Of a stretch of 47,631 nucleotides of DNA, positions 1 to 47,631 are shown one piece after another. Under the pieces are notes generated by a model, which saw nothing but the letters and a program-made list of their open reading frames with translations, made no database searches and had not been told where the DNA came from. The stretch comes from a virus (Duplodnaviria; Caudoviricetes): IMG/VR virus record IMGVR_UViG_3300031949_000064, positions 1-47,631 of that record; one strand, given 5' to 3'. Position 1 is the first letter of the stretch; each line of letters begins with the position of its first letter. The position numbers and the translations under genes are program-made.

Positions 1-531
1 GCCGACAGTGATGTCATTCGTCCACGGATATGTCGCGCTATTCATCGTATGGGACCCGCCGGTGACGCTCTGGTCATCCGTCAGATATGCGTTCACAGCG
101 TGGAGAATAGCGTCGCCGGCCTCGCAGCAACCAACCGACAATCCGTTCGGTCCAACGCTAACCGTTGCTGGGCTTGCCGGGTCAGGCTTGATCGCGACGC
201 CCGCAGCCGTGGACTCGAGGGCGCCGTCCGGGCCGAGGATCACCTCACCGCTCACGCAGCCGCCGGGCAAACTGAAGTCAATCGTGTCAGAGTCGACCAC
301 GCAGACGGGGCAACACTCAACAGACAAGCCCTCGGGTCCGCAGGATATCGGAGCGGGGCTCGCAGGATCGAGGACGATTGCGATTCCGTCAGGCGTATTC
401 GTAATGCAGCCGGCGGGGTCAGGGATCACTGTTGCCATGTGGCAATTGCCGGTAGCACCAGTGCCGGTCCATGAGACGGTATCGGTGTCTGCTACGCAGC
501 AATTGCAAAATTCAGCGCACCCACATGCCAT
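1..531 (-). CDS. Cys-rich tail fibre/tip protein, N-terminal part (runs off left end; absent from ORF track)
   Basis: Hand translation from ATG 531: MACGCAEFCNCCVADTDTVSW...NDITVG with no stop to base 1; GGGAG upstream; internal duplication ending DPASPA..S.GP.GLSV.CC. Confidence 0.75.
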   Translation of the reverse strand, partial: MACGCAEFCNCCVADTDTVSWTGTGATGNCHMATVIPDPAGCITNTPDGIAIVLDPASPAPISCGPEGLSVECCPVCVVDSDTIDFSLPGGCVSGEVILGPDGALESTAAGVAIKPDPASPATVSVGPNGLSVGCCEAGDAILHAVNAYLTDDQSVTGGSHTMNSATYPWTNDITVG

Positions 532-612
532 TAGGTTGCTCCCGTCCGCGTTGCCTGGGATCAATGATACCAAGCACTCAAGTCTGGTCGGCATTGTGCC
601 GATACAGGAATT

Positions 613-1077
613 ATGAAAACCTCGAAGACCGCCATATTATTGATTGCAGCGTTATTTTGCATTAGCGCCGCCGCGCCAAGCGCCGCGGTAGCGAAGCCGA
701 CGAAGGTCAAGCCGTGCAAGGTCAAGCACGGAAAGCCGGTCAAGTCGACGCCGAAAAATCCTTGCAAGAAGGTCAAGGCGCCAAAGCCAAGAACGCCCAT
801 CGTCCCCGTCGATCCAGTGGAGACAGCGGACCAGATCATTACGCCCAGTTACGGCGAGCTAAACATTGCGAATTTCCTGCATAATTGCGAGCGAAGAATC
901 GCCTCCTGGCGAAAGTTCTACCCAGGATCACAGCCGCCCATGTGTGAGTGGCCAGTCAACATGCCTAACTTCCCCCGCCCACTTTACGACGCTGCTCGCG
1001 CGGCGTGGGTTGATCTAAACGCAACACCAGCTCAGCTTGCAGAGATAGAAGCTGCAAGCCCTGATTCGTGGTTCTAA
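613..1077 (+). CDS. Secreted Lys/Pro-rich protein (moron-like, opposite strand)
   Basis: Signal-peptide-like N-terminus, then KPCKVK...PCKKVK; AGGA upstream; fills the gap between minus-strand genes. Confidence 0.65.
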   Translation: MKTSKTAILLIAALFCISAAAPSAAVAKPTKVKPCKVKHGKPVKSTPKNPCKKVKAPKPRTPIVPVDPVETADQIITPSYGELNIANFLHNCERRIASWRKFYPGSQPPMCEWPVNMPNFPRPLYDAARAAWVDLNATPAQLAEIEAASPDSWF

Positions 1078-1078
1078 A

Positions 1079-1933
1079 TCAGTCGCCTACGCGTGGCGGC
1101 TCGTCGCGCCAGAATGTTGCAACCGGGTGCAGGAACGCGACGCCGCTTTCGGTCAGCCCCTCACTCATGTCGAAGTGATATTTCGACACCACGAAGATTC
1201 TATTGGTGAGAGTTACAAAAGAATTCCCCGGTATTGGGAATATGGCGTGCATGTGAAAGACCTGCTGATGCTGCGGGCTATTCCCCTCACCTGACCATGA
1301 CCCGTGTATGTCGAATCTGTGTAGGTTTGTAGTGATGATGTCGCCGGGGACGACGATCTCTCCATACCCCGTAATGTAGAACGCCTCTTCGTACGGCGGC
1401 GTGCCCACATGAGGATCGGGTCCCGAGTCTGGCCTGCGCTTTCCGACCACCTTCATTTCATTAATTAGGTAATGACACCAAACCGTGCAGTCGAGCGGGT
1501 TTGTAATATCGAATTCGAATGTGTGGTCATTGTTGATTGTCTGGTGCGCGTTGTAGTTGGTAGACCCGCCAACCGTCAGAAGCGCGCCGCCAGAGCCAGC
1601 GTACGAATCTGTTAGCGCGCCCTCGGGGTACGCGAACAGAGTGCCATCAGCAGTGCGGGCAAGTGACTGACCGCACGGAGGGACGGCTCCTGGAAACGCT
1701 GTCCCGCTGGGCGGCACGGTCGCAGGGGAAGAATCAAATTGGTTGTATCCGACCTGATCTGTCGCGAGGCCGGCGACCTTGACATACACCCCGTCAGTGG
1801 TGTCCGGGTCAGCACGATCCACGCAGTCGAGCGAGCCGGTGTCAGCCAGCCGAGCCTCCGCGACGAGCTGCCCAGTGAGATCGTCGGTGTCCAGGGTGAT
1901 GCTGCAGCTGCTCATAAAGCACGGAATCGGCAT
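1079..1933 (-). CDS. Minor tail / receptor-binding protein (putative)
   Basis: 284 aa, beta-rich, downstream of tail-tip genes; GAGGG upstream. Confidence 0.55.
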   Translation of the reverse strand: MPIPCFMSSCSITLDTDDLTGQLVAEARLADTGSLDCVDRADPDTTDGVYVKVAGLATDQVGYNQFDSSPATVPPSGTAFPGAVPPCGQSLARTADGTLFAYPEGALTDSYAGSGGALLTVGGSTNYNAHQTINNDHTFEFDITNPLDCTVWCHYLINEMKVVGKRRPDSGPDPHVGTPPYEEAFYITGYGEIVVPGDIITTNLHRFDIHGSWSGEGNSPQHQQVFHMHAIFPIPGNSFVTLTNRIFVVSKYHFDMSEGLTESGVAFLHPVATFWRDEPPRVGD

Positions 1934-1934
1934 G

Positions 1935-2357
1935 TCAGTCGCCCTCTGTTTTCAGATTCGCTTTGAGCACCTCGTCGTGCGTGAGCACGACTGCGCCGAT
2001 GCTCTTTGCGTAACGCTCGGCCGCTGTCTTGCGGTGAAATCCGACCCACTTGTTTCGCCCCGTAGCGACGTAATGCTCCGGAGCAGTAGCTGCCTTCGGG
2101 ACGGGTCTGGCGAGGCGCTTCGCGGCGCCGCCGCCAGCTGCATAGCCGAGCTGCACGATGCCGTCGGAAACTGCCTTCTCAACGCCCACACCTGAGACGT
2201 AGAGATACTGACCGACCTCGCCCCCGGAGTGCTCCTTCAGCAGCGTCGCCGGCTGCGCGGGGCGCCCATCAGCTTGGCCGAACAGGATCGGGTTGCGCGG
2301 GCTTGCGCCGGGAATGCGCAGCGCCGCTGCTTTGCCGCCGCCGCATGAGCTACACAT
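1935..2357 (-). CDS. Hypothetical protein (starts MCSSCGGG)
   Basis: ATG 2357 overlaps the end of the upstream gene; earlier part of the track ORF is off-frame shadow. Confidence 0.6.
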   Translation of the reverse strand: MCSSCGGGKAAALRIPGASPRNPILFGQADGRPAQPATLLKEHSGGEVGQYLYVSGVGVEKAVSDGIVQLGYAAGGGAAKRLARPVPKAATAPEHYVATGRNKWVGFHRKTAAERYAKSIGAVVLTHDEVLKANLKTEGD

Positions 2358-2589
2358 TCTTCGCCGCCTTCTTCTTGGCTTTGGCCTTGGCCTTCGCCTT
2401 GGGTTTCGGCGCTGGCGCTGGCTCGGGCTCGGGCTTCGATGCGGGCTCCAGCTCCTCAACGGCGAGCAGTTCGAAGTAACCGCCCTTGACGAGCTTGGCG
2501 ACGTGGTCGTCCTCGGGCAAAAGCAATACGTCGCCAGCGGCGTGCGCATTGAATGTGCGGCTAACTCTCACTCGAAGCAACTTGGCCAT
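2350..2589 (-). CDS. Small protein with Lys/Ala-rich tail
   Basis: GGGGAG RBS; C-terminal PKPKAKAKAKAKKKAAK. Confidence 0.65.
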   Translation of the reverse strand: MAKLLRVRVSRTFNAHAAGDVLLLPEDDHVAKLVKGGYFELLAVEELEPASKPEPEPAPAPKPKAKAKAKAKKKAAKNV

Positions 2590-2628
2590 GCGTCGTCTCC
2601 CCTTGTCTACTGGAATCCTACACGCCGA

Positions 2629-2862
2629 CTAGGGCGCAATCTGATACGACGCATTGTTATTCGAAACGGTTTCGTCCTCAACGACGGCGTACAATCGGCG
2701 TTCGTAGACGCCGGGGCTTATGAGCACGCGACGACTCTCGAGTCTGATGCCTTGCAGCTTCGTGTAGAACCTGCGTTCGTCCCACATCTTATTGACGCGG
2801 CGAATGAGGTCCATCATCTGTTCTTCTGGCTTCGTTATTTTCCAGCCGTCGCGGATGCTCAC
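2629..2862 (-). CDS. Hypothetical protein
   Basis: GTGA overlap with upstream tail gene. Confidence 0.55.
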   Translation of the reverse strand: MSIRDGWKITKPEEQMMDLIRRVNKMWDERRFYTKLQGIRLESRRVLISPGVYERRLYAVVEDETVSNNNASYQIAP

Positions 2863-3929
2863 AGCAGGTCCCCCTCGTCGTCGCCGATCGGTGAGAACGT
2901 CACGCGGATCTGCTCAGAATCCCCCGCAGCCTCGGCGTCGACCGCGGTGAGTCGAACTGCCTGGCCAATCGGGATACACAGCGACTGCGAGTAGAACTGG
3001 AAGATGTTGCCTGGCACGAGCGCGTTGACGTGGATCGGCGTCTCCGGGGATAGCGACGAGCCTTGCGGAATGCTGATGTAGTACGGATGGCTCGAGGACA
3101 GGCGCTGGTACAGCGTCAGCGCGCGGTAGTCTGCACTGGCCTGGTCAAGGATGCTCTCGTCACTGGTGAGGTAGTCAGCGTGCCTGTAGCAGACCGTAGG
3201 CGGCGTCGGCGGGTAGATCGACACAATCCCATTGGCGCCCTTCACAATCACGCGTGTGGCCCTCTGATCGCCATCCAGCTTGACTTCTGGATCACCGTCG
3301 ATCTGCGTATCACGCAAAAACAGCGTGCCACACGTCTGAGTTTCCGGGCCAAGCAGCAACACGCCCGCGATAACAGTAGCGTCCAGCCCCGTATCGTAGA
3401 GCTCTTTCAGAGCCTCAGACGCGAACCGATGCTCCGTCGCCAACACCGTGCGGTCGGCGAGTATGCCTGTCGGGATCGACTGGATCGCCCACGGCAAATC
3501 GGAGAGATTCGAATCAGCGAAGTAGTCCAATGCGATGTCCGTGAGATCCGTTGCGACGTTGACGTGGTTGTCGTTCAGTAGCCTGCGCTCAGTCCACTTC
3601 AAAATGTCGTGCGCGTTGATCACGATGTTGTCGCGCCTGAAGGCCACGTCGCGCATGACCCATCCCTGCCACACAACGATGCCGTTGCGCTCGATGATCA
3701 GCTCGGTACGCAGCGGCTCGATCCGATTCGGCCCCTCACAACACGCCCGCAAGTCGGATCCCTGCACGGGGATCGTGAGTGTCGCAGAGCTGGGCTCGTC
3801 GAGCCGACGATTCCACAGTACGCTGGTGACCTTGCGCGCCTCGAGAATCACGCGGCCGTCGTTGACGAGGCGCGCGATGTACGATCCGCAGCCCAAGGGT
3901 CCTTGCGAGGTGACGGCGAGGCTAGGCAT
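2859..3929 (-). CDS. Minor tail protein (baseplate hub/Tal-like)
   Basis: Second gene after tape measure; W.RRLD..S.A and ELIIERNG.VVWQG motifs typical of actinophage minor tails. Confidence 0.75.
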   Translation of the reverse strand: MPSLAVTSQGPLGCGSYIARLVNDGRVILEARKVTSVLWNRRLDEPSSATLTIPVQGSDLRACCEGPNRIEPLRTELIIERNGIVVWQGWVMRDVAFRRDNIVINAHDILKWTERRLLNDNHVNVATDLTDIALDYFADSNLSDLPWAIQSIPTGILADRTVLATEHRFASEALKELYDTGLDATVIAGVLLLGPETQTCGTLFLRDTQIDGDPEVKLDGDQRATRVIVKGANGIVSIYPPTPPTVCYRHADYLTSDESILDQASADYRALTLYQRLSSSHPYYISIPQGSSLSPETPIHVNALVPGNIFQFYSQSLCIPIGQAVRLTAVDAEAAGDSEQIRVTFSPIGDDEGDLL

Positions 3930-5301
3930 AGACCTTGAATCGCTCGATCTTCACATGCGAACGCACCTGCCCAGCGCTCGGGTTCTCAACGAACTGCGTA
4001 TTGCCAAGATCCCACTCCACACACACGAAGATCCCATTGCAGCTCGACAGCAGCGGGAACGGGTCGGATCCGTTCGGTCCGAACACGCTATTCCAGCCGG
4101 GGAAGCAACGGTTATCACACAGCACCGTGATTCGATCCGTGCGCCCGTCAAGCACAAGCTGCGACCCCGGCGCCAAGTACGGAACCTCGAGTCGCGCACA
4201 CTCGTCCGCAGCGCCGTATCCCTGCGCCGCTATCTCGCTGTCACTCGGGCACGGCTTCTTCGGGTCATTCGTGTAGAACTTCAAACGCAGATTGCGCAAC
4301 CCTGCAGAGGTAAACCGTGGGTCGAGCGGGTTCTTGCCAGCGTCGATCGTGATCCGGTACGTCTCGTCCCGGTGGTTCGCCTGGTCGAATGCGCAGCAGC
4401 AGTCGATCGACACGCCCATAGGCTCGCAGAAACAGTAGTTCACACGCTGCGGCGGCTGCGGCAACACACACCCAAACGGCGGACACAGCGGGTCCTCGGT
4501 GCAATCCGGCACGACCTCAAATGCGTCGGGGCACCCATTCGTCCAATCAAAGCACTTCGTCGCTACGTTTTCGAGGTCAGCGAACTTGTCGAGGCACACG
4601 ACCGGTACGATCGAATACGATTCCGGCGTTTCGGTTTGGATCGTGAATGTGACCTTGCGCAAGCAGCAATCACAACTCGCCGACGCATCGTCCTCAACCT
4701 TCGTCACGCCGTCAATCAGTCCGGCGTTGACCCACTGATGCAGGCCAGTGTCCTCGGTTTCCTCAAGCTCGGGGCAACACGTCCGCGCGGTCATACACGT
4801 CAGACCGCACGAGCCAAGATTCCCACACCCATCGAGGCACGTTCCGGCGCCGCAGCCACCACCCTCAAGAATGCGCCTGACGAACTCCATTCCGTAGTCC
4901 ATGCCGCAACACGACGTCGCGACGAGCAATGCTTCGATGGCGAATGTGCGTCCGCCGTTCTGCGGCCTGCCGAGCGTCGCGCCGCGGCCGATGTTCTGTG
5001 TGGATGATCGTGCAAATGTCGAGTCGTTGAGCCCCGTGACCTTGGTAATGAACATGCCAAGGTATTCACTCGACTCGGGAATCTCCGGGTCGACCCAGCA
5101 GACGTTATCGGTCACGGGATCTGTGAAGTCTGATGCGTCGCCATCGTTGGGGCACCAACACTCGCGCGGCATTTCCACGCAGCAATTCATGTCCGCCCAC
5201 TGGCCATTCGCGGCAGCCCACTGCACATACGTCGACAGGCGAGCATTGTTTGCAAGCTCGGTACAGCCAAAGCACATGTATGAGAACGGAACGTGACTCA
5301 T
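3922..5301 (-). CDS. Distal tail (Dit-like) minor tail protein, Cys-rich
   Basis: Immediately follows tape measure (ATGA overlap); C-terminal V.YL.PG..LVLDG. Confidence 0.75.
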   Translation of the reverse strand: MSHVPFSYMCFGCTELANNARLSTYVQWAAANGQWADMNCCVEMPRECWCPNDGDASDFTDPVTDNVCWVDPEIPESSEYLGMFITKVTGLNDSTFARSSTQNIGRGATLGRPQNGGRTFAIEALLVATSCCGMDYGMEFVRRILEGGGCGAGTCLDGCGNLGSCGLTCMTARTCCPELEETEDTGLHQWVNAGLIDGVTKVEDDASASCDCCLRKVTFTIQTETPESYSIVPVVCLDKFADLENVATKCFDWTNGCPDAFEVVPDCTEDPLCPPFGCVLPQPPQRVNYCFCEPMGVSIDCCCAFDQANHRDETYRITIDAGKNPLDPRFTSAGLRNLRLKFYTNDPKKPCPSDSEIAAQGYGAADECARLEVPYLAPGSQLVLDGRTDRITVLCDNRCFPGWNSVFGPNGSDPFPLLSSCNGIFVCVEWDLGNTQFVENPSAGQVRSHVKIERFKVYA

Positions 5302-8300
5302 GCGAGGCTGAACGCTCCCCCAAGATTCGACATAACGATACCGCCGACTGCGGCCGGGTCGATCGCATTCGAGTGGACGTGTATCTGCGCGCTGCGATTG
5401 TCATTGTTTCCGCCGCGCTGCGCAAGCGTCTTGATCGCAGACACGAGCTCCTTCGTGCGCCCGGCGTTCATAACGTAGCCGTTCTGCTGCGGCATGAACA
5501 TCTCCCGGCCCCGCTCATTCCACTGGTACGCGCGCCCCTTCTGAACAGATCCGCCAGCGGCTCGTGGCTGCCATCCGAGGTGCATGTGATCCATGTGGTC
5601 GGGAACGAACCCGAATCCTGGATGGCCGCCCTTCCAAAGACTGTTCTGCCAAATCACCTGCTTGAATACGTTGCCAAAGCGGCTCATGAACGCAGACATC
5701 TTCGAGAGCAACGCATGCGAGTTTGAAGCATCGCCCCAGTCAATCGCCTGACCCAAGAGGTGCTGAGAAACGCCGGGTCCTGCGACCGTGTCGATGGATC
5801 GAAGTCCTGAGCCCATGTGCGATCCGAAGATTCGGTCGATGAGCTTTCCCTGCGCGAGCGTGTCGCCCCATCCGGAGGTTGGGTGCAAGAAGCCAAGCGG
5901 TCCCGCGCCGATGAATCCGGCTGGTATTCCGAGCTTCGCGGCGAGGATATTACTCAGGTCCTTGGGGGTGCCTCCCTTGCCGAGCAGAATGTCACTGATC
6001 TTCGGCGTGATGGCATTGGCGTTGACGGCGCCCTTGAAGAATGATCCGATATCTTGCACCCAGTTGCGAACAGGGTTCCACCGCGTTTTCAGTCCGCTAT
6101 CGAATCCTGACATGATCGCGTGACCAGCGGGCACGAGCAGTTTTCGGTCGGCGCTGATCGGCCCTTTATTCTTCTCGATCCATGCCGCTATGCCGGCAAT
6201 AAATATCTTCACAGACGCGAACCCTGCTCGCAGGCCAGACAGCAGGGTGTTCATAATGTTCTGACCGGTCTTGTGGAATGAAATGCCCGCCAACACAGTG
6301 CGGATCGACAACACGGAGCCAATCACTGCGGGAGCGAACTTCTGTGCGACCACCAATGATCGAAGCATGCCGGTGGCGAGGCTTGCGAACGCAAGGCGCA
6401 GTGCGTTCACCGTTCCTCGCAGGAAGACAAAGGCCAAGCCAAGGAACCGAGCGGACAGTGCCGCGGCAAGCGCATTGGGCGCGAATCGCTTGAGGCTCGC
6501 GCTCAATCCAACGATGCCGTTCTTCGTTGCATCGAGTTGCTGCTTGGCGAGTGAAACCCTTGCCTGGTCGCCCAGAGCCTTCAAAGCCTTGCGCCCACTA
6601 TCAGCGACCTTGCGCAATAGCCCGCCGAGTCCTGTGAGGACGTGCGCGACCGCACCTGTGAAGCCTGCGAATAGAGACTTCGACTCAACGGCCTTAGCCG
6701 CCGCGTCCTTCGTTGCCTGTCCCATCGCAGTGATTGCAGGTACCGCCACGTCGGAGGCAGCTTTGATTGACGTGCCGGTAGTCCGAGCAGTACCGCCGAG
6801 TCGTAGGTACGCCTCGTGCAGCTCTGCAGCGGTGGCGCCCGGATTCGACTTGCGGAACTTCGCGAACTCAACATTGACCGAATTGAGCGTCAGCTTGTCA
6901 GCCGCGCCCTTCACTCCGGTTAGCTTGAGCGCGATATCAGACAATCCCTCAAGGAACGGTCCGAGGCCCGGAATGAAATCTGTCATCGCCTTGGAAAAGA
7001 AGTTGATTCCATCGCGCGCGAGCTTGCTGCTGTCGTACAGCTTTTTCATCGCAACGCCGATACCTATCATTGCCGCGCCAACTATCACAACTGGATTCAA
7101 CGCGAGAGCAATCAGTGCGGCGGCAACACCCTCAAGAATGCCGACGATCCCGCCGGCCGCGATAATGAACCTGAACGCAGAGGCGATACCAGACAGTCCA
7201 ATAGCAATCGAGGCCAGCCCGCCCAAGGCACTAATGGTGAGCAGCGACGACACCACTGTTTTAGCACCTGGCACGTTCTCAAACAACGAATGGACCCCAG
7301 CGGCCAGGAATCCGATCGTCTTCACGACAGCATTGAGAGGGCCAGTTGTGCCAGACAGGTCAAGGAATAGTTGCGTCACGCTCACCAATGCTGGAAGAAG
7401 TACGGGAAGGAAGTCTCGAGTGGTCACCGTCACCAAGTCGACGAGCACCGGGAGCAGCTCCTCGCGAACAGTTTTGATCACCCCAGCTAGGCCAGGAGTG
7501 CTGCCAAGGTCAAGAAATGCTTTGCTCAGGTCGCGAACGAGTTGCCCGACCTCAATGATTGCTGGCATGCTCTGAGCGAAGAAGTTTGTGAGAGACACTT
7601 TCCCCTCGACGGTCTTGAGGAAGTTCGCAAAGCCGGTAGCACTCTTGGCAAGCAGCGCGATCAGATGATTGCCGAATGGCAATGCAGCTTCGAACACGCT
7701 GGCAAGGATGCTGCCAAGCGGTCCAAGTAGCCTGCCGAGCAGTTTGGTAGTGCGGATCATACGCTCGAAGAATTCTCGTAAGCCGCCACTTGCAATCCCA
7801 TTGCGAATGTTGTCTCCGAGCGCATTCGCCAAGCTATTGATTCCACCTACCACGAACAGGATGATCGGTCGCGCGGTGACGAGTACGTCGATCAGCGACT
7901 TGGCGAGCACGATACCGGTATCACCAAGGCTCGAAATGAGTCGATTGTTGAATGTGAGTAGCGTACGGATCGGGCCAATGAAATCCGTAAGCGCCTTGCC
8001 CGCCCTCTGCGCAAGGTCGCCAAGGGTGCGAGCGGTTCCTTCAAGCGGACCGCGCAGCGTCTCCAATGCGGGCGCGGCATCCTTTACCGCTTTGGTGAAT
8101 CCTGGCAGCGCCTGAGCCTGTAGGGCGCGTTGCAAACTAATGATCGCTGGTTTCATGCGATCAAGTTCGCGTACGAATGCTTGCGCCTCTGGCGTGAGCT
8201 TCGCAAGCTTCTTCTTGTCGATCTCGTCGCCGAGCCCGCCGAGCGCATCGGTCACTCCGGAGAGTGACAGCTTGGTGACGACCATTGCCTGAGAAAACGA

Positions 8301-8765
8301 AAGCAACACAGCCGGGGCAGAAACCAGCAACCCCGACAGCGTTCCTAAGGAAGCTGTGAGCGCAAGAATGCCGGCCGCCGCGGCCGATGCTGCTTGCGCC
8401 GCGAGCCCTACGGCGGCGACGAATGCGACGGGCTTGATCGTCTTGAATATCCTGCCGCCAAGATCAAGCGATCCAATGCGCTTCGAGAACGACTTGCCGA
8501 ACTCGATAGCCGCGATATCGCCGCCACCGCCGCCAGAGTCCTTGAACTGCTTTTGAAGTTTGACCTCATTGATCGTGGCGTCGATCTCGACGTTCGTCGA
8601 GTCCATCGACTCGATCTCACGCCGCGCCGCACTCGTATCGGCTTGCACGTCGACGGTGATGTCGGGTGCGCGCTTGCCCTCGGTCTGCAACTGCTGAAAG
8701 AAGCGCGAGAAATCGCCCTCGACGGTGACACTCGCAGACCCGATATTGCCTAGACCGCCAGCCAC
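5298..8765 (-). CDS. Tape measure protein with C-terminal putative Zn-peptidase domain
   Basis: 1155 aa Ala/Gly/Leu-rich helical protein after the tail chaperones; N-terminal IGSASV.V..D; C-terminal SQHLLGQAID...DHMDHMH. Confidence 0.93.
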   Translation of the reverse strand: MAGGLGNIGSASVTVEGDFSRFFQQLQTEGKRAPDITVDVQADTSAARREIESMDSTNVEIDATINEVKLQKQFKDSGGGGGDIAAIEFGKSFSKRIGSLDLGGRIFKTIKPVAFVAAVGLAAQAASAAAAGILALTASLGTLSGLLVSAPAVLLSFSQAMVVTKLSLSGVTDALGGLGDEIDKKKLAKLTPEAQAFVRELDRMKPAIISLQRALQAQALPGFTKAVKDAAPALETLRGPLEGTARTLGDLAQRAGKALTDFIGPIRTLLTFNNRLISSLGDTGIVLAKSLIDVLVTARPIILFVVGGINSLANALGDNIRNGIASGGLREFFERMIRTTKLLGRLLGPLGSILASVFEAALPFGNHLIALLAKSATGFANFLKTVEGKVSLTNFFAQSMPAIIEVGQLVRDLSKAFLDLGSTPGLAGVIKTVREELLPVLVDLVTVTTRDFLPVLLPALVSVTQLFLDLSGTTGPLNAVVKTIGFLAAGVHSLFENVPGAKTVVSSLLTISALGGLASIAIGLSGIASAFRFIIAAGGIVGILEGVAAALIALALNPVVIVGAAMIGIGVAMKKLYDSSKLARDGINFFSKAMTDFIPGLGPFLEGLSDIALKLTGVKGAADKLTLNSVNVEFAKFRKSNPGATAAELHEAYLRLGGTARTTGTSIKAASDVAVPAITAMGQATKDAAAKAVESKSLFAGFTGAVAHVLTGLGGLLRKVADSGRKALKALGDQARVSLAKQQLDATKNGIVGLSASLKRFAPNALAAALSARFLGLAFVFLRGTVNALRLAFASLATGMLRSLVVAQKFAPAVIGSVLSIRTVLAGISFHKTGQNIMNTLLSGLRAGFASVKIFIAGIAAWIEKNKGPISADRKLLVPAGHAIMSGFDSGLKTRWNPVRNWVQDIGSFFKGAVNANAITPKISDILLGKGGTPKDLSNILAAKLGIPAGFIGAGPLGFLHPTSGWGDTLAQGKLIDRIFGSHMGSGLRSIDTVAGPGVSQHLLGQAIDWGDASNSHALLSKMSAFMSRFGNVFKQVIWQNSLWKGGHPGFGFVPDHMDHMHLGWQPRAAGGSVQKGRAYQWNERGREMFMPQQNGYVMNAGRTKELVSAIKTLAQRGGNNDNRSAQIHVHSNAIDPAAVGGIVMSNLGGAFSLA

Positions 8766-9573
8766 TATGAGTCACCGCCCTTCTCGTCAGGCTTTTTCTT
8801 GCGCTTGCGGTGAACACTCAGCAGGCTTTCGCCCGATTCGTTCTTCTGCCAGCGCGCCGGATCGACGTACTGATCAGACCGCTGCTCGTCGCTCCCGATC
8901 CAGGTAAAGTCTATCCCGCTCTCAAGGTCCCGCTGCAAGCCGGCGTGGTGTTCCTCGTCGGTGTTCCTGAATATCCACGTTTCAACGATGCCACACCACT
9001 TCCACAGCGGCAGGGACATGAGGGTAACAGTGGGATGATCGGCGTTCAGGCCGTCGTGCGCACTCAGGTAGTACGAGAGCAGCGCTACGACACGTCCAAA
9101 GGGCGGCCACCATAGAACGTCGACAACTGCACGACAAGGCCGACGAGATACTTGCCGGTGATGCCTCGCTCATTCTGCGGCGACAAGCCGCGGACCTCGT
9201 CGAATATGTGCTTGTCCTCGTCGATAACCGCTTCGCGTATCGCGCGGAATGCGGCCATGGGATCGGCGGTCGCCTCGGCGATGTGTAGCGCGAAACTGGC
9301 TGGCATGTCTGCGTAGATTCGTAGTGTGCCGGTGCGGCCGAATGGGATCTCGACCGTCTTGAGATCGACGTCACTTGTGCGTAGCTCTGCCGAGAGCTTG
9401 GCGAATCCTTGGAGGTCGGGATTCTGCTCGTCGGGAACCGCGTTGGTTCCGGAAACCGTGACCGCTGCAGCTTGCACTGCTTGCTGCACGGTCTGCTGTA
9501 CTGGCGCGACGGGCAGGGGGGGCAGCGTCATTGCGTCCGATGTGGGCACGGCGACGGGCTGAGTGTCGTTCAC
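8765..9573 (-). CDS. Tail assembly chaperone, long (-1 frameshifted G-T) form
   Basis: After slippery C-CCT-TTG the -1 frame is open (FGRVVALLSYY...) into ORF 8765..9019. Confidence 0.75.
9085..9573 (-). CDS. Tail assembly chaperone, short form
   Basis: Position upstream of tape measure; ends FYGGRPLDVS. Confidence 0.8.
   Translation of the reverse strand: MNDTQPVAVPTSDAMTLPPLPVAPVQQTVQQAVQAAAVTVSGTNAVPDEQNPDLQGFAKLSAELRTSDVDLKTVEIPFGRTGTLRIYADMPASFALHIAEATADPMAAFRAIREAVIDEDKHIFDEVRGLSPQNERGITGKYLVGLVVQLSTFYGGRPLDVS
9097..9103 (-). other. -1 ribosomal frameshift heptamer CCCTTTG
   Basis: X XXY YYZ in the correct phase, 3 sense codons before the stop. Confidence 0.75.
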
Positions 9574-9582
9574 GGCGATTCC

Positions 9583-10011
9583 TTAGAGTAGGCGACCCTG
9601 ATTAGCGTTGAGCCTATCCCCCGCGGCGGTCACAGCGTCCCTGACGATGTGCATACCTTCGTGGGCCGGAATGTGCACTTCCTTCGCGAACACAGCCGCA
9701 CCCTCGCCGCCGCCCGGCGGGTCAAACCACCGCAATGCTTTCTTGCGCACGGGGCGAACGACGTGCGCGACGGTGTCTTCTTCGACGTAGATAGCGTGCG
9801 GCGAGGTGTTCCCGAACACGAGTTTTGGCGGGCTGCCGGGGATCAGCTCGAAATGGAAGCTGCGCTGGTACTGGCCGGTTCCACCAACGATGCGCTCGGC
9901 TGCGAGCTTCTGCGCCTCCTTGAGGCATTCCTTCGCGAACCTCTGATACCACACGATGATGTGTGGATTGTTCTCAAGCTGGAATGCGTCTATGTGGAAT
10001 TCAACGCTCAT
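9583..10011 (-). CDS. HK97 gp10-like neck/tail completion protein
   Basis: TGQYQRS, N..PHAIYVE, H..RP..KKALRW motifs. Confidence 0.7.
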   Translation of the reverse strand: MSVEFHIDAFQLENNPHIIVWYQRFAKECLKEAQKLAAERIVGGTGQYQRSFHFELIPGSPPKLVFGNTSPHAIYVEEDTVAHVVRPVRKKALRWFDPPGGGEGAAVFAKEVHIPAHEGMHIVRDAVTAAGDRLNANQGRLL

Positions 10012-12203
10012 TACCCGAATGTTAGATCAAGGGCGCCAGTCGTCAGGTCGGTGCGCGCGATGAATGCCTTGATTGTCGCTGCATCGAACGTCCACCCAAC
10101 GTGAACCGTTCGACCGAGGAATTCCTCGATGAGCGTGTCGTAGATCGCGGACGAGTTGTCAACGGGGCTGAATTCTGGATACTCCTGAATTCCCCCAGTT
10201 CCATACGTTCCAACCAAGACGCCGGACAATGACAATCTTGCTGTCACGCCGCGCTCACCTAGACCACCGTCTGCGCGTCCAGATACGACGATGTCCCCAC
10301 TGGCCCCCGCGGTGATAGCTACAACCTCATGGAACGCTGCAGATACCCATGCGCCGGTCGTAACCTTCTGAATGCCGCCCGTTCCGAACGTTGCATCAGC
10401 TGCCAAGGTAACGATGTCGAACTTGCCGATAGATCCCTGCACGCCCGCAGCTTCCTCGGCGGCAATATAGACGAACAGGTCATCCGTATCTGTCTTGACT
10501 CCGGGGCTGCGGTAGTAGGTCGGGGTGGCGACAAGATCCCCGGCAATCAATGCTTCGTTGATAGTCGTCGTCGTTAGGTTCGCAGTTGCGACGTAGTAAT
10601 CGAGCAGAGTGGCGTCCTGCAACATCGCCACATATCGACCCTCGGTAACGTCGTCGTAGTACTCTCCGACGCCACGCAGTTGGTATGAGAACTGCACCGA
10701 GTCAACGGTGGCGCCGCTCGTGTTGATTCTCGTGAGCGTGCCCGTACCGTCGCCCGCGCCGATAGTGTTGTCGTTCCACGCTACGACCGCGTTGCCCGTG
10801 CTCTGCTCAAAGAATATGCCCTTTGGAATACTGGAACCAGTACCAATGAGTTGTATTCCGCCCGTTCCGAACGTTCCGTCCAAAACTCCCAGTGACGTGT
10901 ACTTGAGAACGATCACCTCGTTGAAAACGAGACGATCGCGGACAGCTAAGACGTACACGGAGTCGTCGCTATTGTCGACTGCCACCCCGGCGGCAGTGTC
11001 ATTCGACGGATCCCCGGTATCGCTCGTTACAAGCCCATTGGTCCCCCACGAAGTATCTGGCGTGCCATCAGCAAGGAATCGGTAGACTCCTGCGGCTCCA
11101 AGCCCACCTACATCTACAGTAGCCGATACGAGATATCGACCCTGGCTATCATTGTCAACCGCAGTTCCACCGGCCGATTGCGATCCGTTACCTTCCTGCG
11201 CGATCGTGAATCCTTCTGGGCAGGCAACGATGTCGAAGTCGGGGAAGTCGAATATGCCATAGTCAGGGCTGTCTCCAGTGGCCCACATGTGAACCGCTGT
11301 GATCGTCTCACCAGCCAACTGCGTATCAATAAACTCGATGATGCCAGTGTTCCATTGCACACTCGTGGACGTTATCGGATTCAATCCGACATCTGGACCG
11401 AGTGGGTCGTAGTAGTCGTAGTTGCCGAATGTTCCGATCAACTGAATATGGTTGACCGTCAAGAATTCTGACCCGACGAGCGAAAAGTTTTCGCAGCCCG
11501 TGCTCTGAGCACTGGCGACAGTTGGACCCTCTGGCTCGGGACACGGAACCTCGATCGCACCACACTGCAACGTGGGTACGAAATCATCCTCGAACCACGC
11601 GTAGTCAATGCGCTCGCTGGGCGAGGCGCCGACCAGCGCGCCCACAGGAATGTCCTCGAATGGGCCGGTGCCGATACTGTCGGTGAGTACGTCCCGGCTC
11701 TTGCCCTCGATCTGCAGAATACGGAAGATGCCCTCGCGCTCATTCCCCGTCCACTTCAAGCGAGCAGCGGGGAATACATGACGCAGATAGATCGGATCCC
11801 CGTCGGGCTGGCAGTCATCGGTGCGCTCGAATAGCTCGAGGAACACGAACGGAGAGCACGCACCGTACGCAAGATGCCTCACTCCAATCGACACGCCGTC
11901 CTCGACGATCAGCGGGTTGCCCTCGATCAGTGAAAGGAATTCCTTGTCTGGATCCTTGATTTTGAACTCAATATTCCAACGCTTCGTCAAGTCACAGCGA
12001 TCATCCCGCAGGCAGATATTCCCGCAGTTGTCCTTGACAATCGACTCCTCACCCTCCTCAATCTCCGGAGTCCAGTTCGGCTCGATGATACAGCCCATCG
12101 CATATCCGTTGAGAGGTCCGCAGACCGGCTCGAGCGTGCACGGGTCCAACAACGCGACCCTGATCGCTTCGATGCACTTCGCTGGTCGACAAACTTGGGT
12201 CAT
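10011..12203 (-). CDS. Major tail protein paralog fused to an Ig-like domain and delta-60-type beta-propeller repeats
   Basis: First ~220 aa closely match 15183..15854; repeated G.LD.TFG..G motifs. Confidence 0.8.
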   Translation of the reverse strand: MTQVCRPAKCIEAIRVALLDPCTLEPVCGPLNGYAMGCIIEPNWTPEIEEGEESIVKDNCGNICLRDDRCDLTKRWNIEFKIKDPDKEFLSLIEGNPLIVEDGVSIGVRHLAYGACSPFVFLELFERTDDCQPDGDPIYLRHVFPAARLKWTGNEREGIFRILQIEGKSRDVLTDSIGTGPFEDIPVGALVGASPSERIDYAWFEDDFVPTLQCGAIEVPCPEPEGPTVASAQSTGCENFSLVGSEFLTVNHIQLIGTFGNYDYYDPLGPDVGLNPITSTSVQWNTGIIEFIDTQLAGETITAVHMWATGDSPDYGIFDFPDFDIVACPEGFTIAQEGNGSQSAGGTAVDNDSQGRYLVSATVDVGGLGAAGVYRFLADGTPDTSWGTNGLVTSDTGDPSNDTAAGVAVDNSDDSVYVLAVRDRLVFNEVIVLKYTSLGVLDGTFGTGGIQLIGTGSSIPKGIFFEQSTGNAVVAWNDNTIGAGDGTGTLTRINTSGATVDSVQFSYQLRGVGEYYDDVTEGRYVAMLQDATLLDYYVATANLTTTTINEALIAGDLVATPTYYRSPGVKTDTDDLFVYIAAEEAAGVQGSIGKFDIVTLAADATFGTGGIQKVTTGAWVSAAFHEVVAITAGASGDIVVSGRADGGLGERGVTARLSLSGVLVGTYGTGGIQEYPEFSPVDNSSAIYDTLIEEFLGRTVHVGWTFDAATIKAFIARTDLTTGALDLTFG

Positions 12204-12221
12204 GCGTACCTCAAATGGTTA

Positions 12222-12836
12222 CTAAGCTGCCGTGACGGAGAAGTCAACGTTGTTGAATGTGTTTTCCCCGCCCTCGCCATTGACCCCAATGAAACCGATG
12301 ATGTACGGAATCGTATTGTCTCCAAGCTCAGGAACGACAACGTCGATCGTCGAATCGTCCCAAGTGACCACCGTAATCCCATAGTGATCGTTGAAGGCTT
12401 GGCCATCTGGATCAAGGTACGGATTCTTTACGGGAATGCCGCTGCGTACTGTCACGCCGAGGTAGATCATGCCCAGGATAGACAGTCCAGATCCCTCGAT
12501 TACGACCTCATCAGGAAGTGGTCCTGCGTATGCCGTGTCCCAGATCACGCCCCGCAGCAGGTTGGTGGTCGGCTGCGGATTGAGATTCGTAGCGGTGAAT
12601 GCGCCGCCGCCGTCGGGCACCACCATGAAGTGGCGGTAAGCGGCATAGGCTGGAACTTCGAGAACGATCTTTGTGTCGCTCCATGACAAGATTACTTCGG
12701 GGCCTTCGACAGGTTTCACGACTTGCACAAGGTTGACGCGTCCTGGCGTTGCTCCGAATCCCGATCCGACAAGTTCAATCTGCCCACGGGTAGCACTGGT
12801 CCTGTATGCCTGATAGTTCGTGACATTCGCAGCCAT
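12222..12836 (-). CDS. IPT/TIG (Ig-like) domain virion protein
   Basis: GSGFGATPG...ILSWSDTKI...VP, with a second copy (GSGL...VTWDDSTI.V.VP). Confidence 0.65.
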   Translation of the reverse strand: MAANVTNYQAYRTSATRGQIELVGSGFGATPGRVNLVQVVKPVEGPEVILSWSDTKIVLEVPAYAAYRHFMVVPDGGGAFTATNLNPQPTTNLLRGVIWDTAYAGPLPDEVVIEGSGLSILGMIYLGVTVRSGIPVKNPYLDPDGQAFNDHYGITVVTWDDSTIDVVVPELGDNTIPYIIGFIGVNGEGGENTFNNVDFSVTAA

Positions 12837-12896
12837 GAGCGGATTCCTATCGGAGAAATTTTCAGTGACCTAAATCTTACAGCGAACTTGGAAAAG

Positions 12897-13721
12897 TCAG
12901 CAGACGATCGAAAGATTACCCTGCCAAGACCCGCCAACGAACAGCGTCAAGTCTCCGCAGAAGCGCTCAAGGTTAGAGTCAAACAGCGCGAGCCCCGTCA
13001 GCTCGGTTGCACCTGCGAGGTACACAGAAGCGTCGATGGTGAGCGTATCTGCATCGGGCGCCAAGAACTGCGGCGGGTTGATACCGACCGTGCTGTCACC
13101 CGGATTCGTTGTCACGTTGATAGTCGCAGTCGTCGTTCCGATGCCCGTCCCCACGATGGTTACGAGGCAAGTTTCGGCGTCGAATGTGACTTCTACGCAG
13201 TTCTGAAAACCCGGCTCGGCGGGAGGTGGGCAGCAAGTGGTGAATACCAGCGGGATTCGTACGATTGCCGTTCTGCACCCACCGCTCGGCGGGCGAAACA
13301 GGATCTCCGGCGGACCCGTCTCATTGTCACAGCACGCAGTGACGCCCCTCACTGCGCCTATGGTGTCGCACGCTTGGCAAACGATGCACTCGAACATCGC
13401 CCAAGCATCGCGCGTGAGGCATGCGACTGCAGCAGTTATCTGCTCCGGAGTGGGAGGAGTGTACCCGGATTGCGAATTCAGGTCGCCAACGGGCTCACAG
13501 CAACGAGTTATGTGAACTTCCAGGGACCCGTACATCTGTCCGCGTCCGACACACGAACCGCTAAACGCCTTCGCCGGTCCGATGACGATCGCGAGTTGGG
13601 TACAGTCCTCGACGGGCGTAGACGTCTCTATCAGCACGCGTGGGTAGTCGACGCAGAGATCGCCGAGGCATTCCTGCACAAGCGCCAGCAGGGCTTGCGC
13701 GGCGTCCCAGAGAGGATTCAC
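12897..13721 (-). CDS. Tail terminator-like protein with C-terminal Ig-like extension
   Basis: GTG 13721 overlaps the adaptor stop; ITRC and P.SGGC motifs; position. Confidence 0.55.
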   Translation of the reverse strand: MNPLWDAAQALLALVQECLGDLCVDYPRVLIETSTPVEDCTQLAIVIGPAKAFSGSCVGRGQMYGSLEVHITRCCEPVGDLNSQSGYTPPTPEQITAAVACLTRDAWAMFECIVCQACDTIGAVRGVTACCDNETGPPEILFRPPSGGCRTAIVRIPLVFTTCCPPPAEPGFQNCVEVTFDAETCLVTIVGTGIGTTTATINVTTNPGDSTVGINPPQFLAPDADTLTIDASVYLAGATELTGLALFDSNLERFCGDLTLFVGGSWQGNLSIVC

Positions 13722-14461
13722 GACGGGTACACCTGATGCGGCTTCGACAAGCTCGGATGCCACACACGACCCTTCGAGCGTGCGCAATTGTACTGACTCA
13801 CCGCAAGATCGATTCCTGGGATACCCGAATGCCCACCCTCGACGGAACCCTCCAGCGCGTCGATATTCAACGTCACGCCTTGCCGACTCACACTCGTGAC
13901 GCTGTGCGGTAATCCGCACGCCAGTCCGTTGCAGGCACGCTTCATTTCGCACGCAAGCTCAGCAGCTGCCATCTGCAGTTGAATCGGCGGGCGACGCCCG
14001 GCGGTATACGTCACGGAAAACGTGCCCGGCTGCGTGTCATCGAGGATCAAGTGCTGATGCCCGGGCCAGTACATGCCGTCGATGCGCACGAGCCGATGAT
14101 AGTCGTCGACTCGATACGAAGCCGGGGGAACGACAACGCCGTCGACCTTGACCTCGTCAACGCTAATCACCGGGTAGCGATCCTGCAAGTCAATGAACGG
14201 GTACACGCCACCGCATCGGCATGGCGAGTGCTGGCACGCGCACGGCGGGCAGGGCCGTACCTTGATCTGGCAATGTCCGGGGAACAGGCGACACGTCGCC
14301 CGAAACAGGATGCCCGTCGCCGCCTCGATCAGCTGCTCGTCAGTCCACACATACGTCGCGGGGACCGGCTCCCCGGTTACGCAGTCGATTGGCTCCGCGT
14401 CGGGGCAGCACAGCTTGTCGACGGTGGTCCACGGCTCGCAGAATTCTACCGGGACGCCCAT
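13718..14461 (-). CDS. Head-to-tail adaptor
   Basis: AAAELACE..RAC...C.LP..VTSVSRQGV motif of cluster-B-like adaptors. Confidence 0.8.
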   Translation of the reverse strand: MGVPVEFCEPWTTVDKLCCPDAEPIDCVTGEPVPATYVWTDEQLIEAATGILFRATCRLFPGHCQIKVRPCPPCACQHSPCRCGGVYPFIDLQDRYPVISVDEVKVDGVVVPPASYRVDDYHRLVRIDGMYWPGHQHLILDDTQPGTFSVTYTAGRRPPIQLQMAAAELACEMKRACNGLACGLPHSVTSVSRQGVTLNIDALEGSVEGGHSGIPGIDLAVSQYNCARSKGRVWHPSLSKPHQVYPS

Positions 14462-14463
14462 GG

Positions 14464-15162
14464 CTACCTATCCGTCACAATCGCGATTTCGCCGTTCTCA
14501 CGCAGCAACCTGTCAAGGACACTCGCTGGCATACGAACACGATGCGGATAACCGCCTTTACCCCACGAGTTCAGGATCGTTACGAAGTCCTTGTTGGGAT
14601 CTCCCAGTGCTGCGAGTACGTCGCTGATACTCGTCGCCCATCGATTCGCCGCGATGCCCTCACCCACCGCCGGAACAGCACCATCGCGAACTACCCGGTG
14701 GCCAACGGTTCTCAGAACATCCATCCCAGCTCGAACACTCGTACCCGAATACGATTCTCCCGGCCAACCATCGACTTTCTGAGCCGCTTGATACAACCAA
14801 CGCGCATCGTAACGCCTACGATTCAGCAAACTCATAGCGCGGCTAATACCGAACCCAACACAAGCACCCTCACTACCCTGATCATAGAATCCCCACCACG
14901 CACGATTGTCGCGGATACCAGTAGCAGGTGCGGGCTCCAGCGCAACGCAGTGCCCGCCCCTGACCCTTGTCAGCCGGGCGTCGCGCGCAATCCAATACGC
15001 GCCGCTACGATCCTTCACGGGAACATCGAACTCCGCATACCAATTCACGCCGATAACCACCGGAACGGCAACGGGGCGTGCCTCTGCTTCAAGTCCGCGT
15101 AGCGGGTACTTGTCGACGTGCATGAAGTCAACGGGTTCTCTGCGTCCAAGCGGATATGTCAC
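14464..15162 (-). CDS. Papain-like (C1) cysteine peptidase with rearranged motif order
   Basis: DQGSEGACVGF, GGHCV and ILNSWG motifs; start uncertain. Confidence 0.75.
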   Translation of the reverse strand: MTYPLGRREPVDFMHVDKYPLRGLEAEARPVAVPVVIGVNWYAEFDVPVKDRSGAYWIARDARLTRVRGGHCVALEPAPATGIRDNRAWWGFYDQGSEGACVGFGISRAMSLLNRRRYDARWLYQAAQKVDGWPGESYSGTSVRAGMDVLRTVGHRVVRDGAVPAVGEGIAANRWATSISDVLAALGDPNKDFVTILNSWGKGGYPHRVRMPASVLDRLLRENGEIAIVTDR

Positions 15163-15182
15163 CGTAGTCGCCCCCGCTGCTG

Positions 15183-15854
15183 TCAGACCTGTACGGGAAC
15201 TTCGATCGCGCCGCACTGCAGCACCGGCACGAAGTCGTCCTCGAACCAGCCGTAGTCGATGCGCTCAGTGGGCGTGGCCGGAACGAACGCCGTCAATGGA
15301 ATGTCGTTGAACGGACCATCGCCAATATCGCTGGTCAGAACCGGATTCGTCTTGCCCTCGATCTGCAAGATGCGAAAGATTCCCTCGCGCTCATTCCCAG
15401 TCCACTTGAGGCGCACGCATGGGAAGACGTGTCGGTAGTAGATCGGGTCGCCGTCAGGCTGGCAGTCGTCAGTCTTCTCGAATAGCTCGACGAACAGGTT
15501 AGGCGAACACGCGCCGTATGAGCGGTGCCGAACACCGATCGAAACGCCGTCCTCGACGATCAGTGGGTCGCCTGTAATGAGCGCGATGAACTCCTTGTCA
15601 GGATCTTTGATCTTGAACTCGATGTTCCACCGCTTCGTCAAGTCGCAGCGATCGTCACGCAGGCAGATTTCGCCGCAGTTGTCTTTGACGATGGATTCCT
15701 CGCCCTCCTCGATCTCGGGCGTCCAATTGGGCTCGATGATGCAGCCCATGACGTAGCCGTTGAGAGGTCCGGGCACGGGGTTTTCGCAGCAGTCGTCTAC
15801 GAGCGCGACTCTAATCGCCTCGATGCACTTCGCTGGTCGACAAACTTGAGCCAT
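15183..15854 (-). CDS. Major tail (tube) protein
   Basis: 223 aa; AGGAGG RBS; IRV..VD.C, E.EEGEE...K...G..C and HVFP motifs as in cluster-B-like tail tubes. Confidence 0.8.
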   Translation of the reverse strand: MAQVCRPAKCIEAIRVALVDDCCENPVPGPLNGYVMGCIIEPNWTPEIEEGEESIVKDNCGEICLRDDRCDLTKRWNIEFKIKDPDKEFIALITGDPLIVEDGVSIGVRHRSYGACSPNLFVELFEKTDDCQPDGDPIYYRHVFPCVRLKWTGNEREGIFRILQIEGKTNPVLTSDIGDGPFNDIPLTAFVPATPTERIDYGWFEDDFVPVLQCGAIEVPVQV

Positions 15855-15900
15855 TGTTACCCTCCTGCGGGTACGTCCTGAGACTTCGCTCTACAGAATA

Positions 15901-16119
15901 CTATGAGTCTGACTTTTTCTTGCGTCGAGGAACCCTCTTGGTACGACTTTTTGGCTTCTTAGTCTTCTTGGGCTCAGGCTTCTCCACAGCTGGCTTGGGG
16001 TCAGCTTTCGCCTCGACTTCGTCCACCACCTCTCCAGAGAAGACAAGTTCCTCGCGCATGCCCATGGTCTTGGGGTTGAAGACCTTGCGAACCTGGTATA
16101 TGCCGCCACTATCGCTCAT
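15901..16119 (-). CDS. Small basic protein
   Basis: C-terminal KKTKKPKSRTKRVPRRKKK; fills the intergenic space. Confidence 0.6.
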   Translation of the reverse strand: MSDSGGIYQVRKVFNPKTMGMREELVFSGEVVDEVEAKADPKPAVEKPEPKKTKKPKSRTKRVPRRKKKSDS

Positions 16120-16133
16120 ACCGTCGCCTTCGA

Positions 16134-17408
16134 TTAGATAACATTCCAGTTCGTTCCGTCGGATATAACCGTTGCCGATTCGCCATCGACTGTAAGCACA
16201 TGAGTCGCATCTGCCGAACCTCCGTAGATCGTGTCTGTATCAGCCGGATCGAGCGTCACCGTGTTGACGCCCTTGCGCTTGACGATCAGGACATCGCCGG
16301 CTACATGATCGGCTGGGAATGTCACGGTTCGGGCCGCACTTGCAGAGTCCATGAGGATCACTGTGTCGGTTGCCAGCGCGGTGTAGTTCTCTGCAACCGC
16401 CGTCAACTTCCACCGTTGCCCGCCCTGCATGGATTGCAAGGCGTTGAATGTGTTGGCTGCAGTGAATGTGTTGGCGGCACCGAGGCGCGGCACCACGGCC
16501 GTGTCGATTGCAACATCATCGGCATTGACCGTGATACCCGTGCCGGCGCCAGTATTGATCGTATTACCGGTCTTGCTAAGGCCGGCACCAGCCGTGATCT
16601 GGCCAGCTCCCGAGAATTGCGTGAACGAAAGGCCCGTGGTGTTGAGCGTGATCGGGTCGTTTGTCGTGAGCACCCAGCTCGTGTCAGAATTCGCGGTCCC
16701 CTCGGATGCGAATGTGTATAGGCCACCGGTGACCTCGGCCGAAGCATCTGCATCGGTGGCTCGCGTCAGTGTCCACGGGTTCGTGGCGTCACCGATCGCA
16801 GTGACGAAATAGAGCCCATTGTTCGCGCTCGTGGCTTCATCCTTCACGAGCACCCGGTCATCCAGCGAGGCAGCAACACCGTCGACTGTCAGCGCACCGT
16901 TGGCCGATGCGGTGAGCACGTTTGCTGTCCGCGTATTGGCCGGCAGCGCGGCGGCAGTCGCCAAGCGTACGGAATCCTTGAGATCGAGCCCTGCCTTGGT
17001 CGCATCGACGTATGCCTTCGTCGCCGCGTCCTGCGCAGCGGTCGGATCGGCGAGCGCCACGATCTTCTGCGAGTTCGCCGCAACCGAAGAGGTCGGCGCC
17101 GCCATCTGGTCGAGACGACTTGTGCGCACCTGAGTATCGAAATCCGAGACGGTGGCGGCCACCTGCGTGCCGGTGTGGTTGGCGCGAGCCTGATAATATG
17201 CCCCGCTCTGAGCGTCCAACAGGTCTGCATCAAGACCCGAGCCAGCACCGTCGTTGGCTGCATGCCATGGAACCGACTCGAGCTTTGAGAATTGGATGGC
17301 CGCGGCTGCGCCAATATCCGCATTGACGAGCGTTCCGTCCTGTACTTTGTCTGTGGTGACGGCGTTCGCGCCGAGCCTGGCATTGTCGATTGTGGGAATG
17401 TATGACAC
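16134..17408 (-). CDS. Fibre/head decoration protein
   Basis: DGAGSGLDADLLD, DPTAAQDAATKAYVD, KDSVRLAT, DRVLVKD...NGLY, ISDGTNW fibre motifs. Confidence 0.75.
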   Translation of the reverse strand: MSYIPTIDNARLGANAVTTDKVQDGTLVNADIGAAAAIQFSKLESVPWHAANDGAGSGLDADLLDAQSGAYYQARANHTGTQVAATVSDFDTQVRTSRLDQMAAPTSSVAANSQKIVALADPTAAQDAATKAYVDATKAGLDLKDSVRLATAAALPANTRTANVLTASANGALTVDGVAASLDDRVLVKDEATSANNGLYFVTAIGDATNPWTLTRATDADASAEVTGGLYTFASEGTANSDTSWVLTTNDPITLNTTGLSFTQFSGAGQITAGAGLSKTGNTINTGAGTGITVNADDVAIDTAVVPRLGAANTFTAANTFNALQSMQGGQRWKLTAVAENYTALATDTVILMDSASAARTVTFPADHVAGDVLIVKRKGVNTVTLDPADTDTIYGGSADATHVLTVDGESATVISDGTNWNVI

Positions 17409-17416
17409 GGGATCTC

Positions 17417-17956
17417 CTATACGATGTGGAAATTGTCTCCGTCTGAAAAAATCATCACGGACATCTTGTTCCTGTCGATGACAAACTGTGATAGTCCATC
17501 GATTGTATCTGCTCCCGGCGTCACAATAGTCACCGGATTTTGTAACACTTCTCCCGGACCAACAATTGAGTTGCTGATGTCCTTCATGATGACTAGTTGC
17601 CCGTCATGGTTCTCGGGCATTGTCACGGTGATTGGCGTGGTGTGGTTGAAGTACAACGAGATGTCTTTGGCGACGGGTATCACGATGTCGCCGGTGATCG
17701 TCTGATTCGATGGGTAAACCTCGACGAGTTGTTCGGTTGATAGCGTCACCGGGTTGTGCGCGGCGATCAGTGCGTCGAAATCCGACTGCTGCGCGGGCGT
17801 CAGGGCGGCGGTCATCCAGACCGCAACGGTTTGCGGCGACGTGCTCGAACTGACCACTACGCCGTCAAACAATTCTGCGAGCGATGACGCTCTAAGCGTC
17901 TCGTCTAGCGCGCTAATGTTCACATCCTTGGCGTAAGCGTACATGGTCGCTGCCAT
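17417..17956 (-). CDS. Virion accessory protein (paralog of the N-domain of 18540..19037)
   Basis: TAATG overlap start MAATMYAY; C-terminal DTIDG...SDGDNF like the adjacent fibre. Confidence 0.65.
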   Translation of the reverse strand: MAATMYAYAKDVNISALDETLRASSLAELFDGVVVSSSTSPQTVAVWMTAALTPAQQSDFDALIAAHNPVTLSTEQLVEVYPSNQTITGDIVIPVAKDISLYFNHTTPITVTMPENHDGQLVIMKDISNSIVGPGEVLQNPVTIVTPGADTIDGLSQFVIDRNKMSVMIFSDGDNFHIV

Positions 17957-18543
17957 TATGCCGCTGCCCTTTCCTCGTACACGACGCTGAAGTGGTCGCG
18001 TGCCTCGTAAAAGTCGTTTGGCGTGACGGTCAGCACGCCCATGCGCTCGCGCGCTTCGAACGTCCAGTCGGGTGACGCGGCGCGGTACGCCATCCACACC
18101 GCCTCCGAGCAGTACAGCGCGCGGGCGCCGGGCTCAAATGCGAAGTCGTACGGCGCGCGAACATACGCGCAGATCACGCTCGCCGCGTTACGCTCCTGCT
18201 CGGCGCCCAGCGCGCGGGGTCGAAGAACCGCGTAGTCATCGGCCCGGCCCAGCATCGCGTCTAGCTGGGCGACGCGCACCACGGGGTACACCGCCTCTAC
18301 CACGTCGCCGTCGCCGACGTACATGGCAGCGTGCTTGTAGTGGCCGGGGATCAGCAGGTTGGTTGGCGCCCAGCGTGTGCGTGTCACGATTGCGTCGCCC
18401 ACGCGCAGCGGCGCGGCGTGCTCGGGGTAACCCTCGCGTGCTGCCCCGCCCCGCGACACGAGATGCCCGACTCTCGCCAGTGCGACCGCCAGCGGCCAAG
18501 CCACCCGCAGCACGGCGCGCCGGATCGCGGCGAGCACGCTCAT
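17956..18543 (-). CDS. Permuted papain-like NlpC/P60 (YiiX/YebB-like) enzyme
   Basis: GDAIV, YKHAAMYVG, PYDF, LYCSE and VTPND motifs, His before Cys. Confidence 0.85.
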   Translation of the reverse strand: MSVLAAIRRAVLRVAWPLAVALARVGHLVSRGGAAREGYPEHAAPLRVGDAIVTRTRWAPTNLLIPGHYKHAAMYVGDGDVVEAVYPVVRVAQLDAMLGRADDYAVLRPRALGAEQERNAASVICAYVRAPYDFAFEPGARALYCSEAVWMAYRAASPDWTFEARERMGVLTVTPNDFYEARDHFSVVYEERAAA

Positions 18544-19037
18544 ACCGGCGCCAGCCCCAGATACGCGCGAATCGTGTTCCGAATAATTGTTATGCGCGCA
18601 GCTTCCAAGAATGTTGGAACTGGCGCAATCACAGCCAGCTCCGCGTCCAGTGAGTACAAGTTGCCCAAGCGAGACATTTCCTCGGCGCGGTACAAAGTCG
18701 TTGAAAGCAAGTGCGAGGAACCCGCCTGCACGACGCCCTCGTCAAGGAACGTTCGCTGCCACGATTCGATCAGGTTGCCTCCGAACACTCGCGCAGCTTC
18801 GACGCGCTGTTCGGTCGACAATACTGCGGGGTTGTGCGCGGCCACGATACCGTCGAGCTCTGTTTCTTCGCCCGATGATAGCTCCGAGGTGGTGTGCACT
18901 GTAACGGTCGCTGGCGTTGTGCTGGAGTCAAGGACTAAGCCGTTGTACTTGGTATCTCCGAACGAAGACGCGAGTATTTGCTCGTCAAGACGCGAAGCAT
19001 TCGAGTCATCGGAGTATGTGTACTGTGCTGCCGGCAT
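18540..19037 (-). CDS. Hypothetical virion accessory protein
   Basis: TAATG overlap start; shares an ...AAHNP..LSTEQ domain with 17417..17956. Confidence 0.65.
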   Translation of the reverse strand: MPAAQYTYSDDSNASRLDEQILASSFGDTKYNGLVLDSSTTPATVTVHTTSELSSGEETELDGIVAAHNPAVLSTEQRVEAARVFGGNLIESWQRTFLDEGVVQAGSSHLLSTTLYRAEEMSRLGNLYSLDAELAVIAPVPTFLEAARITIIRNTIRAYLGLAPV

Positions 19038-19453
19038 TAGATCGCCCGCCATATTTCGATTTTGGCATCATCAATCGTGAAAATTCCAGGGCCGCCCGAG
19101 CGTCGGAAATCAAGATCAATGGTGTGCGAACCTGCAGCTAACGCCTCGAATGAAATGTTGGCGTATGACTTGCGTTCGTTAGCTGAAGCTATTATCAGCG
19201 TTTCGGTGTCGACGTTCGTGGTGTTATCAATCTCCAGCCTGTACTCGCCCTCCGTTGTAGCCGTGCTCGCTTCGTACTGGAACACCCATCCGATCCTGTA
19301 CGTTCCGGCTTCAATCACCGGAGTTACAAGCGATAGGTACTCGGTGAACACTGCACTGCTTGTATCTGATGGCGTTATGTTCTCGATGTACTGCGCGTGA
19401 TCTCCGAACACTATGGCTGCCGACCCATCTATGCTGTGGTAACTGCGGGTCAC
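19037..19453 (-). CDS. Hypothetical beta-sandwich virion protein
   Basis: GTGA overlap start; AGTYRIGW and AGSHTIDLDF. Confidence 0.6.
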   Translation of the reverse strand: MTRSYHSIDGSAAIVFGDHAQYIENITPSDTSSAVFTEYLSLVTPVIEAGTYRIGWVFQYEASTATTEGEYRLEIDNTTNVDTETLIIASANERKSYANISFEALAAGSHTIDLDFRRSGGPGIFTIDDAKIEIWRAI

Positions 19454-20376
19454 GGCTTCACCCATATTGCGTTCACGTCAGATAGGGCCGTAGTGGTGAC
19501 TGTTATCGGACCGTTGAGCGTGTTGCTCTCATCTGCTGCGTGGCCGATTGATTGACCGGCATACAGGTCTACGGGCGCTGCGAAGTCGGGTCCGTCGATC
19601 GTCACTCCAGAACCAACGACCTGCACACTAACAGCGAACGATAGAACGCCGTCGGGAATCACAATGGTTCCAGCGCCCAGCTGACGTTCCCCGTCGACGA
19701 GTCTCTGCACGGCTGCTGGAGGAGAAGCCGTTACCGTACCAGTCACTTTCACGCGGCCAGCGGAATCAACAGAGATCTGGGAGTAGTCGCCATCCGTATC
19801 TGTAACGACCGCATCAGCATCGTTGCGCACCGCGAGCGCGAACGCGCCTACGTCACCGCTGACATGCGGCGCGTCCTCTGCGTGCGTAGCGGAAACCAGG
19901 ATCGTGAGTGATCCCTCGATGCCGTCCGTAAAGCCCTCGAGGCCATCGACGAAACCATTGAGCGACGTGAGTAGGCCCTCAAGCCCGTCGGTGAACCCTT
20001 CGAGCCCGTCCGTGAATCCTTCAAGTTGGTCAACCGAGGTCAGGATCGACGCGAGCGATGCAGCTGCAGCTGCGAGCGTAGCCTCGGTAGCGGCGCCCGC
20101 GGGGAGCAGTAGCCGACCGTTCGCGTCCACGGCGATCGGCGAATAATCACCGTTGGCGTCTGTGAAAGTGGTGACGCCGTCGTCGTTACGAACCGCCCAA
20201 GCGGGAATGCCTGGATCACCACTGACGTGCGGCGTGTCCTCGTCGTGTACCGCGTCGCTTACGCGCTGCGTATTCGTCTCAACGTCGGTGAGTAGAACGT
20301 TCGTGGCGGGGCAGCAGGGATCACCCGGTCCGCCGCCGCCGGCCGTGCTTAAGCAGTCTGGTCCGATTGGTGCCAT
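19450..20376 (-). CDS. Repeat-containing structural protein
   Basis: Two H.ED.PHVSGD.G..A.AVRND...TD..GDYS repeats flanking LEGFTDG heptads. Confidence 0.65.
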   Translation of the reverse strand: MAPIGPDCLSTAGGGGPGDPCCPATNVLLTDVETNTQRVSDAVHDEDTPHVSGDPGIPAWAVRNDDGVTTFTDANGDYSPIAVDANGRLLLPAGAATEATLAAAAASLASILTSVDQLEGFTDGLEGFTDGLEGLLTSLNGFVDGLEGFTDGIEGSLTILVSATHAEDAPHVSGDVGAFALAVRNDADAVVTDTDGDYSQISVDSAGRVKVTGTVTASPPAAVQRLVDGERQLGAGTIVIPDGVLSFAVSVQVVGSGVTIDGPDFAAPVDLYAGQSIGHAADESNTLNGPITVTTTALSDVNAIWVKP

Positions 20377-20377
20377 A

Positions 20378-21247
20378 TCAGCAAGCCTCCGCAAGTGCCG
20401 CGAACACGCAGCAAGGATCGAATCTGTAGATCGCGAGCTGCGCGGCAATCACATTCGCGCGATTCAGACGCGGACTCACGCCGCGCGTCGTATCGTCAAG
20501 GACCTGTATCGCAGTCGTGGCGTACTCGAACGGACCCGTAACGTAGATGTACGCCTGCCCCGGGCCGGCGGCCGGGCTCGCTGGCACGTCAGGATCTGAT
20601 CCTAACCCGGTCGGGCCTTCATTCGTGTACCCCTGATCGAACACGACAGTATGCGGCCCGAGCTTGAAGACGCTCCCAACCTGCGTGATCTGCGTGTTAT
20701 TGAAAAACCACGGCAACGTCCACGCCGGAGCGTGAATGAACACTTCGCCAGTCAAGCCGCAAGCGAAAGCGTCCTGCAGCAACCCGGCGAGCGTGTGCAC
20801 GAGATCAGACGGGCCGGCGAGCGGCGTGACGTCAATCGCAGAGTCAGGTAGGTTCGGGTTCTGGTTCGGCGTTCCATCCGGCGCACTCGATGAAAGTGCC
20901 AGCGCGATCCCGTTCGACAAGCGAACTGCCAGACCGCGCCGAGCGCGTGCCTCAAGCTGATTCCAATCACCGGGTATTCCAACACACGACTGTGCGTTGT
21001 ACTCGACGAGGAAGGGTCGGAACGTGACATCGTCGGCGCCCTCATTCAGCGGCTTTTCTGGGTCCTCATCATCGCGGGGACAGCCCTGCCACACCCACGG
21101 GAAGCCACAGTTCTCCGGAGTGTGATCGGTGCCGCCGCGTTGCCACTCCACATTCTCGGGCAGCGGGCGAGCTGATGCCGTGAAGCTGCCAAGCAGATTC
21201 GGTGCCCCTCCGGTTACTCCGATGTCGATCCTACTCGGCATATTCAC
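20378..21247 (-). CDS. Second capsid protein (major capsid pentamer-like)
   Basis: Follows major capsid; PF.V....C and IHAP motifs; gene order as in cluster-B-like actinophages. Confidence 0.6.
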   Translation of the reverse strand: MNMPSRIDIGVTGGAPNLLGSFTASARPLPENVEWQRGGTDHTPENCGFPWVWQGCPRDDEDPEKPLNEGADDVTFRPFLVEYNAQSCVGIPGDWNQLEARARRGLAVRLSNGIALALSSSAPDGTPNQNPNLPDSAIDVTPLAGPSDLVHTLAGLLQDAFACGLTGEVFIHAPAWTLPWFFNNTQITQVGSVFKLGPHTVVFDQGYTNEGPTGLGSDPDVPASPAAGPGQAYIYVTGPFEYATTAIQVLDDTTRGVSPRLNRANVIAAQLAIYRFDPCCVFAALAEAC

Positions 21248-21328
21248 TCCTCAACGTCTGTGCCCGACCCCGCAACGGAGCCGGGCACAGAAACCCTTAC
21301 CTCAACCGAGGGCCCTGGCCCCCAGGTA

Positions 21329-22906
21329 TTACTCGTCCGTGCAGTCCTCGCCCGTGCCGAGCGCCGGGCGGACACCCGATGCGCAGAATGGAACGACGAG
21401 GTCAATCGCGGGTCCGCAGCCGAGCTTCTCAAGGAACTCGAATCCCTCAGTGAACCACTGCAACTTGTTCTGCCGTGCCAGCTCGGGGCTACGCACGATA
21501 CCAAGATCAATGTCGGGACCGACGCCAAGCACGAAGTCCTCGGGTCGGTAGAGCAGGATCTCCTGGTTGACCGGATGCTGTGGTGCCGCGACTCGCGTGC
21601 AGTCCACAGTTGCTGGGCACGTCGGCACGCCCGGGTCGGCAAGCGGTGCGTGTGGCAGGGCGCCGCCCGGCGTGCACGCGATCTCGTCTGCAAGTTCAAT
21701 GACGTTCGCGACGCCCAGAGTTCGCAGTCGGTCAAACAGGTCGTCGCGAGTTCGGTACTCGTCCATGCCGCGAATGACGCCGTCAGTGAGGACTCGCTCG
21801 AGCAGCCCCGCCGGCAGTGCCAGCGTGTAGTTCGGATTCGCGACTCGCAGGTTCGCGCGGATGGCTTCCATCGCCCAGCCAACTGCGGCAAGCAGCTGCG
21901 ACGACGCGCCGTAGCCGGTAAGGTCGTAGCCGAAACTGTAGCGAGATGACAGTGCGCGAAGTCGGTTGTAGAGCAGAAGCTCTGCAGTCTTGGAGAACGC
22001 GCACTGCATGACGTTCTCGAGGTTCGCGATCAGCTCTGGGTTGCCGATGAGCTGCTGCGTGTTGAATGTCGCACACGCCGAGATCGCGTACATGCAGGAT
22101 ACGACTTCGGGCGGGCACTCAAGTTCGAAGCACGGCTTCCAAGTGAGCGGGTCCGACGGATCGACAGCGTCTTGGTCGACGCATGTCCACTCGGTGATTC
22201 CCGTGAGCGCGTCTGCGAGGTCCACGCCGCGAACGTAGCGAACGTCGCCCGACGCGGTAATCGTTGGAAGGCTGTCAGATAGTGGCCGAACGGAATCGCA
22301 ACACTCGCGAATGCCGTTGATCACGTCTTCCGGTCCACAGAAACACGCGGCCGCCGTCTTGTCGGTGCCGTCTGCCCTGCTGAGAACGGCTGCTTTCATC
22401 GCGTCGGTGGCGTTTGCGCCTTCGCGAACGATGTGGTTCGTTTCGCGCTTCATGGTCGTGAAGCTGTGTCGCTCCTCGTGGCGAACGCTGCCGTTCACCA
22501 TGTTGCGGACAAACTTCTTGACGTCGCCGTTGGCCTTATCAGCCTCGTCGCGAGTGACACGCGGTCCACTCCCGCCACCGAGAGTCATGGAAGCGACAGC
22601 TTCGTCGACAACGGCATCCGCGTCGGCGACTGCCTCGTCGTCCTCCGCTTCCTCGTCCTCGGTCGCGTCGTCGGTTGCGACAGCTTCCTCGACTGCTGCC
22701 TCGGCTTCGTCGCCTTCGGCAGCTGCCTGGATCAGCTCGTGCAACCTGATCTGGTCGTCTACGAGAGTTTCGAAGCGCGTCAACTGGTCAGCGCTGAACG
22801 CGCCTTCGAGCTTCGCGGCCTTCACTTCTGCGATCTCCTGGGCGACAGCGGTGGCGAATCCGCGAAGCTGCTCGACGCTGAACTCTGTCAAATCCTTCGG
22901 AACCAT
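21329..22906 (-). CDS. Major capsid protein with N-terminal scaffold-like acidic region
   Basis: 525 aa; GGGAG RBS; TAAA.FC.P, KPC....CP and IDLGIVRS..L..QN....FTEG motifs. Confidence 0.85.
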   Translation of the reverse strand: MVPKDLTEFSVEQLRGFATAVAQEIAEVKAAKLEGAFSADQLTRFETLVDDQIRLHELIQAAAEGDEAEAAVEEAVATDDATEDEEAEDDEAVADADAVVDEAVASMTLGGGSGPRVTRDEADKANGDVKKFVRNMVNGSVRHEERHSFTTMKRETNHIVREGANATDAMKAAVLSRADGTDKTAAACFCGPEDVINGIRECCDSVRPLSDSLPTITASGDVRYVRGVDLADALTGITEWTCVDQDAVDPSDPLTWKPCFELECPPEVVSCMYAISACATFNTQQLIGNPELIANLENVMQCAFSKTAELLLYNRLRALSSRYSFGYDLTGYGASSQLLAAVGWAMEAIRANLRVANPNYTLALPAGLLERVLTDGVIRGMDEYRTRDDLFDRLRTLGVANVIELADEIACTPGGALPHAPLADPGVPTCPATVDCTRVAAPQHPVNQEILLYRPEDFVLGVGPDIDLGIVRSPELARQNKLQWFTEGFEFLEKLGCGPAIDLVVPFCASGVRPALGTGEDCTDE

Positions 22907-22956
22907 CGTTATCTCCCATTCATCAGAAACTGATATCCGTAGTATGTATCACAACT

Positions 22957-23124
22957 TCACTTTTTTGCTTTGCGAGCCTTGTATACGCCGCTGCGAACTG
23001 CGTAGCCGAGCGACAGGGTCGCAATGCCGAGGTACGGTGTTGAGTCCCCGCCATACACGTCGATCACGACTGCCGCGATGATCGCGACGATCGTTACCGA
23101 CGCTGATGCGACGAGGTCCTTCAA
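22957..23124 (-). CDS. Small two-TM membrane protein (holin-like; absent from ORF track)
   Basis: TTGA overlap; MKDLVASASVTIVAIIAAVVIDVYGGDSTPYLGIATLSLGYAVRSGVYKARKAKK. Confidence 0.55.
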   Translation of the reverse strand: MKDLVASASVTIVAIIAAVVIDVYGGDSTPYLGIATLSLGYAVRSGVYKARKAKK

Positions 23125-24929
23125 GACTTCGCGACCTTCGCGTTCGCCGCTTCGTAGCGAGCGGACATCTGCGCAGACTCCACGAGTCCGATCAGGAACT
23201 CAACTCGATCAGCGAGCGCGTCGATCTTGTCGTTCAACGCGGACCACTGGTCGCCCTCGTCGTTCGAATCCTCTACGACAACCACGTCGGTTGGCGTCTC
23301 AACTGCTTCGTCGTCATGCGGCATGCCACAGTCCAATCGTTGCGATGACAAAAGTGTAACAGTAGCATCCTGCATCGCCGGCATCGGAACCAAGGTTGCC
23401 CCGGCAACGACGATACGACTCATGACGTTGACCTCGTCCTCATTCCAGTAGGAATCGTTCGGACCGACAATCCCGTCGATACTGATACCGGTCAGCATTC
23501 CATTCTGAATCGCGTCGAGCACTGCCTGCCCCGCACCACTCGCAGAGGATGGGAACACCACTCCGGAGTAAAGGATCTTCTTCTTGTCCTTCTCGTCGCG
23601 CCATACCGCGTCGATGCGTCCGACGAGACTCGCAGCGTCGTGACCGGGCAAGTTCTCAAGCGTTGCGTAAAGCGGGAGGGGCATTTCCCGCCACTCCGCT
23701 GCGCCCGCTTCGATCAGGCGACCATCCTCAGTCGGGGCGCCCTCGACGAGCAGGATTCCGCCGACGTTCACGGCAGCCTGCTCCTCGGTCGCAAGCTGCG
23801 CGGTACCGGATGATGCGATTCGCTCCATACTGGCCTGCTCCCACGGCGGGACGATCTCATCGTCCATGAATAGTTCGGCGAACCTCGCGTAGTAACCAGC
23901 GACCCTCGACTTGACCGCGTCGACCTCGTCCTCCGGAATGTCGACGCCACCACGGCCGCCCTGCAAAACCGATGCGACCGCGACGACCGCCTTCCACGTT
24001 GCCTGCTGCGCATCGTCGAATACGTCGGCGAATAGGAGTTTGTAGCCGCCGAACTCCTGATCGTTCTCGGGGTCGTACCAGAAGTGCACGCTCCGATACT
24101 TCGCCCAGTCGATCGTCTCTGCGTCGCCGGATCCGTCGCTCGACGCCCATGCTCGGATTCGCTGATCGGCGGCGTCGGAGTCCCACTCGTAGTCACGCAA
24201 TTCGTAGAGCGGTAAATCTGAAGCGCCGCCGGCCGTGAATGTCGCCATCTGTGTACCACCGGTTGTTGTGACCATGACGCCGCCCGATGCCACTCGATCG
24301 ACAGTCGTAACCATTTCCCCGCCAATCGAACCAGACGCTGCGCGATCAAGACGTTTCGATTTGAATCCTGGAATCGTGACGAGGCAGGCACCTACAAGCT
24401 CCTCGCCATGCTCGCCCGTACTCAAATTGCTAGTGCTGGCGAGCACTACGGACACCCAGTGTCCTGATCTGGCAGTGCCGCGAAGGCGAGCCATGTCGAG
24501 ATCGGTGACCGTGGGCCAGCAGACCCCGGCGAACCAGACGCCATTCGCGTCTTCGCCGTATCGAACTCGGGCCAGTTGTTTCGATGAGTCCTGAGACACA
24601 CCGTTGTAGAAGGCGTGCAGCTTCGCGATGCGATCAGGATCAGAGACGTCAGATATGGGCGCATGCCCAGCGTCGCCACCAAGTCCGGCAACCTTGATCA
24701 GCGATCCGTCGGCGCACAGTGCGTCACTCGGATGACAGTGCCCGTAATTCGTCTTTGATCGCGGGACCTTCCAACGGTCGCCACTGCCGTCGTGCAACAC
24801 GGATCCCCAATGCGCAAGGTAGCCGTAGATCCGACCATTGGATTCCACGATGCAACCCGCGTCCTTGGGCATATCGACCGGCGGCGCGAACCACTCGCGC
24901 GGCGGCTCAAGGGGGATACTAGGATTCAT
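23121..24929 (-). CDS. Capsid maturation protease, multidomain
   Basis: Between portal and capsid; EG.PTEDGR...PLPL...GHD...VGRID...GISID...GATLVPMPA. Confidence 0.75.
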   Translation of the reverse strand: MNPSIPLEPPREWFAPPVDMPKDAGCIVESNGRIYGYLAHWGSVLHDGSGDRWKVPRSKTNYGHCHPSDALCADGSLIKVAGLGGDAGHAPISDVSDPDRIAKLHAFYNGVSQDSSKQLARVRYGEDANGVWFAGVCWPTVTDLDMARLRGTARSGHWVSVVLASTSNLSTGEHGEELVGACLVTIPGFKSKRLDRAASGSIGGEMVTTVDRVASGGVMVTTTGGTQMATFTAGGASDLPLYELRDYEWDSDAADQRIRAWASSDGSGDAETIDWAKYRSVHFWYDPENDQEFGGYKLLFADVFDDAQQATWKAVVAVASVLQGGRGGVDIPEDEVDAVKSRVAGYYARFAELFMDDEIVPPWEQASMERIASSGTAQLATEEQAAVNVGGILLVEGAPTEDGRLIEAGAAEWREMPLPLYATLENLPGHDAASLVGRIDAVWRDEKDKKKILYSGVVFPSSASGAGQAVLDAIQNGMLTGISIDGIVGPNDSYWNEDEVNVMSRIVVAGATLVPMPAMQDATVTLLSSQRLDCGMPHDDEAVETPTDVVVVEDSNDEGDQWSALNDKIDALADRVEFLIGLVESAQMSARYEAANAKVAKS

Positions 24930-24960
24930 GGCTTGATCAGACACACCAGTATTGTATGCA

Positions 24961-25236
24961 TCATTCCGGGTTCTCCTTGAAATTCGTGAAACGACCATCG
25001 ACCCCGTACCAAGTATCACGCCACTTGTGAGTGGCCCCGCTATTCCACTTCGTACGAGCCAACTGCACGGCGTGAGCCCAGTCAGAAGCCTCGACACTCA
25101 CGAATAGGAACTTGCCTGGCTCGGGGCCAATGAACAGGAAGCGAATACCCCAACGCTCCACAGTCCAGCATGGACTACCGGGCCGCGTCATGTCCGTGAC
25201 GATGCGCTTGACCTCGTCGGGGCGATCCTTCGCCAT
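24961..25236 (-). CDS. Hypothetical protein
   Basis: Tightly packed 91 aa ORF. Confidence 0.55.
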   Translation of the reverse strand: MAKDRPDEVKRIVTDMTRPGSPCWTVERWGIRFLFIGPEPGKFLFVSVEASDWAHAVQLARTKWNSGATHKWRDTWYGVDGRFTNFKENPE

Positions 25237-25238
25237 CG

Positions 25239-25874
25239 CTACCGAGTGACCCTGACCACTCGATTCACGAGCGATATTTGCCGGGTCTGGTACCCGACGC
25301 CCTGGCCACCGCCGACGTTTGAGTTGCCGTCGATTGTCTTGACGTGCGTTGCGGTATGCGCTCGCCGGCTGCGCCCAGTCTCATTGCAGTACCTGATGAG
25401 CAGTCCGGTGTGATCCGAGTCGAGGTGTCCGCCCGCGAAGTTGAAAACGACGATGTCTCCAGGGCGGCCAACGCGCTGATCAGGCAACACGCTCATCCCT
25501 GCGAGGCGACCAAGTGACCGAGTCGCGGCCCAAGCACGCTGCACAGACTTCGATCCCGCTTTGCGATACCAGCGCGCGACCGCGTCGCCGCACCACGGCT
25601 CCCCGAGTACGCCGTCATTTTCGAGGATGATCTTGTCGACCTCGGGACCGCGATTGTTCCCACCACGCTCCCTGACATAGAGATCCTTGCGCGCCTCGCG
25701 CAGTGCGCGTAGGCGTAGTGGCTCGCGCTTCGTGCGGATCGACTTCTCATTCACGCCCTGTCGACGCTTGCGCAGCCAATTGAGCGTGCGCCGCGGGAAC
25801 CATCGCTTGCCACCGGGCGTGAGTTGCTGGCCCTTGAGGTTCTTGGCGGATACGAGTTCGTCGGGATCGGTCAC
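25239..25874 (-). CDS. CHAP-domain peptidoglycan hydrolase (endolysin candidate)
   Basis: PWCGDAV, PGDIVVF, DHTGL, TIDGN. Confidence 0.8.
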   Translation of the reverse strand: MTDPDELVSAKNLKGQQLTPGGKRWFPRRTLNWLRKRRQGVNEKSIRTKREPLRLRALREARKDLYVRERGGNNRGPEVDKIILENDGVLGEPWCGDAVARWYRKAGSKSVQRAWAATRSLGRLAGMSVLPDQRVGRPGDIVVFNFAGGHLDSDHTGLLIRYCNETGRSRRAHTATHVKTIDGNSNVGGGQGVGYQTRQISLVNRVVRVTR

Positions 25875-28018
25875 TGTGACTCCTGTGCAGTCGTGATTGG
25901 AACGAAGTCGATCTCATATTCACATTGACACCCGTTGTGATCACCGGGGAAGTACACGACGCCCGGCAGCCACGGATTTGATACCTCAGAATCAAGCTCG
26001 TCGAACTCCTGCCACGAGAACCACGTCCGCCCATCAAGCGCCTGATGAGGCGGGAACGGCTGATTCGGGTGCCCAACGACCCAGGTGTACTGAGTCGCGT
26101 ACGCTCCGACCGCTTCCTTGAGCGTGTCCTTGACCGCGGCGTCCTCGCCGACGTGTGTGGGCCGAGCCGTGTTACCTGCTTCGCCGTTCGACTGGTTCGA
26201 CCCACCGTTCGCGGTAGACGTGAGTGTCCGAACGACGTTGTCGGCGACGCGCGCGGGCTTGCCCGACTTGAAACTGCGCTCACTCACCTGGTTGGCGATC
26301 TCCTCCGCTTGCTTCGACACGGCGAGCGCGCGGCCCTGGAACTCGTTTCGCCATATCGACCGCAGCTGGTTATAGTCGATACCGGTGAGCGTCGCTATCC
26401 TCCGGAGAGTTGCGAACAGCTGGTCGATGGTTCCATGCTCAAGGTCGTCGCGGTACTTGTCGAAGTACGCAGCGGGGTCGTAGCCTTCGAATGGGATCTC
26501 ACCAGCCGCAGTCTTGTCCGACTTCGCTGCGCGCTTGGCCGCCAATCTGCCGGCTTGGGCTGCGTCGTCGGCGATGCGGCTGAGAATGCGTAGGTACAGC
26601 TTGTGCATCTTGGCTTGCTGCGAGTTCACCACGCGGCTAGACTGGCGTAGGATCGTCGCTGGATTCGTCGACGCGGCAGCAGTCCGATCCGGCGCGTTCT
26701 GATTGAGCAACGCGGCGTCAACCGCGGGGTCCTGACTGATCAGTGCGAGGAGCAACTCATCTGCGTCGTCGCGAATGTCTGAGGGCTGGAATCCGATTGC
26801 TTCGACGTACGCCTCGACCTTGATCGCACCAACCTTGTAAGCCTCGGCGGCGCTACGACTCATATCACTTTTCGCGATGGCACTGGCAGCGTTCGGCACG
26901 AGTCGGTACTCGCAGGGATCGAGGCAGAGGTTGACGAGGATCTTGCGAATCAATCCGTCGTAGATCGCGTCGGCGATGCGCTGGCCGCGAGGATACAGGT
27001 GGTAGGCCCAAGTGTTCTCGTCGACCTTCCAATCCCCCCAGTGGTTCGCGTCGCCGATTCCCAGGATGACTTGCGCGGGCAAGTCGATGCTTCTAGCGTA
27101 GCGTTCGATGTAGTTCTGCATACGTCGCCCCGACTCGTCGGCGCCCTCGGGACGGCTCGGCAGGATATGAACGATGTCCTTCGCGTACTCGGCTGGTCCG
27201 TACAACGTGATTGGCACGATCGCGTCGCCACGGGCGCGGTCTGCGATCGTCGCGATCATCGCTTCCTCAAGCGCGTTCTCGAATCCCTTGCGACTACCGG
27301 GCGTATCCGAGGCGTCGAGCGTGTCGCTCTCATCGGGCAGGATCTCCGTGGGGATATACAGGATGCCGTTACCCGCCAATACGCTAATCGCGTCGGCCTG
27401 GTCGCGACTCAACTCAAGTGCCATGGTTTCGAGCAAGCCGAGCAGCGGCTTGTGGGGTCCACTGGCGCGGTTACGATCTGAGGGATCAGGTGTGTAAATA
27501 CGAATGATCGTTGTATCGTGCCCAATCGTTATCCAAACGTCCTTCTCGCCGTCCTTCAAGACGCGGCGCTCCACGAGCTTGCCCTTCGACTTGATCTCTG
27601 TCGGTCCAAGCGTTTCGAAGCAGAATCCATTGTCAGCCGTGCGCGTCACCAGTACGAACGCTTCCTCGACCAAGTGGCCAAGTGCAGCTGCGCGACCTGC
27701 TTTGAACGCTAAGTTCAGGCGCCGCTCGATACCCTGAATCTCGGCAGTGTCATCGGCCAGCCACTCGTTCTCGTGCCGGTCGAATCTTTGAATCTCGAAT
27801 GTGACCATGTCCATGGTGTTGTGCACGAAGCTGTACCCGGTCATCACCTCGGGAATCAACTCTGCGTAGCGCAGGACCTTGGCTTGCCAGTCGTCGAGGC
27901 GCGCGGATAGTGCTTTCACGCTCTCGGATACGGCGGGGATGCTGATCTGGTGTGCTGCGTACCGGTGCGCCGGCTTGTGCTTGCGAGCGAACGGGTTGAG
28001 TATGCGGCGCTCGGCCAT
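25871..28018 (-). CDS. Portal protein with MuF-like C-terminal extension
   Basis: LAGNGILYIP.E, LG.GDANHW..W motifs; C-terminal H..LDG...PGDHNGCQC. Confidence 0.85.
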   Translation of the reverse strand: MAERRILNPFARKHKPAHRYAAHQISIPAVSESVKALSARLDDWQAKVLRYAELIPEVMTGYSFVHNTMDMVTFEIQRFDRHENEWLADDTAEIQGIERRLNLAFKAGRAAALGHLVEEAFVLVTRTADNGFCFETLGPTEIKSKGKLVERRVLKDGEKDVWITIGHDTTIIRIYTPDPSDRNRASGPHKPLLGLLETMALELSRDQADAISVLAGNGILYIPTEILPDESDTLDASDTPGSRKGFENALEEAMIATIADRARGDAIVPITLYGPAEYAKDIVHILPSRPEGADESGRRMQNYIERYARSIDLPAQVILGIGDANHWGDWKVDENTWAYHLYPRGQRIADAIYDGLIRKILVNLCLDPCEYRLVPNAASAIAKSDMSRSAAEAYKVGAIKVEAYVEAIGFQPSDIRDDADELLLALISQDPAVDAALLNQNAPDRTAAASTNPATILRQSSRVVNSQQAKMHKLYLRILSRIADDAAQAGRLAAKRAAKSDKTAAGEIPFEGYDPAAYFDKYRDDLEHGTIDQLFATLRRIATLTGIDYNQLRSIWRNEFQGRALAVSKQAEEIANQVSERSFKSGKPARVADNVVRTLTSTANGGSNQSNGEAGNTARPTHVGEDAAVKDTLKEAVGAYATQYTWVVGHPNQPFPPHQALDGRTWFSWQEFDELDSEVSNPWLPGVVYFPGDHNGCQCEYEIDFVPITTAQESQ

Positions 28019-28021
28019 GCG

Positions 28022-28402
28022 TTACCTCGTCTTGGTGAGAACGGTATCGGAGACTTGCGCAACGGCGGCGACCACGATGATCGGGTCAGTCCACTCCGGA
28101 GAAAGGTGGTGCCCGAGTAGTGCCGCCGCTGCGATCCACACGCCGACGCAGTACGGGCAGGATACGAGACGGCCGAGGAATCCGAGCTTGCGTGGCTCGC
28201 TAATCGTCTTGTACGAGCCGAGTCGTATCCCCCGGCGATCGACATGCCGGTAGAACTCCAAGTCGCCGTCGGCGGCGGGCGGCGAGAGTAGAAAGATTCG
28301 GTGTCGCAGCGGCTCAAGGATCGAGTCGTCCACGATCAGCGCAGTGAGGCGCGCGACTGCGAGGCCGGCGACAATGATCGCTGCGAGGTTGCTTGAATCC
28401 AT
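28022..28402 (-). CDS. DUF1360-like membrane protein
   Basis: ARLT.LIVDD.I.EPLR and L.SCPYC.GVW. Confidence 0.75.
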   Translation of the reverse strand: MDSSNLAAIIVAGLAVARLTALIVDDSILEPLRHRIFLLSPPAADGDLEFYRHVDRRGIRLGSYKTISEPRKLGFLGRLVSCPYCVGVWIAAAALLGHHLSPEWTDPIIVVAAVAQVSDTVLTKTR

Positions 28403-28411
28403 GACGATAGT

Positions 28412-28621
28412 CTAGCCCTCGCTCTCAAATGGATCGTGCGTACTGGTATGCCAGTATCCGCACGACGGGCACTCGTAGTGGTGGTGGTCCTCGCCACGAG
28501 TGTGGCGATTGTAGTCGACTACGAACTTCGCGGCGGCCTCGGTTGCCCACCGCTTCTTGATCTTCCCGGCGCGTGAGTGGCACGGGCTGCGTTGAATACG
28601 CTTTGCCCGGCCACGGCCCAC
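28412..28621 (-). CDS. Small Zn-finger protein
   Basis: YECPSCGYWHTS. Confidence 0.6.
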   Translation of the reverse strand: MGRGRAKRIQRSPCHSRAGKIKKRWATEAAAKFVVDYNRHTRGEDHHHYECPSCGYWHTSTHDPFESEG

Positions 28622-28732
28622 GCTATTGGGCGTTCTTGATTGTCGGTACGTCCGGTCCTGGCTTTGGGTGCTGTAGCCATGGCGGTACGATTCCGGTGTT
28701 TCCGCCGGGCTTGATTCGTGTAGTGGTGATGG

Positions 28733-28972
28733 TCACTTGCTCTCCTTGAGCGCTCGATTGATTACATTGAGGTCTATCTGAATGCTGTCGCCACCCCTAA
28801 CTGGGAACGGCAGATCTGATGGAAATGTGTATACGAGCCAATTGCCAACGACATACGGATCGAGCGCCTTGGTATCGTCATCGCCTTGTCGGGGCGTCGG
28901 ATAGGCGACGCGACGCAGCGCCGCGAATAATATGCGTCCGGCGTTCGATCTGATTTTGTGCAACACGGGCAC
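28733..28972 (-). CDS. Hypothetical protein
   Basis: 79 aa ORF, co-oriented, GAGG upstream. Confidence 0.45.
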   Translation of the reverse strand: MPVLHKIRSNAGRILFAALRRVAYPTPRQGDDDTKALDPYVVGNWLVYTFPSDLPFPVRGGDSIQIDLNVINRALKESK

Positions 28973-29030
28973 TCCTCGTATGGTGGGGGGCGGTGCGCTG
29001 ATACTACGCGACTTGCCGGACCCAATTAGG

Positions 29031-29065
29031 ACAGCCGCCCCGTTGCCCTACGGTGGCGGCTGTCG
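29031..29065. terminator. GC-rich hairpin downstream of terL
   Basis: GACAGCCGCC...GGCGGCTGTC inverted repeat; no U-tract. Confidence 0.4.
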
Positions 29066-29130
29066 GGCGTCGTCGTCGTCGACGCCATGCCGGTGGTGAG
29101 CCGGAGCGAGGGTCCCTAGCTGGCGACAGA

Positions 29131-30456
29131 CTAGCCGATGCTACCGACGCGCCGCGTGCGCTTCGGACCAACGCTGCCCGTGCCCGCAGTCTTGATTAGT
29201 AGGTATCTACCCATCTGAGCCCATGCGTCGAGGCGATTTGGGGATCGCATTCCACTATCGGGGACCCATGAGGTGAGTTCTGACTCAAGCATTCCGAACT
29301 CACCGACCATCCGGTAGCGACCCTTCTCAGCGAGCGCGGCCACTGGCTCGGCACGCGCCCACTTGCTTGATCGCGAGGTGACTGATTCAAGCCTGGGCAT
29401 TTTCACGCCGCGCTTGCGGAAGGTCTCGGTTATTGTCTCCCTGACCCATTGTCCAACTAGGTTGCCTTCGTACACGATTACGTCGATGCCGTACTCGACC
29501 GTCTTGTCAACGATGCGGTCGCCCCACGATCCTGGCGTGCCGCGCGTTGAGCAGTCGTCGAGTATCTCTCCGATCGCTTGGTTCCCGTGCCCGACTTTCT
29601 GGCCGATGATCATTCCGACCTCGTCGGCGGATTGCTTCGATGAGAATCCGGGGTCGATGCTCATTACGCGCAGGTTGGGTGACGGGTTTGGTTGTAGTGC
29701 CCGGTGCTTGGCGATGTCCTGGCCGCGCATGAGCGCACCGTCAACGTCGTCGAGTAGGACGCCCTCGAGCTCTTGTAGGCCGAGTTTCGTGCCTTCGTAG
29801 CGGGCGTAGAGTCGTTCGACTTGCTTGCGGCTCAGGTTGTCGATGTTCTCGGATGTCTTGCCGCCTGCGAGGTGGTGGTCGTCGGGTTCGTCGCGTGCGA
29901 GTCTGACGAGCATCTTGACGAGTTCGACTCGCTTTGGCGTGCCGGTGACGAATGCTTGCGGCTCGCCGCCGTCACCGCGTGGGATGCGCGTTGCGAATTG
30001 GGCGTTGTCCCAAGCGTTCATGCCGTGGCGCATTTCGCCTGGCTCGTCCATCCAGTAGCCCTTGAGGTTCGGGCCGCGAACCTTGTCGGGAACCTTGGCT
30101 GTAAATATTTTGATTAGGCTGCCGTTGGCCAGGTCGAGCTGCAGCACGTCGCCGCGCCAGTGCCGCAGGTTCTCCGGAATGATGTCGTAGAGGTACGCCT
30201 CAAGACACTCAGTGCGCAAGTGCGCGTAATCAGGTCCGATGAGGCCATAAGCTCCGGGGTCGGTCAGGACTTGGTGTGCGAGCCACTCAGCGCCGCTACG
30301 AGTCTTGCCGTAGCCACGCCCGCAGATCAGCGCCGACACGGACTTGGTGGGGTGGGGGATCTGCGCTGGGCGTGCGTACTCCTGCCAAGCTCGCCAGCGT
30401 TGCTCGCCAGCAGACCGCATCGCCTGAACGATCTGCGGGTCTACTCCGGAGGACAA
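29131..30456 (-). CDS. terL: Terminase large subunit
   Basis: Walker A GRGYGKT, Walker B WMDE, coupling TGTP, nuclease SIDP and SPNRLDA. Confidence 0.95.
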   Translation of the reverse strand: MSSGVDPQIVQAMRSAGEQRWRAWQEYARPAQIPHPTKSVSALICGRGYGKTRSGAEWLAHQVLTDPGAYGLIGPDYAHLRTECLEAYLYDIIPENLRHWRGDVLQLDLANGSLIKIFTAKVPDKVRGPNLKGYWMDEPGEMRHGMNAWDNAQFATRIPRGDGGEPQAFVTGTPKRVELVKMLVRLARDEPDDHHLAGGKTSENIDNLSRKQVERLYARYEGTKLGLQELEGVLLDDVDGALMRGQDIAKHRALQPNPSPNLRVMSIDPGFSSKQSADEVGMIIGQKVGHGNQAIGEILDDCSTRGTPGSWGDRIVDKTVEYGIDVIVYEGNLVGQWVRETITETFRKRGVKMPRLESVTSRSSKWARAEPVAALAEKGRYRMVGEFGMLESELTSWVPDSGMRSPNRLDAWAQMGRYLLIKTAGTGSVGPKRTRRVGSIG

Positions 30457-30569
30457 GGGGGGTGCCTGTCGCCGAGATCAGTGGGCAGGTGGCGATGCAG
30501 ATATGCGAGCGAAGCGACGTACACGATAACTGTCAGCAATGCGAGGGCGGATTCTATCATAAGGATGAC

Positions 30570-31004
30570 TCACACCCTGCCCTTATTCTCGATCATCCTC
30601 GAAATCGAATCCTCAAAGCCCTTGAGCGCCGTCTCAATCGGACCGCCCTCAGGGCCAGACACTTCGAGCTTCGAAGCTGAGTCGAGTCGCAAGATAATCG
30701 CGGCCGCCCTGATCTTCTCGTCGTGCGTTGCGTTCGGATCCATGAGGCATGCTTTGAGCGCCGAGTCTGCGAGTTGGCGTCTGAGTGGCCCGCCTACGCG
30801 TATGGCGATGTCGGAAAAGCGTGAGAACTTTGTTTCGATATCGGCTTCTCTGTCCGCGTCTCCCTGGTTCCTCCATGCGGTGTATGTGGATCGGTGGATG
30901 CCGAGGTGGGCGCACGCGTCGACGATGCTCCAGAACGATTCCGCTGTCTCGTCGAGCTTGGTGAGCAGCTGATCTGTGAGCTTGCTGGGGCGTCCTGCGG
31001 CCAT
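30570..31004 (-). CDS. terS: Terminase small subunit
   Basis: GRPSKLT, HTH-like segment and KLEVSGPEGGPI; upstream of terL. Confidence 0.8.
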   Translation of the reverse strand: MAAGRPSKLTDQLLTKLDETAESFWSIVDACAHLGIHRSTYTAWRNQGDADREADIETKFSRFSDIAIRVGGPLRRQLADSALKACLMDPNATHDEKIRAAAIILRLDSASKLEVSGPEGGPIETALKGFEDSISRMIENKGRV

Positions 31005-31118
31005 TGGGTAATCGTATCAGCGCTGGCCGGATGCGGATAGTTTTGGTCCGAGGGTGTTTCATGGACGAACCCCGCCGTCGCGGGTTCTCCCCGCGCACCA
31101 TGCCTTCGGACCAAACTT

Positions 31119-31469
31119 TTAGAAGCCGAGTATCCAGACTGTGGTGCGGGCGAATGCTGCGATAAGCAGGATGGTGAGTCCGATGGCGAGCGTGGCTCCC
31201 ATGATGTCGAATGAGAGTCGGGTGAGCGGGTCGGAGTAGCGTGCCTTGCCGACGTTGAGGGTTCCTACTTCGCCGCATTCGACGCCGCCGCAGCACTTGC
31301 CGTCGCGGTCACAGTTTGACGGGTTGAGTTCGGTTGTGTCAGGTGTCATTGAATAGTCTCCTAAATCAGCCGCGCCGGCTGATGGTTCCGGCCGGTCGTC
31401 GTATACCTCTACCTTGCAGTCCGGCGTCACCCCTTCGTGCCAACTGCCTGTATTTATTTCAGACTCCAT
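31119..31469 (-). CDS. Hypothetical protein with C-terminal TM helix
   Basis: AGGAGG RBS before MESEINT. Confidence 0.55.
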   Translation of the reverse strand: MESEINTGSWHEGVTPDCKVEVYDDRPEPSAGAADLGDYSMTPDTTELNPSNCDRDGKCCGGVECGEVGTLNVGKARYSDPLTRLSFDIMGATLAIGLTILLIAAFARTTVWILGF

Positions 31470-31596
31470 CGCCCAACCTCCTGGCTGGGTGATTGAGCGC
31501 ATGCGCCACGACTTGCCTGCGGTTGTTCGCTGCGAGGGCTTTGCGTGTTTTTCCGGCGGCGCGGGCTTGGGCTCGTTTCGGGTTCATGGGGAGATC

Positions 31597-32646
31597 CTAC
31601 GGTGCGTCGCGGACGCTATGAGCGTAGACCCATAAGTCTTTCAGTAGTTGCTTACCAACTATCCTCAGAGCGTCGTTGTGCTTGTGCCCATCTGTCCATT
31701 CTCGGTTTGCGGTTACTTCGCGGCGTTGCTCATATGTCGATCGGTAGGGACGCCGCGCTTCGCCTTCGCCCCACACTCCATCTTCTCGCCATCGGTCTAC
31801 GCTGCGCCCGCCTTCCTTGACCGCCGATTCTGATATTAGGTGCACGAGCATTTTCATGGTGGGCGAACCACACGACTGAGCATCTTGCTGGCTCATGCCT
31901 TTGCGGCGAACTCGTGTTGCGTCGCCGTGCCCGCAGAGTTGTCTGAGTTGGCTAACGGTTCTATATCGATACGATCCGTCTGGTAGTTCTGCGACAGCGG
32001 GGTCGCCCAAGTGCCCAAGTAGGCGCCCAAGCAGGCGCACGCCTACGCCGGGACTATGTTTGATGAAATCGCCGAAGGGGCCTTTCTTGATTTGTTTGTC
32101 CAGCCATTTACCTAGCATCGCCTCTGATTCAATGACATGTTCGAATGATTGTTGTAGGACTTCTTGCTCGACGGACGCCCTGTTAATTCGGCTTGAGATG
32201 CCCATGCGTATTTTTTGTGTGTCGTAGAGGGTTTCACTGAATACGCGCAGGGCCATCCAGTATTGTTGACCACCCAGCAGAATCGGATCGGGATCGGTTT
32301 TCGCAACTCTGATGGCATCTGCTGGGTGGTCAATGGTTTCGCCAGCCGAGGAAGGATTGGAGTTCGTCGCCCGAATGGGCTGGCAAAGGGTCACGGCACC
32401 CGCCGCGTGGTTGGGTTTCGGCTTCTTGATGGGGTGCCGCAAAGTTTCGGGAGTCGTAGATGCAATGGTGTTCGTTGCGTTTCTAGACTCCCCCCCCGCC
32501 GTTGGATCCATGGTTTTCGACGCTGCACTGGGCGGAGGTAAATTTTCGGGCAGCGTGCGCACTTTGGTTTTCGCCGCTACTTTGGCTGCCCGCCTCACCG
32601 GAGTATCGCTGGGTTTCGCAACCACTTTGGGTGAGGAAGCTTTCAT
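31597..32646 (-). CDS. tasA: TasA-like Nop-domain RNA-guided DNA-binding protein (no nuclease domain); folded part starts near ATG 32256
   Basis: Coiled coil, then PGVG..LLGRLLG..GDP, RTVSQL...CG.G, RRKG, PYRSTYE.RR and GHKHNDALR..K.LLKDLW (IS110 C-terminal/Nop-like); no DEDD/RuvC region; adjacent guide array. Confidence 0.8.
   Translation of the reverse strand: MKASSPKVVAKPSDTPVRRAAKVAAKTKVRTLPENLPPPSAASKTMDPTAGGESRNATNTIASTTPETLRHPIKKPKPNHAAGAVTLCQPIRATNSNPSSAGETIDHPADAIRVAKTDPDPILLGGQQYWMALRVFSETLYDTQKIRMGISSRINRASVEQEVLQQSFEHVIESEAMLGKWLDKQIKKGPFGDFIKHSPGVGVRLLGRLLGHLGDPAVAELPDGSYRYRTVSQLRQLCGHGDATRVRRKGMSQQDAQSCGSPTMKMLVHLISESAVKEGGRSVDRWREDGVWGEGEARRPYRSTYEQRREVTANREWTDGHKHNDALRIVGKQLLKDLWVYAHSVRDAP
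32266..32636 (-). ncRNA. TIGR-like stem-loop guide-RNA array, 7 dual-spacer units
   Basis: Each unit is stem-CCA-9 nt-CGAANNCC(A/G)-9 nt-CG-stem (CTA instead of CCA in unit 4); central motifs start at 32618, 32573, 32519, 32474, 32420, 32366, 32303. Confidence 0.85.
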
Positions 32647-33122
32647 ACAGCAACACCGACTTCCAGGTCGCTCAACGTGCGAGCGCCAGCTTTCTGTATC
32701 TCTTGGATAGCTCGTAGGTGCCGGTCAATAGTTTCTTGAATGCCTTGCACGCGCTGGTGCATGTGCGCTATTCGCTCTCGGTGCTGATCGACGGTGAGGT
32801 CGCAGAAGCGTACGCGCTCTCCGGTACTGGGGATGGTGACGTGGCTCTGAGCGTAATCGGTTCGCGCCAATATGCGAGGGTCCGTCGTAGAGTCGTAGTG
32901 TTCTGTGACACTATTTCGTTGCCTGTCAGCGCCATTGATATCGGCTACAACACGGCGGATGCCCGTCTGGGCCGCGAGCAACACCAAGTCCCTATTGAGC
33001 GTGGCGACGATTGCTGCGCATGCTTCTGCTACCTCGTTGTCATCACTAGGCCAATGAGACATCTTGTCGAGGTGCCCACGGACAATGTTCTTGAGCGTTG
33101 CGGCGGGTTCGTGCATCGTCAT
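32643..33122 (-). CDS. Hypothetical protein coupled to the tas ORF
   Basis: ATGA overlap with the tas ORF start; start at ATG 33122 or 33116 after GGAG; C-terminal coiled coil. Confidence 0.7.
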   Translation of the reverse strand: MTMHEPAATLKNIVRGHLDKMSHWPSDDNEVAEACAAIVATLNRDLVLLAAQTGIRRVVADINGADRQRNSVTEHYDSTTDPRILARTDYAQSHVTIPSTGERVRFCDLTVDQHRERIAHMHQRVQGIQETIDRHLRAIQEIQKAGARTLSDLEVGVAV

Positions 33123-33227
33123 CTCCAAGGTTTGTGCGGGTTGCCGTGCAAGATTAGCTGCCGCGCTGTCCATTGGAAATGCCTTGAGGAATGATAGGCC
33201 CGATGCGGACCCTGGGCTTGGCCGTAC

Positions 33228-33896
33228 TCAAGTGGAGGGCCTCGTTTCTGGGCAGATCAGTCGATGGTTGAACCGGTTGGCGACGGCGTTCTTGTCGCCC
33301 ATGAACTCGCAAAGAATCCTATCAGGACCAGGTGTCTTGCGGTATGCCTTCCATGGTCCCCACTTGCGTGTGCGCTCGTCGAGGATCACGGGCCTGACAC
33401 CGTCGGAGCGTCCTTGGTGGTAGCACACCATGACCGCCTGGCCGCAGACGCCGCACGTCGCGGGGCCGCTAGGCGTTCCGGTCCAGTCATGGTAGTCGTC
33501 TACATTGCCGTCGGGGCCGACGAGTTCGACGAGTTCGCGCAGGCTCATTGGTACGTCGGGGCCTGACTTCGCCATGAGTGGCGGTTCGACTTTGAGATAG
33601 TTGAATCCACCAACGGCTCCAACTGCCCTGCCGATCGGCTGGCCATCCCACTCCTCCTCTGGCGGGCAGAACAATCCTTCGGATGCCCGACACATGTGCG
33701 GCGCGTGACCCTTCCCTGAGCGCACGGGCTTCCCAGCCTTGGTGAGACGCAGTCGTGCGGATCCGTCCTTCTGAATCTCGTATCGGCCTTGCTCGTGCGG
33801 CTCGATGTTGAGCACGAGTGTGTGCCCGGTGCCGATGTCGAGGGCGCGCACGGTCGGCGTGTTACAGATTGAGCAGTGTCCAGGGCGGGCGGTCAC
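33228..33896 (-). CDS. Hypothetical protein with two CxxC modules
   Basis: CSIC...H.C and CGVC...H...C; GTGA overlap. Confidence 0.6.
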   Translation of the reverse strand: MTARPGHCSICNTPTVRALDIGTGHTLVLNIEPHEQGRYEIQKDGSARLRLTKAGKPVRSGKGHAPHMCRASEGLFCPPEEEWDGQPIGRAVGAVGGFNYLKVEPPLMAKSGPDVPMSLRELVELVGPDGNVDDYHDWTGTPSGPATCGVCGQAVMVCYHQGRSDGVRPVILDERTRKWGPWKAYRKTPGPDRILCEFMGDKNAVANRFNHRLICPETRPST

Positions 33897-34150
33897 GGAA
33901 AGTCAACCTCCAACTCATTCATACGGTGCAGCATTGACAGTGCGTCGCCGAGGCTGATCTCGCCCGCTTCGATGTCGATGGCTATGCCGATGAGCATGCG
34001 TAGCGCGTCGGCTCGCTTCTCGGCGGGGAACTCCACGAGGTACTTGTGCGCCAAGAACGCTCTGGCCGTGGCGATAACTTCGGTTGCGAGCGTACTCAAT
34101 CGAACCTCCCCATTCGTCCGCGACACCGCCGGCAACGCATGCGTCGCCAC
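33893..34150 (-). CDS. Hypothetical protein
   Basis: Packed co-oriented ORF. Confidence 0.5.
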   Translation of the reverse strand: MATHALPAVSRTNGEVRLSTLATEVIATARAFLAHKYLVEFPAEKRADALRMLIGIAIDIEAGEISLGDALSMLHRMNELEVDFP

Positions 34151-34396
34151 GGCACGGCGAGCTGGAACACGCGGTGATTGAATAGGTCCTGGTCGGTGGG
34201 CGCGGGGCAGCCGAATAGGCGACAGGCGAGGCGTCGCAGAATCATAGCGGACCTACGATCCATCGCTTTACCACGGCAGGCAATGGCAAGTGCCAGCGCA
34301 ATGCAATCCTCCTGGCCAGACACGGCGAGCTGGCACAGGTGATGACGTGACGGTCGCAGGCGTGGCATTTATGTGCCGGCAGAGAATTCCTCCGAC

Positions 34397-34870
34397 TCAT
34401 CGATCCGGCCCCGTCTTGCAGGCATGGTCCGCCAACCTGATCGCCTCAAGCAATCCGGCGATAGCGTAGCGCGTCGACAGATTCACATCGGCGCAACGAT
34501 CCGTAGCGAACGACATGAGGTCGCTGATCGTGATCGGATCGGGGTTGCCGATCAGGTAGATCGTCGCCCATCCCTCACCACAGTTATCGAGGCGAACTAT
34601 CACACGGCTGTGAGTCTCAGTCTCCTCGTCGAGGAATGACTCTCGGCACTGACTCGCAACGCCACTCGAACGCTCACGCACCGGAATGAGACGCAGCTTG
34701 TACGCTGTCATGTCGCCCGGCTCGAGGCAGACTTTGATCGCGACACCGTTGCGCAGCTGGCGCGCGGCTTCCTTCGCGAAGGCACTGCGCTCGTAGTAGT
34801 CCCAGAATCGTTGATAGTCCTGGAACGTGTTGATTTGAAACTCGCGTGGGTGGTCGGTTGTGCGGCTCAT
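34397..34870 (-). CDS. Hypothetical protein
   Basis: TAATG overlap start MSRTTDHP; LEPGDMT.Y motif. Confidence 0.55.
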   Translation of the reverse strand: MSRTTDHPREFQINTFQDYQRFWDYYERSAFAKEAARQLRNGVAIKVCLEPGDMTAYKLRLIPVRERSSGVASQCRESFLDEETETHSRVIVRLDNCGEGWATIYLIGNPDPITISDLMSFATDRCADVNLSTRYAIAGLLEAIRLADHACKTGPDR

Positions 34871-35278
34871 TACAGGTCCTTCTCCGGAGGGATCGTGGTG
34901 TTGACGCCGTGCAAGATTCTCGATCCGGCGTGGGCGCTGCCAGTGGCTATGGCTTCGTAGAATGCTTTGTAGTGCATGCCGCACACTTCATATAACCGGC
35001 CGCCGATGACTAGCGTGGCGCTGCCTTGGCGCGTGCAGCGCAGGCTGTCGCGCTTGACTGCGATGCACCTCATTCTGCAGACACCTTCCAGATCGCGCGC
35101 ACGCCTCTCTCCTCTGCTTTTTCTATAAAGCAGTTGGGGCAGAGCATGCCGCCGGGGTCGCCGCGGTATCCGGGTCCACCGACAACGATATTCCATAGAA
35201 AGTTGGGCGCAAACCAAGGTGTTGGGTAGTTTTCGTCACATCTGTCACAGACGCCTTCTACCCCGCATGACTTACCCA

Positions 35279-35476
35279 TCAGAGCCTCCCAGTCCTGGTC
35301 GCCCACGGGCGAATCGTTGCGAGCCACCACCACGCAGCTCGACCGCCGACAATCATATCGGGTTCGGGCAGCTGGCCGCGTGACTTCAAGACGTGCACAC
35401 CGTTCTCGGGGATACCGAGGCGCTCGGCGATCTCCTTGGCGCCTACTGGCTCGTCGTTTCGCTTGGGGCGATTCAT
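35279..35476 (-). CDS. Small HTH DNA-binding protein (excisionase/AlpA-like)
   Basis: PVGAKEIAERLGI...RGQLPEPD...W....I..W. Confidence 0.75.
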   Translation of the reverse strand: MNRPKRNDEPVGAKEIAERLGIPENGVHVLKSRGQLPEPDMIVGGRAAWWWLATIRPWATRTGRL

Positions 35477-35931
35477 TCGTCAATCTCATTCTGCTCGAAC
35501 CAAAACGATGAATACTCGATGTCTGAGCCAAACTCATGCCCAGTCGCAACGGATATATATTCGGCAGCCTCCTCGCCGGTCACGTTGTGAACTTCGAACT
35601 CGATCACGCCAAGTGACACAGAAATAATCTGGCACCTAGCGACGTGTGTTCGTTGCCATGTCACATCGGAATCGCAGGACTCGAGTTTATAAAAAATATC
35701 TACTCCGTACCGGATCGAATCGTCGGGCCTCGGAACCTTACAGTGGTCGCCGTAACCAATAGTTAGACGGCCATGGCGCTCGTCTAGTTCGACATCGTTG
35801 ATTTGTCCCAAAGTAATTCCGAATGAACCCGGGTTCGGATACAGCGATCCCTTGATTAGCTCGGCAAACCGAACAATCCATCGCGTATCAGGTGTGCGCT
35901 CGCGAGTGATCTTGACTCCGACGACATTCAC
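35473..35931 (-). CDS. Hypothetical protein
   Basis: Packed ORF with stop/start overlaps at both ends. Confidence 0.5.
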   Translation of the reverse strand: MNVVGVKITRERTPDTRWIVRFAELIKGSLYPNPGSFGITLGQINDVELDERHGRLTIGYGDHCKVPRPDDSIRYGVDIFYKLESCDSDVTWQRTHVARCQIISVSLGVIEFEVHNVTGEEAAEYISVATGHEFGSDIEYSSFWFEQNEIDE

Positions 35932-36257
35932 TAGAAGCACCCATCACACGAGCAATGCGCCCGGTCGCCACCACTCGCCAGCGACCCGCACTCACACAAC
36001 GACGAACCGTAGTGGCTTGGCTGGAACGCGGGCTCGCGCTCGCACGCCTCACAGCCGGGCTCGCCGATCACGACCTGGGAAACCCTGCCGCCTTCGTGCA
36101 TCGGACGGTGGCCCTCGCTTCGGAGTTGGACCCACACCGAGTGCGCGGCAATCGTTGTCTCTGCGTTGGACAGGCCAGTGTAATACCACTCGCCCTTGGT
36201 GCCGTCGACGAATATCGCTCGGCCATAGATACCCGACAGCTTCGTCTCAGTCGTCAT
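35931..36257 (-). CDS. Cys-rich hypothetical protein
   Basis: PSH..S..CE.GS..SGG...HCSCD.CF C-terminus. Confidence 0.6.
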   Translation of the reverse strand: MTTETKLSGIYGRAIFVDGTKGEWYYTGLSNAETTIAAHSVWVQLRSEGHRPMHEGGRVSQVVIGEPGCEACEREPAFQPSHYGSSLCECGSLASGGDRAHCSCDGCF

Positions 36258-36750
36258 CTTCGATCACCATGCCGCCCTGTATGCGAATCACGGTGAGGTT
36301 GGCGCAGTTGTACCATCCCCGGTCGTGATCGTTCGCGGCGGGCTTTGCGGCTTCTCTGGCATCGATAGCGATTCGCAGGCAGCGCGCCCGCTCGGCGGCT
36401 GCGCCCTCGGCGCGCAGGGCCTCCTCGTGCTCGATGATGCGTTGGTCCATTCTGGCGTGCTCGCGCACTCTCGCACGAGCATGCTGCGCCGCGATGAGCT
36501 TGAGCGCCTCACGCAACCTGTCGCGATCCCGCACTGCAATCGTGATCGCCCTGAGCAGCTTCGCGTCGCACCAAGGGTGCGTCTCCCGGTGAATGTTGCG
36601 GTCGCGCACTGTCGACAAGGGATCGTGCGTCTTGCCGCTCGCATCCTCGTAGCTGCAGAACGGGCACGGCGGCTCTCCGGAGGAGACAGCGATCTTGCCC
36701 GAGCCCTCGCAGCCGGGGCACGTTGCCTTGTAGACGATTCGTTGCGTCAC
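36247..36750 (-). CDS. Hypothetical protein with Zn-finger and coiled coil
   Basis: CPGCEGSG...CPFC; AAAERARC. Confidence 0.6.
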   Translation of the reverse strand: MTQRIVYKATCPGCEGSGKIAVSSGEPPCPFCSYEDASGKTHDPLSTVRDRNIHRETHPWCDAKLLRAITIAVRDRDRLREALKLIAAQHARARVREHARMDQRIIEHEEALRAEGAAAERARCLRIAIDAREAAKPAANDHDRGWYNCANLTVIRIQGGMVIEDDD

Positions 36751-36977
36751 GACTGGTCACCGTATCCGGTGTCGTCCATCGCCTGGGCGAGGCGGCGCAA
36801 CTCGTTAGACGAGAACCAGTCACTACCGACCTGTACGAATGCGAGGAATCCCTCGGGCTCGCCGTACCTGTCGAGGCGTGATGGTTCAACTGAGAGTTTG
36901 ACCTCGTTCCCGTGGATATCCACGGTCTGCGTTCTGGCGTGTTGCTCAAGGGCAAGTTGTGTTTCCCAGTCACTCAT
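36747..36977 (-). CDS. Hypothetical protein
   Basis: 4-bp overlaps at both ends. Confidence 0.55.
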   Translation of the reverse strand: MSDWETQLALEQHARTQTVDIHGNEVKLSVEPSRLDRYGEPEGFLAFVQVGSDWFSSNELRRLAQAMDDTGYGDQS

Positions 36978-37213
36978 AGTTCTTGCTCCAATCCCATGAC
37001 GACCACTCGCCGGGCCTGCACAATGCCACTGCTCGACACGCTGCCGTCAACGGCGATGTGCTCGCCTTCGAGCGGCAATCTCGCGGTGCCGTCTGTTTGC
37101 ACAACGAACAGATCGACGTGCGGGTCGGCTCCCGAGTCTGCGACCGCCAAATTGAATTCGTAGCTGGCCAAGTGGACGCTCGTAACTTTCCCAATAAGTA
37201 CGATTGTGTTCAT
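36974..37213 (-). CDS. Small OB-fold (SSB-like) protein
   Basis: MNTIVLIGKV...F.LAV...G..IAVDG. Confidence 0.55.
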   Translation of the reverse strand: MNTIVLIGKVTSVHLASYEFNLAVADSGADPHVDLFVVQTDGTARLPLEGEHIAVDGSVSSSGIVQARRVVVMGLEQEL

Positions 37214-37245
37214 GCTCTACCTATCGGCACCTTGTCAGTAAACCT

Positions 37246-37551
37246 TTACAACGGATATCGAAATTCGTCAAGCATTTGTTTCACCTCAGACCAACTCGTC
37301 ACCACTCCGGAGATCGCGCCAGCCTTGCGCCACTTCGCAAGCTCGGCGCTCTGCAGGGGCGTAGGCTTACCCCCCGGTCGCTTGACTTCCAGGGCGAGCA
37401 TTCCAACTCCGGGCACATGGGCAATAATGTCCGGCCACCCACCCGAGTACGCGCCGCCATAGCACTTCCTCGCATAGGCATCCGGAATCATATTCAATTG
37501 GCGAACGATTTGTCGAACGATCGAAATCTCGCTTGGCCCGTTAGTGGCCAT
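37246..37551 (-). CDS. VRR-NUC family nuclease
   Basis: G.PDII...LEVKRPGGKPTPLQ. Confidence 0.88.
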   Translation of the reverse strand: MATNGPSEISIVRQIVRQLNMIPDAYARKCYGGAYSGGWPDIIAHVPGVGMLALEVKRPGGKPTPLQSAELAKWRKAGAISGVVTSWSEVKQMLDEFRYPL

Positions 37552-37714
37552 CGCCGGCCCCGCAGCAGTGCGCATCCAGTTCGTTCTTGGCTTCCTGCCA
37601 GCTTGTCGCCTCGACCTTGAAGCCGCAGGCGGGCCTCGTGCATCGAGCGGTGACGTCGGCGGGTTGCGCCATGTCAGCGCCCCGAGGGGGGGGGGCTTTG
37701 CGCTCGCCTGTCAT
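37541..37714 (-). CDS. Small Cys/His protein containing a C10 tract (absent from ORF track)
   Basis: ATGA overlap; C.RP.C...DAHCC. Confidence 0.45.
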   Translation of the reverse strand: MTGERKAPPPRGADMAQPADVTARCTRPACGFKVEATSWQEAKNELDAHCCGAGDGH

Positions 37715-37908
37715 GCGCTCTCTCCAGCCACGATTCCGACATAGGTGATCTCAATACTGTCGATACTCCTTCCGCCGATCTCGATTGCGGCCTGTCTGAG
37801 CAGTTCGCTTGTGTCATCGCCTCTTTGTTGGGATGCGACGACGACGGTGAATCGAATTTCAATCAAGCCGCATGACCTAGCTTCTATCTTGTATGCCCGC
37901 TTTTTCAT
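37711..37908 (-). CDS. Hypothetical protein
   Basis: 65 aa; AGGAAG upstream. Confidence 0.5.
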   Translation of the reverse strand: MKKRAYKIEARSCGLIEIRFTVVVASQQRGDDTSELLRQAAIEIGGRSIDSIEITYVGIVAGESA

Positions 37909-37910
37909 GG

Positions 37911-38237
37911 TGGACCACTCACTTTCTTCCTGCTATTGATTGGTTTTCTGTAACAATTACGGGGATTGTGGCCCCCTGATTCGGCCTGCAAACTCCGAGT
38001 GGTCCAGTAAAAGTTTGTGATTTGCAGGGGTTTGGACCACTGGATCACTGGCCACTCGGTTTTACCTTCCTAGAGGGATTACAACCACGTTGCACACTCC
38101 GGTGTTGCAGTAACACAGTGTTCGCATACGGGAATAGATGTAATTAGTGATCCATTGTGATCCAGTGGTCCATTAGCCTGCAAATCCTGGTAATTCATCT
38201 GGCCCCCTCGACTCATTTTTATGGCCCACTGGATCAC
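37911..38237. repeat. Iteron-like TGGA(C/T)CAC repeats, putative replication origin
   Basis: Forward copies at 37911, 38033, 38041, 38230; inverted at 37999, 38147, 38157, 38165; AT-richer gap beside the primase 3' end. Confidence 0.65.
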
Positions 38238-40815
38238 TCGATGGGGCCATATCGGGCTTGAACCCTACCATCCACACCCGATTTCTCTGCCATGTCTTAC
38301 GTCGTCTATACCGCACTTTGCCAGAGTGATCGTAATCTTTGACAAGTCGCCCACAGCTTGCGAGATCACGAATGACTCGGCGAGAGGAGAATCTCGCCTC
38401 ATCGAGTGCGTGTTCGAGGTTCGCCGGCTCGATCCAGGTAATGCCATCCTCGACGAATCCCCACGGCTCCTTGCACTCATCGGACACAAACCTGTCCCGG
38501 TTACGGGCCAGCCAGCCTTCGATCCACTCGATGGACCGCTTCGTGTAGTCGGCCTCGTCTGCGGTGCCGACGTCGCCGAGGATCTGCTCGGCCATCTTGA
38601 GGGCCTCTGTGCGCGCGTGTCCCGAGTCGACAAGGCCGAATAGCCACCGGGACAGGTAGACGTCTGCGAGCGCCACACACGCGATTGCAGAGTGGTGTGC
38701 GGGCATGTGCTTGGGCGCGAGCTTCGCGACGGCCTCAACCATTTCCGCGTACTCGGCAACGACGTCGCCGCCAACCGCTTGGTAGGCGAGGTAGTTGCGG
38801 ATGAACTCGGGGCCGGCGATGCCGTAGTTGTCGCCGACGGTTCGGTGGATCCCGCGCGCGAGGTCCTCGTCATTGATCGGCAGGCCGTAGATTTCGAGCG
38901 ACCGAGTGTTCACGCCCTCCTGGCTGGCGGATCCCGATAGTGGCTGCTCTCCGGTCGTCAAGGCGATGGTGCGCCACGCCTGCGTGTTCTGCAGGCCGCC
39001 GCCCTTCGCTCCACGCACGCGGCCCTTTCCGGAACCGATCATGTAGACGAGGGACTCGACGAATCCCTGTCCGCCCTTCGATCCTGACACGACCTGGCGC
39101 TCGTCGACGCCGAGGGGCAGATCATTGTAGAACCCGGCGAGGCGCTCGAGGCCGACGGCCGTGGTGTTGAACGTCGCCATGAGTCCGTCTGGTTCGCCCC
39201 ATGCTGAGAGCGCGAGTTTCATGGACGCGGTTTTTCCGCCGCGTGACTTACCCCAAAAGTGCACGATGAACACGCGCTGACGCAAGTCGCGTAGCATCGT
39301 CGCTGCGAAGCTCGACGCGAGCATGAAACGGGCGCGTGGGTACTGCTCGCGCACGGGCGTCGCGGCGGCGATCCACGCGGCGAGCGATCCGCGTTCGTGG
39401 TAGGCATCGGCGAGGTACTCGGATCCATCGGGCGGGTCGAGTATCACGTCGTCGCAGTGGCCTGGGAGGAACTGCTTTGACGATACCCAGCCCATGCGTT
39501 CGACGGATCGCACGCGGGGGAGCGTGTCGAGGTTCGCCGCTTCGAGTGCGTCGAGGTACTTGACGATCTCGGTTGCGCGGTCCGAGCTGACTGGCAGTCC
39601 CCGGTCGGCGAGTTCGACAATGCCCCTGGCGGTGAATGCCGTGGATCGCTTCGTGGTGATCTTGTGAGTTGCGCCGTCGCGCTGGTACTCAAGCTCAACC
39701 TTCTCCTCTCCGGAGTCGATCGACTTGAGGCGCCTGCTGATCGTGAGCGGGACCGGACAGACCTTGACGGTGGTCGGCTCGCCTTGACGGCTGAACGTCT
39801 CGCGCGTGATGCCACTGCCGGGCGACACCTTGTAGTCCTCGGGGCAGCGTAGGCCGGTGGTCATGCCGGGGATGAGTATCGTGCCGGTGTCGCGCTCGGC
39901 GTCCGCGAACTGCTTGGGGTCAACGATCTCGGCGGATGCGAGAGCCTTCGCCCAGAGCTGGTCGAAGTCGTCCGGCTTGTCGCGGTGCAGGTCAGCGGGG
40001 TCCTTCGCGCCGATGGTGCTGAATATCTTGACGATGCCGGTGTAGTTGGCTAGTGCGATCGACTGACTCGTCTTGCGTAGCATTTTGGCGCCGGAGTCGC
40101 CGGGTTCGATGTGGATGAGGATCTCGGGTGCTGCGGCGAGGAAGTCGGTAACCCACTCGGGCTTGCACATTTCCGCGCCTGGCAGGCCGAGCACGTTGTC
40201 GACGCCTCGGTGCCAGAGTGCGTGACAGTCCGACTCGCCTTCGACAAGGATGATGGGCTGGCCTGCGAGGTCGCGTAGCTTCCACACGCCGTAGGGGATG
40301 ATGTTGCCCTTCGCGCCGGGCATCCATGTGAATCGGGCGCCAGCACTTTTTGCGTGGCGGCGACGGCTACAGCGGATCTCGCCGTTCACGTCGATGTAGG
40401 GGATCGCGATGTGGGTGTTGCCGCGCACGTCCTTGATTCCCAGCTCGCGTAGCCAATCTTCTGGGAGGTGCTTGTCGCGAGCGTAGTCGGCGACGGACAG
40501 CTTCGCTCGGGCGGCGGGTTTGCGGGTTCCCATGTCGACGATGCCGGCCATTTCGAGCACTGTTTTCTTGGCTTGCTCGGCGGTCATTCCCTGTGCCCAA
40601 GCGAGGAACGTGTAGACGTTGCCCTTGGCCTCGCATCCGTGGCATTTGTAAACACCAGTCTTGAGGTTGACGGAGAAGCTCGCGTTGCGCTCCTTGCCGC
40701 CAGAGTGAACGGGGCATCGTGCACTGGCGTCGTCGCCGCTGACTTGCATCCGGTCGAGGTAGCGCTTGTAAAAACTCTGATAGTCAATTCGACCATCGAT
40801 CTCGGGATTGGTCAC
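38173..40815 (-). CDS. Primase-helicase (CHC2 Zn finger + TOPRIM + DUF927 helicase)
   Basis: CPVH...CHGC, LVEGESD, KDPAD, GKSRGGKT, GVDE, TTGE; GGGAGG RBS before GTG 40815. Confidence 0.9.
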   Translation of the reverse strand: MTNPEIDGRIDYQSFYKRYLDRMQVSGDDASARCPVHSGGKERNASFSVNLKTGVYKCHGCEAKGNVYTFLAWAQGMTAEQAKKTVLEMAGIVDMGTRKPAARAKLSVADYARDKHLPEDWLRELGIKDVRGNTHIAIPYIDVNGEIRCSRRRHAKSAGARFTWMPGAKGNIIPYGVWKLRDLAGQPIILVEGESDCHALWHRGVDNVLGLPGAEMCKPEWVTDFLAAAPEILIHIEPGDSGAKMLRKTSQSIALANYTGIVKIFSTIGAKDPADLHRDKPDDFDQLWAKALASAEIVDPKQFADAERDTGTILIPGMTTGLRCPEDYKVSPGSGITRETFSRQGEPTTVKVCPVPLTISRRLKSIDSGEEKVELEYQRDGATHKITTKRSTAFTARGIVELADRGLPVSSDRATEIVKYLDALEAANLDTLPRVRSVERMGWVSSKQFLPGHCDDVILDPPDGSEYLADAYHERGSLAAWIAAATPVREQYPRARFMLASSFAATMLRDLRQRVFIVHFWGKSRGGKTASMKLALSAWGEPDGLMATFNTTAVGLERLAGFYNDLPLGVDERQVVSGSKGGQGFVESLVYMIGSGKGRVRGAKGGGLQNTQAWRTIALTTGEQPLSGSASQEGVNTRSLEIYGLPINDEDLARGIHRTVGDNYGIAGPEFIRNYLAYQAVGGDVVAEYAEMVEAVAKLAPKHMPAHHSAIACVALADVYLSRWLFGLVDSGHARTEALKMAEQILGDVGTADEADYTKRSIEWIEGWLARNRDRFVSDECKEPWGFVEDGITWIEPANLEHALDEARFSSRRVIRDLASCGRLVKDYDHSGKVRYRRRKTWQRNRVWMVGFKPDMAPSSDPVGHKNESRGPDELPGFAG

Positions 40816-40973
40816 CCATGCCTCCCAGCAATTTGCACCACCGTGTAGCCAGCCATTCTTGATCAGCTGCCGGTCACACCCACCTCCCCCGCCCACACGC
40901 GGGGACGACAGGGTACTAGGTTGGGCTTTCGGATCCAAGGTTAGCGGCTTGCGAATTGTCGCTATTTGCGGAC

Positions 40974-41008
40974 AAAAAAAGGAACCCCAGGTCTGGGGCC
41001 TGGGGTTC
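40974..41008 (-). terminator. Intrinsic terminator
   Basis: GAACCCCAGG-ccccaga-CCTGGGGTTC then CTTTTTTT on the minus strand. Confidence 0.8.
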
Positions 41009-41058
41009 GCGCAGTGCAGGGCTTGGGATGCCGCGCACAATGTTACAAGTCGGATCGG

Positions 41059-41400
41059 TTACAGGAGGTCTGCGACTGTTTCCCTGACCTGGTGCAGTGA
41101 TTCATGGGATGCCCTGAGCTGATTCAGAACCTCGGCTAGTCCGATTGACATTGATCGCAGATCGTCCACGATTGGCGACTTCGAATTGTGCTTGCCGGCG
41201 ACGAGTTCCTTGAGTCCGTCGATTGCCGTGGTGACGTCTGCGGCTGCGGTGAACAGCTTGATGTCGATCTTGTCGAGTCGCCCCACCGTGATCTTGACGA
41301 GCTTCGGCGCTGGCGACTTCGCCGGGGCCTTGTCTGGCGTTGGCGCATTATTGGTGTTGGGCGTCTTGTCCTTGGGCTTTGCTGGCGCTGTAGTTGTCAT
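41059..41400 (-). CDS. Hypothetical protein
   Basis: AAGGA RBS before MTTTAPAK. Confidence 0.6.
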   Translation of the reverse strand: MTTTAPAKPKDKTPNTNNAPTPDKAPAKSPAPKLVKITVGRLDKIDIKLFTAAADVTTAIDGLKELVAGKHNSKSPIVDDLRSMSIGLAEVLNQLRASHESLHQVRETVADLL

Positions 41401-41485
41401 GCCTGGTTCCTTTGCTTGAGGAGTGATCGAAGTAGTAGGCCCCGGCGAGGATGCCCCTCGCCGGGGATGGTGCGAGCGGCGATGC

Positions 41486-42199
41486 CTAGACGATCTCCTC
41501 GGAGTCGTCGACAGCGGCAACACTCTCCGGAGTGGACGTGCGGCGCGTGAGTGGCAGGAACGACTCGGCGACGCCAGCGAAGTGAGCTGCCTCGTCTGCG
41601 TCGTGCCACCTAACGAACTCGGGTACGATGCGCGCGTACTTGATGCCGCCCTTGTTCGTGAGCTGCTCAAGTCCGAGCTTGATTACCGCGTCGGTTGTGG
41701 ATCGTCCGCGTCCCTCGATCTTGGCGAGTGCGAAATTGAACCACTTTTTGCGGCTCATTACCGGCACTTCGATACGCAGCGGTAGGAACTCGCCGTCGGG
41801 CACGAGGAAGATACGCCAGCGACCAGAGATCGGCGTCTTGCCGAGGTCGGCGTCGAACTTCGCGAGCGGCTCGTCGGCGAGTAGGCCGCCGAGGATTCCT
41901 TCCTCGCGCGCGCGGTCGTTGGCGTACTGGAATTCGCCGCCGATCCACAATGCGTCCGGTGGTTCGTTGCCCCCGTCGAACTCGTCGATGTAGAAGCTGT
42001 CGACTGAGTAGTCGTCGATGACTGTGCCAATGATCTCCTTCGTAGCTTCGTCGCCTGGGATCTCCCAGACTGTGCCGCCGCTACCGGGGACCTTGACGGA
42101 TGGGATCTCGATGTCACTGACATTCGCTCCGGCGAGTCGCCGGGCGATGTGTCCTTGTGTCACAACGTCATTCGACGTTTTTTCTGCTACTTCTGTCAT
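41486..42199 (-). CDS. Replication-module protein (possible ssDNA-binding protein)
   Basis: VKVPGSGG..WE, P....P..S.K, N..G..Y motifs; acidic tail; AGGAG RBS. Confidence 0.55.
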   Translation of the reverse strand: MTEVAEKTSNDVVTQGHIARRLAGANVSDIEIPSVKVPGSGGTVWEIPGDEATKEIIGTVIDDYSVDSFYIDEFDGGNEPPDALWIGGEFQYANDRAREEGILGGLLADEPLAKFDADLGKTPISGRWRIFLVPDGEFLPLRIEVPVMSRKKWFNFALAKIEGRGRSTTDAVIKLGLEQLTNKGGIKYARIVPEFVRWHDADEAAHFAGVAESFLPLTRRTSTPESVAAVDDSEEIV

Positions 42200-42228
42200 G
42201 TCTTCTCCTGCTTGGTTTGGTTATTGAT

Positions 42229-42672
42229 CTAGCTGTCTTTTTTGAGGACCAATTCTGGTTCTGAGTAGATGTCGATCAGGCCCTTGAGCCCGTCCGGCAA
42301 CTCGTCGTTACCCTCGTCGAACCACTCCTTGACGAACGCGGACGCGCGCACCGACTCACCGATCATTGAGTCGTAGCCATTGTCGCGCAGCCACTCGACG
42401 ACCTTGTCGCGATTCGCGACTTTGACGTTGACGTGGTGCTTGGTACGCAAGTGGAACATGAATCCAGCGCGTTCGAAGCGCTTTGAGGCGCGTCCGTTCC
42501 GCATCTGCTCGGCGGCGGCTTCCTCGAGTTTTTCAAGCGTGTCGTCGATGTCCTTTACCTCGGCTTTGAGGCTTGCTTTCTTGGCGCGCAATTCGACGAT
42601 GCGGTCGGCGAGCTCGAATACGTCCGAGGCAGCGGTGCTGCTCGTCTCGGTGACGGGAGTAAAGTCGTTCAC
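42229..42672 (-). CDS. Coiled-coil phage protein in the replication module
   Basis: N-terminal coiled coil; WLRDNG...LP.GL. Confidence 0.6.
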   Translation of the reverse strand: MNDFTPVTETSSTAASDVFELADRIVELRAKKASLKAEVKDIDDTLEKLEEAAAEQMRNGRASKRFERAGFMFHLRTKHHVNVKVANRDKVVEWLRDNGYDSMIGESVRASAFVKEWFDEGNDELPDGLKGLIDIYSEPELVLKKDS

Positions 42673-42735
42673 TTTGGATCCTTTTTTGCGGGCATTGGGC
42701 AGGGCAATACTACCTGTTTTGCAGGACGTCGTGCG

Positions 42736-44580
42736 CTACTTCGCGAACTCATTTACCGCGATGACAGAGCGGCCGGATATGAGGTTGCGCCACTGGCCGT
42801 CGACCACGGCGTCTGCGACATTACGCTTGCGCTGCAAAGCTTCCAGTGAGCCCACGTCGGGCGTGCCGTCACAGACGATGTGGTGGTGCGTCACGGTCCT
42901 CGTCTGACCTGGCCGGTCGTCACGTCCCGACGCTTGCTCGTAGTGGATCAGGCTGTAGTCCCACGAGTAGAAGATCGTGTTGCGCGCGGCGACGAGCGTA
43001 ATACCCTCGCCAGCTGCGACGAGTTGTCCGACGAACACGCGGACCGAGTCGTCATTCTGGAATCGACTCTCAGCCTCGTTGCGAATCTTGTCGGGAATGC
43101 CGCCGCGAATCGTGACGTACCCAACTTTGCGCTTCTCGATCAGCCTGATGATCGCGTCAAGCTCGGCAACAAACGTCGCGAACACGATAACTTTCTCACC
43201 CGCGTCGAGCAGTGTTGCGAGTAGGTCGTCGAACACTTCCATCTTTGCTGTCGACACGACCTCGGTCAGTCCGTCGTCGTCGGTGAGGAATCCTCCCGCG
43301 ATCTGCCGTAGGCGTAGCGTCTTGGTGAGCACGTTTGTGCCGGTCATGTGCCGGCCCTCCTCGATCTCGATTGTCGCGTCGCGGGCGAATGCGTCGTAGA
43401 TCTTTTTCGCGGACGGCTCAAGCTCACACGGCACGACGGTCGGCGTGACCGGCGGCAAGTCGAGGCACTCCTCCTTCGTAACGCGGTACCCGATCGAGTG
43501 CATACGCCGCTCAAGCCCTTCGAGGTCCTTGTACGCGACAACTTCGCGGCCTTCGAATCCACCCATGATCGCGTGTCGGTTTCGAAACGTGCCGTAGCTA
43601 GTGCCAAAGATCGTGGCGTCCATGAACTTGTATGGTGAGAATATGTCGAGCGGGTGCTGCGATACCGGTGTGCCGGAGAGGCCGATCTTGTAGGCGGGGA
43701 TCTCGCCGAGCTTGTGCATCGCCTTGGATTGCGACGCGCCCGGCGTCTTGATCCGGTGAAATTCGTCGGCGACGATCATGTCGGGCGCCCACTGCGCGAT
43801 CGCGTCGGCGATACGCCACGTCGACTCGTAGTTCGTGACGGCGACCTGTAGCGCGCCGCCATCCTCGGGTCCGCACTCGCGCTCCCAGCTGTCCCACTGT
43901 GATTCGTGGAGCATCTTGACTCGCCGCGCCGACGACCCGGTGAGCGCGCGAACGTCGAATGGGAAGTTGGCCCACTTCGCGAACTCGCGTGGCCACACCT
44001 GCACGACGCTCTTTGGCGCAACGACGAGCACGCGCCTGATCTCGCCGTCGAGGTATCGCCGGCCGGCGGCGGCGATCACGACCACGGTTTTCGAAGTTCC
44101 TACCTCGGCCATGAGCGCGAAAGACGGCAGTAGCATCGCGAGGTTCGAGGCGAGGATCTGATGCTGATACATCGACAGTAACTTGCCGTCGGCGCCGCGC
44201 ACGTCGCGGCGGATCGGGTACTCGCGCAAGGGCGCTGCGAGTTGGGTTCCCCTGGCTTTGAGCGCATCCGCTAGATCGGCGTTCCATAGGCTCTTTTCCA
44301 CGGCTGCTTGGGCGTCGCGGCTCATGTTCACGCGAGGGAAGTGGTGCACGATCTCGCGCGCTGCGGCGGCGGACACGGGGTAGCTCCACACGGATTGCTC
44401 ATAATTCGACTTTCGGCGTTCGAATCTGTAGCCGGGTATTTCCTTCGCGGCGTACTTGTCGGCGAACGTGACGCGCAGCTCTAGCCGATCACCGTCGATT
44501 GTGAGCGTGGGCTCCACTTCTTGCCTCCCATAGTTGAAGGCGAGATCGTACACATTCTCCGGAGAGGGTGCGACGGGCAA
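42736..44580 (-). CDS. SNF2-family helicase
   Basis: EVGTSKT, VVAPKS, ADEFH, LSGTP, LRQ, GEGITL, QASGRDDRPGQ; start may be GTG 44553. Confidence 0.92.
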   Translation of the reverse strand: MPVAPSPENVYDLAFNYGRQEVEPTLTIDGDRLELRVTFADKYAAKEIPGYRFERRKSNYEQSVWSYPVSAAAAREIVHHFPRVNMSRDAQAAVEKSLWNADLADALKARGTQLAAPLREYPIRRDVRGADGKLLSMYQHQILASNLAMLLPSFALMAEVGTSKTVVVIAAAGRRYLDGEIRRVLVVAPKSVVQVWPREFAKWANFPFDVRALTGSSARRVKMLHESQWDSWERECGPEDGGALQVAVTNYESTWRIADAIAQWAPDMIVADEFHRIKTPGASQSKAMHKLGEIPAYKIGLSGTPVSQHPLDIFSPYKFMDATIFGTSYGTFRNRHAIMGGFEGREVVAYKDLEGLERRMHSIGYRVTKEECLDLPPVTPTVVPCELEPSAKKIYDAFARDATIEIEEGRHMTGTNVLTKTLRLRQIAGGFLTDDDGLTEVVSTAKMEVFDDLLATLLDAGEKVIVFATFVAELDAIIRLIEKRKVGYVTIRGGIPDKIRNEAESRFQNDDSVRVFVGQLVAAGEGITLVAARNTIFYSWDYSLIHYEQASGRDDRPGQTRTVTHHHIVCDGTPDVGSLEALQRKRNVADAVVDGQWRNLISGRSVIAVNEFAK

Positions 44581-44597
44581 CCGGGGCCAAGATAGAC

Positions 44598-44626
44598 GAA
44601 AGCCCCCACCGTGAGGCGAGGGCTCC
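44598..44626 (-). terminator. Terminator-like hairpin
   Basis: GGAGCCCTCGCC-TCAC-GGTGGGGGCTTT on the minus strand. Confidence 0.5.
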
Positions 44627-44993
44627 GCTGGTACGCAATGTCGGTGCCGGTCGCAGTACCATATCCGGTGCTAAGGAACTTCGCTTGTCAGGAGATTCAG
44701 AGGCCCTTGCCCCCTCGACCCTTGCGGGCTACTACCCTGACCTGACGACAGGCCCCTTAGCGAGCTGCCGTAGTTCACAAGGAGAACCCTACATGTGGAA
44801 CCGGACGCACGTCAATCCACCGACGGGTACAGGTGCATGGTGGCCCGGCCGCATCGCGGGCAGGATTCGGTCATCGTGTTCACGGGGCCGATCACGGTTG
44901 CGGCGATATGTCCAGCGTCGACTGGCGTCATCTGGCATCCGCCGCGCAGGTTGCACCATGCGACACGCAGCTCGTATCGAAGGCGGGCAATCG

Positions 44994-45392
44994 TCAAGGA
45001 CGACATTCCCAGGGACGCCATCCGGCGATGAGAAAATATCGGTAGGCGGCCCGTGCCTGAGCCCAAGTTCCTGGCCCGTGACCGAATCTCGCGCGCTCGC
45101 TAGAACCCATCTGCATAATTCCCCGGTACTGGCCATTTCTAGCGTAGGGTCGAAGGCTGGACTCGCACCACGCAACGTGCAGTGCGGCGGTGCAGCGACG
45201 GTAGCCCCAGACTTGGCACACGGCCCAAGCTCGCTTCTGTACCGTGCCGCTACGCGGTGGGTGGGCCTGGTGTCCTGCGCGCACTATGTGCGGGGGCGCG
45301 GGTCTGCGCGAGGCGTTCGCGTCGGTCGTGAATACGACCAGTGCGATGAATGTGACGAGTGATCCGTAGGTGAGGGTGCGGCTGATTCGCAT
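44994..45392 (-). CDS. Secreted lysozyme/lytic-transglycosylase-like protein
   Basis: Signal peptide; VAWCES...NGQYRGIMQM...GWRPWEC (catalytic Glu-Ser plus G..Q). Confidence 0.75.
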   Translation of the reverse strand: MRISRTLTYGSLVTFIALVVFTTDANASRRPAPPHIVRAGHQAHPPRSGTVQKRAWAVCQVWGYRRCTAALHVAWCESSLRPYARNGQYRGIMQMGSSERARFGHGPGTWAQARAAYRYFLIAGWRPWECRP

Positions 45393-45425
45393 GAGGCTCC
45401 AATCCTCTGCGTGGTACTACAACGC

Positions 45426-45461
45426 AAAAACCCCCCGGTGGGCTTCCCTGCCTGCCGGGGG
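45426..45461 (-). terminator. Intrinsic terminator
   Basis: ACCCCCGG...CCGGGGGG then TTTTT on the minus strand. Confidence 0.65.
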
Positions 45462-45566
45462 TAGCAGCCTCTCGGCCGCTCATGCGTCATAGCTTGACCG
45501 ACGCATACTGACACCCTGGTCAGACGCGGTGCGCGTCCTATGCGTTTCGTAGGCTAACTCCAATCA

Positions 45567-45824
45567 GTGATTGGCCCCGAAAGGACAGCAGTGCTTGCAC
45601 GCATTTCATACGTCGAGGTCGACGACAGCGACGTGTCCCGTCGAGCCGTGCCGCTGATTCACCACACGGGGAAGCTATCCGGCGTTCTCGTGCAGGCATT
45701 CGATCGGTGGAAGGCTGGCGAGATCGAGCACGTCACCGTGCAGGCGGGCGCGAGCGGATTCATCGCCGCCGACGAGGTCGACCAGATATTCGACGCCCTA
45801 CGAACAGTCGAGGCCCGCCCGTGA
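45567..45824 (+). CDS. Hypothetical protein
   Basis: GTGA overlap with the methyltransferase. Confidence 0.5.
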   Translation: MIGPERTAVLARISYVEVDDSDVSRRAVPLIHHTGKLSGVLVQAFDRWKAGEIEHVTVQAGASGFIAADEVDQIFDALRTVEARP

Positions 45825-46459
45825 TCTACTGCAAAACAGCCCGCAAGTTTCTCGCCTCGCTCGACGATGGTGTGGTCGACGCAATTATTACAAGCCCTCC
45901 GTACTCAGGCTTGCCTGGCCGCGCGGATACGCACGAGCTTGTCACCGAAATGCTCGTCGACCTCGAAACCGTATTGAGCGAGTCGGGATCAGTCGTGCTC
46001 ATCGTCGGCTCGACCGATCTGCATCCGTACCTGCCGTTTGAGATCGCCTATCACGCGATCGACGCGGGTCCGTCGCCGTTCATTGTGCGCGGAATGTACG
46101 TCTGGGACAGGCAAGGGACGCTGCAACGCAGCGTGGGCGAACAGGTCGTAACGCACGACTATGTGATCCACGCGACGCGCACCGGGCACTCGCCGATTCC
46201 GCTGCAGCCCACGTCGAGCGTGATCAGAACTTCGCAGCATGGATTCAATTATGGGGCCGGAATTACGACTCCATCGGATCTCGCCGCGCTATTGGTTGCG
46301 CGCACAACAAATCCCGGTGACTTCGTCGTCGACCCGTTCGCGGGGCTCGGCGAGATCGGCGTGCAAGCTGTGCACCAAGGGAGGGTTTTTGAGGGCTCCG
46401 ACACCGAGCAGGCATTCGTCGACATCGCCAACGCGCGGATCGCGAGCGCCATTGAGTAG
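45821..46459 (+). CDS. DNA methyltransferase (N4-C/N6-A, beta class)
   Basis: ITSPPY precedes VVDPFAGLG. Confidence 0.8.
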   Translation: MIYCKTARKFLASLDDGVVDAIITSPPYSGLPGRADTHELVTEMLVDLETVLSESGSVVLIVGSTDLHPYLPFEIAYHAIDAGPSPFIVRGMYVWDRQGTLQRSVGEQVVTHDYVIHATRTGHSPIPLQPTSSVIRTSQHGFNYGAGITTPSDLAALLVARTTNPGDFVVDPFAGLGEIGVQAVHQGRVFEGSDTEQAFVDIANARIASAIE

Positions 46460-46703
46460 CCGCCACTGGTACGCCAGCTCTGCTCGCAACTTCATTTGCA
46501 ACGATCATCCACGCCAGCCCAAGGAACTCGCCGTCGAATTGTCCGAGTTTACGGGCATGAGTCAGATCAACACGAGGCACCTCATCGACAAGCTGCGCCA
46601 CTTGTCGCACTGCTTGAAAGAACCCGAGTCGCTCACATTGTTTCGGCTGCAGCAGGGCGCGAACCAGTCACCTCCGGAGAAGGTCGAGTACGAGGATGAG
46701 TGA
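46452..46703 (+). CDS. Hypothetical protein
   Basis: Fills the gap with overlaps at both ends. Confidence 0.45.
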   Translation: MSSRHWYASSARNFICNDHPRQPKELAVELSEFTGMSQINTRHLIDKLRHLSHCLKEPESLTLFRLQQGANQSPPEKVEYEDE

Positions 46704-47100
46704 GGGTCGCAAGGACGACGGCGGCAAAGCTCGCATGGATCTCCTGCCCGTCGGCCCGCTGCAGTCGACGGCGCGAGTGTTCACGTTCGGAGCCGATAAG
46801 TACGCCGATCGTAATTGGGAAAAAGGGATCATGTTCGGGCGCGTGTACGCAGCCGCACTACGTCACTTGCTGGCTTGGTGGGATGGTGATGCGGACGACG
46901 AAGAATCGGGCGAGTCACACCTCGGGCACGCGTTGTGCTGTGTGATGATGCTGTCGCAGTTCGATGCGCACAGGAATCGCTACGAGGAATTCGACAATCG
47001 GCCAGACTCGGGGTCACTGTTCGTCGATCAGCGTCGAGACGCGAGCCTCGAGGTCCCCTACTCTGCGGTCGATGCGACTGATCTGATCTTTGATACTTGA
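46696..47100 (+). CDS. dATP/dGTP diphosphohydrolase (DUF5664-like)
   Basis: GRKDD.GK..MDLLP, GA.KY..RNWEKG, AALRH, D.ESG..HL.HA. Confidence 0.88.
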   Translation: MSEGRKDDGGKARMDLLPVGPLQSTARVFTFGADKYADRNWEKGIMFGRVYAAALRHLLAWWDGDADDEESGESHLGHALCCVMMLSQFDAHRNRYEEFDNRPDSGSLFVDQRRDASLEVPYSAVDATDLIFDT

Positions 47101-47295
47101 GCCGCCGTTCGGTAGCAACTCCTCGAGGATCGTGGTGTGGATGAGGTCGAGGCGGCGAGCGAACCGGTACGTCCCGTGAATCGTGGTGCGAACGAACCGG
47201 CCAATCATGAACAGCGCGGTAGCGACGGCACCCGTAACGATGATCGCCTGAGCGGTGGGCGCGAGATTGTGGGGGACGTCCATCATTGCGATCAT
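47014..47295 (-). CDS. Single-TM coiled-coil membrane protein (lysis-associated?)
   Basis: TM helix then L.PNGGSS.KD...R motif common in actinophage membrane proteins. Confidence 0.65.
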   Translation of the reverse strand: MIAMMDVPHNLAPTAQAIIVTGAVATALFMIGRFVRTTIHGTYRFARRLDLIHTTILEELLPNGGSSIKDQISRIDRRVGDLEARVSTLIDEQ

Positions 47296-47631
47296 GTTCC
47301 TACATATTCCAGTAGGAGTGTCGTCGCTTGCACGCCTCCGCTCTCGCCGACAACAGTATAATTGTCGCCGTCAGTGGAGTTCTGCGTTGTGCGGACCTCG
47401 ATATATTGGCCGGACGTCATCTGCACGAGCTGTGTATGTGAGAACCCGCGCCGTACGGTACCGGTGTGCACCAGCCCAGCCCCTTGTTGCCAGAGCGTCG
47501 AGAAGAATGTCGTGCCACTGTTTCGAAGGACCATGCCAAGGCTATCCTGCTCATCGGTAGCAGACGTTGCATTGAGTTCGAGGTAAGCGGAAACCCGGTA
47601 CACGCCATCCACAGCCGCAAATGGCCGATTA
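47292..47631 (-). CDS. C1q-like C-terminal part of a tail fibre gene (enters from right end)
   Basis: Frame open to the window end: NRPFAAVDGVYRVSA...GQYIEV. Confidence 0.65.
   Translation of the reverse strand, partial: NRPFAAVDGVYRVSAYLELNATSATDEQDSLGMVLRNSGTTFFSTLWQQGAGLVHTGTVRRGFSHTQLVQMTSGQYIEVRTTQNSTDGDNYTVVGESGGVQATTLLLEYVGT

What the first reader, a model, noticed from the sequence alone, without database searches (positions are those of the whole stretch)
32256..32646. The guide array is dual-coding: it lies inside the tas reading frame with frame-preserving spacing
Seen: the array is stop-free in the tas frame from ATG 32646, which overlaps the upstream stop (ATGA). Unit spacings are 45, 54, 45, 54, 54 and 63 nt, all multiples of 9 despite unrelated stems and linkers, so every central motif reads in one phase (AKP, AKT, SKT, TNT, PKP, TNS, AKT). 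No clear RBS precedes the alternative ATG 32256, which sits just past a 16-bp stem. Inference: the array is translated as a ~130-aa disordered leader, and guide excision would cut the tas mRNA, giving negative autoregulation.
Basis: partly seen in the sequence, partly recalled or inferred. Interest (0 to 1): 0.85.

Follow-up and report, generated by a model that had tools for sequence, protein, structure and literature searches.

The report
Guide-RNA array translated inside tasA gene
A soil phage gene for a small RNA-guided DNA-binding protein (TasA) runs in frame through seven of its own guide-RNA hairpins, so the same DNA likely encodes both the guides and a floppy protein leader; a 2026 preprint already describes this layout, and relatives add that such guides avoid stop codons and one arginine-rich codon register.

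Summary
Observation confirmed: seven stem-loop TIGR units lie stop-free and in one phase inside a 349-codon tasA ORF whose ATG overlaps the upstream stop. Alone that is weak (4.4% of shuffles), but relatives make translation likely. Of 34 homologous arrays lacking their own start codon, 33 are stop-free in the tas frame, and 30 of 33 start at the stop of the same partner gene; arrays followed by their own start are open in 4 of 14. ATG 32256 lies inside the first predicted helix, after a conserved aromatic residue. The 3n/9n spacing is not the family rule (60 of 124 spacings are 3n, 10 are 9n). Instead, translated units never put box C in codon position 1 (0 of 265), the register that reads 28% arginine, and spacers are depleted of in-frame stops, Arg and Cys. 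Autoregulation is untested: no RNA data, and 8 of 14 non-coding-array loci work without an embedded unit. Intragenic stem-loop arrays are in a September 2026 preprint, and this scan found the layout before on other DNA. Gordonia phages Spooky and LonelyBoi carry the same arrangement and allow a bench test.

The parts
32643..33173 (-). Conserved partner gene of unknown function (176 aa from the first ATG; ATG 33116 has the better SD); its TGA overlaps the tasA ATG
   Evidence: ORF; family found upstream of tasA in 51 of 53 array-bearing loci; SD scan; no significant Pfam, PHROG or PDB match
32643..32646 (-). ATGA start/stop overlap (likely translational coupling)
   Evidence: Sequence; same overlap, in frame and open to the core, in 30 of 33 homologs without an own start and 0 of 13 with one
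31597..32646 (-). tasA ORF, 349 aa
   Evidence: profile hits TaTasR 9MTY E 2e-13 and TasH E 1e-10; Foldseek top 10 all TasR or TasH
32272..32646 (-). Array-encoded leader, residues 1-125, predicted disordered
   Evidence: No secondary structure, block pLDDT 39-54 for residues 1-120; codon usage best in the tas frame, -0.04 against -0.26 and -0.17
31600..32271 (-). Nop-domain core, residues 126-349; first helix 126-156
32593..32636 (-). tigRNA unit 1 with 6-bp stem
32548..32591 (-). tigRNA unit 2 with stem
32493..32538 (-). tigRNA unit 3 with stem (stem related to unit 1)
32449..32492 (-). tigRNA unit 4 with stem (first box C is CTA; stem related to unit 2)
32393..32440 (-). tigRNA unit 5 with 8-bp stem
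32341..32384 (-). tigRNA unit 6 with stem
32266..32333 (-). tigRNA unit 7 with 16-bp stem; its 3' arm holds the SD-like GGGTGGT (32275-32269)
32254..32259 (-). W130-M131: conserved aromatic position followed by the alternative ATG 32256, inside helix 1
   Evidence: W, Y or F in 38 of 47 clusters at the W130 column; M at the next column in 1 of 47, the window itself; helix 126-156

Best explanation
The seven guide hairpins lie in frame inside the tasA gene and are likely translated, from the ATG that overlaps the partner gene's stop, as a predicted disordered 125-residue leader, while the same stretch of RNA would also be cut into guide RNAs. Ribosomes finishing the partner gene likely re-initiate at 32646 and read through the array into the Nop core (inferred from the conserved overlap). 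Selection keeps the frame usable by three visible rules in relatives: no in-frame stop, no unit in the register that reads box C as Pro and box D as Arg (about 28% Arg), and fewer Arg and Cys codons in spacers; unit spacing itself is free. Guides are likely released at the stem bases by a host RNase, with TasA binding and protecting each hairpin (borrowed from other stem-loop systems). Every such cut falls between the start codon and the Nop domain, so a given transcript would serve either as TasA message or as guide precursor. If TasA binding blocks ribosomes or promotes the cut, this gives negative feedback (about 40%); otherwise it is a fixed split.
For: Shown in sequence: open frame, ATGA overlap, seven canonical units. 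Comparative: 33 of 34 arrays with no start codon between array and core are stop-free in the tas frame, against 12 and 5 of 34 in the other frames and 4 of 14 arrays followed by an own start. Partner stop coupled to an open tas start in 30 of 33 against 0 of 13. Phase-0 units: 0 of 165 in such 5' arrays, 0 of 67 inside the core, 0 of 19 inside the partner ORF, 0 of 14 in Spooky and LonelyBoi, against 24 of 70 and 24 of 52 in non-coding arrays; stop avoidance alone predicts about 31%. In 309 distinct spacers, in-frame stops 0 against 27 expected, Arg 67 against 116, Cys 11 against 37, Asp/Glu 64 against 27. The two classes are interspersed on the tree, at least 8-10 changes forced by well-supported branches. 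M131 is inside helix 1 and not conserved. Intragenic tigRNAs were recovered by small-RNA sequencing for BlTasA (bioRxiv 10.64898/2026.09.09.750476, section 11).
Against: No direct evidence of transcription, translation or processing at this locus. The window alone is stop-free in 4.4% of shuffles. ATG 32256 has the stronger anti-SD match in a crude scan, although badly spaced and paired, and GTG 32394 has a weak one. The window's protein is a long branch (1.42) with no close relative, so family statistics are carried over from homologs at under 40% identity. 8 of 14 loci with non-coding arrays have no detected unit in the tas CDS, so embedding is not needed. CTT occurs in only 49 of 124 linkers of coding arrays. 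Relatives share ancestry, so the counts overstate independence; 61 stem families lie behind the 235 coding units. The Arg explanation of the phase rule is an inference.
Confidence: 0.8

Rival explanations
1. The embedding is kept because it builds a TasA-dependent negative feedback loop: TasA binds box C/D units on its own message, stalls ribosomes or triggers the cut, and so balances protein against guides. Compatible with dual coding; it differs in why the layout is kept.
For: All cuts at stem bases would fall between start and core. TaTasR is needed for tigRNA accumulation in a dual-repeat system (PMC12045711 passage). Precedent for a box C/D-type protein repressing its own message: L7Ae (PMC5539422 abstract). 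Units also sit inside the core in 32 of 73 loci.
Against: 8 of 14 non-coding-array loci have no unit in the tas CDS, and the layout is lost repeatedly (Morrissey has the ATGA, a stop in the array and a new SD start). Stem-loop Tas proteins lack the Y/H processing loop and maturation is thought to need a host RNase; the C-terminal tail here is only 10 residues after W339.
Confidence: 0.35
2. The array is translated only because units land in tolerant, disordered places of a compact coupled operon; reading through it saves an RBS and may shield the RNA from premature termination. Any effect on TasA level is a by-product.
For: Units occur in the tas leader, in core loops, in the C-terminal tail and in the partner gene; leader length simply scales with unit number, 39 to 170 aa for 2 to 8 units; coding and non-coding forms interchange.
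Against: Does not by itself explain why a unit so often sits directly on the first codons of the core (last unit starts 29-50 nt before the core in 32 of 35 loci). The shielding idea rests on recalled knowledge of Rho; the paper search gave nothing specific that I read (listing only).
Confidence: 0.4
3. TasA starts at ATG 32256 (219 aa); the array is an untranslated region whose open frame is chance or a relic.
For: 4.4% chance of an open frame; GGGTGGT upstream of 32256; loci with non-coding arrays are common, 14 of 53 and about 80 mycobacteriophage records; the 219-aa piece holds almost all of the Nop fold.
Against: The SD-like stretch is 11-12 nt away and paired; a start at M131 would drop the conserved aromatic residue and the first turn of helix 1; own starts in the 14 non-coding loci all lie at or before the first core column; 0 of 13 of them keep an open coupled start, whereas the window does; all seven units avoid phase 0.
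Confidence: 0.08
4. Guides come from separate short transcripts made by promoters inside the partner or tas gene, so the tas message is not consumed.
For: The preprint states this cannot be excluded for intragenic tigRNAs.
Against: The array begins 12 nt after the partner stop, leaving no intergenic room; hairpins in the full message would be the same substrate.
Confidence: 0.15
5. The 9-nt period of the spacings reflects a real mechanism, for example unit building in 9-nt steps.
For: All six spacings are 9n; 1 in 730 if independent given 3n.
Against: Only three distinct values, from a doublet duplication and presence or absence of one linker; a shared divisor above 3 arises in 3-9% of simulated draws; relatives show 10 of 124, with modes at 57-60.
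Confidence: 0.08

Closest known systems
Intragenic stem-loop TIGR arrays in tas genes, e.g. Bifidobacterium longum BlTasA (Xu et al., bioRxiv 10.64898/2026.09.09.750476)
   Same: [quoted passage not shown] Box C CCA/CTA and box D CG are in its motif set.
   Different: Its tested example is embedded in the wedge loop; here the whole array is N-terminal. In the parts I read it gives no test of translation, no codon-phase rule, no spacer amino-acid filter, no coupled upstream partner gene and no explicit autoregulation claim.
Stem-loop TIGR-TasA of Faure et al. 2025 (PMC12045711) and PlTasA (bioRxiv 10.64898/2026.08.11.744272)
   Same: Nuclease-less Nop-domain effector; hairpin units with two spacers between box C and box D.
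   Different: That array is 13 units in three subarrays separated by intergenic DNA; the operon partner described there is TasParB with dual-repeat arrays, and the partner here matches no ParB family.
TnpB processing its own mRNA into omegaRNA (PMC10278001)
   Same: Guide RNA made from the effector's own message.
   Different: One guide at the 3' end, cut by the effector's RuvC; here seven guides at the 5' end of a nuclease-less protein, where a cut would separate start codon from core.
L7Ae translational autoregulation in archaea (PMC5539422)
   Same: A box C/D RNP protein represses its own message by binding its RNA motif there (abstract); the model for the untested feedback step.
   Different: K-turn in a 5' UTR, not guides in a coding region; works-like analogy only.
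Gordonia phages Spooky gp49-gp50 and LonelyBoi gp45-gp46
   Same: Same partner gene, ATGA overlap, stop-free array in the annotated long ORF, units only in phases 1 and 2.
   Different: Spacings are multiples of neither 9 nor always 3 (e.g. 57, 59, 64); annotated as hypothetical proteins.

Membership tests
Stem-loop TIGR-TasA | Effector with a Tas-type Nop domain | tested here: met
   Profile hits 9MTY (E 2.3e-13) and TasH (E 1.4e-10); Foldseek ranks 1-10 are TasR or TasH, E 4e-7 to 4e-5, ahead of IS110 recombinases
Stem-loop TIGR-TasA | No N-terminal RuvC or HNH nuclease | tested here: met
   Residues 1-125 have no predicted secondary structure; no Pfam family
Stem-loop TIGR-TasA | Tandem units box C - 9 nt - box D - loop - box C - 9 nt - box D | tested here: met
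   7 units; motifs within the published set except one CCG
Stem-loop TIGR-TasA | Palindromic flanks closing each unit | tested here: met
   Closing pairs at probability 0.94-1.0 for all 7 units; folding z -4.7, 0 of 100 shuffles as stable
Stem-loop TIGR-TasA | CUU at the stem base (processing mark) | tested here: inconclusive
   CTT before units 1, 5 and 6; ATT before 3 and 7; no linker before 2 and 4; 49 of 124 linkers in relatives
Stem-loop TIGR-TasA | Array expressed and processed into Tas-bound tigRNAs | not testable with these tools
   No RNA run listed
Stem-loop TIGR-TasA | Guide-directed DNA binding or repression | not testable with these tools
   Needs a bench assay; host genome not held
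Intragenic (dual-coding) TIGR arrays | Units inside the tas ORF without breaking the frame, in a disordered region | tested here: met
   comparative support
Intragenic (dual-coding) TIGR arrays | Actual translation of the array | not testable with these tools
   Only indirect signs of selection; needs Ribo-seq or MS
Dual-repeat TIGR arrays | Conserved edge repeats between units, about 36-nt units | tested here: not met
   Inter-unit stretches are 13-31 nt variable palindromic arms
IS110 transposase | N-terminal RuvC (DEDD) domain joined to the Nop-like domain | tested here: not met
   PHROG 4285 'transposase' covers residues 132-347 only; N-terminus unstructured; IS621 and ISCro4 rank below Tas

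The most novel reading that the evidence does not exclude
An actinophage clade of two-gene TIGR operons (unknown partner plus TasA, joined by an ATGA overlap) writes its guide arrays under a second, protein-level code: units are barred from one codon register and spacers are filtered for the amino acids they spell, so the targetable repertoire is shaped by translation; TasA then titrates its own message by capturing the hairpins, switching each transcript from mRNA to guide precursor.
Probability: 0.3. Interest if true: 0.72.

Novelty: new member of a known kind. Interest (0 to 1): 0.45.

Why it matters
The layout itself is known from a preprint, which leaves open whether intragenic arrays are translated from the same message and whether that couples guide maturation to Tas synthesis. 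The family data give sequence-level evidence of translation (coupled start, stop depletion in spacers, exclusion of one codon register) and show that natural guides in such arrays are filtered by the genetic code, which constrains models of the unknown spacer-acquisition step and the design of single-transcript TIGR tools. Cultured phages exist in both states (Spooky and LonelyBoi coding; Buttons, Greg, Barriga, EnzoK, Omega non-coding; Morrissey in between), so the open question can be tested directly on laboratory hosts.

Tried and rejected
3n spacing as the family's frame-keeping rule: rejected. 9n period as a family feature: not seen in relatives; a search for close relatives by DNA pattern gave 8 viral loci, none with a tas or partner gene, and the partner protein found no confirmed viral locus by exact seeds. 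Stop avoidance as the only cause of the phase rule: predicts about 31% phase-0 units, 0 seen. Rare CGA codons as the cause: not tested formally; CGA is frequent in the window's own tas core. Self-targeting of the phage genome: four spacer-pair arrangements for each of 7 units gave no match with 2 or fewer mismatches; the one 3-mismatch hit is the array itself. RNA evidence: no RNA holder listed; the one DNA run, which may be the source of this DNA, covers the stretch in one contig without differences or indels. Promoter and terminator scan: 0 sigma-70-like sites and no minus-strand terminator in 31000-34200, uninformative for a likely actinobacterial host. Rfam: no family. Partner protein identity: no Pfam, PHROG, PDB-sequence or Atlas assignment; best VIA-align Z 5.2, within background; viral fold matches only to uncharacterised phage proteins such as Omega Q854P2. 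No TasA-partner complex prediction was obtained, so binding is open. Supplement search of PMC12045711 for in-frame, coding sequence and stem-loop terms gave 0 hits; bioRxiv supplements could not be seen and may list this locus or a phase analysis. The tree is the quick tree, because the careful search did not finish.

Full report
1. Observation. On the minus strand, seven units of the form CCA-9nt-CG-4nt-CCA-9nt-CG start at 32630, 32585, 32531, 32486, 32432, 32378 and 32315, with spacings 45, 54, 45, 54, 54 and 63 and one codon phase. Each is closed by a stem predicted at pair probabilities of 0.94 or more; the region folds better than all 100 shuffles, z -4.7. The ORF 32646-31597 (349 aa) spans them without a stop, and its ATG overlaps the TGA of the 176-aa ORF 33173-32643. 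The other two minus frames hold 4 and 2 stops. Taken alone this is modest: 4.4% of 5000 dinucleotide shuffles leave this frame open. Stems and linkers are related: units 1-2 and 3-4 look like a 99-nt doublet, and 45 is 54 without a linker. A stretch complementary to the anti-SD does lie before ATG 32256 and scores better than the one before ATG 32646, but it is 11-12 nt away and inside the 16-bp stem (the anti-SD string is recalled).

2. What it is. The contig is a phage genome (portal and terminase genes). The C-terminal 220 residues are a Tas-type Nop domain: a profile of 36 homologs hits TaTasR and TasH, and the ten best fold matches are TasR or TasH structures. The model has no secondary structure for residues 1-125 and a first helix at 126-156, so there is no nuclease domain and M131 lies inside the helix. 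The motifs fall within the published set for stem-loop arrays. This is a stem-loop TIGR-TasA locus. Related loci come from Acidimicrobiia genomes and actinophages, which suggests an actinobacterial host (inference).

3. Family test of translation. I fetched 135 loci (1, 49, 80 and 5; the metagenome scan returned the best 80 of 135 relatives), merged them into 81 clusters at 90% identity, dropped 8 with an unclear core start, and kept the 53 of 73 that have a 5' array of two or more units. I classed them without using stops or spacing: B, no ATG/GTG/TTG between last unit and core (35, with the window); A, an own start with SD there (14); 4 ambiguous. Without the window, 33 of 34 B arrays are stop-free in the tas frame, against 12 and 5 of 34 in the other frames (1 stop against 34 and 58); A arrays are open in 4 of 14 (Fisher p 1.5e-6). 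The exception, L059, has its own start before the last unit. A homolog of the upstream gene precedes the array in 51 of 53 loci. Its stop overlaps an in-frame start that is open to the core in 30 of 33 B loci, 3 of 4 ambiguous ones and 0 of 13 A loci. The column of W130 is W, Y or F in 38 of 47 clusters, and only the window has M in the next column (one further protein, P0043 of 53, has M there). A and B are interspersed on a quick tree, with 8-10 changes forced by well-supported branches. The window's leader also has its best codon-usage score in the tas frame.

4. Spacing is not the rule; phase is. In B arrays 60 of 124 spacings are multiples of 3 and 10 are multiples of 9, with modes at 57-60; only 1 of 30 arrays with three or more units is all 3n. 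Units switch freely between the phases where box C starts at codon position 2 or 3 (69 switches), but none starts at position 1: 0 of 165 in B arrays, 0 of 67 inside the core, 0 of 19 inside the partner ORF when read in the partner's frame (the one phase-0 unit lay before the first start codon), and 0 of 14 in two cultured phages examined afterwards. Non-coding units use that phase in 24 of 70 and 24 of 52 cases. By stem family, 0 of 61 coding families and 36 of 71 non-coding families include phase 0. A filter against stops alone would leave about 31%. Read in phase 0, a unit with its stems gives 28% Arg, 19% Pro and a net charge of +4.6 per 17 residues, against +1.0 and -0.3 in the phases used; I infer selection against a polybasic Arg/Pro-rich leader. 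The spacers agree: among 309 distinct spacers of B arrays (L059 and the window left out), position-matched counts give 0 in-frame stops against 27 expected, Arg 67 against 116, Cys 11 against 37 and Asp/Glu 64 against 27. The window's all-3n spacing is thus somewhat unusual (1-5% by family rates), and its 9n pattern rests on three distinct values; a shared divisor above 3 arises in 3-9% of simulated draws. No close relative was found to test it.

5. Cultured examples. Gordonia phages Spooky and LonelyBoi have the partner gene, the ATGA overlap and an open array. Mycobacteriophages Buttons, Greg, Barriga, EnzoK and Omega, Arthrobacter phage Talia1610 and Rhodococcus phage Peregrin have an own start and in-frame stops (no units of this motif were detected in Barriga, Talia1610 and Peregrin, and only 1-2 in Buttons, Greg and EnzoK). 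Gordonia phage Morrissey keeps the ATGA but has one stop in the array and a new SD start before the last unit. I examined 10 of the 82-90 phage records hit.

6. Mechanism. Shown: the anatomy and the family-wide signs of selection on the reading frame. Inferred: re-initiation at 32646 after the partner gene, and a 349-aa TasA with a disordered leader. Borrowed from other systems: expression and processing of the hairpins; the preprint finds ends near a CUU at the stem base, notes that stem-loop Tas proteins lack the Y/H processing loop, and leaves open whether Tas, host RNases or other factors cut, and whether intragenic guides come from the tas message or from internal promoters. If the message is cut, the start codon is separated from the core, so a transcript is either mRNA or guide precursor. 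That becomes negative feedback only if TasA promotes the cut or blocks ribosomes; I put this near 40%. Against feedback as the reason for the layout: 8 of 14 A loci have no unit in the tas CDS and the state flips often. No spacer pair matches the phage's own genome within 2 mismatches, so there is no sign of DNA-level self-repression.

7. Relation to what is known. Xu et al. (bioRxiv 10.64898/2026.09.09.750476; I read parts 1-2 of 7, sections 11 and 13, and term passages; supplements not seen) already report stem-loop arrays inside tas coding sequences, also at the 5' end, in disordered regions, and suggest a link between tigRNA maturation and Tas translation. Faure et al. (PMC12045711; passages, section 6 and a supplement search) define the system. 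I also saw passages of 10.64898/2026.08.11.744272, PMC10278001 and 10.64898/2026.09.22.753630, and the abstract of PMC5539422. I found no mention of a codon-phase rule, a spacer amino-acid filter, this partner gene or translational coupling in those texts or in four library searches; the library lacks most subscription papers. This scan reported the same layout before on other genomes, one note also with units in a partner gene; a look-up for the phase rule returned nothing.

8. Verdict. A real and probably translated intragenic TIGR array: a new member of a recently described kind. The spacing argument fails, autoregulation is plausible but untested, and the added value lies in the family-level evidence, the phase rule, the coupled partner gene and the cultured test systems. 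Interest 0.45.

Noticed in passing
window 32643-33173 (-) and 51 of 53 related loci: Uncharacterised 150-200 aa helical partner gene directly upstream of tasA in nearly every locus, often carrying TIGR units in its own central linker or N-terminus (17 loci). No family or fold assigned; not ParB-like by these searches.
   Followed up: partly
L144-L146, L153 (phages Buttons, Greg, Barriga, EnzoK): About 80 Mycobacterium smegmatis phage records carry the partner-gap-tasA cassette, annotated as hypothetical or transposase; in the four opened, a Cas4-family or exonuclease gene follows tasA directly or one gene later. A candidate for the unknown spacer-acquisition step, or just a neighbour.
   Followed up: no
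L149:1117-1470 (Gordonia phage Morrissey): Apparent transition state: ATGA overlap kept, one TAG in the array, new SD and ATG before the last unit; units still avoid phase 0.
   Followed up: partly
Class B loci, e.g. L006, L013, L098, L132: The last unit sits at a near-fixed place 29-50 nt before the core in 32 of 35 loci, and its 3' stem arm often encodes the residues just before the conserved W.
   Followed up: partly
window 32582-32556 and 32483-32457 (-): Unit 2 spacers resemble each other (both begin AAGT), so the joined target would be near-palindromic like an operator; unit 4 spacers can pair with each other.
   Followed up: no
L013:1597-1990: Array built from a repeated three-unit block of 177 nt (3n) whose inner spacings are 58, 60 and 59: duplication in 3n blocks keeps the frame without 3n unit spacing.
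   Followed up: no
L150:542-760, 2337-2880 (phage Omega); L002:1098-1310: Further unit clusters upstream of the partner gene and downstream of tasA, some far from tas.
   Followed up: no
Coding versus non-coding units, 73 loci: Units of non-standard length are rarer in coding arrays (5 of 161 and 1 of 67) than in non-coding ones (13 of 122).
   Followed up: no
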